Positions 1 to 64,000 of a stretch of 64,000 bases of DNA are shown one piece after another. Within the stretch, counting starts at the first letter, position 1; every line of letters begins with the position of its first letter. Source of the stretch: Octopus vulgaris (lineage: Eukaryota); assembly GCA_951406725.2 (NCBI GenBank), contig OX597820.1, forward strand, positions 71,362,001 to 71,426,000, read 5' to 3'. Under the pieces are notes generated by a model, which made no database searches, was not told where the DNA came from, and saw nothing but the letters and a program-made list of their open reading frames with translations. A program made the translations under genes and the position numbers.

Positions 1-1599
1 TGTTGATATTTATTTATTTTCACACATATACTTGGCGCCTTAATGATTAATTTATCAGTATTTCAATCTCTTTATTGAGATAATCAGGAAAAATGCAAAA
101 ATTCAATCTACATATGTTCAATCTGATATTTTTAACATATATACAGGATATGAAATTGTTATGACGGAAAGATTAAATTTACCACAATTTGATTATTAAC
201 CTGAAATTTTACAGATGTAAACCAAAGAACTGAATAAATGAATATTTTACAGTTTTATAAAAATTCACAATGAAATTATTAAGCATATTAATCAAAAAAA
301 TGAACCTTCTTTATTTGAAGAAAAAATTGCAATATAACAAAGCAGTGTTCCTAACTTATGACTTGTCTTATGATGTGTTATGAGTTTGAATCCCCTTCCA
401 CACTTCTCTGGATAGTAACTTGGCATTTACTGACTTTCTTTAGACTATGATTATAAAAATAAAGACAAATGTGACAATGTAGAACAGAAAGATTATCAAA
501 TTAACCTACATTGATTTATGATGATATAAATCTCTGTTCAAGTCAAAATAATTAAACCATTTGTATGCTTGCAAGAGCATTTATTTAGCAACTATATAGT
601 TTGTCTGTTAAAATCAACAACATATGATATAGTCTTTATAGAGGATTAATGAAAATATGAAAATAAACATAAGGCAAAATGTCAAACATTATAAACTTTT
701 CTTATATATTAATAATGGTTAATAAAAAGGTTTATTTGAGTAAGTTCTGGTGAATTAAGGTTCACTAACAATTTAATTTGTAAATCTATCTAGCAACTGC
801 CATTTCTATGTTCTGTGCAAAAAGTTGTACTAGTAACCTGTTTTATGTTGTTTAACTATGTACATGTAAATGGGTTTGATTATTACACTATGATATTCAA
901 AGAAGAAAGAGTAGAAGTTTTGACGTATTGATGCCTTTTGTGACTGATGAGATTGATGACCAAAGTTTATTGGAAATATGAAGATAAAGAGGGATTATCA
1001 AAAATGTGGAGTAGATGTGGAAAACAAGGTACAGTAAAGATCACAAAAGGAGGAGGAAGAAATATGGGATTTATAGGTCAAAGTTTAGAGATGTAGAAGC
1101 TTTTATGGTAGCAACAAAAGAAGACGGAAGCAACTGTACATCTATGAGCTGTTGGTTGAAGCATGTCAGTAATTCTTATCAGTCCATCGAATTAACTTCT
1201 TTTGAATGCAGTCTAGAATGTTAGTGCATTTGGTTTATAAGGCTTAACAATGAGAAGACCAAATGTGTGATGGCTAAATTCAAATGTCTGAAAGACCAGA
1301 ATGCTAAAAGCTTGAAAGACTGCAAGCTTGGTCTTTTGAAATATTTTTTGGGGAAAAAAAGATCATAAGAAAAACAATTTTTTTTTTACTTAAAAGGAAG
1401 TTGAAAGTGTATTGGAAGGATATGATGCTGCAGGAATAAACAATATAGTTTATTTATCAAATATTTCCATTCTTAAATTCTCTTATTAAATATTTTCATT
1501 CTTTGCTTTTCAATAGAAACGTAAACATACGAAGTAATGAAAAGTTTGAATTTTGATTGTTGAAATTAGGCTTGTGCATTTGTTTATATTCCTTTTCCT

Positions 1600-2180
1600 T
1601 CATTCTTTTATCACAAAATTCCGCCATATCCTTTCCTTTAGGTAATCTGACTTTTTGATCATTTGAATTTGGACATGTCACATTTGTCCTTCTAACATCC
1701 AGCCTTATAATTAGCTTCCAACATTAATGTTCATAGTAGAGGCACTGAGCCTCAAATGTAAGCAGTACTCTAATGTAGGTTTTACTTAAGTGTTATAGAT
1801 GGTCAGCACTGATCAAGGTTGAAGTATATATTGGCTCTAAAAAGGAGTCTTACATTTTAATATGATAGCAATAACAATGTGTCTGTAGTTCACAGGATTG
1901 GAAAGATAGCCCATTTTAGAATAAGATACACTAGCATATTTCTGATGATCAGAATAGACACCTAGAGAGAAAGAAATCAGAGTTCAACAAAGATAGAAAT
2001 TATATCTAGAACACACTGTTTGAGTATGATGGAAAGGATGTCATCAGCACTAGCCAATGGCTAGGTTTGACTAATCAAGGTAATTCATGCACTTGGTGAC
2101 TGTTTGCGTGAAATCATGAAACTGTTAGTGTGAAAAAGGAATGTTTAGCAAGAGTTTTGTTGAGTACATGGTATGTAGGA
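1600..2180 (-). mobile_element. Highly decayed CR1/L2-like LINE fragment
   Basis: Minus strand near 1750-1800 reads IYNT*VKPTLEYC, resembling the LYKxxVRPxLEY motif. Boundaries approximate. Confidence 0.4.
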
Positions 2181-3233
2181 ACAGAGTTGAAATGAGAAGC
2201 AAGGGATTTCATTAAATGAAATTGCATTTAGATAATAATTTTGTCATTGCAATAAAATCAGTCATGATGCCAATAAAATCTTGCCAGTATATTGTATGAC
2301 ATTATCTGTTTATGACAGATTCAATATAAGTGAAGGAGCTGATTGCTATTAGTGTCTGGGATATCTAAGAGGACTGATTGCAGATTAGTTAATATCATAT
2401 TCTGTGCATTGTTATTGTTTAGCTCCAGGTTAATCCCAATGAAGCAAACCTCTTATCAAAGATATTTCAACCCTGACCATACAGTTCATCTTTCAGTACT
2501 GTGTATCTAGGATGACATTATCTGCTGCATTTTCTTTAAGATAGTAAGATGTGGGAGATTTGTCAGTTATTTCTATGAGATCAAGTGACCAAGTAGAAAA
2601 TTTCTCATCTTAGTATGGTTGAGAGAGCTGTTCTATTTCCAGATAGTAACAATTAAGCCAAAGTCAGCAGTAACAAATTAACTAATGTTTTATTGAATGC
2701 TTAATTTTGTACTGCACTTTCAATAGGTAATGTCTCAGATTTTTGTTTTATATTAAAATTTGGTGAATAAAGAACCTTTTAATGACATGAAATCATATGT
2801 TCCCTCAGTTGTTTTCCAGCTGAAGCTGCTAATACTAAGAGTAGTCTGAACTGAACAAGTGAAAAAATTTGTACTCCACTTGTGCTATTTTAGCTATTGA
2901 AGACCTGATGTTTTACCTATACCATGACTTGTTCAGATAACATCTTCAATGCTTATCTCATGAACTAAATGATTTTATCGTAATAAGGAAGATTTCCAGA
3001 GTTTTCAGTGCCTGTGATCAAAATCATTCTACTTGTGACCAACCATCTTATTTCATTTATCTAGAACTACATTATTCAGTGTGCCCCCCTTTTTTTTTTA
3101 AAGATGGCAGACTGTGATTTGAAGGTAATTTGTCTGCTATTTGTGGCAGTGAAGTGATTATGTAAAAGTTCCCTCATTAACTTTAGATTGCTCAGGGCTA
3201 CAGTTTATGAATTGATAGAATGATAATGATTTA

Positions 3234-3533
3234 TACTGGGTGTCCAGAAAATTTTGTCTAATTTTGGTAAAAATAAGTAACTAATCTGTATAATAATAGA
3301 CAAATCATTGACTCAATTTTTATTATTGAAATGGTTGTATTTGTATAATTGGAATGTAAAAAGAACAGACACTCTGTAATTTTAGTTAGTTGTAATTCAA
3401 TTCAAATTGTTCCCCTTCATAAAAAATAATCAATTTTATGTAGAATTGAGCAAAATTAAATGTTTTTTTTTAGCTTTATTGATTAGTTTGTCAGTTTTAC
3501 TAAAATTTGGTGAAACTTTCTGGATAGCCTGAT
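3234..3533. mobile_element. Degenerate Tc1/mariner-type MITE
   Basis: Imperfect terminal inverted repeats: ctgggtgtccagaaaattttgtctaattttggtaaaa and ttttactaaaatttggtgaaactttctggatagcctg. Confidence 0.5.
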
Positions 3534-4474
3534 GCAACATATATATATGTGCCTGTGATATAAAATATATGTACATAATGTTTTATGTAAATATAGTATT
3601 ACATTGTACATTCACATATGTACATTATAGGAAAAGAAAAAAGTAACCATTATGTATTTGATTCAAGAGATGCACAAACAACCAATAAATCATCAGCTTA
3701 TTGTTGCCACAACACAGTGTAACACAAAACAGATTAGTGATCTATTCATGCTTTTAAACTGATATATCATCAAATATCAAGTCTCCACTAGAAGAGTAAC
3801 TTCTATAGAAACTAAAATTATTTTGAGGTAATATGAAATTGTAAACTGGTCATTGCCGGTTTAAAAGAGCCAAGTAAGAAATGAAAGAAGAATGCATATC
3901 AACCCTTGACAATTGTATTTTCTATTATGTAACAATAAGTTAATTGATGAACTAAACTAGTAAATTTTGTATTGAAATGTGAAAATAAAATTTGTCTAAG
4001 TCTCTGCAAGATGGATAGCAGAGTAATAATGTTCATTGAAAAATACCCATTAGATTTTACTTAAAACAATAATAAAACACCTTACAAGTCACTATTGTAA
4101 ACAAACAATTGAAAATTCCAGGAATGATGTATCCTATTCCACTTTGTGTTAACACAAATATATTAAAATCTTTATAACAGTTTAACAAAGTAGAAGTGAT
4201 AATTTTTATTTTACATTCTGATTCATTGATTATATTTGTGTCATTATGATATTTTGGTGTTAAAGTTTTGTGAAATATATCTGATGGCTCTAGATCCTAA
4301 ACAGCAAGGTAATGAATGCATCTCTGTGAAATATTGGGATAAATATTTTGAAATCGTTATTTTTTTTGTGTAAGAATTATATCTCAATACATGAACTCAT
4401 ATCAAATTACTTACAAAATGTGTAAAACAATTTTTCTCAATATTTGCTTATCAAACCAAATTTGCAAAGTCGAT

Positions 4475-4905
4475 TACTGGCACCCATGCTAGTGGAGTGC
4501 TAAGAGCACCATCTGAGTGTGATCGCTGACTGGTTTCCATGCCAGTGGCACGTAAAATGCACCATTCAAACGAGATTGTTACCAGCATTGCCTTACAGGC
4601 ACTTGTGCTGGTGGCACATGAAACACATTCAAGCTAGGTCGTTGCCAGTGTCGCTGGACTGGCTCCTGTGCAGGTGGCATGTAAAAAACACCACTTGAGC
4701 ATGGCTGTTGCCAGTACCACCTGACTGGCCCTTGTGCCAGTGGCATGTAAAAGCACCCACTACACTCACGGAGTGGTTGGCATTAGGAAGGGCATCTAGC
4801 TGTAGAAACTCTGCCAGATCAGATTGGAGCTTGGTGCAGCCATCTGGTTCGCCAGTCCTCAGTCAAATCGTCCAACCCATGCTAAACGATGATAATGATG
4901 ATGAT
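4475..4905 (+). mobile_element. RTE-LINE 3'UTR-related retroposon copy with internal ~60-bp tandem units and (ATG)n tail
   Basis: Highly similar to 35930-36206 and to the reverse complement of 49304-49775 and 52533-52750. Shares its 3' end with the RTE fragments in this window. Confidence 0.8.
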
Positions 4906-4980
4906 TTCCCTTTAGATGTTTTTTCCAATATTTGCTTATATTTCTCCTTACAATTGATTGCAAATACATAATCACAGATG

Positions 4981-5102
4981 AATATGTATATATCAATATG
5001 CTTATATATATACATATAATGTCTAAATATGTATATATCAATATGCTTATATATACATATAATGTCTAAATATGTATATATCAATACGCTTATAATGTCT
5101 AA
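4981..5102. repeat. ~45-bp AT-rich minisatellite, about 2.7 copies
   Basis: Repeated unit aatatgtatatatcaatatgcttatatatatacatataatgtcta. Confidence 0.85.
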
Positions 5103-5375
5103 ACAACAGTTATTGAAATCATTTAGTTACATAATTATAATTACAGGTTACTATATTTAATACGGTGCACTGAAAATAAATTGAAATTATAACTAATATG
5201 GGGAAAAAATTTGTTAGTGTTAAGGAAATTTCTCTCAGAGGGAACAAGAGAAAGATAAAAATCAAATGAAGTTATGTAAGGAAGAAGTAGGGAGAAAGTA
5301 GTCAAATCTTTCGTGGGTATAGTGACAAATTTCTTGGTGAATACAAATTTAAAACTCAATTTACTCATTGACTAA

Positions 5376-5604
5376 AAATCTGTTTGTGTGTCTGTGTTTG
5401 TCCCCCCCAACATCGCTTGACAACCGATGGTGGTGTGTTTACGTCCCCATAACTTAGCTGTTCAACAAAAGAGACTGATAGAATAAGTACTAGGCTTACA
5501 AAGAATAAGTCCTGGGGTCGATTTGCTCGACTAAAGGCGGTACTCCAGCATGGCCACAGTCAAATGACTGAAACAAATAAAAGAGAAAAAAGAAAAAGAG
5601 AAAG
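5376..5604 (+). mobile_element. SINE family A, 3' half
   Basis: Matches the reverse complement of 40922-41120 and 60667-60870. Ends in an A/G-rich tail. Confidence 0.8.
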
Positions 5605-6105
5605 AGGTTGCTTTTCTTGTATCAATATACACAGATTTTGATAAACAAAATGTATCTAGATTATAGGAGGGTTTGTTAGTTGGAATATTACCTTTGAGTT
5701 TTGATTTCTGTAAAAATCTAAATTAGATGTTTTTACTAATTCCAAAAATATGTATAGTATGAGGTAACAAAAAAACCTCATAGTTACTTGTCATGCTAGA
5801 AACAACATCCAAATCTCCCATTACATCTTAGCATCTGAAAAATAAGGAAGAAAATATTGAATAATATAACTTTAGATAAACATTGCCTGAAAAAAATATA
5901 AAACTTCAACAACAATGAAAGACAGGATGGTTACAGCTGGAATGCTTTCAATTTCAAGGCTAATCTATGGCATTACAAAAACAATGTGCATTAATTAATA
6001 TTCATGAGTGTTACCAATAATGAATTTAAAAGATTTACTGAAGATTCACTGAATATATTAAAAGTAGTCAGTGATGGAGGTAATAAGAATTTTATGATAT
6101 ATATA

Positions 6106-6143
<38 letters not shown>

Positions 6144-6190
6144 ATAAAATTTCTAAAAGTTGTAGTTAATAAATTTTGTTTTTATTACAG

Positions 6191-6257
6191 ATCTGTTATT
6201 AAAGTTACTGGCAATTATATACCAGCTTGTTCAAACTGATGCTTACAGAACTAAAAG
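6191..6257 (+). CDS. SPO11: SPO11 internal exon (67 nt, winged-helix/5Y-CAP region)
   Basis: Acceptor tttattacAG|, donor AAG|GTattt. The only open frame reads xLLLKLLAIIYQLVQTDAYRTK(R), which matches the SPO11 segment LILKILSMIYKLVQSNTYATKR recalled from the vertebrate protein. Ends in phase 2, matching the next exon. Confidence 0.93.
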
Positions 6258-6389
6258 GTATTTAACACTTAATATGTTTAACTATGTATGGTGGCTTACT
6301 GATTGCTCTAAGAAACAAATGTTACCATAATTTACTGCAAATGAAGGTCAAGTCTATGTGGCTTTAATATTCATAGTGATATATTCATG

Positions 6390-6600
6390 GTGGAGTGGCA
6401 AAACCAGTAGGGTTACAGATACAGTGCCTTGTAATATTTCAGTGCTTTTACTCTGTGTTTAAATCTTGCCAAGGGATACCTTTGTTTTTTTATCTCCTTA
6501 GGGTTCGTAAAATAAGTACCAGTTATGTATCAGAATTGTTTAATCAGCTATATCCATCACCTAAATTTGTTTATGTCTATATTAGAAATCAATACTTTGA
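6390..6600 (+). mobile_element. SINE family B, decayed copy
   Basis: Similar to 18490-18690 and to the reverse complement of 40424-40639 (aaataagtaccag core). Confidence 0.5.
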
Positions 6601-6785
6601 ATGTAATATACAATTTCAAAGTACATTTTGTAACCAGTTTCTATGATGCCTTGAAATTTTTAAAATGTATGTGATTTGAAGATAGTAAAAATTCTTTTTT
6701 GCCATAACTATTTAATTCCATCTGAAAAGAAACAATATATTTGATATTAGGTCAATGTTTATCGATTTAAATAACAATACATATA

Positions 6786-8412
6786 TCATCATCATCATCA
6801 TCATCATTATTTAACATGTGTTTTCTAGGCTGGCATGGCCTGGATGGTTTGACAAAAGCTGATCAGCTGAAGGGCCGTTCAGGGTCCACATCTGTTTTGG
6901 TATGGTTTCTACAGCTGGATGCCCTTCTTAATGCCAATCACTTTACAGAGTGTACTAGGTGCTTTTACACAGCACCAACACAGGTGCTTTTTATTTGACA
7001 CCAGCACCTACAAGCCCGCTAGACTAGGGATGCTCAGCTGGAGAGGGTTGTAGGGATAAGCCTGTATGCAAGGGCAGTCATGCTTTCACTTAGCTTGATG
7101 TATCTTTTCAAGCACAGCAAACTGCCAAGAATCTCAGTCCTCTGTCATCCCCTCTGTGAGTCGCAATGTCTGTAAATCCTTTCTCGCCAATTTGTCTCAT
7201 GTCTTCTTGGGTCTACCTGTTCTACCTGTCCCCTCTGTAGTTAGAGACTGGCACCTCATAAGGCAACTGTCTTCATTCATACACAGTGTATGGCTATACC
7301 AGTGCAGTCTTCTCTCTTGCACACAACATCTGATGCTATATACACCCAGTTTTTCTCTCAGATTACTCACACTCTGCTGCATATGCATACTAACATTACC
7401 TATCTAGCGAAGCATACTGGCTTCATTTCTTTCAAGTGTTCACATATCTTCAGTGGTCACAGCCCATATCTCACTGCCATGTGGCTTAGCTGTTCATACA
7501 CAGGCATTGCACAGTCTGCTTTTCATCCTGAGGGAGAGGCCCTTCATAACTAATAGAGATAGTAGCTCTCTGAACTTCACCGTATTCTTATTCTAGCAGC
7601 TATGCATTTGGAACAACTACCACCACACTTACTTGGCCGCTTAAGTGATGGAAACTGTCTACTACTTCTAGGAATCCCCCCACCTGGCATATAAAGGAGT
7701 CTATTTTTTGCACATTGCTGGTGTTTAACGTACCTGCACATTTACTACATGTAAAGACTACTTTCTCTTTTAGACATCCAGTGATACCACTGCACCTCTT
7801 ATGCATCCATAGCTTGCACTAGGTACACCTTACAGAGTTTCTTTTCTACATATCAAGCAGGGCCATCTCTCTGAAGGAATCTGTGATTTGTCAATTTTTC
7901 TACTTATCAATATTTTGGTCTTTGCTAAATTAACTCGAAGGCCCTTTGGTTCCAGACCTTGCTGCCATACCTGAAATTTCTTTTCTAGTTCTGGTAATGA
8001 TTCAGCAATAAGAACAAGGTCATCAGCATAGATGAGCTCCCAAGGGCAGCCAGTCTTAAATTCCTCAGTTATAGCTTGGAGAACCATGATAAATAAGAGG
8101 GGACTAGGAACCAAACCATGGTGGACTCTTACTTGTTCACTAAACTCCTTGCTGTACTCATTAGTGACTCACCTTACTAACAGCATCCCTGCACATGGTT
8201 TGTGCAGCTCTTACTAACTGTTCATCTATTCCTAGTTTCTGCATTGCCCACCAGATAAGGGGGCAGGGGACCCTGTTAAAGGCTTTCTCCATGTTGACAA
8301 AAGGCAGAAACAGAGGTCTACTTTTGGCCAAGTATTTATCCTGCAGTTGCCTCACCAGGAAGATAGCATTGGTGGAGCTTCTCCCTAGCACAAATCCAAA
8401 CTGTATCTTATT
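6786..8412 (-). mobile_element. 5'-truncated RTE-clade LINE (RT pseudogene plus 3'UTR)
   Basis: Broken frames with QFGFVLGRSSTNAIF, MEKAFNRVP, SPLLFIMV, ELIYADDLVL, a Cys-rich segment (CLIC...HKRCSG...CSKC) and RRLHWYSH. (CAT)n tail at about 6786-6810. Confidence 0.92.
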
Positions 8413-8719
8413 TATACTAACTGCAACAATAAATAAAATCATGAAAACCTGGCATTACATAATGGTCTTTCCATAGCATCATAGCATCTGTTTATCTATA
8501 ATCTTTCAATGTGAATATTTTTTTTTGAACTGAATAATAATAGAAAGAAAGAAAAATTGAAGAAATAGAACTATATAGACTATGTACAATGTCTTTGCTC
8601 CATCATTGAATATGTTTTAGGAATATTGTATTTGAAATTCACATATCGTCAATTTGAAAAGTTTGTTGTCATTGCACTCATTGTGATTTTTTTATGTTAT
8701 ACTTTTGCATATTGTTATG

Positions 8720-9260
8720 AGTTGGATGAGTCTATATTATGTAAAATCATCACTTCTGATCCTGGGTTATCTCATCAGTGTGACCAGGGATTTCAAGTCA
8801 TCCTCATGTGTCCGTACTCTGACAATCATTTCTTCTGCATTCAGCAGTCAATGTTTCTAAGGTCCAGTCACTATTTCAGCTGACTTGTGCTCTGCCTTTC
8901 ATGCAAGTTAATATTACACATCTTGCTAGCTATATTCAAATTATTTATATATTTGTACAACTTTCACATTTGATGTCCATAGCTTACTACCAGTGTAATC
9001 TTACATTACTTATACAAAGACAGAAAGCCCTGTGTTTAACTTCTCTCACCTCTGTGTTGCCCTAGCTACTATACTTCACAACAACACTCATTACTAACTA
9101 GGTCATCTTCATAACTGAAATGATCTACAAGATCTAGCAATTCTTTGACAAATTCCCAATGCTAATTATGCTCGTGTATTTAAGGCAGTCAGTTAGAGTT
9201 CTCATTGCATCTTGTATACATTAATGCTTTTCATTAAGTCCATTTCCTTATGTAGATGAG
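8720..9260 (-). mobile_element. Old RTE-like LINE fragment
   Basis: Decayed similarity to the C-terminal part of the RTE copy at 7150-7800. Boundaries approximate. Confidence 0.45.
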
Positions 9261-9438
9261 CTTCAAAAGGATATGCATGCAACAGAAATATATCAATATC
9301 TTGCCAAAGTAATAGATTACTAATCAGAACTAGTGGATGTATCATACATGAAGATAGAAGACAAGAAACACTAAAGTGCTTAGATATCTAGCATAGAGAG
9401 AAAAACTTAACATTCATGGAAAATCCTCGCTTGCACCA

Positions 9439-9832
9439 TGTACAGCAATATTTTAAAAGGTTATTTGCATTATCATTCTTAATACACTACACAGGTTCAA
9501 ATGCAAAATATGCTGTTCACTTTTTTGTACATCATAGAAGAATATTTTCCATTTATGACAACAGTGTGCTCATAACACAACTGGCTCTTTATGGTACAGT
9601 ATTCTGGGATACCAGTATTTTGATGTGTTATGTCTTATCAGCCCGAGGCACCCAAGCATCTCAGAATCCCATGTGACAATGAACAGAGTATGTTATGAAC
9701 ACATTGTTGTCATAAAAGCGAGATGTTGTTATTATATGGTGTACACTACAGCCACCACCATATTTTGCATTTGAACCTGCCTGGACTGATCAAGAATGAA
9801 TATGCAAATACTCATTTAATATTCTTGAATAC
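9439..9832. mobile_element. ~390-bp palindromic (fold-back) MITE-like element
   Basis: caggttcaaatgcaaaatatg (9492-9512) is the exact inverse of 9759-9779. Further inverted blocks occur along both arms. Confidence 0.75.
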
Positions 9833-11916
9833 AATAAAAAGAATACTAACTTGTTGCAACGATATGAGATACAGCTAAGCAAACTCATCTGTTCAAGATA
9901 TCATGGCTTTTAAAAGTTTATATGAAAGCTTTTAGAAATTTAGAAATATAAAATACTTGAGTGCTCAAATAGCAGAAACAAGTATTGCTCACATTTTGCC
10001 TTAGTTTGTTAAAGGCTAATGTCCATGGGTTAAGCTACAGGATTATGATGTTTTGCAGTTAATATTCATGTCAGTTATGCACCATGTCCAGATTATTTGA
10101 TTATTTCATTTAAAAAATTGAGAAATCATTTCCAAAATCTTCTTTTATGAACAATTTTTAAATGATCAGATAATTAAAATTAATTTCCATTTTAAGGTGA
10201 TGTCAAACTGGCTGATTATATGAGTTATTTTCTAAGTTATGAATCAATAAATTTCATCTTATAGATGTTGTATGATCCTTGGATATGGCATTTGACTTAG
10301 TATTGTTGTTCTTTTTTTAAAGATATTCTTAGTTGTAAGAACTTCCCTTCTGTCATTTATGCAATCACTGTTCTAGTTTTCATACTATATACTGTATTCA
10401 AGTTGGTTGTGACAATATTATAAATAAATAACATGCACTACAATACTATAAATAAATAACATGCACTACACCTGCCTCTCTCTTCCTCATACACTCCTGC
10501 AGCCTACCCAACTACATGTCATCTCTCTCATGCTTCTCTTGGTTACTGTTTCATCATTTCTATTCTGCTTCTCTCCCCAGCTTTTTCTTCACTGTCAGTC
10601 ATATCCTATTTCTCCCACCTTCCCCAACTCTAGCATTATTGGTCATCCTCACCCCTTGTCCACCTTTCTCTACGTCTACCCTTCAATACTACCCAATCTT
10701 TATATTTGTTGCCCACCTCCAACACCTGTTCCCCCATCTCTTACTCTCCCATTCACTCTTGCAATTTCCACCCACTCACCCAACCACACTCCTGGTCCCT
10801 CTGTCCCACTCACTTCTATTTTCCTTGTACCTTGAAGCTCCATCTAGACACCTCATCCCACTATTTTTATCTCTTTTGAGCTTCACCTGATCACTCTTCT
10901 AAAATGTGAGTTGTACTGTACAGCAAGAAATCTGTTCTGCCCTTGTCCCTCCTTTCATACTTTAACCTATCTCCTAGCATAAAACCATTCTCTCAGAGTT
11001 GATAGTTTTATTAGTTGTGAGCCAACAGTGTTGGTAGCATGAAAACGAAAAAGCATCCAGTACAAACTATAAAGTGTTTGGCACTAGGAAGTGTATCTAG
11101 CCATAGAAACTATGCCCAGATAGACACTGGTACATGATGCACTTCTTGGACCCATCAGATTCTGTCAAACTGTCCAACTAATGCCAGCATGGAACTTGGA
11201 TTCTAACAGATGATGATATATATGTTATCTTTTAGACTGGAGGGAATGTAGTGCATATGTCTATTATAGGAACTCTGAATCTGGTGAGAGGGAAGGAATA
11301 ATATATCAGCAAACCAAAGACATAGCCTGAATGCTTGCAACAGAATGAACCCAAGATGCTAGTGGGTGGTGTTAAACCAGGCAACTGGTTAAATCTACCA
11401 CCCAATCAGCCACAGCGGGATTTGAGCTCACTGTGCAAAGATACAGATCACATATTTGCAAAGCATCTGATATTCTTACACTTCCACCAACCCACTACCT
11501 TTTTTAATGATCCTGGATAGCAAAGTTGACATATTGAGATTTGAAATCAGATTGGAGAGTATTGGAACAAACAGTGCAAAGTACTCTCTCCAATGTTGTA
11601 ATGATCTCCTCTTCACTACCTTATATCAATGTAAATGTGTAGATTCATTTCTGTCTGTATTTTATCACATTTGTGCTCTTCAAAACTTGCTTGCTTTGGC
11701 TGACAGTGTTATCACTTCTGCAGTCAGAAAATTATCCACTCCCTTCATGCTTTCAAAGACATGTGACATAAGAGATCCTTTACATGATAAGCAGGTAATG
11801 GTTAGTGACAGGAAGAGCATCAAGCTGTAAAATAATACCTCAATAATATATACATTTAACCCATATTAACAGAAAAATGAACATAAAATGAATGAAGATT
11901 CAATCAATCAATCAAT

Positions 11917-11956
<40 letters not shown>

Positions 11957-12188
11957 TCAGGAAGGCTAGTTTGTGGTATTACCTTAGATTTCCCATCAAT
12001 AAAGGGTTTAGCTCTATGGCATGTCGTCAGATCCCAAAAACCTGTTGGCCCATGACCTCTTAAAAATATGGAGGGGAAAATGTGGACAGGAAAGCTGAGG
12101 TAATCCTGTAAACTAGCCTTCCCCATTTTTAATATATACTGTTCTACATCTTAGAGTATGCTTCTTTCAGATTTATGTTTTTTACAAA

Positions 12189-12190
<2 letters not shown>

Positions 12191-12260
<70 letters not shown>

Positions 12261-12296
12261 AATAGAGAGTGAAAGAGAGTGAGAGAGAAATGACTT
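12191..12296. repeat. (AT)n(GA)n compound microsatellite
   Basis: Seen directly. Confidence 0.95.
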
Positions 12297-12490
12297 TATA
12301 GCTAGGGTTATAAACCTTGATACAACTTCATGAATATTTTTTTTTCCTAATAGTTTTCATTATTGGGTTTTATCAAATTAAAGTTGTAATTAGACCAAAT
12401 ATACAATTGTATTAATTTATGTATCGGCAAAGAAAAGAAAACGTATGTAATTGAAAATGAGAAATCTACAGGTGGTTAAAATGTTGCTGT

Positions 12491-12492
<2 letters not shown>

Positions 12493-12535
<43 letters not shown>

Positions 12536-12632
12536 ACGCAAGTGTATGCGTATGTGTGTGTGTACTACAACAATATTTTAATCACCTGTAGATCTCCCTT
12601 TTTTATGATGTGTATCATATATATACATATAC

Positions 12633-12684
<52 letters not shown>

Positions 12685-12770
12685 CATATACATATATAAT
12701 ATATATATATATATACATACATACATATACATATAATATATATATATATATACACATACATACACATATA

Positions 12771-12809
<39 letters not shown>

Positions 12810-12885
12810 GTATCTGTGTGTAATTGTATTTATATGAATGCATATACATGTGCGTGTGTGTATTTATGAATGTATGTGTGTGTGC
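12493..12885. repeat. (CA)n and (AT)n/(ATAC)n microsatellite cluster
   Basis: Seen directly. Explains the YI-repeat ORF 12565..13035. Confidence 0.95.
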
Positions 12886-13237
12886 ATTGTGATAGTGGTT
12901 ATTGTTATATAAAAATCCAAATTTTTGTTCAATACAGTTAGTAGTGTATCTTTTGAAAACCAAGTAATGAAAGCAATGGTTATGTTGCAGTCTTATTAGA
13001 TTGTACCAGTGAAGCATATTTAGTGCAGGTGGCAAAACTTCAAAGTATGTATAGAAATAAAATGAAATTTAGATTCACTTATACTCTTAGAGTTTTTTTT
13101 ATATTTTAACTATTCTTGAGAGATATTGTATCTTATGATTGCAAAGATAATCCTAGATAATAAAATTTTCTCAACTCACTATTTTATATATCTTAGACTC
13201 CACAACTGCATGTTTATTTGGCATGTCCCCTGCTTTT

Positions 13238-13277
13238 TTCTCTCTCTATGCATGTGTGTGTGTGTGTATATACATAC

Positions 13278-13339
<62 letters not shown>

Positions 13340-13341
13340 GT

Positions 13342-13372
<31 letters not shown>

Positions 13373-13394
13373 TTGAGAAAGAAAAGGAGAGAGA
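13238..13394. repeat. (CT)(GT)(ATAC)(AT)(GA) compound microsatellite
   Basis: Seen directly. Confidence 0.95.
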
Positions 13395-13489
13395 TACTGA
13401 TTACTTTTGTCTTGCCAACTGCCTTGAATATGTTTTACTGATGAGATTTTATCATCAAAATATGACCATGGCTCTTACTAGTTAGTTTT

Positions 13490-13900
13490 AAATGGAACAT
13501 CATCGCCAAATAGCATTTCTTAATGGATTGTGTCAGCTTAATTTCGTGTCACACTTCTTTTAGAAGCACAGTGTCACACTTCTCTAAGAAATATACTTGT
13601 ATTTCAACTTCCCCTGTTAGGAACATGACAGATACAGTGAGATTCCTTGTAACTGTCTCACAGTTTTTGATGATCCCTTATGGCCATGCCACATATCACA
13701 AAAAGAAAGATTTCCCATAATCACCATGAAATACTTCAATATTGTTTAATTGCTAATCTCCTATATAACCAGTGAAATTTACACTATAGCTTTGCTCACA
13801 TGCTTGGAATGCTGTTGCTGCTGTTACATGCACAAACACTGTAGTCAGTATCCTGCCCCCCAACTCCACCCAAAGAACCATTTTTATGACTGGAAAAACT
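13490..13900 (-). pseudogene. Possible decayed DNA-transposon (Mutator-like) transposase fragment
   Basis: Minus strand gives ...TILKYF...CDMWHGHK... and ...KKCD..LRNAIWR*C, reminiscent of DxWHxxK and IxNHxWWC motifs. Many stops; family assignment uncertain. Confidence 0.3.
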
Positions 13901-14441
13901 CAGTGACCAATATGTTTCACACAAGCCTGCAGACATACTTTTTCATTTATTTGTCTTGTTTTCCTTTATTGCTACTACAGTGGTGTTTTCTTCTCTAAAC
14001 CAGATAGTTATCTAAACTAGATAACTGTATACCCTCTCTATACAGACTTATTTGTCTTATGCCTCTCTCTTATATATTTTTATACACACATATACACATG
14101 TATGTGTGTGTAAATATAGATGTATTATTTTGTTTTGATTTTAAAATAGAACAATAATAATAAATGTGTTAGTTGTAAATATCTTGTGGTTAGATGCAAT
14201 TTTTCAGTTTTAATGTTAATCTACTTTTGAAATATTTTCAGTTCTATTAATGATTATGCCTTTCCTCCTCACATTAACTAAACTATAATTTAACATCTTA
14301 ACATCTAATTTCTAATGGAAATATCTACATTTTTGGTGAACTTTGCCGTTTCATTTTTGAAATAATTGTTTAACTTATTTATTTCTATTTTGATATATTA
14401 TTGAATACAATTCTTTATTACAACACACATTTCTATTGCAG

Positions 14442-14550
14442 GGATATCTACTATCAGAATGTTAACTGCTTTAAGACACAATCTGTTCTTGACACTTTAC
14501 TTAACAATATATCCCACTTACTGGAAGTGCCTCGTTGGGATCTACATGTT
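14442..14550 (+). CDS. SPO11: SPO11 internal exon (109 nt) with the catalytic tyrosine motif RDIYY
   Basis: Acceptor ttctattgcAG|, donor GTT|GTAAGT. Translation (R)DIYYQNVNCFKTQSVLDTLLNNISHLLEVPRWDLHV. The TKRDIYY motif is completed across the splice, with YY codons at 14449-14454. Confidence 0.97.
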
Positions 14551-17500
14551 GTAAGTTACATTTGTTATTTGTAATGACAATTTTCATGTAATGTTAATTG
14601 GGATATTGCAAACTTATTCCATACTCAAAAAAGGCTCTCATAAAAGTGTCTATGTAAAGTAACTAGACATTTTCAAAAACATTCAACTCTTTCATGACTG
14701 TATTTTTTAAACTTTTAGTTAATTTAGATAATAACAAAAAATTTAAAAGGCTTTAGTAAAAAGCTTGTTGCTGTTCAGAGCATAACAAAGGAATGTTATC
14801 TTAAGTTCTGATGGAAGATTTTAAGCTAAATGTGACTAATTTAAAATGGGTTTTGTATCAAATAATTAGGTTGGCATCAAAGAGATAGAAGTTTGATCTA
14901 TACAGTAACCCTTAATTATAAAATATTAGTATTTATTTTGTAAAAATTCAGTTTTAATTGAAATTATCATTCTGAAGTCTTTTCCATAGATTGTAGTGCA
15001 GTTCGTTTGCTTCTATTCTTAATACTTATTTCTCTTCATCAACACTTATATTCACTTTTTGTTATCTTATGAGTAAATAAGGTTAAGCTCTTTTTGTAAG
15101 AAGCATTTTGGACACCTGTTAGCAAGTACTTATGTATTTGTAAATTTGTCAGTGTGATGCAGGTTAATCATTAATTAATGTGTGTTTTCTTAAAACACAG
15201 TCTAGACCATGAGTAAACTTTGCTAAGCTGTATCTCAGCATTACAAATAGTGAAAAAATATATATTTTCAGAAGTTGTCTATCCATCTACAAACATTGTT
15301 TAGAGTATCATTGTAAACAGACATTTACAGAATCTGCTTCCCTTAAGCCGCCATTCATAGAATTATGCTCATCATGGTTTATCTTTAGTAAATAGATAAG
15401 AACTGATATATTACTTTCTTTGTTTCTACTTACTAATGGTGATTAACCTATTATTTCATGTCTGCTTGTGCTTTCAAACCATACATTTTTCTTCATAACA
15501 ACTGACAAATGAAAATAATAATTTTAACACTTAGTTGTTTTCAGTTATTATACCAATAAATCTTCCCTGCTTTTTTTTGTTAACATTAACAAACATTGTA
15601 TTCAGTTAGAATCTTATGTAATCCCATACAGAAAATGAACTTTAATCTTTAGTTTAATATAGAAAGAATATATAGTTTGAGACAATATTTAATGTCTTTT
15701 TATACAAAGTCATATTTTTTATGGATCTTAGATAGTTATTTTGTTACCCATTAATAATTTAGACACCTCAGAGTTTTGACAAAGAAAGTGGGTGTTCTTG
15801 ACATGATGTCACTTCCTCCTGACACTTCTTGTCTTTCCTAGCTCTTAGTCCTCATCTCCCTGCTATTCTCCATACCATGTTAGCCCTCAAAGAGGAATTT
15901 AGGTCAATATAGTTGATATTCAGATATTTTTGTATGCCAATGTTTTAGGAAAAATTGTTAGGGTGCAGTTAGAGAAAGTATTGGGAAAGTGTTTAGCATG
16001 AGAGTTCTGTGAGGTGCTATAAAACAATATGCATAACAAGGAAAAGAGAGGTGAGATAATCATGTGTCTGAGTGAGGTTAGTGTACAATTGGAATATGAG
16101 TAACAATATATGGTTTATCTTAGATCTGTATTAAGTATCTGATAGATTTTACAAGAATAAATCAATAATAAATCAGCTGTTCTGCATTTTGAGATACACT
16201 TTTTAATTTTGAGTTTGCACTTTTATTTTCTAGCTTTTATAAAATTTGCCTTCATTGCCACTTTTTCTAAGTCATATGATTAAACAGATTAGTTCCAACA
16301 TTCGTACTATCATGTTTAATAGATGTGTTAGCTTATGAACTACTACTATTTAGTAACCAACAATGAAGGAACTTTTGTATGGTTGCTTGACAGAGTCAAA
16401 TTTCTTTCAAATTACATACTATTCTTTTAAAAATGGGAAGTCTCACTGGATTGTCCAGGGTCATAACTGGAATTTCTTTTATCATAAATCTACTCAGTCA
16501 GGTCAAACATGCTGTAAATAACAAACTAATGGCTATAACATTCCTTCTCTTAGAAGTGGCACAGATACCTTTTAATCATGGCTATCTCAGATCATCTGTT
16601 TTTAATAAGGCACTTGAGCTTTTAATATTTATTTCGTAAATCACATTTATCTCATCATTTTTAGATGTATTCTAAATTTTGTAGTTTTACTACTGGTTTA
16701 ATTTTTTTCAGTCTGCTACACTTCAAATAATTTTAGCATTAAAAAGTATATAAAATTTTTATATGAAAATAAATTCTTTAACATCATACAGAGATGCATT
16801 TTCTCAATAAATTCTTTTTAATAATTTACTTTTAAATTTCTAATAAATGTCCAATATTAGAGATATGCCCGTTTGTTTGAGTATAAAAAATTTTCATATT
16901 AAAATCATGACTGAAATTGTTTTTGTTATTTTTTATCAGTGTTTCTTAAAATGATAATATGAAAAACCTTAAATAAACAAAGTTGCACTTATATTTAAAT
17001 GATTATAATTAACTGCTTTCTTAATAATTTGAAGTTTTGAGAAATGAATCTATATTTCATTATGAATTTTAAATAAATGGAAAATTTGTTGCAGATTTGT
17101 TGAACCATAGGTGGCATCAAAATTTTGATGTTATATATGGTTCAAGAAACCTAGATCTAATTTAATACATATGATTAAAGATTTTACATCAAATTAAAAA
17201 ATATTAACTAGACTCAGCCACTGAATTTTAGTTTGTATATTTGATATATTTTTATATTGGTGAAACATTTTATGCAACATGCATATTTTTAATATATTCT
17301 TTTATAAAGGAGTATAAGGAATAAATTTCTATCAATTGAAATACTAAATTAAAAAGGACAAATTTCCATAAGTAACATATTCTTATATTTTTTATTTGAC
17401 AATTTGCATTTTGTTATTTTTCTCATGAAAAATATCAGATATTACTTTAATGCTGTTAAAGGCAACAACAATTTCCTATTATGAATCACCACTTGTTATG

Positions 17501-18489
17501 TTCTTTGCAGTTTCAATTACTTGGAAAATCAATAAATGACATCGAATCAAAATTAGTTATCTTGAAAGGTTTCAAATAAAAAGATTACTTTGAAAGATCC
17601 CCACTGTGAATTTGTCACATAATTTACATGACAAATGATTGCTGTGAAAGAAAAACCTTAATGAAAAGATAATTTAAATACTGAATAAATATGCTAACAA
17701 ATCTGTCTTCAAATCAAGATTAGTAAGATTAATCATTTTAGTGATATAAAATCATGAAACATTTATTTCTGCATAACATTTTTTCTAAAATATAATTATG
17801 ATATCATATATTTTGAACTAACTATATTACAATATATATTGTTCTGCATATATAGTTCATTTTAATAAATATGTCTAAATATTAATTTATGATAGAATAG
17901 TGTTTATTATATGCAGGGAAATATTTCTAGCTACGGTATCTAAATAGAATATATAAAGTGTGTTATTAATATTTTAAACAATCAAACTTTTGTTAAAAAC
18001 AGCAATTTAAAAAACATTATCTTTCATCAAGGTCAAAGAAATGTAATTATCCTGTGAATCTATTAGATCCTAACAAAATATTAATTTCTTACTAAGGCAT
18101 GAGACATGAAGCCTACTTTTGTTGGAGACAGCCAATTAAAATTTTCCAAGTATATTTTATTAACATTGAAAAGATCAAAAGTTAACATGGGTAGAATTTG
18201 ATGTACAGAGAAAAAAAAAATATTGTTTTGTTTAACTCATTACATTTGCTTAGAAACAAAAGTAGTAGGAATTGATCAAAATATAATTTCTTGAAAAAGG
18301 TTACCTCACACTTTTATGGACCCAAGTGAACTACAAGTGAATTCTTTCCAGATGCTTGTGTTTTTATATAGGAAATTAAAATCAGTGGTAAAAATCATAT
18401 TCATATACAAGGTTACCAAATATATTGATAAATCTTTTAATGCAATTTTAAAAACTTTTCTTCATATGATAGATTAAGGAAAACTGACA

Positions 18490-18690
18490 GAAATGTTAGC
18501 ACACTGGGCAAAATGCTTAATGACATTTCATTTGTCTTCATGTTGTGAGTTCAAATTCCACCAAAGTCAGTTTTGCCTTTCATAATTTTGAGGTCAATGA
18601 AATAAGTATCAGCTAAACACTGGGGTCAATGTAATCGACTACCCACTCCCTCCAAAGTTGTTGGCCTGTACTTATAATAAAGGATTAAAA
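18490..18690 (+). mobile_element. SINE family B copy
   Basis: B-box-like gagttcaaattcc. Homologous to 40424-40639 on the opposite strand. Confidence 0.7.
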
Positions 18691-19091
18691 CTTTTCATAT
18701 GAGATTTATTTCCCTTTCTTTTTTTTAGTCTGGCCATATAATTATAATCATTATTTACATAATATCTGTAAGATTTTACCAGTTTGTTCTGAATATCTTA
18801 TAAAGTTAGTCATGTCGTTTCTGAAACATTGGGAACTTGTAAAAAATGTATACTATTATCAGATTTCCATGTCTTTTAATTGTCTGTTGAAGAAATTACA
18901 TTCATTAAGTAGGGTAATAGTTTTCATTGTCCACTTAAGATCAAATGTTAAAATCTTTGACGACAATAAAAAGTTGCCTTGAGATTTGTTTGCAAGCTGT
19001 TAAAATGTATTTTAGAACTGATTTTCATTACTACATTATTTTCATTGTTTTATTACAATTGCTTTGTAAATATCATGAGTTGTCAACAGCC

Positions 19092-19142
19092 ATACACACA
19101 CACATACACACGCACACACATTCTCTTTTATCAGTTGACATA

Positions 19143-19192
<50 letters not shown>
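19092..19192. repeat. (CA)n, (CT)n, (AT)n microsatellites
   Basis: Seen directly. Confidence 0.9.
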
Positions 19193-20899
19193 CTCAATGA
19201 AACACCCAACTTATTTTGAATTGAAGAATATTTCATATTTTGCTGAAACTGGTTTACCAAATCTCTCATATTTTATTGATTTTCAATGTATTCTTTTCCA
19301 AGAATAATATGTTTTATTAGATACAGTAAGTATGGTAGCTTGTAATAATTGCTGTAATCAAATAGCGGAGTATAGAATAATTTTATTCTTTTTGTTGTCA
19401 TTGGCAATTTCTTTTTTTTAAATTTTTAATAAATTTAATAGTTGCATAGCCAATTATAAGTTTCCTTGAATATAGTTAACTTTTGGTGTATACTCTTCAT
19501 GAAGAGATGGATAAATCTACAGGCTATTACATTTTATTACATGCATGTGCTGCAAAAGCTAATAAGGCTAATAACCCATTGATGGATATAGCTATTTAGG
19601 AAGTTGATTCTTTATTTAATTTTTCTTCATATAAAAGAATAATAATTGATTAATTTAATTATTCTATGTATACTCTTCACCAGAAGCTGATGTTTACTGC
19701 TTAGAACAAAAAGGATTAAAAATTGTAGCCTTTTGTTAGCAAATATATTTTATGCCATAATGAGAAAGTAACTTTGATTTGACTAATTAAATGAGATTTT
19801 AGAGAGATTATATAAGCTATAATAAGGAATGGTTTGAAATAAATCCAAGGCTGTGTTAATAAAAACAAAAAAATAAATGATAGTAGAGAACAAAAACAGG
19901 TCATTTTTATTGCAGTGATAAATAATGAATTCGGTGATATTAGGTGATGGTGAATGTTGTAAAAATGAAAAAAAGAAATGGATAATGTCGAATTATTTAT
20001 TAAATACTGATCTAAAAGAAATATTGAGCAAAGCACTTCTCTTTTATGGTTAATCGAAATTCTCTTTTATGGTTATTCGAAATTTACTTTAATGCTTTTT
20101 CAACATTTTCAACATCTCAAAGCTGGAAAGAAGCTATTATTTTGATCTGGTTCGCAAATGAAATATTATTATGAGGAATTATAAAAATGTACGCAGACAG
20201 TATAAAATATTAATTCTTTAATTAATTTCTTTTTTGGCAAGTAGGTATTATTCATTTTTACTACTCATGATAGTTATATTTCTCAACTAACTGAAATATT
20301 TGGAGAAATTATTTCCAGAATATGGATACCTTAAGCAGTGTTACAAATTTTACTAAAATATAAAATATTACTAATGGCTATAAAAATGAAAAAGAAAAAG
20401 AAGGGGAATTTATAATGTGCATATATTTTCTTAATTCTTTAGGGCAGATTAAAACTTGGGTATCTGATGTTGATGGTTGAATGAATTTATGACAAGGCAA
20501 AATGTTAACAAGGTAGCTATTTTGAACAGTTCTGAATATCCAAAGTTTATGTAAGAGTTGTTAAGTTGGTGAAAAGTTTGAAGGCACATCTATTTTGAAC
20601 ATGAAAAGTTGTCCAAAACTGCTGTATAAAAGAATTAAATACAAAATATTTTTACTTCACACCAATATATCCTTGTTCAAAAGGTTTATAATGCTAGTAA
20701 AATATTCTGTTTAAAATTTTAAGGTTAAAAATTTGTTATATCATTAACATTTGAATAGTAAAAATTTCAAACCTGTTGTAAATGCCACTAGTTTAGTAGA
20801 CAAGTTACAATCCTCATGGTTCCTTACATTATATCACTAAATGTCACATGTTATATTTTTGTATGCAAGCAATTATCATCTTCATTATCACTTTTGCAT

Positions 20900-22450
20900 G
20901 TAATTTTTTATGCTTTCATGGGTCTTTTCTAGCACAGTGGTCCTTTTAAAATCTTTTGTGAGGTTCAGCTTCTCTTCTGGCATTCTATTCTGTAAGTTCC
21001 TTCCATTTGGATCACATTGCACTTTTTGGCTTGACAGTGTTCCTCCATAAGCATCACATATCAGTATCAGTGCAGTCTTCTCCCTTGCAGGCTACATCTG
21101 AAGCTTTTTACACTCAGTTTTTCTTTCAGCTCATTTGTGTTCTGTTATTCAGTACTTACTATCATTACTAATCCACTGGAGTATACATATATCAATCTGT
21201 TTCTTGCCAGAACAAATTATAGCTCCCTGAACATTTTTTATGCTGTTCTTACTCTGGCTACTATATTTTTGAAAACTCACCACTTTTAATTGGATTACCT
21301 TGATACTGGATGCTGTCAACTACAAGGGATTTTGCAACCATTTGATAGAATTTATTCCATGAGTGCTTTTACTGCTAAGTGCTCCTTTGAATCTGCAACA
21401 TATATCTGCTACATATGAATCTTTATTTTCTCTAAGCCTGTGTGGGATCTTGCTGCATATGGGCACTAGTTCATATTTAGTACTCAGTGCATAGTTCTTA
21501 CTCCTTTTCTGTATACTGAGCATGGTCACTGCCTTGATGGCAGTAGACTCCTAGATTGTTTTCTTGTAACTAAAACTTTTTATCCTTCTTGGGTTTACTT
21601 ATCGATTCAAGCTAGCCTCTATATCTGGAATTTCTTCTCTTGTTCCTTAACACACTCAGCTATGAGAACTAGCAACCCAGAGTTCCCATGGACAGCTAGT
21701 TTTAAACTCCTTTGGTAGTTAAAGATTGAAGAACTGAACTGTTACAGACAACTACCTGCATGATATCTTCCATGCTGAACTCATTGCTAACTCTTATGTT
21801 TCTAAGAGCATCTTTAATTTGCATGACTCCCACTAGTTTAGTGAGTATGGTTCTATGTAAAGGCTTTTTCTGTGTTAAGGAATTCTAGGAATATGACTTC
21901 AATTTATCTAAGAATTTCTATAGCTGTTTCAATTGGAAAAGGGCATTGGTGGACTCCTGTCCTAGCACAAACCTGAACTATATCTCATCAATGCTAATTC
22001 TTTTGCTAATTGGCTGTGCTATAACTCTTTCTGTTACTTTCATATCTATTTTTTTTCCAGGCTATCTCCATTGCTTTTGCAGCAATTAATGCTGCTGCTA
22101 TTCCAGTCATTGAAATAGACACTTTCCTGAACTACCTCATTGATTATACAAATGATTAACACATTTTCTACTTCACTAGATGTTTCAAGCAACTTGACTT
22201 TCCCTGATGTTCTAACTGTTATCCTTACCTTCATTTCCTTATTTGCATGATATAGCTGGCAGCATTAGTAGTTGTTTCCTCTGTTGCATCTAGTTGGGTA
22301 GACTCTTTTCTCTCCATGCGTTCATCTAATTCAACAACCTTCACAATAACTTTTCCATGCCTGTTCTTGCCATCACTGAGGGTAAGCACATAGCTATCAT
22401 TCAATGCACAATTCTCTCCAGTGACATGATGATTCCCACATTGCTTTGCA
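20900..22450 (-). mobile_element. Decayed RTE-clade LINE fragment
   Basis: Homologous to 7830-8410 (ctagcacaaacctgaactatatctcatc versus ctagcacaaatccaaactgtatctta). Many stops; boundaries approximate. Confidence 0.7.
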
Positions 22451-22998
22451 AACCAAAATACTTTATGCCTCCGATACTCTCATTGGTTCTATATATACAT
22501 GACATCTACCTTCTTTCTTAGTTACTTTATATTGTTACTTGATTAACTCTTCCAATCTTACCAGGTTTTCTTTCAGGTTTTATGGCTCTATCTGTTGTAG
22601 TATTCCACCTTTGCCACTTTTCATGTCTGGAAATTATCTCTGTCTACAGATCTGGTTCACTGAATGTTATTTGTTAGAAAATACCAGTTGTCTTCTAGGT
22701 TATTAGTCTGTATCTTCTCCCTCTTGTCATATATGTTATTTAGTATTTATTTGAAGTTACACCAAAGGATCTTTCATTTCATACACTCCCACTCTAGATT
22801 TTATCTTGCATCTATGAGTTTGACTTGTTCTTATCTTGAGATTGCTGATAATTAGTCTATGTTAAGTGATGCATTATACACTGGGAAAGGATTTAATAGC
22901 CATAACCTGTTGCCTATCATCTTATAGTGGGTATAAAGTCTATCTGGTTTTCATGTTCATTTGATAGATAGATGACCAAATGGGTAGCTGTTTTTCTG

Positions 22999-23195
22999 AA
23001 CATCATCATCATAATTTAATGTCTTTTCCATGCTGGCATGGGTTAAATGGTTTGACAAGAAGCTAACACCAGGCTCCAATTGTCTGTTTTGGCTGGATGC
23101 CCTTCCTAATGTCAACCACTTTATGGAGTATAGTTCATATGCATTATAGAACACCAAGAACACTGATCTCTTGCTATTCTTTGTACCACACACAC
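22999..23195 (-). mobile_element. RTE 3'-tail copy
   Basis: (CAT)n followed by ttccatgctggcatgggtt...ggatgcccttcctaatg. Confidence 0.7.
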
Positions 23196-23463
23196 ACACA
23201 CACAACCTCCATGTATACTGGTGTACCCAATATAGTGTTACCACCACTACATCACTATTCAACATTCCTTTTTCTATGATTGCTTGGGTCTGATGGAAAT
23301 CATTGAGGTAAATTTTCTATGTCTGGATGCCCTTCCTCGCACCAGCCTGCACCCGTTTTCAGACAAGGTAATGTTCCCCCATGCCCATATGTGATGCTTG
23401 CTGAAGACTGGAAACAAAGGATATTGCCTGTACAATAGGGATTTCCAAATAAATGTGCGCGCG

Positions 23464-23575
23464 CACACACACACTCACTCACTCACTCACTCATTCACTC
23501 ACTTACTCACTCACTCACTCACTCACTCAGTCACTCACCCACCCACCCACCCACCTACTCACTCACTCACTCACT
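23464..23575. repeat. (CA)n/(CACT)n/(CACC)n microsatellite
   Basis: Seen directly. Confidence 0.95.
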
Positions 23576-23577
23576 CT

Positions 23578-24537
23578 TCCAGCATAATTGTTAGCTGCTA
23601 CAAGGGTAACAGTGATGCTTTAGATAGAAGCAGTTATAGAGGCATCAAACTCCAGGACCAGGTGATGAAAATTACATTATTGCCCAGTTAATTAGGAGCA
23701 GAATTAGGCTAGATGAAATGCAGTTTGGCTCCATTCAGGGAAGAAATACTACTAACACTATTTTCATAGTCAGGTAACTGCAAGAGAAGTACTTAGCTAA
23801 GAATAAACCATTATTTTGAGAAAGCCTTCAATTAAGTGCCCCACTGTGTAATATGGTTGGCTCTGAGGAGGCTACAGATAGATGAGTGGCTAGGGAAAGC
23901 TGTACAGGCCATATACAAAGATGCTGTCAATATGGTGAGAGTTAGCTATGAGTACAGCAAAGAATTTGGTGTACAGGTAGGGGTTTATCAAGTGTAGAAA
24001 GAAGACTGCACTAATTTGGTTATGTGATGCGAATGGATGCTAACAGCTTCATAAAGGAGAGCTGATCTCTCGAAGTAGATGGAGCATGTGGAAGTGGGAG
24101 ACCCAGAAAGACATGGGGTGAAGTACTGGAGAATATGAGGACACTGAACCTTTCAGGCAAGATGGTAAAGGACTGAGATGCTTGGTGCTTTACTTTACTC
24201 AAGAAGACCCCATACTCTACTGCAGAGGTGTTATGACCTCTGCTTGTGAGAAGCACTCGTGTCAGTGTCACATAAATATGCCTGTGATGTGCCACATAAT
24301 GGCACCCATGCCGTGCCATGTAAATGTGACTGGCGTCATGTAGAAGTGCTTGTGTGGTGCCACATAAAAGTACTCAGCACATTCTGTGAAGTGGTTGGCA
24401 TTAAAAAGGACATCCAGCTGTAGAGACCATGCCAAATCAGACTTGAGTCTGGTGTAGGCTCCCCAGTTTGCCAGCCTGGTCAAACCGTATAACCCATGCC
24501 AGCATGGACAACAAACATTAAATGATGATGATGATGA
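23578..24537 (+). mobile_element. RTE-clade LINE fragment, internally deleted, with 3'UTR and (ATG)n tail
   Basis: IIVSCYKGNSDALDRSSYRGIKL (RT domain 0), then a QFG-type segment, a jump to RRLH*FGYV, then the 3'UTR. Confidence 0.88.
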
Positions 24538-24839
24538 TATATAAAATTAATAGCATGTTGCGAAAAGCTAGTTTTTCTAAAACCTTTAATAAATTGTTTT
24601 GTTATTTAGCAAACAGGTTCTTAAAAAATTATATGGTGCTCTATCTTGAAATGTTAAAACTGATAATAGCTTTCAATATATTTTTCATTGTTAGATTTTT
24701 TTGTTGCACTTTTATGACCTGGTCCATGACACTGAAAACTGAAAAAGTAATGATCTTATCTTTTAAGCTACTAATTTAAAGTATTAAAACTAAATTGTTT
24801 TTGAAAACAATAAAAAAATATTAATTTCATTAAAATATT

Positions 24840-25140
24840 AACTGGCACTTCATCAATTACGACGACACAGGTTCCAGTTGACTCAATCAATAGAACAGCC
24901 TGCTTGTGAAATTAATTTGCAAGTGGCTGAGCACTCCACAGACACATGTACTCTCAATATAGTTCTCAGAGAGATTCAGTGTGACACTGAATGTGACAAG
25001 CCTGGTCTTTTGAAATACAGGTACTTCACATTTTTGCTAGCTGAGTGGACTGCAGCAGCACAAAATAAAAGGTCTTGCTCAAAGACTCAACATCCTATCA
25101 GGTGAACCGAATACCCTAACCACTAAGCTACACACCTTCA
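24840..25140 (-). mobile_element. tRNA-headed SINE (family C)
   Basis: Minus strand begins gtgtagcttagtggttagggtattcgg (A-box-like). Confidence 0.55.
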
Positions 25141-27560
25141 CAAACTAAAATATGAAAGCAATGTACTGAGTCAACAAGGGAGCCTTGATATGATGGCTTG
25201 ATCTGCTAGAAGTAGCAGCCAATCACTTTTAAATCACACACCTTAAAAAGGAAACATTAGATTGAGTAAATTTGAAAAACAGTTTTGTTTGATCAGACTT
25301 AACAACAATGTGTAATGTATACTTAGTCTCATTTTACCAAAGCAATAAAATATACCTAAAAATAATAAAACTTTAAAACAAAGCTAATTTATGTTTTTGC
25401 TCAATTGCTAACCCATACTGCTATTAATGAAAATGCTAGAATTGTATTTTGGAGGTTATTTACACCTAACATTTGAATAATAAGGTTGTTTGAGATAGAA
25501 ATAAACAAAAACTGTCAAATAAATCTGAGATTCAGATATTTTCTGTTTGGTTGGACATTTTTGGTAGCAATAAATTGAAATATTCACTTCAACTAAACAG
25601 GAAATCAATGCTTGTATAAGACAAATTTTGATAACTTATTCTTTACCAGTCCTTGTATAATTTTTAAAAATAGCAGCAGATAAGTATAGATATATGTTAT
25701 AATAATAACTTAAAGTTTAACTTTTAAAAATATGTTAAAGTGTTTTCCTTTTTTTTTTCAGAATATTCCTTTATATTTTTGATATTTTGTATAAAAATAT
25801 TATAAAATTTAAACCTAATGATTTCTCTACCATAAACAGTGAGCTTCTTCAAATGACTTTTAAATTGTACACACATACATGAACTCCCACCTCATGTATA
25901 TATATGTATGTGTGTGAGTTTAGAAGATTACTTGAGTTATAAATTGAGTTAAGCATTTCAGAAATTTACATTTTTACATGTACTAACTACTTTATCATGA
26001 TTCATGAATAATTTATTTTGGGGAATATTTTGTTGAAATCTGTTGAAATTAAGTAGCTTAAGTTTGTATTAGAATTCATATATAGGGTAGAAAGGTGTAA
26101 TCTATGTTTGTTTTCTACTTGTGTCCTTTATCGTTTGAGCTCAATTCTCACCAGCATGGTCTTTGATTGTCATCATTAATCCTATAGAATTCAGATTCCT
26201 TTGTCGTATATAATGCTTATTTACTCACATTGTTTTCAATTAATTGTGCATTCTCATACTTTTGATATTTAAATCATGTGATTGTTCATTTTTAGAATGA
26301 CATTGTAGGGCAGGTGTGAGAGGCCAGATCTGGCCACTTAGGACATACAACATGTAGAATAATTTATCTATAATTGAGCATCAGTAGTGTTTAATTATTC
26401 TCTTATTTTATGTCTTACAAAAGTAAGGCCTGAGTCATGTCTTATATTCATGCAAACAGAACTTCTTTTTTATATTTGCATGTCATCAGGAATTTACTCA
26501 GTGCATACCTCCTTTGTCTGAATAAACTCTTAATAATTTTATCAAATGATAATTTTGTGATGGACAATTATCACCAAAGATAAAGTAATGGAAAAAACCT
26601 AAATGAACTAAAGCAGCTTGTGGAAATTGTGGATATTTTAGTGAAAATTGAATTGGGAAAGCAATTTGAGCTAGGCTATCTGTGTCAGTGAACATTGGTA
26701 ATCATTGAGTTACTAAGAATTTTGTACAATATTTATTAAGGTCATTGTATAATTGAAGTATTTAGAATCATTAAACGATGACTAGTTATGCAATATGATA
26801 ATCATAATAATCTTTATATAGTTTTTTCAAGTACAATGAATTGACCAACAGGAGGACCTGTCTCACAAGGTCCTTTTATAAATCGTTTCAAAGATAAATG
26901 ACAATAACATCACTATATGGATAGCTTAATGGTTATGTTGAGAAATATCAATATGGTTGCACTGATGTGCATGACTCAGAGCATACATTAGAAATGGAGA
27001 GTAAACTAGGTTTATAGATGTCTTTAATATGAAGAGTTTTACCATATGGCAGCTATACTGAGCTCACCAACTTCTCTGGTTATTTGCATCAGGTAGGAAA
27101 ATAGACTATCCTGACTATGAAATGACATGGATGCTTGTTTGTATGAAAGTTAAAATTAGTGAAGACCATGTTCTGTCAGATAGAGGTTATAAAAGGACTC
27201 AGTGATAAAAGAGAAGGAAAGTGATAGGATTGTAATTTGTGGGAATGAATGGAAGCTTTTGCGAGGATGAGTTTCAATTGGTATTCAATGTAGACATGAG
27301 AACATCTCTACCATAAACTTTCAATGGGAAGAACAACCTTGCATTTGATAGAATTCCATAATCTAAGATTTGGTGAACAATGAGAAAGCTAGGTGTAGAC
27401 CTAAACCTAGTTTACTCTCCAAGAGTTGGTCAGACCATATGAAGGTGTAAGATATTTGATATCTTTTTACAATTGATATTAATTCAATCATTTAGTTTAT
27501 TAGTAGACAATCCCACTGAACTCTGTTTTCAGCTGTCTTCTGTTTATACTAACTTGAAAA

Positions 27561-27729
27561 TACTAGTGTAGCTAGAGGGGGTGCAGAGGGGGCCATCTGC
27601 TTCAGGCAGCACTTTTATGGTGGTGGCACCACTTAGGTCTGCTGTGGGAAATATGTAGTTTTTGTGGGGGTCCAGGGGTGGCAAACTAAAGGGTCACTCT
27701 GAGCAGCACATGCTCTTACTACGCTAGTG
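27561..27729. mobile_element. hAT-type MITE (169 bp)
   Basis: Termini tactagtgtag and ctacgctagtg, flanked by an exact 8-bp target duplication CTTGAAAA (27553-60 and 27730-37). Confidence 0.8.
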
Positions 27730-28769
27730 CTTGAAAACAACAATAGCAGTGTTTGTTCTGTGTGACATCTTATTTTCTAATTAATAAACTACAAGAATTT
27801 AGAATCTTGAAAGAATATACCAAAGTCAAAAGGTCTCATATTTACTTGCGATATATAAAGGAAGCAGCTGAATGAGAAGCACTTCAGCATCATCTAGGAA
27901 ATGTTTTTTCTGAGAAAGTAGAAAAGGAGTAACTAGAAATACAATACTGAAGCTCAACACAAATGGAAAGCACCTGTAAGATGAGGTGGAACCGTCAACC
28001 TAATGTCAGAAATATTAGCCTTACAAGAGTAGTTAACAACCACAGCAGTTACAAAATGAAAACTATAACCTGATCAGAGGTGTTGCTGCAAATAGTTGAT
28101 TAGTTGTACACACATTTTGTGCTGAAAGTTATTTTTGTGAAAGAATAGCAGCTAGGATAAGGATAGTGTAAAGGAAGTTCAAAGAACTTTTATTTTTGTT
28201 GAGGACAAATAATTTCTCTCATTGAGCAAAAAAGAGATTTTATGAGACATATCTAAGAAGTATCACATTTTATATCATCGAAATATGTGTAATAAAAGAA
28301 CAAAGTCTCCAGTATTTGGAATGGAGTATGATTTGTTAAAGAACCATTAATTTGCTGGAAAGGTTGATGTAAGGGATATAAAAAATATGGGAAATGTGTG
28401 CTAGGCACTGGGAAATGTGTATAGGAGAGTAGTTCACACTAGTATCTCTATGTAAATATGTTATAATTAAAAAGAAAAGTATTTTGAGTTCATAGATTTA
28501 GATGAAGCAAGACTTGCAAGATCGTATTAGATTAGAAGCTTGTGGCCTTAAAATTGCTTCAAAATTGAGATCAATAGAAATATGTTTATTGTACAGTTTC
28601 ATGCTCATATAGACATGGAAAAGAAATGAAAAATTAGTATAACAATGACAATATTGAAAAATGTATTGTGTCTTCACATGATGAGTAAAGTTTAGAAGAA
28701 ATCTTGAATGGAGGTGATTGTATCAATTTGCTCATAAAGATTTTCTCTAATTGTCAGCAAAATATTTTA

Positions 28770-30041
28770 TGAGGTGGTATCAAAAAGTTCCTGGACTACT
28801 TCTGTAAAGCACCATCAGATGGTAGTACACGGTTGCATGTGCAGTGAGAACTAGTAGTGACCTTTGTGAGGCAGTGTGCCACGGGACATTGCTGTGTTTA
28901 CTTTGCAAGTTGTAAAATCTGTGTTTCGTGATCACATGTATGCTGTAGTCTGTGATTTTGTTGTAACAAAGGGCCAATGTGACATTTTGCATTAAACTTG
29001 GGAAGCCTGCTACAAAGACATTGAGCATGCTTCAGTAAGTTTATAGCGATGTGACAATGGGCTGTACACAATGTTTTCAGTGACATGGGTGCTTCAAAAG
29101 TGGGAAAACATCTCTGGAAGACAATGAATGACCTGGAAGACTTGCCACAAGCCTCACCCCAAGAAATGTGGAGAAAATTCATCAGCTTGTGCTTGAGGAT
29201 CGTTGAATGACAATCAATGACATTGCTGATGTTGGTCTGTTGTATGGGTCCATGCAAGCAATCCTAACATCTGAATTGAACATGCAGCATGTCTCTGCCA
29301 AGTTTGTCCCCTGCCTACTGAGCTCTGTGTGGAAAGAACATTGCATTGAAGTCTGTCAAGATCTCCATTAGAGTGCTGCTGGTGATGCATCCTTCATGTT
29401 GAGGATCATCACTGGTGATGAGAGTTGGATCTACAGGTATGACCCTGAGACAAAGCAGTAGTCATCACAATGGGAGAGCTCTTCATCTTCATGACTGAAG
29501 AAGGCACAACAGAGCTGCAACTCAATCGAGAGCATGCTGATCGTTTTTCCGACACCCACAGTATTATGCATTGAGAATTCATCCCCTAAGGCCAGACTGA
29601 CAATCAAGAGTTCTACTGTGATGTTTTGAAGCATTTGAGGAAGGACATTCGTTGAAAGTGACCAGATCTATGAAGCATGAAAATTCTTCATGCACCCTGT
29701 CATCAAGCTCTCCTGCCAAAAAACAACATGGTATTACTTCCACACCCACCCTCTTTGCCAGATTTAGCACCTGCGGACTTTCATCTCTTCCCCAAGGTGA
29801 AAATGCAGCTCAAAGACTGCCATTTTAATGATGTTTTCAAGATCAAGAGCAAATCACAGAAGGTCTTTGACTCACTTATGGAAAACAATTTTCAGGCTGG
29901 ATTCCCAAACTGGCAGGAACACTGGGACCGGTGTATTGGTGTGCAAGGTGACTATTTTAAATGAGATGATGTTAAAACTTTGGTAAATAAGTTATTTTTT
30001 ATTAAACATAACTAGTCCAGGAACTTTTTGATATCACCTTG
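28770..30041 (+). mobile_element. Near full-length mariner transposon (1272 bp), transposase pseudogenised
   Basis: ~31-bp TIRs (tgaggtggtatcaaaaagttcctggactactt and aactagtccaggaactttttgatatcaccttg) with TA on both sides. Motifs IITGDESWI and PHPPSLPDLAPADFHLFPK. Stops and frameshifts present. Confidence 0.95.
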
Positions 30042-31036
30042 TAAGGAGTGTGAGTTATGACAAAACCTAACTCAGATCTTTGTAACTTTCAAGCCCCAAT
30101 CTGATCAATGCAATTTTAATATCCATGGAAGTTCTGAATTCTCTCCAAATATCTTCTCTTTAAGGATCTTTCAATATAATAATCTTATTAATGGCTTATT
30201 ACTTTTTCATATCCTTCATATTCAGTACTCTGTCTACCTCTAATGTCAGATCAGTATGTATGTCCGCTTAGTACTCAACTTCACATCTAATATGACATGC
30301 TGTCTTCCAACTTGAAGACTATTTCCCTGAAATACTTCTTTGCCACCTAACTCTTCAGTCTGTATTAAATATAACAACTTCACCTATGCCCCGCTCTTGT
30401 AAGAACCTAGACAAACTGTAAACATTGACTCTTCTTTTGTGAAAAGATGGTGTAAATCTCCATCAGTATCAAATGAATTTATAAGGTTATAACTTTATAA
30501 TATATTGGAAATTAGAACTACAAAAACAGACAAGATTGGACATGGCTATTGTTAAAAATACAGCAACTCTAAACATCATTATGATTCAGTAAATGCGATA
30601 TTAATGTACTACTTAATGATATTATGAAGTGCTTCTGGTATTGATATATTACACCTTATGTTTACAATTATGTGAATTAATTTCACCTTTGGCTTTGTTC
30701 TTCAATCTGTCTGATGTTATAATTTTAAGCATCTTGTGTATCTCTACAATGTCTGCCTAATGTTTGTTGGATACATGTGTATGTAAAAAAAAAATAAAAA
30801 CAAAAAACTTCAGCTTATCACTTGAAACAGAATGTTTTGTTAGGACAGTTGAAACAGTCAGATAGATAGGAATTACACTTTTTGTATTGTTATATAGTTA
30901 TGAGAAAATATTTTATCTGTATATTTAACTAAACTGTTTCTTTTGCATAGGAGATAGTTATAGGTATCTCTCCAAATACGAATTGGTAGAATTTTGGAAA
31001 ATGTCAAATTTTTAAGCTTTTCGGTAGTAACATGAT

Positions 31037-31424
31037 AGGCATCATGATTGTGTGGTTTAGAAGCTCACTTTGTAACCACATGGTTTCTGGTTCAGTCTCA
31101 GTGTGCAGTACTTTGGGCAAGCATCCTCTACTCTAGCCCTGAGCTACTAAATGCTTTCTGAGTAAATCTGGTAGACAAACTGTAGAAGCCTGTCGCATGT
31201 GTGTATGTGTGTCTTTGTGTCTGTGTTTGTCCCCCCACCACCATTTGACAACCTGTGTTGGTTTGTTTACATCCCTGTAACTTAGTGGTTCAGTTGGAGA
31301 AATTAAAGGAATAAGTACTATACTTAAAAAATAAGTACTAGAATCAGTTTGTTTGACTAAATCCTTCAAAGTGGTGCCCTGGCAATGGCTGCAGTCCCGT
31401 GACTAAAACAAGGGAAAGATAAGA
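31037..31424 (+). mobile_element. SINE family A (tRNA-derived), older full copy
   Basis: Decayed A/B boxes, cttgggcaag-like core and internal (GT)n. Homologous to the other family A copies. Confidence 0.8.
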
Positions 31425-32269
31425 TATTAGATAATTATGATTGTGAAAAGCAGAGGATGCAGATTTCTGATTTGTTATATTTAATTTTACCCCATATACT
31501 CTTTAAATTTCATTATTCATAACATTCAGTTCAGTATGTAAATATACAGTGAATTCTTTTCAGTCTTCTGATAATTGGTAAAATATTTTAAGAATAATAT
31601 TAATTTTTCTGGCATATATTGTTTTCTTAATTATTCAATTATTTCCCATGTTATTTGCAGCCTTTATGAGTTTTACTAATTTCTTTTTAAAAATTTTATG
31701 TCACATTTGTAACTAAGTTTATTAATGTTATAGCATTTGTTACTTTTTGTTTTGCTGTTGTTCAGTGTCATCAACTAACTAGACTAAAATAAATCTTTGG
31801 CATTGATATATGTAATTGAATGCTTAGAAGTAACTTTATACTAAGAAGCTACTGTTGTTGGCACAGCATGTTGCATTTATTACCTATTCTGAAAATGAAA
31901 TAAAGCTCTCTTATTACCAATGTGGTGGCCACTTAGAATTAACAAGTGCACAGCTGTCTTGATTGTACAGGATTTATTAGAGGTGGTTTGTTACATAACA
32001 CAGCATCTGGGTGTAATAAAATAATTGATGTTGCAGCTGTTTTTGTATGTATAATATGTTTGGTGTTTTAATAAGGTAAAAGAGATGATGAGTTTAAGAT
32101 TGTATTGTTGTAATCTTCTAGTATTATAAAGCGGTTAAAGTATCACACTACATCCTCCTAATTTTAGAATCCAAATATACTACAAATGATTTGATTGATG
32201 CATGTAATTGTACATACTTTATTCCACCTAATTTTCAAGAATAAATGTTAGGCATTCTCCGATTATGCC

Positions 32270-33975
32270 TAGCATCCTGTCTGGGAAAGGTAAATGTATC
32301 TGTCACATAAGATAATTTTATGCATTTCTTATGAATTAGTACTGGGCAGTAATAAAAACCACAGCCATCTCCAAACTGCTTGCATTGACTCGAATAAAGC
32401 AGAGTGGAACTCTTACTGCACTGAGCTAAAACACCCAAACTGGCTGGAATTTTACGACTCTGGAGATGTGAACACTATACTACAGAATATCTTGATCTCA
32501 ATATGGACTGCATGGGCAGCATCAGTACCATATAAGCACAAAAAACATTCCAAAAGAGTAATTTGGAAGACTGCAGCAGTCAGACTTTCAAAGAAAGAAC
32601 GTTGTAATGCTGAACAGGAATACAAACTGCATAAATCAGATATAAATATGAAAAAATGCAATAAATCATCCAACCATCTCAAGCAGGAGACAAAAAGGGC
32701 AGTGCTTGAAATTGAGCAGTGCATTGCAACCAAGGTGTTCTAGAAATATGTATGTTCAAAGCAGACACCCCACTCTCCAGTTGGTCCTCATACAAGCTAG
32801 ATTACTGACAATCCCAAAGAATGCACAGACCTTATTACTGAATGCTATGCAGGCATTTTTACTGTTGCAAACTAAAACATACCATCTCCACCAACTCTGA
32901 CACCAAATTCTCTAACAACTATGGAATTTACACCTGCAATATTGTGATGTCACCTTAAGAATAAGCACAACTATGCCTCTCCTGGTCTTGATGGTGTTAT
33001 GTACCTGCATCCCAAACGTGGTGAATACTTTCTTCTGCATCAACTTTCTCTCTTCTTTCAGTTCTCTCTTAACAACAGTGCTACTCCGGAACAGTGGGAA
33101 ACTGCCAGTGTCATTCTTCTGTTCAAAAAGGGTGACCACATGTCACCAGTCAAATATTGTCCAATCAGTCTTACTAGCTGCATTGCCAAACTGATGGAAT
33201 TCTGTATCAGAGAAACACTCTAGAACTTCTGGAATTCTCACAGCCTTATCTGGCCCTCACAATTTGGATTTATCCCTAACTCCAGCTGCTGTGATCAACT
33301 TTAACAAATTTCTTGAAGACATCACCTGGGTCATTTATGGTTGCTCATGAATGGATGTTGTTTACCTTGACTTTGCTAAAACTTTTAATTCTGTGTCACA
33401 CAAAGGCCAAGGGTGTCTTTGTCAGCCACTCTCCAGCTATCTATTTAAGATTGTATATGGCTATGGTGCGGCCACACTTGGAATTTGCATCACCAGTCTG
33501 GAATCCCTATCTTGCTAAGGACATTGACCTCCTGGAAATTGTTCAAAGATGTGCAACCAAGCAAATACCCTCCATCAAGCATCTACCATACTCTGAACAT
33601 CTTGCTTCCCTGGGCATAGATACATTGAAACTCCGATGTCTGGCAACTGACTTGGTAAACACCCACAAAATTATTAACTATCGTACCAACAACAAACTTG
33701 AGCACATTTTTGAGCTCCATGTGTCTAACACATGTGGGTGTGCCTACAAAGTCAGAAAACAGCACAGCTCCCATGACTTTTGGAAACATTTTTTCACACT
33801 CGGAGTTGCTGAAGCATGGAACAGACTACCTGCATCAGTTGTTAGTTGCTGAGACATTGCATCCTTTAAAACCTCCATGCTTCCTGAAATTCGCTGACAC
33901 TACAGATGACATCCTTGCTTCCATATGCATGCACACATGTTTATCATAACTTGTATACTGTTCACTCATATACTG
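32270..33975 (+). mobile_element. CR1/L2-group LINE, 5'-truncated and internally deleted
   Basis: WETASVILLFKKGD...YCPISLTSCIAKLME, QFGF, VVYLDFAKTFNSVSH, then LYMAMVRPHLEFASPVWNPY...VQRCATK...AWNRLP. Confidence 0.9.
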
Positions 33976-35461
33976 TTAAATGACGATGACTATTATTATT
34001 ATTATTATTTCCTTAATTACCTGAAGGTCATGTCAGCGGGTGTTCCCAATATGTTTGACTTCCTTTGTTTTAGCTTTTACCAGAATTCTGTGTGCTGTGT
34101 AAAGAATTTGTTGGATGGAATATGTTGGAATATATAGTACAATAATACATTAGTTTTCTCTCTTGTGGTAAAGGAGTCATGGTTTTTATAATCTTGGGCT
34201 TTTGGTAATAAATATTAGATTCATTTACTACCATTGATTATTTCCACAGGCCTAAAATTTTAGTTTGTGAATTTATTACTAAAGTTGTTCTATGTTTATG
34301 GAGCTGTTAGAAAATGTGACTACACTGTTATGACCAAATGATGTTATGTGCACAATGTAAAAGCTTTACATTGTAAGAGCTTTACAAGTATAGATCAAAG
34401 AGGATAGAGAGAGTTAAGAACCTTGTTTCTTTTGATTTAAGAACTCATAGATCATATAAAGAATTGTATCAAATTATATAGTAGTGTATTTTAGATGGAG
34501 AATGGATAATGAATGAGTAATGGAACTTTGAATAATGTTGCAAGTCTTATTGAAGGCAAATTATATATTTTGTAAGAATTTACTAGTGAAGTTGCTGACT
34601 GGTGCCAGTTGTTGGGTGCTTGAAGAGGGATCTATGCATTGATGAAATCCAACATAAGACTTTCAAGAAATTTTGGCAAGTAATGTTTGTCAGCTGTTTT
34701 CAGTACAATTTTTATTTGATTTAAAAATTGCTACTATTTCCCCTTGTGTTTCATAATTTAGGGATTTTGCTGGCATCTTTGGCAGTATTTTATATGTCTA
34801 CTATTACTGTGTTGTGTTAGGGGGTTGTAGCCATCATTCATTGTTGTTAATACTTACTTCATCAGAATTGTTATTTTTAGTTTCTTTTTTATAATCTTAT
34901 TTTCATTGTGGGTTAACAGTGTTATTTTATAACTTAAGCTTATGGATTCCACTGAAAAGTATTAAAATTGTTTGTTGGCAACTATATTGAGTGATAACAT
35001 AGGATCTCACTCTTATTTTGTATATTCCTTGAATCTTTATAATATGATGTAATCTATATATCTTATTACATTTGTCTTTCAATCAAATAAAAAATTTTCC
35101 CTCTTTATTTCCTATTATGATCCTTAGATATTTAGATATTGTAAATCAAATACATAGGTTACCATTGTTTACTTATTTAATTCTTTTTTTTATCATGAAT
35201 ACTAACAACCCCTCTCAAAAAGAAATTTGATATAAAAGTAAATATTTTAAGAATATAATTGAAAACAGTTCACAATATTATGTTAATCAATGATATTCAA
35301 ACCAAAATGAATTGGCTTGAGGCTAAAATAAGAGACACTTGTGTAAGCTGTTACCAGTAGGACTAAATCCAAAACCTTGTGGTAGGGAACAAACTTCTTA
35401 TCCATACAGCCATGCCTGCATACATACAAATATACATACAAATATACATACATGCATGTAC

Positions 35462-35542
<81 letters not shown>
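35462..35542. repeat. (ATCT)n tetranucleotide microsatellite
   Basis: Seen directly. Confidence 0.97.
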
Positions 35543-35559
35543 CATATGTATATATATAT

Positions 35560-35746
35560 CATGAGGCACCTACCTGCTAGAAAGTGGAGTTAAAACCCCA
35601 GATAAGCTACCAATAACATGATGAGTTGAATTTTTTCACTTGGTAAAACTTGCCTGACTACTGCTGTTTTCTGTTGTATTTTTCAGTGTTATTGGTGGTT
35701 TAGCTTGGGGTTTTAACTTCACTTTCTAGCAGGTAGATGCCTCGTG
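35560..35746. mobile_element. Hairpin MITE-like element with ~58-bp inverted arms
   Basis: gaggcacctacctgctagaaagtggagttaaaacccca...caataaca versus tgttattgg...tggggttttaacttcactttctagcaggtagatgcctc. Confidence 0.75.
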
Positions 35747-35929
35747 TGCCCCTATGATAAATATAAATTTTAATTCTATAGCTATCTAATGCTATTTAAC
35801 ACCTGCAACCACCTATATTATTTTTGTTGTTATTGTCAATTATCTATATTTACGGCAGACAATAATAACAATAATAATATCTATATAAATGTTTGCATTT
35901 GAATATCTACTCTTTATATAAATTAATGT

Positions 35930-36206
35930 CCGTTGCCAGCCTAGCCTGGCCCCCGTGCCGGTGGCACGTAAAAGCACCATCCGTTCGTGGCCGTTTGCCA
36001 TCTCTGTCTGGTACTTGTGCGGGTGGCACGTAAAAAGCACCCACTACACTCACGGAGTGGTTGGCGTTAGGAAGGGCATCCAGCCGTAGAAACACTGCCA
36101 GATCTGACTGGGCCTGATGAAGCCTTCTGGCTTCACAGACCCCAGTTGAACCGTCCAACCCATGCTAGCATGGAAAACGGACGCTAAATGATGATGATGA
36201 TGATGA
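35930..36206 (+). mobile_element. Young RTE-tail retroposon copy (CpGs retained), (ATG)n tail
   Basis: Same family as 4475-4905. Contains two ggtggcacgtaaaagcacc units. Confidence 0.85.
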
Positions 36207-36589
36207 TATATTAATAGAAGTCACAAAAGTGACAGAGGGTACTGACTAGCACCACTTTTACTAAAGATAAGAGTTAAACTAATTCAAAGCTACAAATACA
36301 TTGTCTTAAGTGACTGACAAAGGGAGGTAAGTCCCCAGCATACATAACTGGATCATAAGTTTGGATTTTGATAATGTCAGTCTTATAAAGAAAACCGTTG
36401 AAAGCTTGTGCTGATTTCCAAAACAATAAAAGTCTAAACAACAAATAAAAAAGGGTGGCTTATTCGCAATTAGAACCTAAAGGCAAAATTAATAGAGGTC
36501 ACAAAAGTGACAGAGGGTACTGCCTAGCAAGTTAGTTTAACTTTTATTCTTTAGCTAAACCTGGCACAAAGCCACCTCCCTCAGTTGAG

Positions 36590-36822
36590 GGGTCTTGTCT
36601 TAAGTTATTTGATAATCTCACAGCTGCTGGTGCCATGTAAAAGGCACCCTGTACACTCTGTAAAGTGGTTTGCATTAGGAAGGGCTTCCAGCCATTGAAA
36701 CCATGCCAAAGCAGACAGTAGAGCTTGAAGTAGTCTTCTGACTTGCCAGCACCTATCAAATGGTCAAACCCATGCCAGTATGAAAAACAGACATTAAATG
36801 ATAATAATGATGATGATGATGA
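36590..36822 (+). mobile_element. RTE 3'-tail copy
   Basis: cactctgtaaagtggtt...cattaggaagggc...aacccatgccag followed by (ATG)n. Confidence 0.75.
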
Positions 36823-36880
36823 TTGTGTGTGTGTGTGTGTGTGTGTGGATGTAGAGAGAGAGTAGGGAAGACAGACTATA

Positions 36881-37092
36881 TTCTTTTATTCTTCTACTTG
36901 TTTCTAACATTTGACTGCAACCATGCTGGAGTACCACCTTAAAGGGTTTTAGTCAACGAAATTGACCCCCGGACTTATTCTTTGCAAACCTAGTACTTGT
37001 TCTATTGGTCTCTTTTGCTGAACCACTAAGGTATGGGGATATAAGCATTCCAGCATCAGTTGTCAAAGAATGGTGGAGGGACAAACAGACAC

Positions 37093-37129
<37 letters not shown>

Positions 37130-37505
37130 ATGGGCTTCTTCTAGTTTCTGTCAATCAAATCTGCTCACAAGACTTTGGTCAGTCTGAGGCTATAGTAGAA
37201 GACATTTGCCCAAGGTGCCAAGCAGTGGGACTGAACCTGGAACCATATGGTTGGGAAGCAAGCTTCTTACTACACAGCCTGGTACTTATTCTATTGGTCT
37301 CTTTGCTGAACTGTTAAGTTGCAGGGAAATAAACACACCAATACCAGTGTCAAGTGTTGATAGAGGACAAACATAGGCACAAAGACACACTCACATATAT
37401 GACAGGCATCTTTCAGTTTCCATCTACTAAATCCACTCACAAGGTTTTGGTTGGCCTGAGACTGAATCTGAACCATGAGGTCAGGAAGCAAACTTCTAAC
37501 CATGC
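36881..37505 (-). mobile_element. Two adjacent SINE family A copies (one full, one partial)
   Basis: B-box GGTTCAGTCCC on the minus strand (gggactgaacc at about 37227), internal (AT)n. The second copy restarts at about 37280. Confidence 0.82.
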
Positions 37506-37539
<34 letters not shown>

Positions 37540-37540
<1 letters not shown>

Positions 37541-37955
37541 CTCGTACCAGCCCCACTCTTACCATCTCCTGTTTCCCTTCACCTACTCCTTCCCTCCTTC
37601 AAACGAGCCCATAACCTGCATGACCCCCTGGTCCACAGTTTCTTTCCTACTCACCTCCTAGCCTGGCTCCTTCCCCTACTCCCATTACCTACCACAATCT
37701 ACCAAGTAGTACCCACAAAGCTAGATTGGGTTTTATACTAGCTAGAAAGGATAAACATCCTTCTGTGAGTCATCCAATAATGCAGTATCACCTGATGAAA
37801 TGAACCAATAATGATGATTAACCAGATGCCCATGGATAACTATGGATTACACTGTAATCATCCCAAGGATACGGACTCTGATATTAAAGTCATGTGATTT
37901 GTGGAAATGCATGTAGCAATGTATTAAATATTTATAAATTCCATCCTAGAATTAT
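37540..37955 (+). mobile_element. Penelope-like element relic
   Basis: FKRAHNLHDPLVHS resembles the Y/F-R-R-x-x-N-L-R-D-x-L-V motif that precedes the GIY-YIG domain of PLEs. An isolated CTGATGA lies downstream at 37792. Confidence 0.4.
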
Positions 37956-37963
37956 TAGTTATT

Positions 37964-38031
<68 letters not shown>

Positions 38032-39212
38032 GACACACACATATGTATGTATGTATGTATATATATATATGTATGTAAAATGCTCATGTGTTTGTTAATG
38101 TCTGTATTCTGTGGTGTCTTCCCTTGGAACTACTTGAGTAAAAGTGGTGACATTGTATCAACATTTTGTTGTTGACAAATTACCTTGTACTGAAGCACTT
38201 TCCAAGACAGATGGAATACAAATCCCTTACTTGTAAATGAAACAAAGTTTAAAGACAGAAAGTGTACACAGCTGTAAAATGAATGCTCAAATTATATAAT
38301 ATTGATATGGTTTCATGTAGCAGTAATGTTTATTTATGTTTCTTGTGTACAATATATTCTGGAGCTTGCCAGTCTCACTGTTTGAAGATCAGGGAAATAA
38401 AAAATAATTTTCTTGAAAAACAAAGGTTGGCAATAGGAAGGCATCTGGCTGTAGAGTATTGCCATAATATGTTTTATTCAACCCGTGCCAATGTGGTAAA
38501 AAGGTGGATGTAAAACAATAATGATACATATGTACATACACATATATAGCTTTTCCTCAGTTTAGATTGTAGATTGATTCCATGAGTCACCATGCAAATC
38601 AAAATAATTTCAATAAAGGGAACACAAACTAAATATAAACAATTATTCATTGAAATGGGAATAAGGAACATGATTATCACACACACCAATACATACACAT
38701 GTATAAGTATGAGTATATTGTATTATTCTACCAAAAAAGATTTTAAAAAAAGCCTTTTCTTTTCTTTCCAAAATGTTATTACGTTTGTATGATGTGCATT
38801 TTATAGCTATTGAAAGTCCAGCAGTTATACTCACTTCAAATTTTTTCTTTGTTTCTTTTAAATGTTCCAACAATTGCTTCATTCACATTAAACTATTTTG
38901 CAGTTTCTGTTGAATTTTTTCCATTTTGAGGTTGATTTCATATCATCACATTTGAAATTCTATTATTCAATCTCAAAATATTTTTTTAAAATATATCAAA
39001 ATAATTCTAACATAATTGTTAGTTTAGAAGGCAGTCTATCTTGTTTTCAAGTTAGTGAATTGAATATGAATTAAAAAGAAAATGAAAAACCATAACAGAA
39101 CAACTGAGTGGTGTTTTCTGTATACATAAATTGAAAGAAAAATTTCAACCGAGACCAAAACCATGCTAAAGTGAAGCCATGGAAACTGACTACATTGCAA
39201 ACCAAGGGAAAA

Positions 39213-39265
<53 letters not shown>

Positions 39266-39271
39266 ACTCAG

Positions 39272-39307
39272 ACTTGTCTGCTAAATATATATATTTAGCA
39301 GACAAGT
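39272..39307. repeat. Perfect 36-bp spacerless palindrome
   Basis: acttgtctgctaaatata|tatatttagcagacaagt. Confidence 0.95.
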
Positions 39308-39363
39308 TTCAGTTTTTTGCCCAGTATCTCACTGTAGCCTACACACCATATGATTTTATATAT

Positions 39364-40280
39364 ACACAGGGAAGTCAAAAATTATCCACAGTTTTACCAG
39401 TTTCTATAGGTTGGCTCCACTCCTTTCAACACCTGTGTGCTAAAAGATGGTACTTTTGTGTTACATATCCAAGTTTGAGTTTCATTGCTCCATTTATTTT
39501 TTCTGGTGTTACTGAGTAAACAGGGTCGTTCCATTGGCAACATGCACCAAGGAAGAACAGAGATCAGTGATCTGATTTCTCTGAAGATTTGTAGGGTATG
39601 AAATTTATTGCAGGCTTTCAGTACAATATGGAAGCAATGTTCCACCATATAGAAGTGTGTATGAGTGGACTGAGAAGTTTAAAAATGGCTGGACAAATAT
39701 GAAGCATGAAGAGGGAGCAGGTCGACTATCAACTTCCACCATTGATGTGAAGATTTAACAAGCTCGAGAGATGGTTGTAGCAAACCAGTGAGTGATCATC
39801 GATAATAGATGCATCTTCTCTGCAAATTAGTTATAGCTCTGCATATAAAATTACCCATGACAAGCTTTGCTTCCACAAAGTCTGTGTGAGATGAGTGCCA
39901 AGAGAGCTTACCAATGTGAGATCTGTTATGGCTTACTTGACTGCTACAGCAATGAAGGCAAAGTTTTATTGCAGAGAAAAGTCACAGGGAATGAGACTAG
40001 GGTCTGTCACATTGAGCTTGAATCCACAAGGCAGAGTATGGAGTGGAAACACCCGGAATTGCAAACAAAAATGAAATTAAGACTCAGCCTTCCACAGAAA
40101 CAATGATTCTAACCATTTTTGGTGATGTAAAAGGGCCTATACAGAAACATTAGCTGGTAAAGGGGTCTACAGTCACTAGTGTAGGCTACAGTGAGATACT
40201 GGGCAAAAAACTGAAACCAGCAATTCATACCAAATGCCAAGATCTATTGTCAAAGCAAGTGTTATTGTTGCTAAAATGGA
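39364..40280 (+). mobile_element. Second mariner family, 3'-truncated transposase pseudogene
   Basis: VTGNETRVCHIELESTRQSMEWKH (decayed TGDE motif), HTH-region remnants and a TIR-like left end cagggaagtcaaaaattatcc. Confidence 0.8.
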
Positions 40281-40284
40281 ACAA

Positions 40285-40884
40285 AAGTAGGTTTCTCATC
40301 AGTTCTTCATAAGTGTTCTCCTTTCTACTACTTTTTGAATAGACATTCAGATTCAAAGGGCAACTGATCTCTACAATGATGCATGATTTTTGCTCCCCAT
40401 CCCATACAACCATTCCTAGTATACTCTTTTCTACTCCAGGCACAAAGCCTGAAATTTTTGGGGAGTGAGCTAATCGATTAGATCGACTCCAGTATGCAAC
40501 TGGTACTTAATTTATCAGCCCTGAAAGATAAAAGGCAAAGTTGACCTTGGCAGAATTTGAACTCAGAACATAAAGACAGACAAAATGCCACTAAGCATTT
40601 CACCTGGCATGCTAACACTTCTGCCAGATTGCTGCCTTCCATACCTAGCATATTGTGCTTAGACTGGGTTGCTGTTTGTATTGGAATGTTCTGCCTGTAC
40701 TCATTATTTCTAAAAGTGTTAATATTCTCTGGTTCTGGTGTACTTTTTGGTATGGCCATCAGCCCAATCCTCCTTGCACAGCATTGTATAATGTCTTGGT
40801 GGCAATGTGATGTCTCATGAGGAGCTTATATCTTGTAGACATTTTTGGTCAGCTATTGATGAAGTGAGTGATATCTTCCACAAT
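40285..40884 (-). mobile_element. R4/Dong-like non-LTR retrotransposon C-terminal fragment (zinc knuckle plus restriction-like endonuclease), split by a SINE
   Basis: EDITHFINS*PKM...RH, NIPIQTATQSKHN, then VVWDGEQKSCIIVEISCP...KENTYEEL. Confidence 0.65.
40424..40639 (-). mobile_element. SINE family B with ~13-bp target-site duplication
   Basis: Flanked by cattcctagtata (40411-23) and catacctagcata (40640-52). B-box gagttcaaattc on the minus strand. Confidence 0.8.
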
Positions 40885-40921
40885 GTATATATATATATAT
40901 GTGTGTGTATGTATGTATGTA

Positions 40922-41320
40922 TATTCTTTTACTTGTTTCAGTCATTTGCCTGTGGCTATGCTGGAGCACCGCCTTTAGTCGAGCACATTGACCCCAGGAC
41001 TTATTCTTTGTAAGCTTAATACTTATTCTATCAGTCTCTTTTGCCAAACCGCTAAGTTACGGGGACGTAAACACACCAGCATCACTTGTCAAGTGATGTT
41101 AGGGGGACAAATATAGACACACAAATATATACACACACACATACATACATATATATATATATGCATACAACGGGCTTCTTTCAGTTTCTGGCTACCAAAT
41201 CCACTCACAAGGCTCTGGTTGGCCCGAGACTATAGTAGAAGACATTTACCCAAGGTGCCACACAGTGGGACTGAACCCGGAACCATGTAGTTCGTAAGCA
41301 AGCTACTTACCACACAGCCA
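40922..41320 (-). mobile_element. SINE family A, young full-length tRNA-derived copy
   Basis: Minus strand starts TGGCTGTGTGG (A box) ... GGTTCAGTCCC (B box), internal (TA)/(TG) microsatellite. Closely similar to 60667-61072. Confidence 0.9.
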
Positions 41321-42974
41321 TCTCACATTTCAATTATTCTGTAGTGATAATTTCAACAAATCAAGAATTTCTCTTTTTTACAATGCTGAATGTGAGCTTA
41401 TTCGCCTTTGTTTTTCAAGTACATGCCACTGGCCACTCTGAGTTACTTCTCTTATCTCCTTTCTGTCTTGCTTATAGCTCTCTATCTCTCTGTCCATTCA
41501 TGCAGCTGTTTGTCCCATCTACTTTCATTTCACCTCATCAATATCTGTCGATTGATTGATCAGTCTGTCTGTCAGTCAGTCAATCAATCAATCAATAAAC
41601 AATCAATCATTTGTTCAGGCCTCATGTATTTATCAGTAATTCAAATTTAGTTGCTAAGAAAATGAAGCATATAATGTTCTGTTATCTTGATTTTAAAAAA
41701 AGTTAACGATTTGTTGTAATATATTGTGATATTGCCTTTGTTTATATATAACTTCTAAAATGTACCTTGCAATGTGAGGAGAATATATATTCATGTAAAT
41801 GATTTTGTCTTTACTTTTGTTTCCATCTTGTTTAATAAATGTTTTCTCAAACTCTTTTTCGTTTATTTGAAGTTATTTAAGAGGGTCATAATTCATTCAA
41901 AATTTTACAAAGTTATGTTATTATTCAATGTGCTTTCAATAATTGATGGTTGAATGCTTTCCCTTAAGTGAGCCAGAAGTTGAGCAGTGGCATTATTTAT
42001 GAAATATTATCTTTGGCATATGGACATCTTTTTGTTACTTCTTATGGTAGTTTATTCAATGACTTAAACATGGACAGAGTTCTATGTCCTGAAAATCTCA
42101 AATATATTTCCTTTTCAATCAATAGCATGCATTTTGGAACTTAAACAAGTGCCTGTTATATATGTTTGAAAATTTTCTTGCCAGTATTTCAGTTCTTGAT
42201 AGACTATGCATCTTCATAAATTTTATGTCTTGTGAAATATTCAAATGTGTCACAGAAAACGACCAGCTAAAATGCTATAGGTCATAAGTGTGAGAAAAAC
42301 ATAACCTATTTTCTTTAAGTGTGCAGTTACATAGAGACCCCACAGAATGCCATTATAAGCTAGATAATAAACCAATCACCACTGCATTATTCAAGCTTTT
42401 CAACTTTATTGAAACTTACTTTGCCTCATGCAATCATTACTATTGTAATTAACAAACAATGCAAGCTTTTGTTGAAATTGGATGCACTGATAACTTTCTT
42501 AAAACTGATTTTGCTAAATAAAATTGTTTAGTCATTAAATCATTCAAAGTTGTGTTGGGGGTCAACACAACTTTGCTCCTGAAATGTGTAAATATGCAAA
42601 GTTGACATTCAAAATACTGTTAAGTTGTGTACACTGCTGTCACTGGTTGCTATATGCAGTCTCCGCTTTGGTATATTATATTCAGACAACTTTTCATATT
42701 GTAGTATTCTTTAATGATATTTACATTTAATGACACTGAAACCCCTTGAACATCAAATTTCGATTCCTTGCTAATTTAACTTCAAACACAAATCTTAAAT
42801 CTTATACTGATCTCTCAGGCTGTTCAATGTCTCAAGGAGCTAATTTTTTTTTTTGTTAGGGTTTCCAAAATATCCACAGTGACAGAGAAATGCAATTCAT
42901 GTCAATGTAACTATGACATTTTCTAAAGCAACAACAAACTGTGGAAAGTAGGACTGACTGTTAATACACTAGAA

Positions 42975-43050
42975 CAGTGATTCCCAACATGGGGCATATG
43001 CCCCACCGGTGGGGCTTGGGAAATTTGTAGTGGGGCATGAGACCCAAAAT
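42975..43050 (+). mobile_element. hAT-Charlie-like element left end
   Basis: CAGTGATTCCCAAC terminus followed by GC-rich short palindromes. No partner end was found. Confidence 0.4.
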
Positions 43051-43426
43051 TTCTTTTTTTTATTCTTAAGTGGGACATTGAATTGTGAAAATATTTTCTT
43101 ACAGTGAACATACTACACCAAAATTAAGAATTCCTCAAGAACTTTCTTGACAACCTAATACCTCTTCACAATTGAATGGATAGTGGGTAATAAGCAGCCT
43201 CTACCATTCTGTAAAATTACTTATAAGAATATAAAAATAACCAAATGGAAAACTTAATGTAAATTGTAAAAACTGTAATTCAATTTCCATTGTCTTTTTA
43301 CATTTTTTACTCACTTTTGACTTGGTAGTTATTATAGAAAATAAAGATAAATTTTATCATTTAAATATATATATATTAGGGACAAATACATATATGTATA
43401 TATCGATGACTTCCTACCTACCAACA

Positions 43427-43798
43427 AATCTGCTGGAATGTATTAAGAATGAAAATACAAATCATTGTTTTTGATTCTTGCTGTTCACTGTGCATATGAT
43501 GATTTATTATCAGTTGGAAGTTATAAGCATGCATCAGCAAATAATCTGTTTGCTGAAGTTATAAACAAAAGCCCCAAGCTCTTGCTAGATTAATTAGTCC
43601 ATGGAGGCTTTGGCTGATGAAACACAATGATGTTGAAACATTGAGTGTCCCAAAGTCCCCTTATGCTAATTAACAGAGTGTTATGATCACATATTTGTCT
43701 AAAATGACAGGTTGCTCTCCAATGACAAAATACTAAAGCGTTTAGCATATTCATGTCTGAATCTGCTGGAATGTATTAAGAATGAATATACAAGTCAT
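43427..43798 (+). mobile_element. 333-bp terminally redundant unit carrying the hammerhead (retrozyme-like or Penelope pseudo-LTR relic)
   Basis: 39-bp direct repeats at 43427-43465 and 43760-43798 (37/39 identical), with an internal hairpin at 43534-43556 and the hammerhead. Confidence 0.6.
43590..43673 (+). ncRNA. Type I hammerhead ribozyme motif (predicted)
   Basis: CTGATGA 43614-20; stem II AACA/TGTT with loop CAATGA; GAAA 43635-38; stem III CA/TG; GTC cleavage triplet 43647-49; stem I GGCTTTGG/CCAAAGTC extended by TTAATTAG/CTAATTAA. Confidence 0.82.
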
Positions 43799-43949
43799 CA
43801 TTTATAAGTATATATTCACACATATTTTTGTATATATGTATATGCATACACACACACACACACACACACATGTATGCATGTATCTTATATTAACGTTTGT
43901 TTTTATATCAAGTTATATATGTATATGCATACTTATTTCTTAATTTTAG

Positions 43950-44036
43950 CTCTCAACATCTAAAGGTTGCATTGCTGGAGATTTACAATTCCATGATGCA
44001 AATGGAAATTTTATATGTTGCAAGAATACAAAATCT
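43950..44036 (+). CDS. SPO11: SPO11 internal exon (87 nt)
   Basis: Acceptor taattttAG|, donor TCT|GTAAGT, phase 0-0. Translation LSTSKGCIAGDLQFHDANGNFICCKNTKS matches the conserved LSTSKGLIAG motif. Confidence 0.96.
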
Positions 44037-47000
44037 GTAAGTTAGATATTTTAATTCTTTTGTTTTCATTGAATTTATTATTCATGATAGTTTGCCATTC
44101 TTTTTATCAAGCTACCATATGCTGGAAAGAACTTCTCAGTGTCATATTTTCATGCTTTTGTTTCATGTTGACTCATGTAGAAAGTTCTAAATTTCTTTCT
44201 CTCGATCTAATTACCTCATCCAAATTTCTTTATGCTTTAGGTACCACTTTTCTGTCTCTCTACTATTTTCTACTATTATTTCATATATATTTTTCAACCA
44301 GCTTACCATTCATTAACAGAACAAGAGAATTATGTTATACACAATGATTAATGGGAGTGTGCTCATTCAATTTACTTCATTACATATCACTCATATTATT
44401 TCTCTATAAACTGAATTCCTTTGTATTCCGTTTTTCTTCTGAAGTTCCCGCATTAGATTCTTTAGCAAAACCCAGCCATCTAATTAATGAAGCTAGCTTG
44501 CAATCTATTTTTGAGTTAATTTTTAAAGGGCTCAATCTTGAGAGTGAAAGAAAGAGCTCAAAGTCAAAATTTTGGCAGTGACATACTTAAATTTCATTCA
44601 GCACATCTACTAAATCTCAGTTCTACTTAATATGTGCCATACATGCCTTCTGTTTGGTATTCATCCATACATATCATACCAAACACCATGGGAATCAACC
44701 AAAAATTCTTTTTTTCACAGTTTCTTTCACCTGAAAAACAGCATCAATGATACAAAAACCAAACTACTTTACATCCACTTCATCTTTGTTATAGCTTTTT
44801 TTATTATTCTTTCTACTTAGTGTATTTGATAGATTAGTTTTTCTCTGTTGAAATATCCCTTTCTATGACACTACTATTGCTTTTTCATTTTTTTGTGATT
44901 AGTAATCATACTCCTATTGTCAGTTGTAGAAGATAAGATCTCCCTGCATAATTTGATTATTGAGTTAAGTAATAGTGTAACTTCCACCCAGCCCAATGCC
45001 TTCATTACCCTAGCAATAATAAAAGGAAGTTTTTGAGCTTTCCTTATCTTCCTTAATACATTATGTTCACAGAAATATATTTACTTCTCTCAAACAGTAC
45101 TTTTATTTTATTTTGTATTATTTATTTGCTAAGTTTTATTTAATAATAACATTTATAGATATGATATTGATATTATTGCACTTTGATTTTACACACATGA
45201 ACACCACATACACAAACTTCTATTAATCTATGTACACACAGGAATTTATTTGTTAGTTTGGAGATATATCCAATACTTAAAGAGTTTCTAGACCCTCTAA
45301 AGACTTAAAAATATTGATTATTGTGGCTGAGATTGAGTATTAATTGTTGCATCTTAGTAGTTAAATTGGAAACAATTTTTTTATTCAAGCCAAGGAGGAG
45401 GGTCAGTGCCAATAAACAGTACATATTTTTCAAAACTAATCATGTTGATGTGGGTGATTTTAACAGAGACTTCTATAGGTTGACAACTAATGCAAAATGT
45501 GAGCAGGAAGAGATATACATAGGCTTTCAATTCTGAGATGGAAGGATATGCTGAAACTATTTAATTCATATCTTAGAGACTGAGAGTCATTGATAAGATT
45601 TGGATAGATAAATGTGTTTACAGATAAAGACATCAGGAACCATAATTACATCAGTTGAAGAAACAGTGTTGGTGATTGACGGTTTTCTTCCAGTTAGACA
45701 GATGGTGATTTTAGTAGATGCTGTGTAGAATGTGTATAGCAGCTGTACTATCCTGTTATGTGAGCAACACTGAAACTTTAACTGTTTAGATCTGAAGAAT
45801 TATTTGTCCAAGAAGGCAGCTTTGACAGTGTTATAGCTATGTAGGTGCCATCAAAGATCCTTGAGGCTTATCATATATAGATTAAAGACTGAATACTTTA
45901 ATTATGTGTTTACTGCATGCTTCTTTTATATATGCAGTAATTCTGTGTTATATTCTTGATGAAAACTAAATTACCATCTTCATTGGAGGATGTTTTATTG
46001 GTCCGTTAGTAGTCTGTGGTATTTAGGCAACATGACAAGAATGAGTGAAAGATGGTGCCATCTGTGCAGAATGTAATAGGGAGTGGTATAACTGATGTAG
46101 AGAGATGGCAATTTGGAAAAAATATCTGAATTTTGAAACACAAAGGAAGTGATCAATTGTGAGTTGGAGAGAGCCAGTTGACACTTACTACAAAGAAGTG
46201 ACCTGATAAGAAACAATGAGACAATAGAAGGAGTCTATAGAATGGAAACATCATCTAGGGGCTTCTTGTGGCAGTGGATAGTATCATTACTTTTACTGGT
46301 GCTTTTATTGTTAAGAGAACATTAAACCATGGCACAATGAGCAAATCTCCAGTAGGTTTGGTTCTATGGAAGCTGTAATGTTGGTCACAGAGAAGAGCAA
46401 AAGATTCAGTTTAATAAGGTGGTTGTTGTTTCCATTGTATTTGAGGTGTTGAGAGTCAGGGTAGCAGTCAGCAGAGCTAGTGAGGTAGCCCTCCTTTGGG
46501 CTTGACATACTGTAACACATTTCTATAAACCACATAGGTTTCCATGGAGAAGACAGAAAGCCTGAGAATTTGGTGAAGTGTTTGCTCGGAAAAAAACTGT
46601 GAGAAGATGATGACAATGACACTATCAGGACTAGTTGCCTTCTTTTGGCTAACAATATAGTAGAAACACTTGACAGCAGTGAATATCGTGGTGAGATATG
46701 TGAGACTAAGAAAAATTTATGAAGGGTTTTGTGTGTTTTGTTAGAGGGACGAGAAAACACTATTGGAGATAAGTTTGCAAGTATTTCAGGGCACAAAAAC
46801 CTCTTTTAGTAAGTTGATAGACATCTTGTACACATTGCGGTGGTGGCTTCATAATTGGAAAGTAGATTTCTTTTGGGTGTTGCTGGCAGGGTTTTTCACT
46901 TACACCACTGTGAGTGAACTACTTTGCCTATCCCACTGTGAATGAAATTGTATGGATATGGTTTCAGTCATCTAGTTACATGTCCCAGGGATGAAACCTA

Positions 47001-47659
47001 TTTGCTTCCAGAGGTATAGGAGAGGGGAAAAGGTTGAGCACTTAACAATTAGCTGAATTGAATTACTAAAAAGTTTAATGAACAGTGGTTGTTCCATGAT
47101 AGATTGATATGGAGCAGGATGATATAATTAGGCAGTAATCAGATGATTGTATGTGCATGGGGAGTTGTAGGATAGAATAATGCTTGGGTTCAGAAGTATA
47201 TCAATAATTAAGGATGTTTGAAGATCATCTGAAATTCTGAAAATTGAAAAGATTCAAAAACTAATATTTTTTTTCTTGGAGATCATCTGCAAACCAAAAC
47301 CTGTGTTTGGTACCAAACATGACTTAAAAATAAAAAGTATGCAAATAATTTTATGTTCTGTCCTTATTCCACTTCATTTATCAGTTTATTAAAGTCCAAA
47401 CAAACTATAATATTTAAAGTCTTTATTTATCCCCCTCAGAGTGAATATTCATAATGCAAATGAACAATAATGAGGAATACGTTTACTAGGCTATATTTGC
47501 TTACCTTTACTTGGAGTTTTGCATTTAGGTGTCTTGTTTAGTATGTATTTTTATATTATCCTAAGCTAATTAATGATATTTTCTTTATAATTATGGTAAG
47601 TTGGTAAAATCACCCACATGCCCCACTTGGCTAGGGCTATCAAAGTACTCTAATGGTAT

Positions 47660-48780
47660 TGTGGGGATGACCTGGAAGAAGAGGGCCATGATGTCAATGG
47701 TCAGGAGACTGACCGGAAGAGGAAGTATGAGAAGGGAAGTGTGGGTGGACAGGACAGGGTCATCCTCCTTTTGGCCAGCCAAGGCATTGCAAACAGACGT
47801 GAGAAAATATATTCTTGGCTTGGTGAGACAGCAGCTGCTTATACTGGGTAACAGAGTAGGACAGGACCTCCAGAGTGACTACTACTAGTTGGGCACAGAT
47901 GAGAGAGGAAGGTAGGCAAACCTCTTTTCATTTCCCATGCATAACAAGCTATTTTGGTAATTGTATACAGATATCGTTGTCCCCTTGATATGATGGCAGT
48001 GAAGATAAGGATGTCATCAGACCTTTCTATAGCGAAAGTGATGTAGTAGCCTGGGTTTGAAAGGTCAAAGTTGTGGCCAGGCTACAAGGAAGCCTCATGG
48101 CCCTGTATTTGGACGGGAGTGCACTGGCACTGTACCTCAAAATGGATAAAGAAGAATAGCTGAGTGTGGTGAAGATTGAGCAACGCTTGAGAGAAGCTTA
48201 CACAGATGGAGAGTATGCTGCTTTTGCTAAGCTGAGAATGATCAGATGGAGAGGAGAACAGGTTGACAAATATGTTGCACAACTCAGTGGAACAGAGCAA
48301 TAGTGACAGCTGTCAATTCCAAAAACAACATCTCTATGGATGAAATGCTGCGTCATGTCTTGGATGTTCATAGGATTGTTGCTTTGTTGGATGATGATTG
48401 TGGAAAAGAGGAACAGAATGAGGTTCCCAGTTTAAGAAGATCACAACATGCAAGGTGCCCACCCAGGTGGGTGGTAGATTTTGACATGGAATGAAGTGAG
48501 GAGGTGATCTTTGAGATTGGGGGCATGTGGGGATGAGATGGAAGAAGAGAGCCATGACATCAATGGTCAAGGAACTGACTGGAAGAGGAAGCATGAGAAG
48601 GGAAGTGCATGAGGAAGAGGACTCTCTTTGGCCGGCTGAGACATCACAAACTCTCGGGTTTGTGAGATAGCAACTGCTTATACTGGGTAATAGGGTAGGA
48701 TCACCGGAGTGACTACTACTAGGTGGGTGCAAATGAGAGAGGCAGGTAGGTGAACCTCTTTTCATTTTCCATGCATGAAG
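47660..48780 (+). mobile_element. Compact non-autonomous Gypsy-type LTR retrotransposon (about 1.12 kb)
   Basis: LTRs at 47660-47946 (TG...CA) and 48526-~48780, (G)GTAT on both flanks. Interior: gag-like IRPFYSESDVVAWV*KVKVVARL...LYLDGSALALYL, integrase-tail-like LRRSQHARCPPRW, and a purine-rich tract before the 3' LTR. Confidence 0.8.
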
Positions 48781-49303
48781 GTATCCTTATAGTCACAAAA
48801 CTTTAGTTCAACCTATAATACATACATACAAATCAAAATTTTGTTTCAAAGTTTGGTGGGATTGAACTAGGCTCTTCTTGGGATCTAAGATGAGGGCTAT
48901 AGTGGAAGACTCTTACCAACTTCAGGTAACAAGCTATGAAATTCTTACAATCTCTCAGTTTCCTGTAATTCAGACCACCTCATGTTCCTAGCAGACAAAA
49001 CTGAAATGGCTTTGCTCTGGAGGATAACAAGAGAGATGCAGTGGAACAGCCACTCTGATTCATAGGACTTGCACTTGCAGATATCCATCTCTGCCCTGAT
49101 AGCAGTGAGCAGAGATATGGTCTGGGACTGAGTACACTGGAGGTCTCCACTGCCACAAGCTCAACCATAAATCTGTCAGTGAGTAACCAATACTTTGACA
49201 GTTTGCTCTTCTTGGCCTGACAAGCAAACTTATACCATTTTCCAAATCTGAAAAATTCTGAAACCTTCCTAGTTCCAAGGATTTCTGGGAAGAGATTGTA
49301 TAT

Positions 49304-49775
49304 CATCATCATCCTCATCATCATCGTTTAACGTCCGCTTTCCATGCTAGCATGGGTTGGACGATTTGACTGAGGACTGGCGAACCAAATGGCTGCACCA
49401 GACTCCAATCTGATCTGGCAGATTTTCTACAGTTGGATGCCCTACCTAACGCCAACCACTCCAAGAGTGTAGTGGGTGCTTTTACATGCCATCGGCATGA
49501 GGGCCTGTCAGGCGGTACTGGCAATGGCCATGCTCAAATGGTGTTTTTATTATGCCACCTGCACAGGAGCCAGTCGAACGGCACTGGAAATGACCTCGCT
49601 GAAATGTTTTGTTCAAATGCCACTGGCAAAAGTGCCAGCAAGGCGATGCTGGTAATGATCACGCTTGAATGGTGCTTTTTACATGTCACCGGCATGGAAA
49701 CCAGTTAGCTGCTCTGGCAAAGATCACGCTCGGATGGTGCTCTTAGTGCTCCACTAGCACGGATACCAGTCATCA
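49304..49775 (-). mobile_element. RTE-tail retroposon copy with internal tandem units
   Basis: Reverse-complement homolog of 4475-4905 along its whole length. Confidence 0.85.
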
Positions 49776-50244
49776 AATTACCTCTATTTATATCCAAATT
49801 GGTCTTCATTAAGCAGATCTACTATCAAGGACCTTAAAACTATGACCATCATATATTTTGAAATTTCTAGAATATGGTTTGAGAGATTTGATAGTTGAAA
49901 GATTTCAGAAGGCAATAGAAATACATCAACTGATGGAGCAATTGAAGTTTTTTGTTGTAAATTTTCAGGTGACAGTGAATTGTGAGGAGAAAAGATTAAA
50001 TGTAAGCACTGACATCGTATAGAAAGAACTTCTGTAACAATACAAATTTGAAAAGGCATGATTGGAAAAACGTGTGTAGTACAGGTTCTAGAAGATAAAA
50101 CATTGAAGTAGTGACAGTTAGTGATAAAAAGCATTAAATATTTAAGCTGAATGGTATTGAGCCAGATTATGGTGTTATACAGTGTGTATGTTTATATCAT
50201 GTTTACTATGGATTTACTCTGTTGGAAGCTTTAGTTTAAATTGA

Positions 50245-51076
50245 AGTCAATCCATAGATTTTAACCATCACTGCATGTACAAACTAATTAAATTAATTAG
50301 ATATTAAGAACAGTCATAAAATGACTGCCATGTTTAAACAATCTAATTGTGAATAGAAAGAGGTTAGTTGGACTACTGTTTCAAACGTGTTTATATTCTC
50401 ATCAACAACTTCTAATCCTATACTTAACTAACCAATGAAATTGTATTTAAAACCACTATACACAAATTTGAATATTTGACACATTTTTGGCAGTTTGACT
50501 AGCTAAATTTCTGATGTGTTAAGCAATGTTTTCTTACTAAAGTTTACTATGTGCTAAATCTATAGATCTTATGTTACATGAGTAAACTAATTAAAATTAG
50601 ATACATTGGACAGTCATAAAGGGGTTGTCATGCTGTTAGTTTCACTGTTGACAGAAGGGCGATTGGCTGTATGTACATGATAGTTGTTTACAACCATCTA
50701 ATGTATCCAATTTTGATTAGTCTACACATACTGTGATAGTTAAAATCTATGGATTTATACATAGTAAACTTTAGAATAAAAACTAACACTGTTAATATGT
50801 CATTATTTTATTTAGTTGAACAAACTGGCAAAAATACATCAAATGTTGAAATTAGTGTTCCTGGTTTAATGAAGTGCTTGTTAATAGTGTCTTTAAATAC
50901 AATTTCACAATGATCAGTTAAGAGTATAAAAAACAGTTACCAAAACGAAAGTAAATACATTTGAACATACAGTTGAGCAGATCCCACTTTTTGTCCATAG
51001 TGAGATTGTATAAACATGACAGCTTCTTATGACTAATCAAGAGCATATACAGTGATTATTAAAAATCTATGAATTC
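50245..51076. repeat. ~830-bp degenerate fold-back with internal ~300-bp direct subunits
   Basis: At least six colinear inverted blocks around a centre near 50650, for example tgaaattgtatttaaa/tttaaatacaatttca and ctaaagtttactatgt/acatagtaaactttag. Confidence 0.75.
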
Positions 51077-51736
51077 ACTCAGCATCAATTTTTTAGTCTG
51101 TAAAATAAACACTAGTAATGCATTGTTAAAGTGTGTAGAGTTTATATAGCTTGGAAATATTTTGTAGTATTTGTAATTATATCTGTATATGATTCTCAGT
51201 ATTTGCAGTTCTGTTTTAGTGATTTGTAGTATATGTGATGTTGTTGAGAGTCTTGGGGATTAGGTTAAGCATTTGTCAAGAATATATTTGGAGTTGTATA
51301 TTATTAATAAGCGGAGTGGAATGGATGTTGATTTATACCCTTTATTTAGAGTTACTCTGCTTTAATGCTGATGCATAAAACTATATCATTATTGGAAGAT
51401 AATCTGGACATCATTATTCAAGGTGTGCTGCAGTTACACCTTCATAAAAAAAAATATAATACTTTTATGCACAACCTAGTTTGCTTGACCACTAATATAT
51501 CAGTTTTGTCCTAGATTATGGGATTTAGATGTGTGCATACTATATCTAACATATGAATATATTTTACCATAGATACACAGCATCATTGTATTTAGTAATA
51601 AGTAAATAAAACAGTTGGTAACAAGAAGGGCATCTTACCATAAAACACTGCCTCAGAAAACCTGCCCAACCGATGCCAGAATGGGAAAGTGAACATAAAA
51701 TATTGCTTATACTGAGGATACTTACGTGTTCATGCG

Positions 51737-51768
<32 letters not shown>

Positions 51769-52123
51769 GATATACAATCATGCTATAAAATTATTGCTAT
51801 TTCGTTTATAAATGAAATATACTTTATGACAATATGTTGAGATCTAGCGTCAACTATTGTTTCTTATATGAAGCATATATTTCTGCTTTGAGGGTAAGTA
51901 TTCAGCTTTAAACCATTTATTACTGCAGTAAGAAATGTTTGTAAATTTTCAGAATATATCACATGCTTCCATGGAAAATAATTTTAAAATATTCACAGTT
52001 CTTCCAATTTAGATTTTATATTTTTGTGTTATACTGAATGATACATAAAATCTGTTGATGTGTAAATTGCATTCTATTATCACAGATAATGCATTATGTA
52101 CATATGATCTATTTTTCTTTTAG

Positions 52124-52160
52124 GGGATCATGTTGCCATCAAATGTTATGGAAATTAACA
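52124..52160 (+). CDS. SPO11: SPO11 small internal exon (37 nt)
   Basis: Acceptor atttttcttttAG|. Translation GIMLPSNVMEIN plus one nt (A), compare vertebrate AVAVPSNIQGIR. Followed by the U12-type donor GTATCCTTT. Confidence 0.9.
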
Positions 52161-52169
52161 GTATCCTTT
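52161..52169 (+). promoter_or_regulatory. U12-type (minor spliceosome) 5' splice site GTATCCTTT
   Basis: Exact match to the RTATCCTTT U11-binding consensus, immediately after a coding exon. Confidence 0.9.
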
Positions 52170-52532
52170 ATATAGCAAAAGTTCAGAAACTTAATTAATT
52201 GATGCATAAAAGAGTAGTGAAAAAACAAATGAAATTAGGAAAAATATACCATACTTTCTGGCTTGCAAGTTCATTAAGTGTAAAGTGCAAACATTCAAGC
52301 GTTGTCACTATCTTTCCAAATCCTGCTGTATGTCACATGGAAGTTTTAATCTTCAAAAGTTGTTGTGTTGTATAAAGTCAATCTATCTTTTTTGGCTCTA
52401 AATTTTGATCTGAAAATATTCAACTTGTATGCAAGAAAATACAGTCAACAGGAATAGTTACCAATTATTGAATAGAAAAATCAGTGTAGAATATGCACAA
52501 AAGTACTTTCATTTTTATTGTATTTAGTATAA

Positions 52533-52750
52533 TCATCATAATCGTCATCGTTTAACGTCCACTTTCCATGCTGGCATGGGTTGGATGGTTTGACTGAGGG
52601 CTGGCAAGCCAGAAGGCTGCACCAGGCTCCAATCTGATCTGACAAAGTTCCTACAGCTGGATGCCCTTCCTAATGCCAACCACTGTGAGAGTGTAGCAGG
52701 TGCTTTTTACATGCAACCAGCATGAGGGCCAGTCAGGCGGTACTGGCAAA
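52533..52750 (-). mobile_element. RTE-tail retroposon copy inside the U12 intron
   Basis: (CAT)n followed by cgtttaacgtccactttccatgctggcatggg. Confidence 0.85.
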
Positions 52751-53550
52751 ACTCCTCAATAATTTCTGAGATTGCCTTTAGCCTAAAAATTTATTGGAGA
52801 GGTATACTGACAATTGAGTGAACAATAGTACTTGATTATCTTATTGCTCTTGGAGAGATGAAGGACAACTATTTGAACTCAAAAGGTAGAAGATTAAAAC
52901 TTATTAATATGGTATTCCACTGGTGCTTTTCTCTTTCTGTTCTTGCGAAATTTAGTGGAAACTTAATAAAAGCAAAATATCATTAAATTTGAGAACCTAA
53001 ATATTTGATAGGTGCAAAATTAATTTAATTATTAATAGCTGAGATCTGACTAGTGTTTCGAAAGGATATTACTAAACTAGGTGCCTGACTTAATGGAAAA
53101 CAACAAGTATTACTTGTTGCATCTTTATGCAGATGAGTTGCACCTAATCACATGCTTGCCTACGTTTTAAAATGTTAATAATCTCCAGCTACTTTTTCTC
53201 AGCATCTTGTTAGAGTTGAGTGATTCCAGGTGAACTATCATATGCAATCAATCCATTCAATCCTAATTCTAAGTTGCCAAAAAGGTACTCATTGGGTCTA
53301 ATTTCATAAGCAAAACATAACTCACAATGATATGTCTCCATATATTTATTTATCCAATAACAGTTACCTTTCCTTATTTTCATTTCATGTCTATGATATT
53401 TTGCCTTATGAAATGAATTAGTAAAACAGGCTTTAAAGCACTATTTCCCAGAGAATGAATAAATAAATAAAAAATAAAATTCCATCTTTATTTTGTGATT
53501 TTGTTCAGTCTAATTTGTCATTTCATATAGTTGCAATTCTGAAAATTTTA

Positions 53551-53562
53551 TTTATCCTTAAT
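53551..53562 (+). promoter_or_regulatory. U12-type branch site TTTATCCTTAAT
   Basis: Matches the TCCTTAAY consensus. The presumed branch A (53561) is 11 nt from the inferred 3' splice site and no polypyrimidine tract follows. Confidence 0.85.
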
Positions 53563-53572
53563 GCATGTTTAT

Positions 53573-53679
53573 ACATATATACTCATGCCCTATTTATTTT
53601 AGTAGTAGAAAAGGATGCTACATTTCAACATCTGTTAAATTATGGAATCAGTGAACAATTTCCTCATATAATTATAACC
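53573..53679 (+). CDS. SPO11: SPO11 internal exon (107 nt, start of TOPRIM domain, VEKDATF motif); 5' boundary non-canonical
   Basis: Translation (N)IYTHALFILVVEKDATFQHLLNYGISEQFPHIIIT, donor ACC|GTAAGT. Conserved TOPRIM Glu codon at 53608-53610. The start is inferred from frame, gap-free homology at the junction and a U12 branch site. Confidence 0.92.
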
Positions 53680-54056
53680 GTAAGTATTTAAAAAAAACTG
53701 AATAACAAATTTTAACTGTGAAATCTCAATAAATCCTGTAGAACTGTAAGTTAAATCAACTAACAAGGCAAAGTTATACAAAGTATAAAATGAACTGAAT
53801 TCTTGATTAGTGTAGATTAGTAGTTTGTGAATTTAGGATTACAAAAATGAAAGCAAAAAATTATTCATCAAGGATAGGATAAGTGAAATTTTAAAGATGC
53901 TTTAATGAAGACAAGAATCCACACTGCATTAGCATGAAAAGTGGATAAAAAATGATGATAGTAGTGATGATGCTGATAATGATGATGATGACTTGTTTGT
54001 AGGGCATGGTCTGACTTGTCAAAATTAATCAGGTTGTTCAGTTGACAATATCTTAA

Positions 54057-54247
54057 CCCTTTTGATACCAACCCAGCTGAAACTGTCTCTGGCTCTATAG
54101 TACAAATGTCCTGTTCTTAAAAGTTGTCGCAGTTTATGTTCCTAGCACTAGCTTAATAACTAAGTTATTGTACTAAATTCTTTATTATATTTAAAATTAA
54201 TTGAAAAAAACACAGAGCATCTCAACAGAAATATGGTAATAAAAGGG
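54057..54247. mobile_element. piggyBac-type MITE (191 bp)
   Basis: TTAA|cccttttgatacca ... tggtaataaaaggg|TTAA. Confidence 0.75.
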
Positions 54248-54729
54248 TTAAAGAAGGCAATATGGTCCAGGTACATGAAAGGCAGAGTCTAAACTATGGA
54301 GAACTAAGGAAACCATTTGCGACTTGAGGATGGTAGTGTATGTTGCTTCCAGTAGAGGTATGGAAGATGCCATAGGCTTTTAGTTAATCCACTATGATTT
54401 AACTGGCTGGGATTGGACCTAAGAAGGACAGCAAACAGTAACTTATGGATGGACAGCTGATCTTTTTCAAAAACTGCTGCAATTGAAATATCTATATCTG
54501 TTCATCTGTTTGAAGTATACAACAATTTCATGACCAAGGATCAAAACCTTAAGTCCACTAATTGTGGACTTCAAATTCCTTTGTTTAACCTGTCAAATTT
54601 GACACCAGCTTTGGTTAAACAGAGGTAAATCTAGGTAAGTCCATTCAACTCTAATTTCAGTGACCTTGTTTGGTTTAACACAAGTATATATTCATGATAT
54701 CTGTAAAAGCAGCCAGTTATGTATGGATA

Positions 54730-54965
54730 CAGGCATGACTGTATGGTAAAAAAATTTGGTTATTAGACACATAGTTCTGGGTTCAGTCCCACTGTGTGGT
54801 ACCTTTCAGTTTTTGTCTACCAAATATGAGTGGGTTTGATGGACAGAAACTGAAAGAAGTCTATTGTGTGTATATGTGTATGTTTTTGTGTACGAGTTTG
54901 TTTCCCACACCTCACTGCTTGACAACCAGTACTGGTGTGTTTATGTCCCAGTAGTTTAGCACTTC
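54730..54965 (+). mobile_element. SINE family A, partial
   Basis: GGTTCAGTCCC B box and the family core sequence. Confidence 0.7.
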
Positions 54966-55770
54966 TGGATGGAGAGAGAGCCTCAATGGGCAGAGGTTGT
55001 GGTAGATATGTGAGGGCATTGAGGATGATAGCAGAATAGTGAGGTGTCAATGACAGAGAACAGCATAAAGGAGAGAAGGCACAGAAAGAAGGTGATTGGT
55101 GGAGAAAATAATGAGAAATGGAAATGGTTTGGGATGGGAAAGAGAGGTAACTGAAAAAGTTGGGTGATGTAGTACGTGTCTATTCTGCTCTCAGTTGATA
55201 GGGAAGTGATGGTGTTAGGAGTTGAAATGTAGTGGAGAAATGGTTGATGAGGCAGAGACAATGATGGCAGGAGTGGGACAGAGCCCCTCATAGACACACA
55301 TTACCAAGGTGGTTTTAGGATATATTAATTCTGCTGTGGTGGCTGAGTCTATTCCTGTTTATATACCTATAGTAGTCTTGTCTTGGACATCTTTTGCGCC
55401 TAATGTCTCTTGGTCTGCCCATAGCTAATTTCTCATACAAAGAACAGACAGAAAGAAAGCGTGACAGTAAGAGAGGAATAGACCCTAATACGCGACGAGT
55501 ACTTTATCAACACAAACATAAAGATTACTACAAAGCAATCTACCAGACTTCTAGACTGAAGCATAAATGATAGTTATAAGTTACAAGAGGACCGAGTGAA
55601 AAGGGTACTCAGTATTTTCACATATGTATGTACAAAATGCTTATATGTGGCCTAAAGGATAGAGCAAAGATGGAAAGCAGTGTGATCTGGGAGAAAGTAA
55701 TGACAGAGGAAGAGTTGGAATGTGTGTGTAAAGAAGCAAGGGTATATAAATATATATATATATATATATA

Positions 55771-57140
55771 TCATCATCATCATCATTTAATGTCCGTTGT
55801 CCATGCTGGCATGGGTTGGATGGTTTGAACAGAGCTGGGGAGCTGCACCAAGTTCCAGTCTGATTTGGCATGGTTTCTACGACTAGATGCTCTTCCTATT
55901 GCCAACCACTTTACAGATTGTGCTGGGTGTTTTCACATGGCACTGCATTAGCACTTTTATGTGACACTGGCATGTGTGGATTTTAAGGGGCTCCGGCACA
56001 GGACTCTTGCAAACCAATGCTCTTCACCAGGGAGAGCAGCCTTAACACTTCTGCTGTGGAGTATGGGTATTCTTGAGTATAGCAAGGTGCCAAGTATCTC
56101 AATCCTTTGTCATCTTGTCTGAAAGGTTCAACATCCCAAGGTCATTCTTCAGTACTTTTTTCCATGTCTTCCTGTGTCTCCTTCTTCCATGGGTTTCATC
56201 TACTTCAAAAGATCAGCACTTCTTTATGAAGCTGTCGGCATCCATCCACATCACATGGCCAAACCATCACAGTCTTCTATCTTGCACACTGCATCTAATT
56301 CCTCTTATGTCTAATTTCTCTCCCAATGTAAACTTGCATGACACATCCAGTGGAGCACACTAGCCTCATTTCTCTCTAATCTTTGCATGTCCTCTGCATT
56401 CAAGGCCTACATCTTGCTACCATGCAGAATTGCTGTCAGTATACATGTATCATACAATCTTTCTTTCATTCAGAGAGAGAAAGCTTTCATAGCCAACAAA
56501 GGTAAAAACTCTCTGAATTTCCTCCATCTTATTCTCACTATCACACCCTCTGTGCACCCTCCCCCACTACTAATTTGGTCCCCTGGGTAGCAGAAATTAT
56601 CTACTACCTTTAATGGGCCACGAAGGCATTTGAGAGAATGAATTTCCCAAGTCTCTAAAGTTTTTATGGATCATGTGCACCTTCCACATGCAAACACTAC
56701 TTTCGCTGATAACCTAATTATTCCACCGCTCCTCTCATGTGTCCATAGCTTACACTGGGTCCCTCTGTTGTGGTCACACGAGGGAGACTCCTTTCATCCC
56801 ATTCATTCTCCACATTCAACGTTCTTGTATAGTAACTTTTCCACTCCTCTTTCTTGTTCACATCACTAAGTGCAAGCAAAACATAATCCATCCACATATA
56901 CTTCTCTTCCACAATATCTTGATTCTCAATGATCTTCATACTGTAGGACATTGGTAAATGTCTTCTTTCCTCCGTTTGCCCTTGCTATATAAACCTGACA
57001 TCTCGCCTCCTTTTTAGCTTCCTGATATAATTCTTTGCTACCCTTTCTTAGCCATCCTTTCCAGATTGTCTCTTCTCTTTTATGGCTCTGTCAGTGTTAC
57101 TCTTCCACCACAATGTCACCCTTGGTCTGGCAGAGGCTTA
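55771..57140 (-). mobile_element. RTE-clade LINE fragment, internally deleted, with 3'UTR
   Basis: KKEEWKSYYTRTLNVENEWD and RRL*WFGHV-type segments. (CAT)n tail at about 55771-55786. Confidence 0.85.
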
Positions 57141-57170
57141 GCTCCAACCATATATATATATATATACACA

Positions 57171-57763
57171 CTAGCTGAATAGCTTGTTGTTGCTGGGCAA
57201 TTTTTACAATATGATGTCTTATATAAATTTTTGCTTATTCCATGTCAGATCATGCCTTCCTCGGTAGATAGGCTTCTTGATCAGGACAGATTTGTGCAAT
57301 TTTTCACATGACTTTATTCATTAAAACTTATTAAAACTTCAGAAGTTCTTACAATGTGGATCATCATAATGCTTTGCTTTCATTTGTTTAATAAAAATTC
57401 CTCCTTGTAATGATTTTGTTTTCATTTTGTGATAGACAGCTATCATGTGGAAAATGCCAGCTTCCAAATCCTGTTTACTGATTTGGAAAAATTGATAAAA
57501 CTTTAAACCTCAGTAACATTTTCCTGCAATTTTTCTGGAACAAATAAATAACGAAATCAGATTTGACATGGAAAATTATTTCTATATAGCAAATTTGAAA
57601 ATTTTGACAAAATTTTAAAATTTCATATGTGACAGCAACAGGGAAGACCCTACAAAAGTAGTGATAGACAGTTACAGGACGTGAAACACACACACACACA
57701 CACAAACAAACATTTACAAATGTACACACAGGTAATCACGAGTTTAAAATAGTGTATAGTAGA
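57171..57763 (-). mobile_element. Non-autonomous Helitron-like element
   Basis: Minus strand starts TCTACTATA and ends with a decayed GC hairpin followed by CTAG|T. Internal (CA)n. Confidence 0.55.
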
Positions 57764-58599
57764 CATATGTATGTACATATGTATGTATATATATGTACAT
57801 GTGTGTCTGTGTGTGAGTGTTTCTTTGCAATGGACAGCAGAAAAGCCACCTTCTCCTTCTCTCCTTAAAGCTACGTATTCCTCACACCCACCTTTCCCTT
57901 CCTCAGCATGTTAAAAGTTATTTATGTGCATGTGTGCGTGTGTGTGCATGTGTGTGTATGCATGTATCTATGTATTTACAGAAGTATGTGTGCAGTAAAA
58001 GTGTATGACAGCTGTATTAATGTTATCATCCCATTGTTACTCCATTTTTGTTGCTTACACAATTCTGTTCTCCCCTTCCCAGTCACACTCACTCTGCTAC
58101 TACATTTCTCTCACACCAACACTCTTTGCAGCTTTCTCATTTTATCATATAATAGCCCCACCCCTCCCAAGGAGCCCATTATAGATTTTTATTCAAATCT
58201 AACTAGTCTGTAATTGAACTGGATATTAGTTTAACATGTATGCAAAGTTTTGTCTAGATTGGTTCACTGGTGTAGGCATCAAGATGTTAACAAACAAAAA
58301 TTGCCATTTATGTATAAGATATATATATATATATATTATGTATGTATACACGCTGCATAATGGCTGACATTAGAAAAGGCATTGAGTTATAGAAACCAAG
58401 TCAAAATTGGAAGTTATGAATGAAGTCTGGACCTACTGTCATATATGTATGTATACATGCATGCAAACTCTGATTAAAAACAGACTTAGATGTTGACCTG
58501 TCAAACCCATATCGCCATTGAAAGCAGATGTTAGATAGTGATGATTATGATGATACATGTGTCTCCTCCTCTCTTTTTCTCCTCTCTCTCTCTCTCTCC

Positions 58600-58742
58600 C
58601 TCTCTGTATGGGCATCCAAATGTAGAAGCCATACCAAAAGAGACAATGGAGCCTGGTGCAGCACCTGGTCTTGCTAGCTCCTGTCAAACTATCCAACCCA
58701 TACCAGCATGGAAATTAACTTCAAATGATGACAACGAGGATG

Positions 58743-58779
<37 letters not shown>
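58600..58779 (+). mobile_element. RTE 3'-tail copy followed by (CA)n
   Basis: ggcatcc...tgtagaagccatacc...ccaacccataccagcatggaa. Confidence 0.7.
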
Positions 58780-58780
<1 letters not shown>

Positions 58781-60666
58781 TATAGAATATTACCTGACGA
58801 AGTCATCCAAATGATGCCAGCATTAAAAAATGTACTTAAAAAATTGATGAAGCTGATGAGTTATGATGTGTGTATATGTGCCTTCTTCTGTATTACGATT
58901 TTAACTTAAACTTAGACATGGAGGAAAGTACAGGTGATTATATTAACCCTGATACTTGATTAGTATTTATTTTATCGACCTGAGAAGATTAGAAGGCAAA
59001 GTCACTCTCAGTAGAATTTAAACTCAGAGAGCAGAGCTTCCATTTCTATCAGTCCACTGTCTTACTGTCTTTGTGTACATATATATTAATATATGCATAT
59101 ACATTATTATACATAAGTGTGTATGAATGTATATATCTATAGATATAGGTACATTTATGCAATACATATGTGATCATGAAGTATAATATTGTTTATGAGA
59201 CGTTTTAATTTGCCACCTTACGTACCTGATTTCAATTTTTAATGATGTCAATTTTGTTTCCTTTTTATTTATGTTAATTTTTTGTGAGAGAATTTGCATT
59301 ATCTAAAACGAATATTATGATGCACTGGAGATCTGAGATTCTGATATTTTTATAGTTTATTGATTTCAATGTTTTCTTTAAACTAAAAAAAATGACATTA
59401 GGATATCGTGGATGCAAGTGATTCAACATTTAGGTTAAACTTTCTTTGATATGAAAATAATTTTTAATCTATTGAATTAATTTTCATCATACTAATATAT
59501 CTAGACCATGTAAAGAGTTGTGGACCTCAGTAGCTTGTTTTGTTAATTTATTATGCTGTTTCATTATTTTTCTCTATGTGTGTATTTCATTGTGAAGGTT
59601 AGTAGGAATTCTTGTCTTCCACAGTCTCATTCTGCTTGATATATTACAAATTTTCTACCTCTATTTCTACTTTTTCTGTTGCCAAGCAACTCAAGAAAAC
59701 TATTGGAAAATTGGTCTTGTGTCTGCTGTGGCTAAATCTGGACTACCATAAAAATGCCATTTTTTAAAAATTTCTGTATATTTTTTTCATTTCTTTCTTA
59801 TGATTTTTAAACATTATAATAATTTTTGTTTAGCTTTGTAACAAAACTTGCTTTGTTCTCTGTAATATTTTCTCTCATTCTTGTTAGATTTCTACTTGTT
59901 TTGGAATTTGTGTAGAACTCCAGTTTGCTTCTCTTACTCATTCTTTTTCTATTCTTCTTTTGATGCTACGTTTTTGGTCTCCTTGATAATTGAAAGGTAG
60001 GAAAGTCAGAAAGACAAACATTTGTGTTTTATATATTGAAACAAACATATTACACTAAATTTTATATATGTTTTGTAAACACAGGGGAAAAGTTAATTAA
60101 AATCATGAAATAGAAGTGAAATTTTAGAGTATCAAATTTTATCAAACTACAACATGAATTGATATCTCAGGAAATTATAATATAATGATGAAAAAGAATT
60201 TAAAAGTATTCAAAAAGTCCATTTATAATTGAAATAGTTTCTCATTGAAAAATATAGTAAATTACTTTTAAATTACTACAGCAAAACATATTTTTATCAA
60301 AAAAGCAGGCCAGCATATGTATAGATATAAACATGCACATGCACACACACACACACACATGCAAACACACTCTCTCTCCCTCACTCTCTCATGTAATAAT
60401 TTCTTTCATGATGGTGGCATGATTAAACTTAACCAATGTACTCTGTAAGATATACGTAAAACTTAAGTTGGTTGGTTTTCTGTGTTGCTGTGTGAGCAAG
60501 TGACAACTCATCCAACCCAAGTCAGCATTGAATGATAAATATAAAATGAAGATGATCAAATGATGGTGCATGTGTGTGTATGTATATACATACATGAACT
60601 TGATACATACATATGTATATGTGTGTGTGTGTATATGCGTGTGTGTATGTGTGTGTATGTATGCAT

Positions 60667-61072
60667 ATTCTTTTATTCTCTTACTTCTCTCAGTCATTTG
60701 ACTGTGGCTATGCTGGAGCACTGCCTTTAGTCGAGCAAATCGACCCCAGGACTTATTCTTTGTAAGCCTAGTACTTATTCTATTGGTCTCTTTTGCCGAA
60801 CCTCTAAGTTACAGGGACATAAACACATCAGCATCGGTTGTCAAACGATGTTAGGGGGATAAACACAGACACACAAACATGCACACACACACACACATAT
60901 ATATATATCTATATACGATGGGCTTCTTTCAGTTTCCATCTACCAAATCCACTCACAAGACTCTGGTCAGCCCAAGGCTATAGTAGAAGGCACTTGCCTA
61001 GGGTTCCATGCAGTAGGACTGAACCCAGGACCATGTGGTTGGTAAGCAAGCTACTTACTACACAGCCACTCC
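60667..61072 (-). mobile_element. SINE family A, full-length copy
   Basis: A/B boxes on the minus strand. Closely similar to 40922-41320. Confidence 0.9.
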
Positions 61073-61761
61073 TATAAATGCAGAAATTATTTAATTTCTT
61101 TTAGTTTCAGTTTATTTTAGCCATCAAAGACAAGGCCATATCAAAAGGTTTCTGCACTGACTTTTTTTTTTAATGTTATCTCCGTATTCTATGATCCACA
61201 GGTTACTTGTTTTTATGTTTGAGTATTGCAAATGGTTGGATCAAGTTGTAAGAGGTTTTTCTCCACCTTAGCTATCACCTTTCCCAGATGGTTTATTTGG
61301 AATAGTAGACAGCGATTAATTTTGAGATCGTTTATCAGTTTCAAGTAGAGTGAAATTTTGCAAGATTTTTAACCCTTTTAGTATTCAGTTATAAAGTTAT
61401 AGGCTTTCAAATACTTATCTTATGTTGTATATATTCCTGCTCCCATTCTGATTTTTGTTATTTGCTATATTTCAATTTTTTGAGCCAGAATTTCAAAAAT
61501 TATCCATACATTCTCTGGAAGAATCAGAATAACATAGAATGTGACCAAGCTGGACCTTTAACTTATATGTAAAATCCATTTGATTGATTTACTTACAGTT
61601 TCTTCTCACCTAATTTCATTCACAATGCTTGGATTGACCTGAAGTTATGGTAAAATAATCTTGCTCAAGATACCATGAAGAAGTATGGAATTCAGGTCCT
61701 TGTGGTTGAGAAGCAAATTTTTTAAACATTTGTTCAAGTTGCTTCCAAATATATAATTTAG

Positions 61762-62195
61762 ACAGCTGCATGAAGAAATGCTGATCTCTAATTGTGGAGG
61801 GAACCTCTGGAAGGGGTAGGCTCAGGAAGATGTGAGACAAGGTGGTAAAATATCACCTTCAGTTACTGAGCCCTACAGAGATGTTAACAAGTGATTGAGA
61901 CTTCTGATGATTTACTGTGCTTGAGAAGACACATCAAACTAAGTGACTTATGGTTGTGGCAAGTAAAAGGCACCTATGCTGATAACTGATAAAGGTACCC
62001 GTGACGTTGACATGTAAAAGGCACCTAGAACACTCTGTAAAGTGGTTGGCATTAGGAAGGGCATCCAGCCATAGAAACCAAGCCAAAACAGACAACAGGG
62101 GTCTGGTGCAGCTCTCCAATGCACCAGTTCCAGTCAAACCATGTTACCCATGCGAGTATGGAAAACAGATGTTAAATGATGATAATGTTGATGAC
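61762..62195 (+). mobile_element. RTE LINE 3' end (ORF tail plus 3'UTR)
   Basis: Reverse-complement homolog of 56030-56240 and 55771-55950. Decayed (ATG)n tail. Confidence 0.78.
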
Positions 62196-64000
62196 GAAAA
62201 TGTAAATTAATAGTTCTGTGCTGAAAGAAAGGGAGGGAAGTAGAAATGTCTTTGATGTTTTAAAGTTTGAGCTTTTCTTCAGAAAGTTAGACAGAAAGAA
62301 TGGGTTGTGGGGTACAATTACAATGATTATGTACATTTTGTGTTACTTCATATGCACATATGTGTGCATTTGCATACACACAATAGTAAATCTTTTACCA
62401 ACATTCCAGAAAGTAGAAACATTCTCAGCAATAGAGGTGGTTTCTGACTTAGATTATTTCCTCTGTAAAAGATATTTGCTATTGTTCCAGTTAACATGTA
62501 AAGCTTAAGCTATTAGGAGACCAACAGTCTTAACCTATTTAGGGCAAGTGATGATTTACAGAGGATTAACATTGCTGTTGGTTTCTCTGTCTGCAAATAG
62601 TCAACAGTGTGCCAATGCATATGCTGTCATGTTCTGCATCCAATTATTTGGTTGTGTGAAAAATATTTCATGGGGTTATTTTTTCACTAATATAGAGGGT
62701 AGGGAATTTCATAGCATTATTATTTTTCTAGGTTTATATTATATTTAGGTCTCATTAGCATTTGTTGATATATCCTCGTTTGGCTTGATGTCAAACATTG
62801 CTTTCATGTCATCTTTGCAGCTACTAAGAATAAGTTAACTATACAATTTTATTTGTATCTAACAATGATGAGGAATAAATTAATCTCTGAAAGAATAATG
62901 CTTTATAACCCCACTTACAGCAGCATACTTACAGCACCACTTTTGATCACCTCTAATTTTGTCTTTGTGTATGAGGTTCTGTGATTTCCCTAAAGACCAA
63001 TCTTTCTGTTTTGCTAACCTCTTTTAGTTTGTGATGTATGAATGCCACAACTAACTTAGTGAAAGGCTTTGATGAATTCAAAGTGTGTGTAGCAAGTACA
63101 CATGATTTTCTAGATAGCTTGAAAGCCATCTGTATATATTTTTGGAAGGTGTAATTTAAGTGATACAGAATATTCTTTCAGTAAGGGTGATTCATCTTAG
63201 CATTGAATTGGTCTGATATTTTTAATTTCAAACCTAGAGGTTTATAAACTGTGAAACTTGCTGGAATGACTTCATTTATTTCTCTGTTTGTGAAGAGAAT
63301 AATAGATATGTTTAGACTTTAAAAATTATAGTCTATTTGCTGAAGAATGAAAAGGCTGTGTTACAATACACCCATAAACATGTGTGTAATGAGAAAGAGT
63401 GTAACTTCCTAAGTTATCATTCTTTAGATAATTATTTTCAGCCCTTACATTTTGTTTGGAACACTGAATATGAGAACCTTGTTTATGTTTCTGTGTACAC
63501 AATCAAGAAATAGTTCAGCTTTGGTGTTGTGTATTAGTTTGTAATTAGGATGCACTTATTGACCCTACACGTAAAACACACTAAACCTAGATGTATATAA
63601 ATATGTACTTGTCTTCCATGCATTTTACATATATTTTTGTGTTTAAACACTTGTTCTAAGAAATGTTCAAATTTTAAAAAAACACCCATGCTAGCATGGA
63701 AAGCGTACGTTAAACGATAATAATGATGATGATGAAGCTTGAACTCCCATGCCGGCATGAGCTGGAAAATAGTTGAAGATCCACAAAAGAAACATGTAAG
63801 ATTTTTGTTTGATTTAAAGAGTGGTTCAATATTTAATTTTAATAGATCTTTCGTTTGTTGTACTAAAGCTTTTGTTAGAAGGATATATTTTGGATGAATT
63901 TTTATTCATAAATTCTATTTTATTAACTATTCATCATATTTTACAATTTCAAATGTTTATTTGTTTTTCATCTAAAACACTATCAATTGTTTCATATTAG

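What the first reader, a model, noticed from the sequence alone, without database searches (positions are those of the whole stretch)
52161..53572. SPO11 intron is U12-type and appears to have non-canonical GT-AT ends
Seen: donor GTATCCTTT, branch site TTTATCCTTAAT (53551-62), and no AG anywhere between the branch site and 53600. The only nearby junction that keeps frame and gap-free homology (N-I-Y-T-H-A-L-F versus vertebrate N-L-V-T-D-A-K-F) puts the intron end at ...GTTTAT (AT at 53571-72), 11 nt after the branch A. Known: the minor spliceosome picks its 3' site largely by distance from the branch point and tolerates unusual terminal dinucleotides, but GT-AT is rare. Inference: expression of the meiotic DSB enzyme may be rate-limited by this intron. 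It is also by far the shortest intron here (1.4 kb versus 8-29 kb). Standard annotators would probably mis-model this junction.
Basis: partly seen in the sequence, partly recalled or inferred. Interest (0 to 1): 0.8.

Follow-up and report, generated by a model that had tools for sequence, protein, structure and literature searches.

The report
GT-AT minor intron in octopus SPO11
The octopus gene for SPO11, the enzyme that cuts DNA to start meiosis, has a 1.4-kb intron that transcript data show is removed exactly at ends that read GT and AT in this assembly instead of the usual GT and AG, likely by the minor spliceosome; this ending is rare but already catalogued, and vertebrates carry the same intron with an ordinary ending.

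Summary
Real, but a known kind. The window holds the middle of single-copy octopus SPO11. Intron 52161-53572 starts GTATCCTTT, has a U12-type branch motif whose A lies 11 nt before the end, and ends AT. Contigs of 3 of 4 presumed RNA runs laid (three studies, two species labels) join 52160 to 53573; none used the AG rivals. The junction gives the spacing of 112 of 120 homologues. It is the orthologue of the catalogued human/mouse SPO11 minor intron. Fish-like and bird-like contigs have GT-AG here; a clam-like contig ends AC. GT-AT makes up 0.43% (319) of conserved animal minor introns. New points: a 2026 paper calls Spo11 major-intron-only outside chordates, which this contradicts, and one intron shows three different 3' ends. 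Rate limitation is untested. 'Annotators will miss it' is half right: 5 of 6 RefSeq octopus models have the junction, one skips both exons, and one other NCBI model gets it wrong. Base 53572 is unchecked in raw DNA reads. The scan has noted GT-AT minor introns in other genomes and an odd-ended fungal SPO11 intron.

The parts
6191..6257 (+). SPO11 coding exon, 67 nt
   Evidence: tblastn of octopus SPO11 models and AG/GT ends
14442..14550 (+). SPO11 coding exon, 109 nt, covers Pfam TP6A_N positions 17-62
43950..44036 (+). SPO11 coding exon, 87 nt
52124..52160 (+). 37-nt exon upstream of the minor intron; same size in the fish-like and bird-like orthologues; ends CA, not AG
   Evidence: (covered exactly by transcript contigs)
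52161..53572 (+). U12-type intron, 1412 nt, phase 1, GT..AT ends
   Evidence: joint 52160-53573 in 3 of 4 runs; sequence
52161..52169 (+). U12-type 5' splice site GTATCCTTT, identical to the intronic part of the human and mouse SPO11 minor-intron donor
   Evidence: predicted pairing with this genome's U11, -7.3 kcal/mol
53551..53562 (+). U12-type branch-point motif; predicted branch A at 53561 (or 53560)
   Evidence: predicted pairing with this genome's U12, -8.4 kcal/mol; the branch nucleotide is inferred, not mapped
53571..53572 (+). non-canonical AT 3' end, 11 nt after the predicted branch A
53573..53679 (+). 107-nt exon downstream of the minor intron, encodes the VEKDATF motif of the Toprim domain; the next exon lies beyond the window (L001:1513)

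Best explanation
Intron 52161-53572 of octopus SPO11 is spliced out exactly between GT and the AT at 53571-72, likely by the minor (U12-dependent) spliceosome, and is likely the same ancient minor intron that vertebrate SPO11 carries with GT-AG ends. Steps: (1) shown: the junction 52160-53573 occurs in transcript contigs and gives the normal protein; (2) shown: the genome has U11, U12 and U6atac genes; predicted: U11 pairs with donor positions +3 to +9 and U12 with the branch motif; (3) inferred from published work on U12 introns: the 3' site is set mainly by distance from the branch A, so the AT at 11 nt is used because no AG lies nearer than 41 nt, while the AC at 13 nt would make the disfavoured GT-AC pair and shift the frame; (4) inferred: the AT end is a tolerated, probably near-neutral one-base variant of the terminal dinucleotide, perhaps with somewhat lower efficiency. 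When minor splicing fails, the major spliceosome would skip both flanking exons in frame (144 nt, 48 residues including the VEK glutamate), the form modelled as O. sinensis isoform X2.
For: Joint 52160-53573, GT..AT, zero letters fitting both sides, in X15, X16 and X18 (three studies, two organism labels); bin depths equal cover of exactly 52124-52160 and 53573 onwards. The five window exons translate to 135 residues identical to P0004. 112 of 120 homologues have the same 19-residue spacing from P to VEK. Donor identical to human and mouse SPO11 minor-intron donors, and the exon bases before it fit the same phase-1 position. Fish-like L025 and bird-like L026 have a 37-nt exon, GTATCCTTT, a CCTTRAY motif and AG at the same position. 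U11 duplex -7.3 versus 0 to -2.9 kcal/mol for the gene's four other donors in the window. U12, U11, U6atac present. One Toprim and one TP6A_N match in the genome, both exon-sized, so no retrocopy was found that could explain spliced contigs. GT-AT reported as productive for U12 splicing; optimum branch-to-3' distance 11-13 nt and GT-AC disfavoured. Skipping of both flanking exons is the typical result of minor spliceosome loss.
Against: Base 53572 is not verified in raw DNA, and a G there would give an ordinary TAG. The transcript runs are probably from other animals, whose intron ends are unknown. The tool marks the joint 'between: not known' and lists the runs as RNA by guess only; contig depths are low in two runs (2.4, 2.7; 57.4 in X18). 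The U12 duplex energy separates this acceptor only weakly from the gene's U2 acceptors (-8.8 versus -4.3 to -7.4). No experiment shows dependence on U11/U12. A published analysis calls Spo11 a major-intron gene in non-chordates; its supplement could not be read.
Confidence: 0.88

Rival explanations
1. The intron is an ordinary GT-AG U12 intron and T53572 is an assembly error or a private allele of the assembled animal.
For: One change gives a normal TAG acceptor at the right place; vertebrate-like orthologues end in AG; transcript joints cannot see intronic bases; word shares of 0.91-0.95 in DNA runs leave room for a one-base difference.
Against: Inference from priors: GT-AT is 0.43% of conserved animal minor introns, against roughly 3e-5 to 3e-4 for a specific wrong base at assumed error rates of 1e-4 to 1e-3, odds of about 15:1 to 150:1 for a real AT (the assembly's error rate is unknown to me). 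The 3' end of this intron also varies in another animal (AC in L016).
Confidence: 0.06
2. The GT-AT intron is removed by the major (U2-dependent) spliceosome, as a converted intron or like the U2-type GT-AT intron reported for DGCR2.
For: U2-type GT-AT introns exist; the region before the branch motif is T-rich; a 2026 paper classes non-chordate Spo11 as major-intron.
Against: The donor is a full match to the U12 consensus and lacks the AG at -2/-1 that marks 'minor-like' converting introns; the branch motif lies at the U12 optimum distance; there is no AG for U2AF near the site used.
Confidence: 0.04
3. The AT end is kept by selection as a throttle: slow minor splicing, plus in-frame skipping of both flanking exons to a catalytically dead form, limits active SPO11 and so the number of meiotic breaks.
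For: Non-canonical U12 ends often splice less efficiently, and U12 introns have been proposed as rate-limiting. SPO11 appears single-copy. Retention gives a stop after 12 intronic codons. A RefSeq model, P0005, skips both exons.
Against: No retention contigs in the repeat-free parts of the intron, including a run at depth 57 (contigs drop rare forms). Mouse, with a GT donor, already shows cryptic 3' site use at this intron, so imprecision needs no AT. Non-canonical ends switch often between human and mouse (14 of 24), which fits drift. Conservation of AT across cephalopods is unknown.
Confidence: 0.12

Closest known systems
Human SPO11 / mouse Spo11 minor intron (342 and 299 nt; Olthof et al. 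2019, PMC6717393, supplement rows; Takemoto et al. 2026, PMC12956336)
   Same: Same donor GTATCCTTT, U12 branch motif, same phase-1 position after the I-x-N/H codons, short relative to neighbours in octopus and the bird-like contig.
   Different: Octopus ends AT and is 1412 nt. The supplement rows seen do not give the mammalian 3' dinucleotide; AG was seen directly only in the fish-like and bird-like contigs. Mammals have an in-frame cryptic acceptor giving a 4-residue-shorter isoform (P0102, P0113, P0121); octopus has no AG within 41 nt of the branch A.
Non-canonical GT-AT U12-type introns (DEADC1, SLC24A6; Sheth et al. 2006, PMC1557818; Larue and Roy 2023, PMC10639083, Table S1: 319 in animals, 0.433%)
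   Same: Same terminal pair, U12 donor and branch motif.
   Different: Different gene; here the orthologous intron is GT-AG in vertebrate-like contigs and ends AC in a clam-like contig.
Skipping of both exons flanking a minor intron (CAT2; Olthof et al. 2021, PMC8034651)
   Same: O. sinensis isoform X2 (P0005) lacks exactly the two exons that flank this intron.
   Different: Only a RefSeq model here; I did not see the transcript support, and the stretch laid was too short to show this joint.

Membership tests
U12-type (minor) intron | Extended 5' splice site RTATCCTT(T) | tested here: met
   GTATCCTTT at 52161; identical to human and mouse SPO11 donors
U12-type (minor) intron | Branch motif of the TCCTTRAY type close to the 3' end (optimum 11-13 nt) | tested here: met
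   TCCTTAAT 53555-62, A53561 is 11 nt from the end; optimum from PMC3584512
U12-type (minor) intron | Complementarity to the organism's own U11 and U12 snRNAs | tested here: met
   U11 -7.3 versus 0 to -2.9 kcal/mol for the other donors; U12 -8.4, but only weakly discriminating (-8.8 versus -4.3 to -7.4)
U12-type (minor) intron | Minor spliceosome snRNA genes in the genome | tested here: met
   U12, U11, U6atac over Rfam cut-offs; U4atac not searched
U12-type (minor) intron | Not 'minor-like' (no AG at -2/-1 of the donor) | tested here: met
   Exon ends CA; criterion from the abstract of PMC11347168
U12-type (minor) intron | Splicing depends on U11/U12/U4atac/U6atac; lariat at the predicted A | not testable with these tools
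   Needs knock-down or lariat sequencing
U12-type (minor) intron | intronIC or MIDB classifier score | not tested
   Classifier not available; simple motif and duplex tests used instead
GT-AT non-canonical subtype | Transcripts are cut exactly after the AT | tested here: met
   Joint 52160-53573 in 3 of 4 runs, no sliding ambiguity
GT-AT non-canonical subtype | The terminal T is the true genomic base | not tested
   No raw DNA reads were seen at 53572; only the assembly and a prior-odds argument
Orthologue of the vertebrate SPO11 minor intron | Same codon position and phase, same upstream exon | tested here: met
   L025 and L026: 37-nt exon, phase 1, exon restarts 2 nt plus 10 codons before VEK, as in the window; human and mouse donor context
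SPO11 / Topo VI-A family | TP6A_N and Toprim domains, homology to Spo11 and Top6A | tested here: met

The most novel reading that the evidence does not exclude
The SPO11 minor intron is older than the split of molluscs and chordates, against a 2026 statement that it is chordate-restricted, and has run through three terminal pairs at one position: GT-AG in vertebrates, AT-AC in clams, GT-AT in octopus. The octopus form would be a living intermediate of the rare switch between the AT-AC and GT-AG subtypes, and its weak end, with in-frame skipping to a form lacking the Toprim glutamate, would set the dose of active SPO11 in meiosis.
Probability: 0.15. Interest if true: 0.6.

Novelty: new member of a known kind. 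Interest (0 to 1): 0.33.

Why it matters
Modest. It corrects a published claim that Spo11 is a minor-intron gene only in chordates, so minor-spliceosome involvement in meiotic break formation probably dates at least to the bilaterian ancestor. It gives one orthologous intron with three different 3' ends (AG, AT, AC), a natural test case for how U12 subtypes interconvert and for distance-based 3' site choice. Practically, it explains a wrong public model of octopus SPO11 that lacks the VEKDATF exon. A regulatory role would matter more but has no support yet.

Tried and rejected
Alternative in-frame acceptors: AG 53530 (adds 14 residues), AT 53566 (5 nt from the branch A, +2), AT 53578 (-2), AG 53602/05/08 (-10 to -12). 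All break the 19-residue spacing of 112 of 120 homologues, and no contig supported them (19 lower-ranked joints were not shown, but the bin depths leave no room for cover of 53532-53572). AC 53574 and AT 53576: frameshifts. An AT donor two bases on (52163) is out of phase. Retrocopy as source of spliced contigs: no full-length family match in the genome (only the best candidates are scored). No listed holder was on record as RNA; 4 of the 8 runs guessed to be RNA were laid, and X19 had no cover of either exon (uninformative). Metagenome pattern scan: 31 of 34 loci were unrelated chance matches and were dropped; the pattern required a branch motif, so it cannot show how often the intron is absent or U2-type. 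The donor of the clam-like L016 is not on its contig. The U12 duplex energy was a weak discriminator. Literature searches found no paper describing an octopus or mollusc SPO11 minor intron or a GT-AT SPO11 intron; most subscription papers and the MIDB and WtMTA databases were not searchable, and the supplement of PMC12956336 could not be read.

Full report
Observation. The sequence shows GTATCCTTT at 52161, the branch motif at 53551-62 and AT at 53571-72. AG dinucleotides near the 3' end finish at 53530 and 53602, none between. The two motifs are not enriched in the window as a whole (TCCTTRAY 12 seen, 11.7 expected; RTATCCTT 12 seen, 6.2 expected, 3 of 100 shuffles reach it), so the case rests on placement: about 4e-4 for ATCCTT after a given GT and 1e-3 for the branch motif in a 12-position band.

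Gene. The exon after the intron matches Top6A. The genome search gave one Toprim match just beyond the window and one TP6A_N match inside it. All 4 hits to the next exon are octopus SPO11. Window exons are 6191-6257, 14442-14550, 43950-44036, 52124-52160 and 53573-53679; they give 135 residues identical to O. sinensis P0004. Introns are 8184, 29399, 8087, 1412 and 23069 nt; the first three are GT-AG.

Is it spliced there? I laid 4 of the 8 runs guessed to be RNA. In X15, X16 (organism A, two studies) and X18 (organism E, a third study) a contig joins 52160 to 53573, ends GT..AT, with no letter fitting both sides; X19 covers neither exon. Depths are 2.4, 2.7 and 57.4. Bin depths equal cover of just the two exons (for example 2.4 x 16/57 = 0.67 in bin 53532-53588), so no contig uses AG 53530, and none starts at 53603. 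The repeat-free intron bins are empty. Caveats: one contig per run, contigs drop rare forms, the joint is flagged 'between: not known', and RNA status is a guess. Protein evidence agrees: 112 of 120 homologues have 19 residues from the conserved P to VEK, as this junction gives; the 8 others are P0003, P0005, three 4-residue-shorter mammalian isoforms, two +4 models and one +1.

Machinery. The genome has U12 (125 bits), U11 (5 matches over cut-off) and U6atac. Predicted U11 pairing is -7.3 kcal/mol for this donor against 0 to -2.9 for the gene's four other donors in the window. U12 pairing with the branch motif is -8.4, but over the last 45 nt this acceptor (-8.8) is only slightly ahead of the U2 acceptors (-4.3 to -7.4). 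The exon ends CA, so it lacks the -2/-1 AG of 'minor-like' introns (PMC11347168, passages and supplement rows).

Orthologues. A pattern scan of metagenome contigs gave 34 loci, of which 3 are SPO11. L025 (fish-like by best hits) has a 167-nt and L026 (bird-like) a 222-nt intron after a 37-nt exon, both GTATCCTTT to AG, branch A 10 and 8 nt from the end. L016 (best hits clams) has TCCTTAAC and ends AC, 9 nt from the branch A, at the same codon position; its donor is off the contig. The Mya arenaria model P0012 reads N-I-L-Y at this point, which would be read-through of an AT-type donor; this is a hint only. Human and mouse SPO11 minor introns (342, 299 nt) have the same donor and exon context, and mouse shows cryptic 3' site use (CAT7, values 0.13-0.41 in the last three tissue columns; column heads not shown) (PMC6717393, supplement rows only; CAT7 defined). 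So the intron is shared by molluscs and vertebrates and its 3' end varies. The direction of change is unresolved.

Mechanism. Shown: junction, frame, motifs, snRNA genes. Inferred: U11/U12 recognition and 3' site choice by distance. A review gives an optimum of 11-13 nt, says non-canonical ends splice often with reduced efficiency and that GT-AC is disfavoured (PMC3584512, passages); Sheth et al. report GT-AT as productive (PMC1557818, passages and tables). This fits use of AT at 11 nt over AC at 13 nt, which would shift the frame. Retention stops translation after 12 intronic codons. P0005 skips both flanking exons in frame, the pattern that rises when U11 is lost (PMC8034651, passages). That form lacks the VEK glutamate, a Toprim metal-binding residue (recalled, not from a call).

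Annotation. P0004, P0124, P0122, P0123 and P0002, 5 of the 6 RefSeq octopus models seen, carry N-N-I-Y-T across the junction; the sixth is the skip form P0005. P0003, which lies on a contig of the same length as the window's, replaces the 107-nt exon by a stretch of the next intron (L043, about 9363) and loses VEKDATF.

What is known. GT-AT U12 introns: 4 human, 3 mouse in Sheth et al.; 319, or 0.433% of conserved animal minor introns, in Larue and Roy, whose species list includes O. sinensis and O. bimaculoides (PMC10639083, section 30 and supplement rows; the preprint was seen as passages). The octopus intron may thus already sit in their database, which I could not search. Takemoto et al. 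2026 state that Spo11 is a minor-intron gene in chordates and a major-intron gene in non-chordate lineages (PMC12956336, passages, outline and section 26; supplement unreadable); their source set includes O. bimaculoides, though I could not see whether its Spo11 was scored. The present data contradict that statement for octopus and probably clams. Searches listed no paper on a mollusc SPO11 minor intron. Earlier notes of this scan report GT-AT minor introns in other genes and genomes and an AT-AA intron at what is said to be the same spot in a fungal SPO11; I did not test these.

Open point. Base 53572 has not been seen in raw DNA reads; G would make an ordinary TAG. Prior odds favour a real AT by roughly 15:1 to 150:1 for assumed error rates of 1e-3 to 1e-4.

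Verdict. A real, spliced GT-AT intron, very probably U12-type (0.88). New member of a known, rare kind. The rate-limiting idea has no support yet (0.12). Interest 0.33, mainly for extending the SPO11 minor intron beyond chordates and for three 3' ends at one orthologous site.

Noticed in passing
window 52530-52750: A high-copy, SINE-like repeat sits inside the minor intron; thousands of transcript contigs from other loci lay on it. A weaker repeat lies at about 52280-52450.
   Followed up: no
G000, 43 places; example L045:1501-1616: 43 U6atac matches among 46 candidates scored, scattered over many contigs, probably retroposed copies. Already tabulated for O. bimaculoides (45 high-confidence copies, PMC11347168 Table S7).
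   Followed up: partly
window 48781-48788 (+): A second GTATCCTT inside the upstream major intron, preceded by AAG; probably chance.
   Followed up: no
P0005; window exons 52124-52160 and 53573-53679: O. sinensis isoform X2 skips both exons around the minor intron in frame and loses the VEK motif; candidate inactive isoform.
   Followed up: partly
L016:226-275: Clam-like SPO11 orthologue with a U12 branch motif and an AC 3' end at the same position; donor not on the contig.
   Followed up: partly
P0102, P0113, P0121: Mouse, stoat and chinchilla isoforms lack 4 residues right after this intron, consistent with a cryptic acceptor 12 nt downstream.
   Followed up: partly
L043:about 9363-9418 (window-equivalent about 73363): Intronic stretch used as a false exon by model P0003 in place of the real 107-nt exon.
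   Followed up: yes
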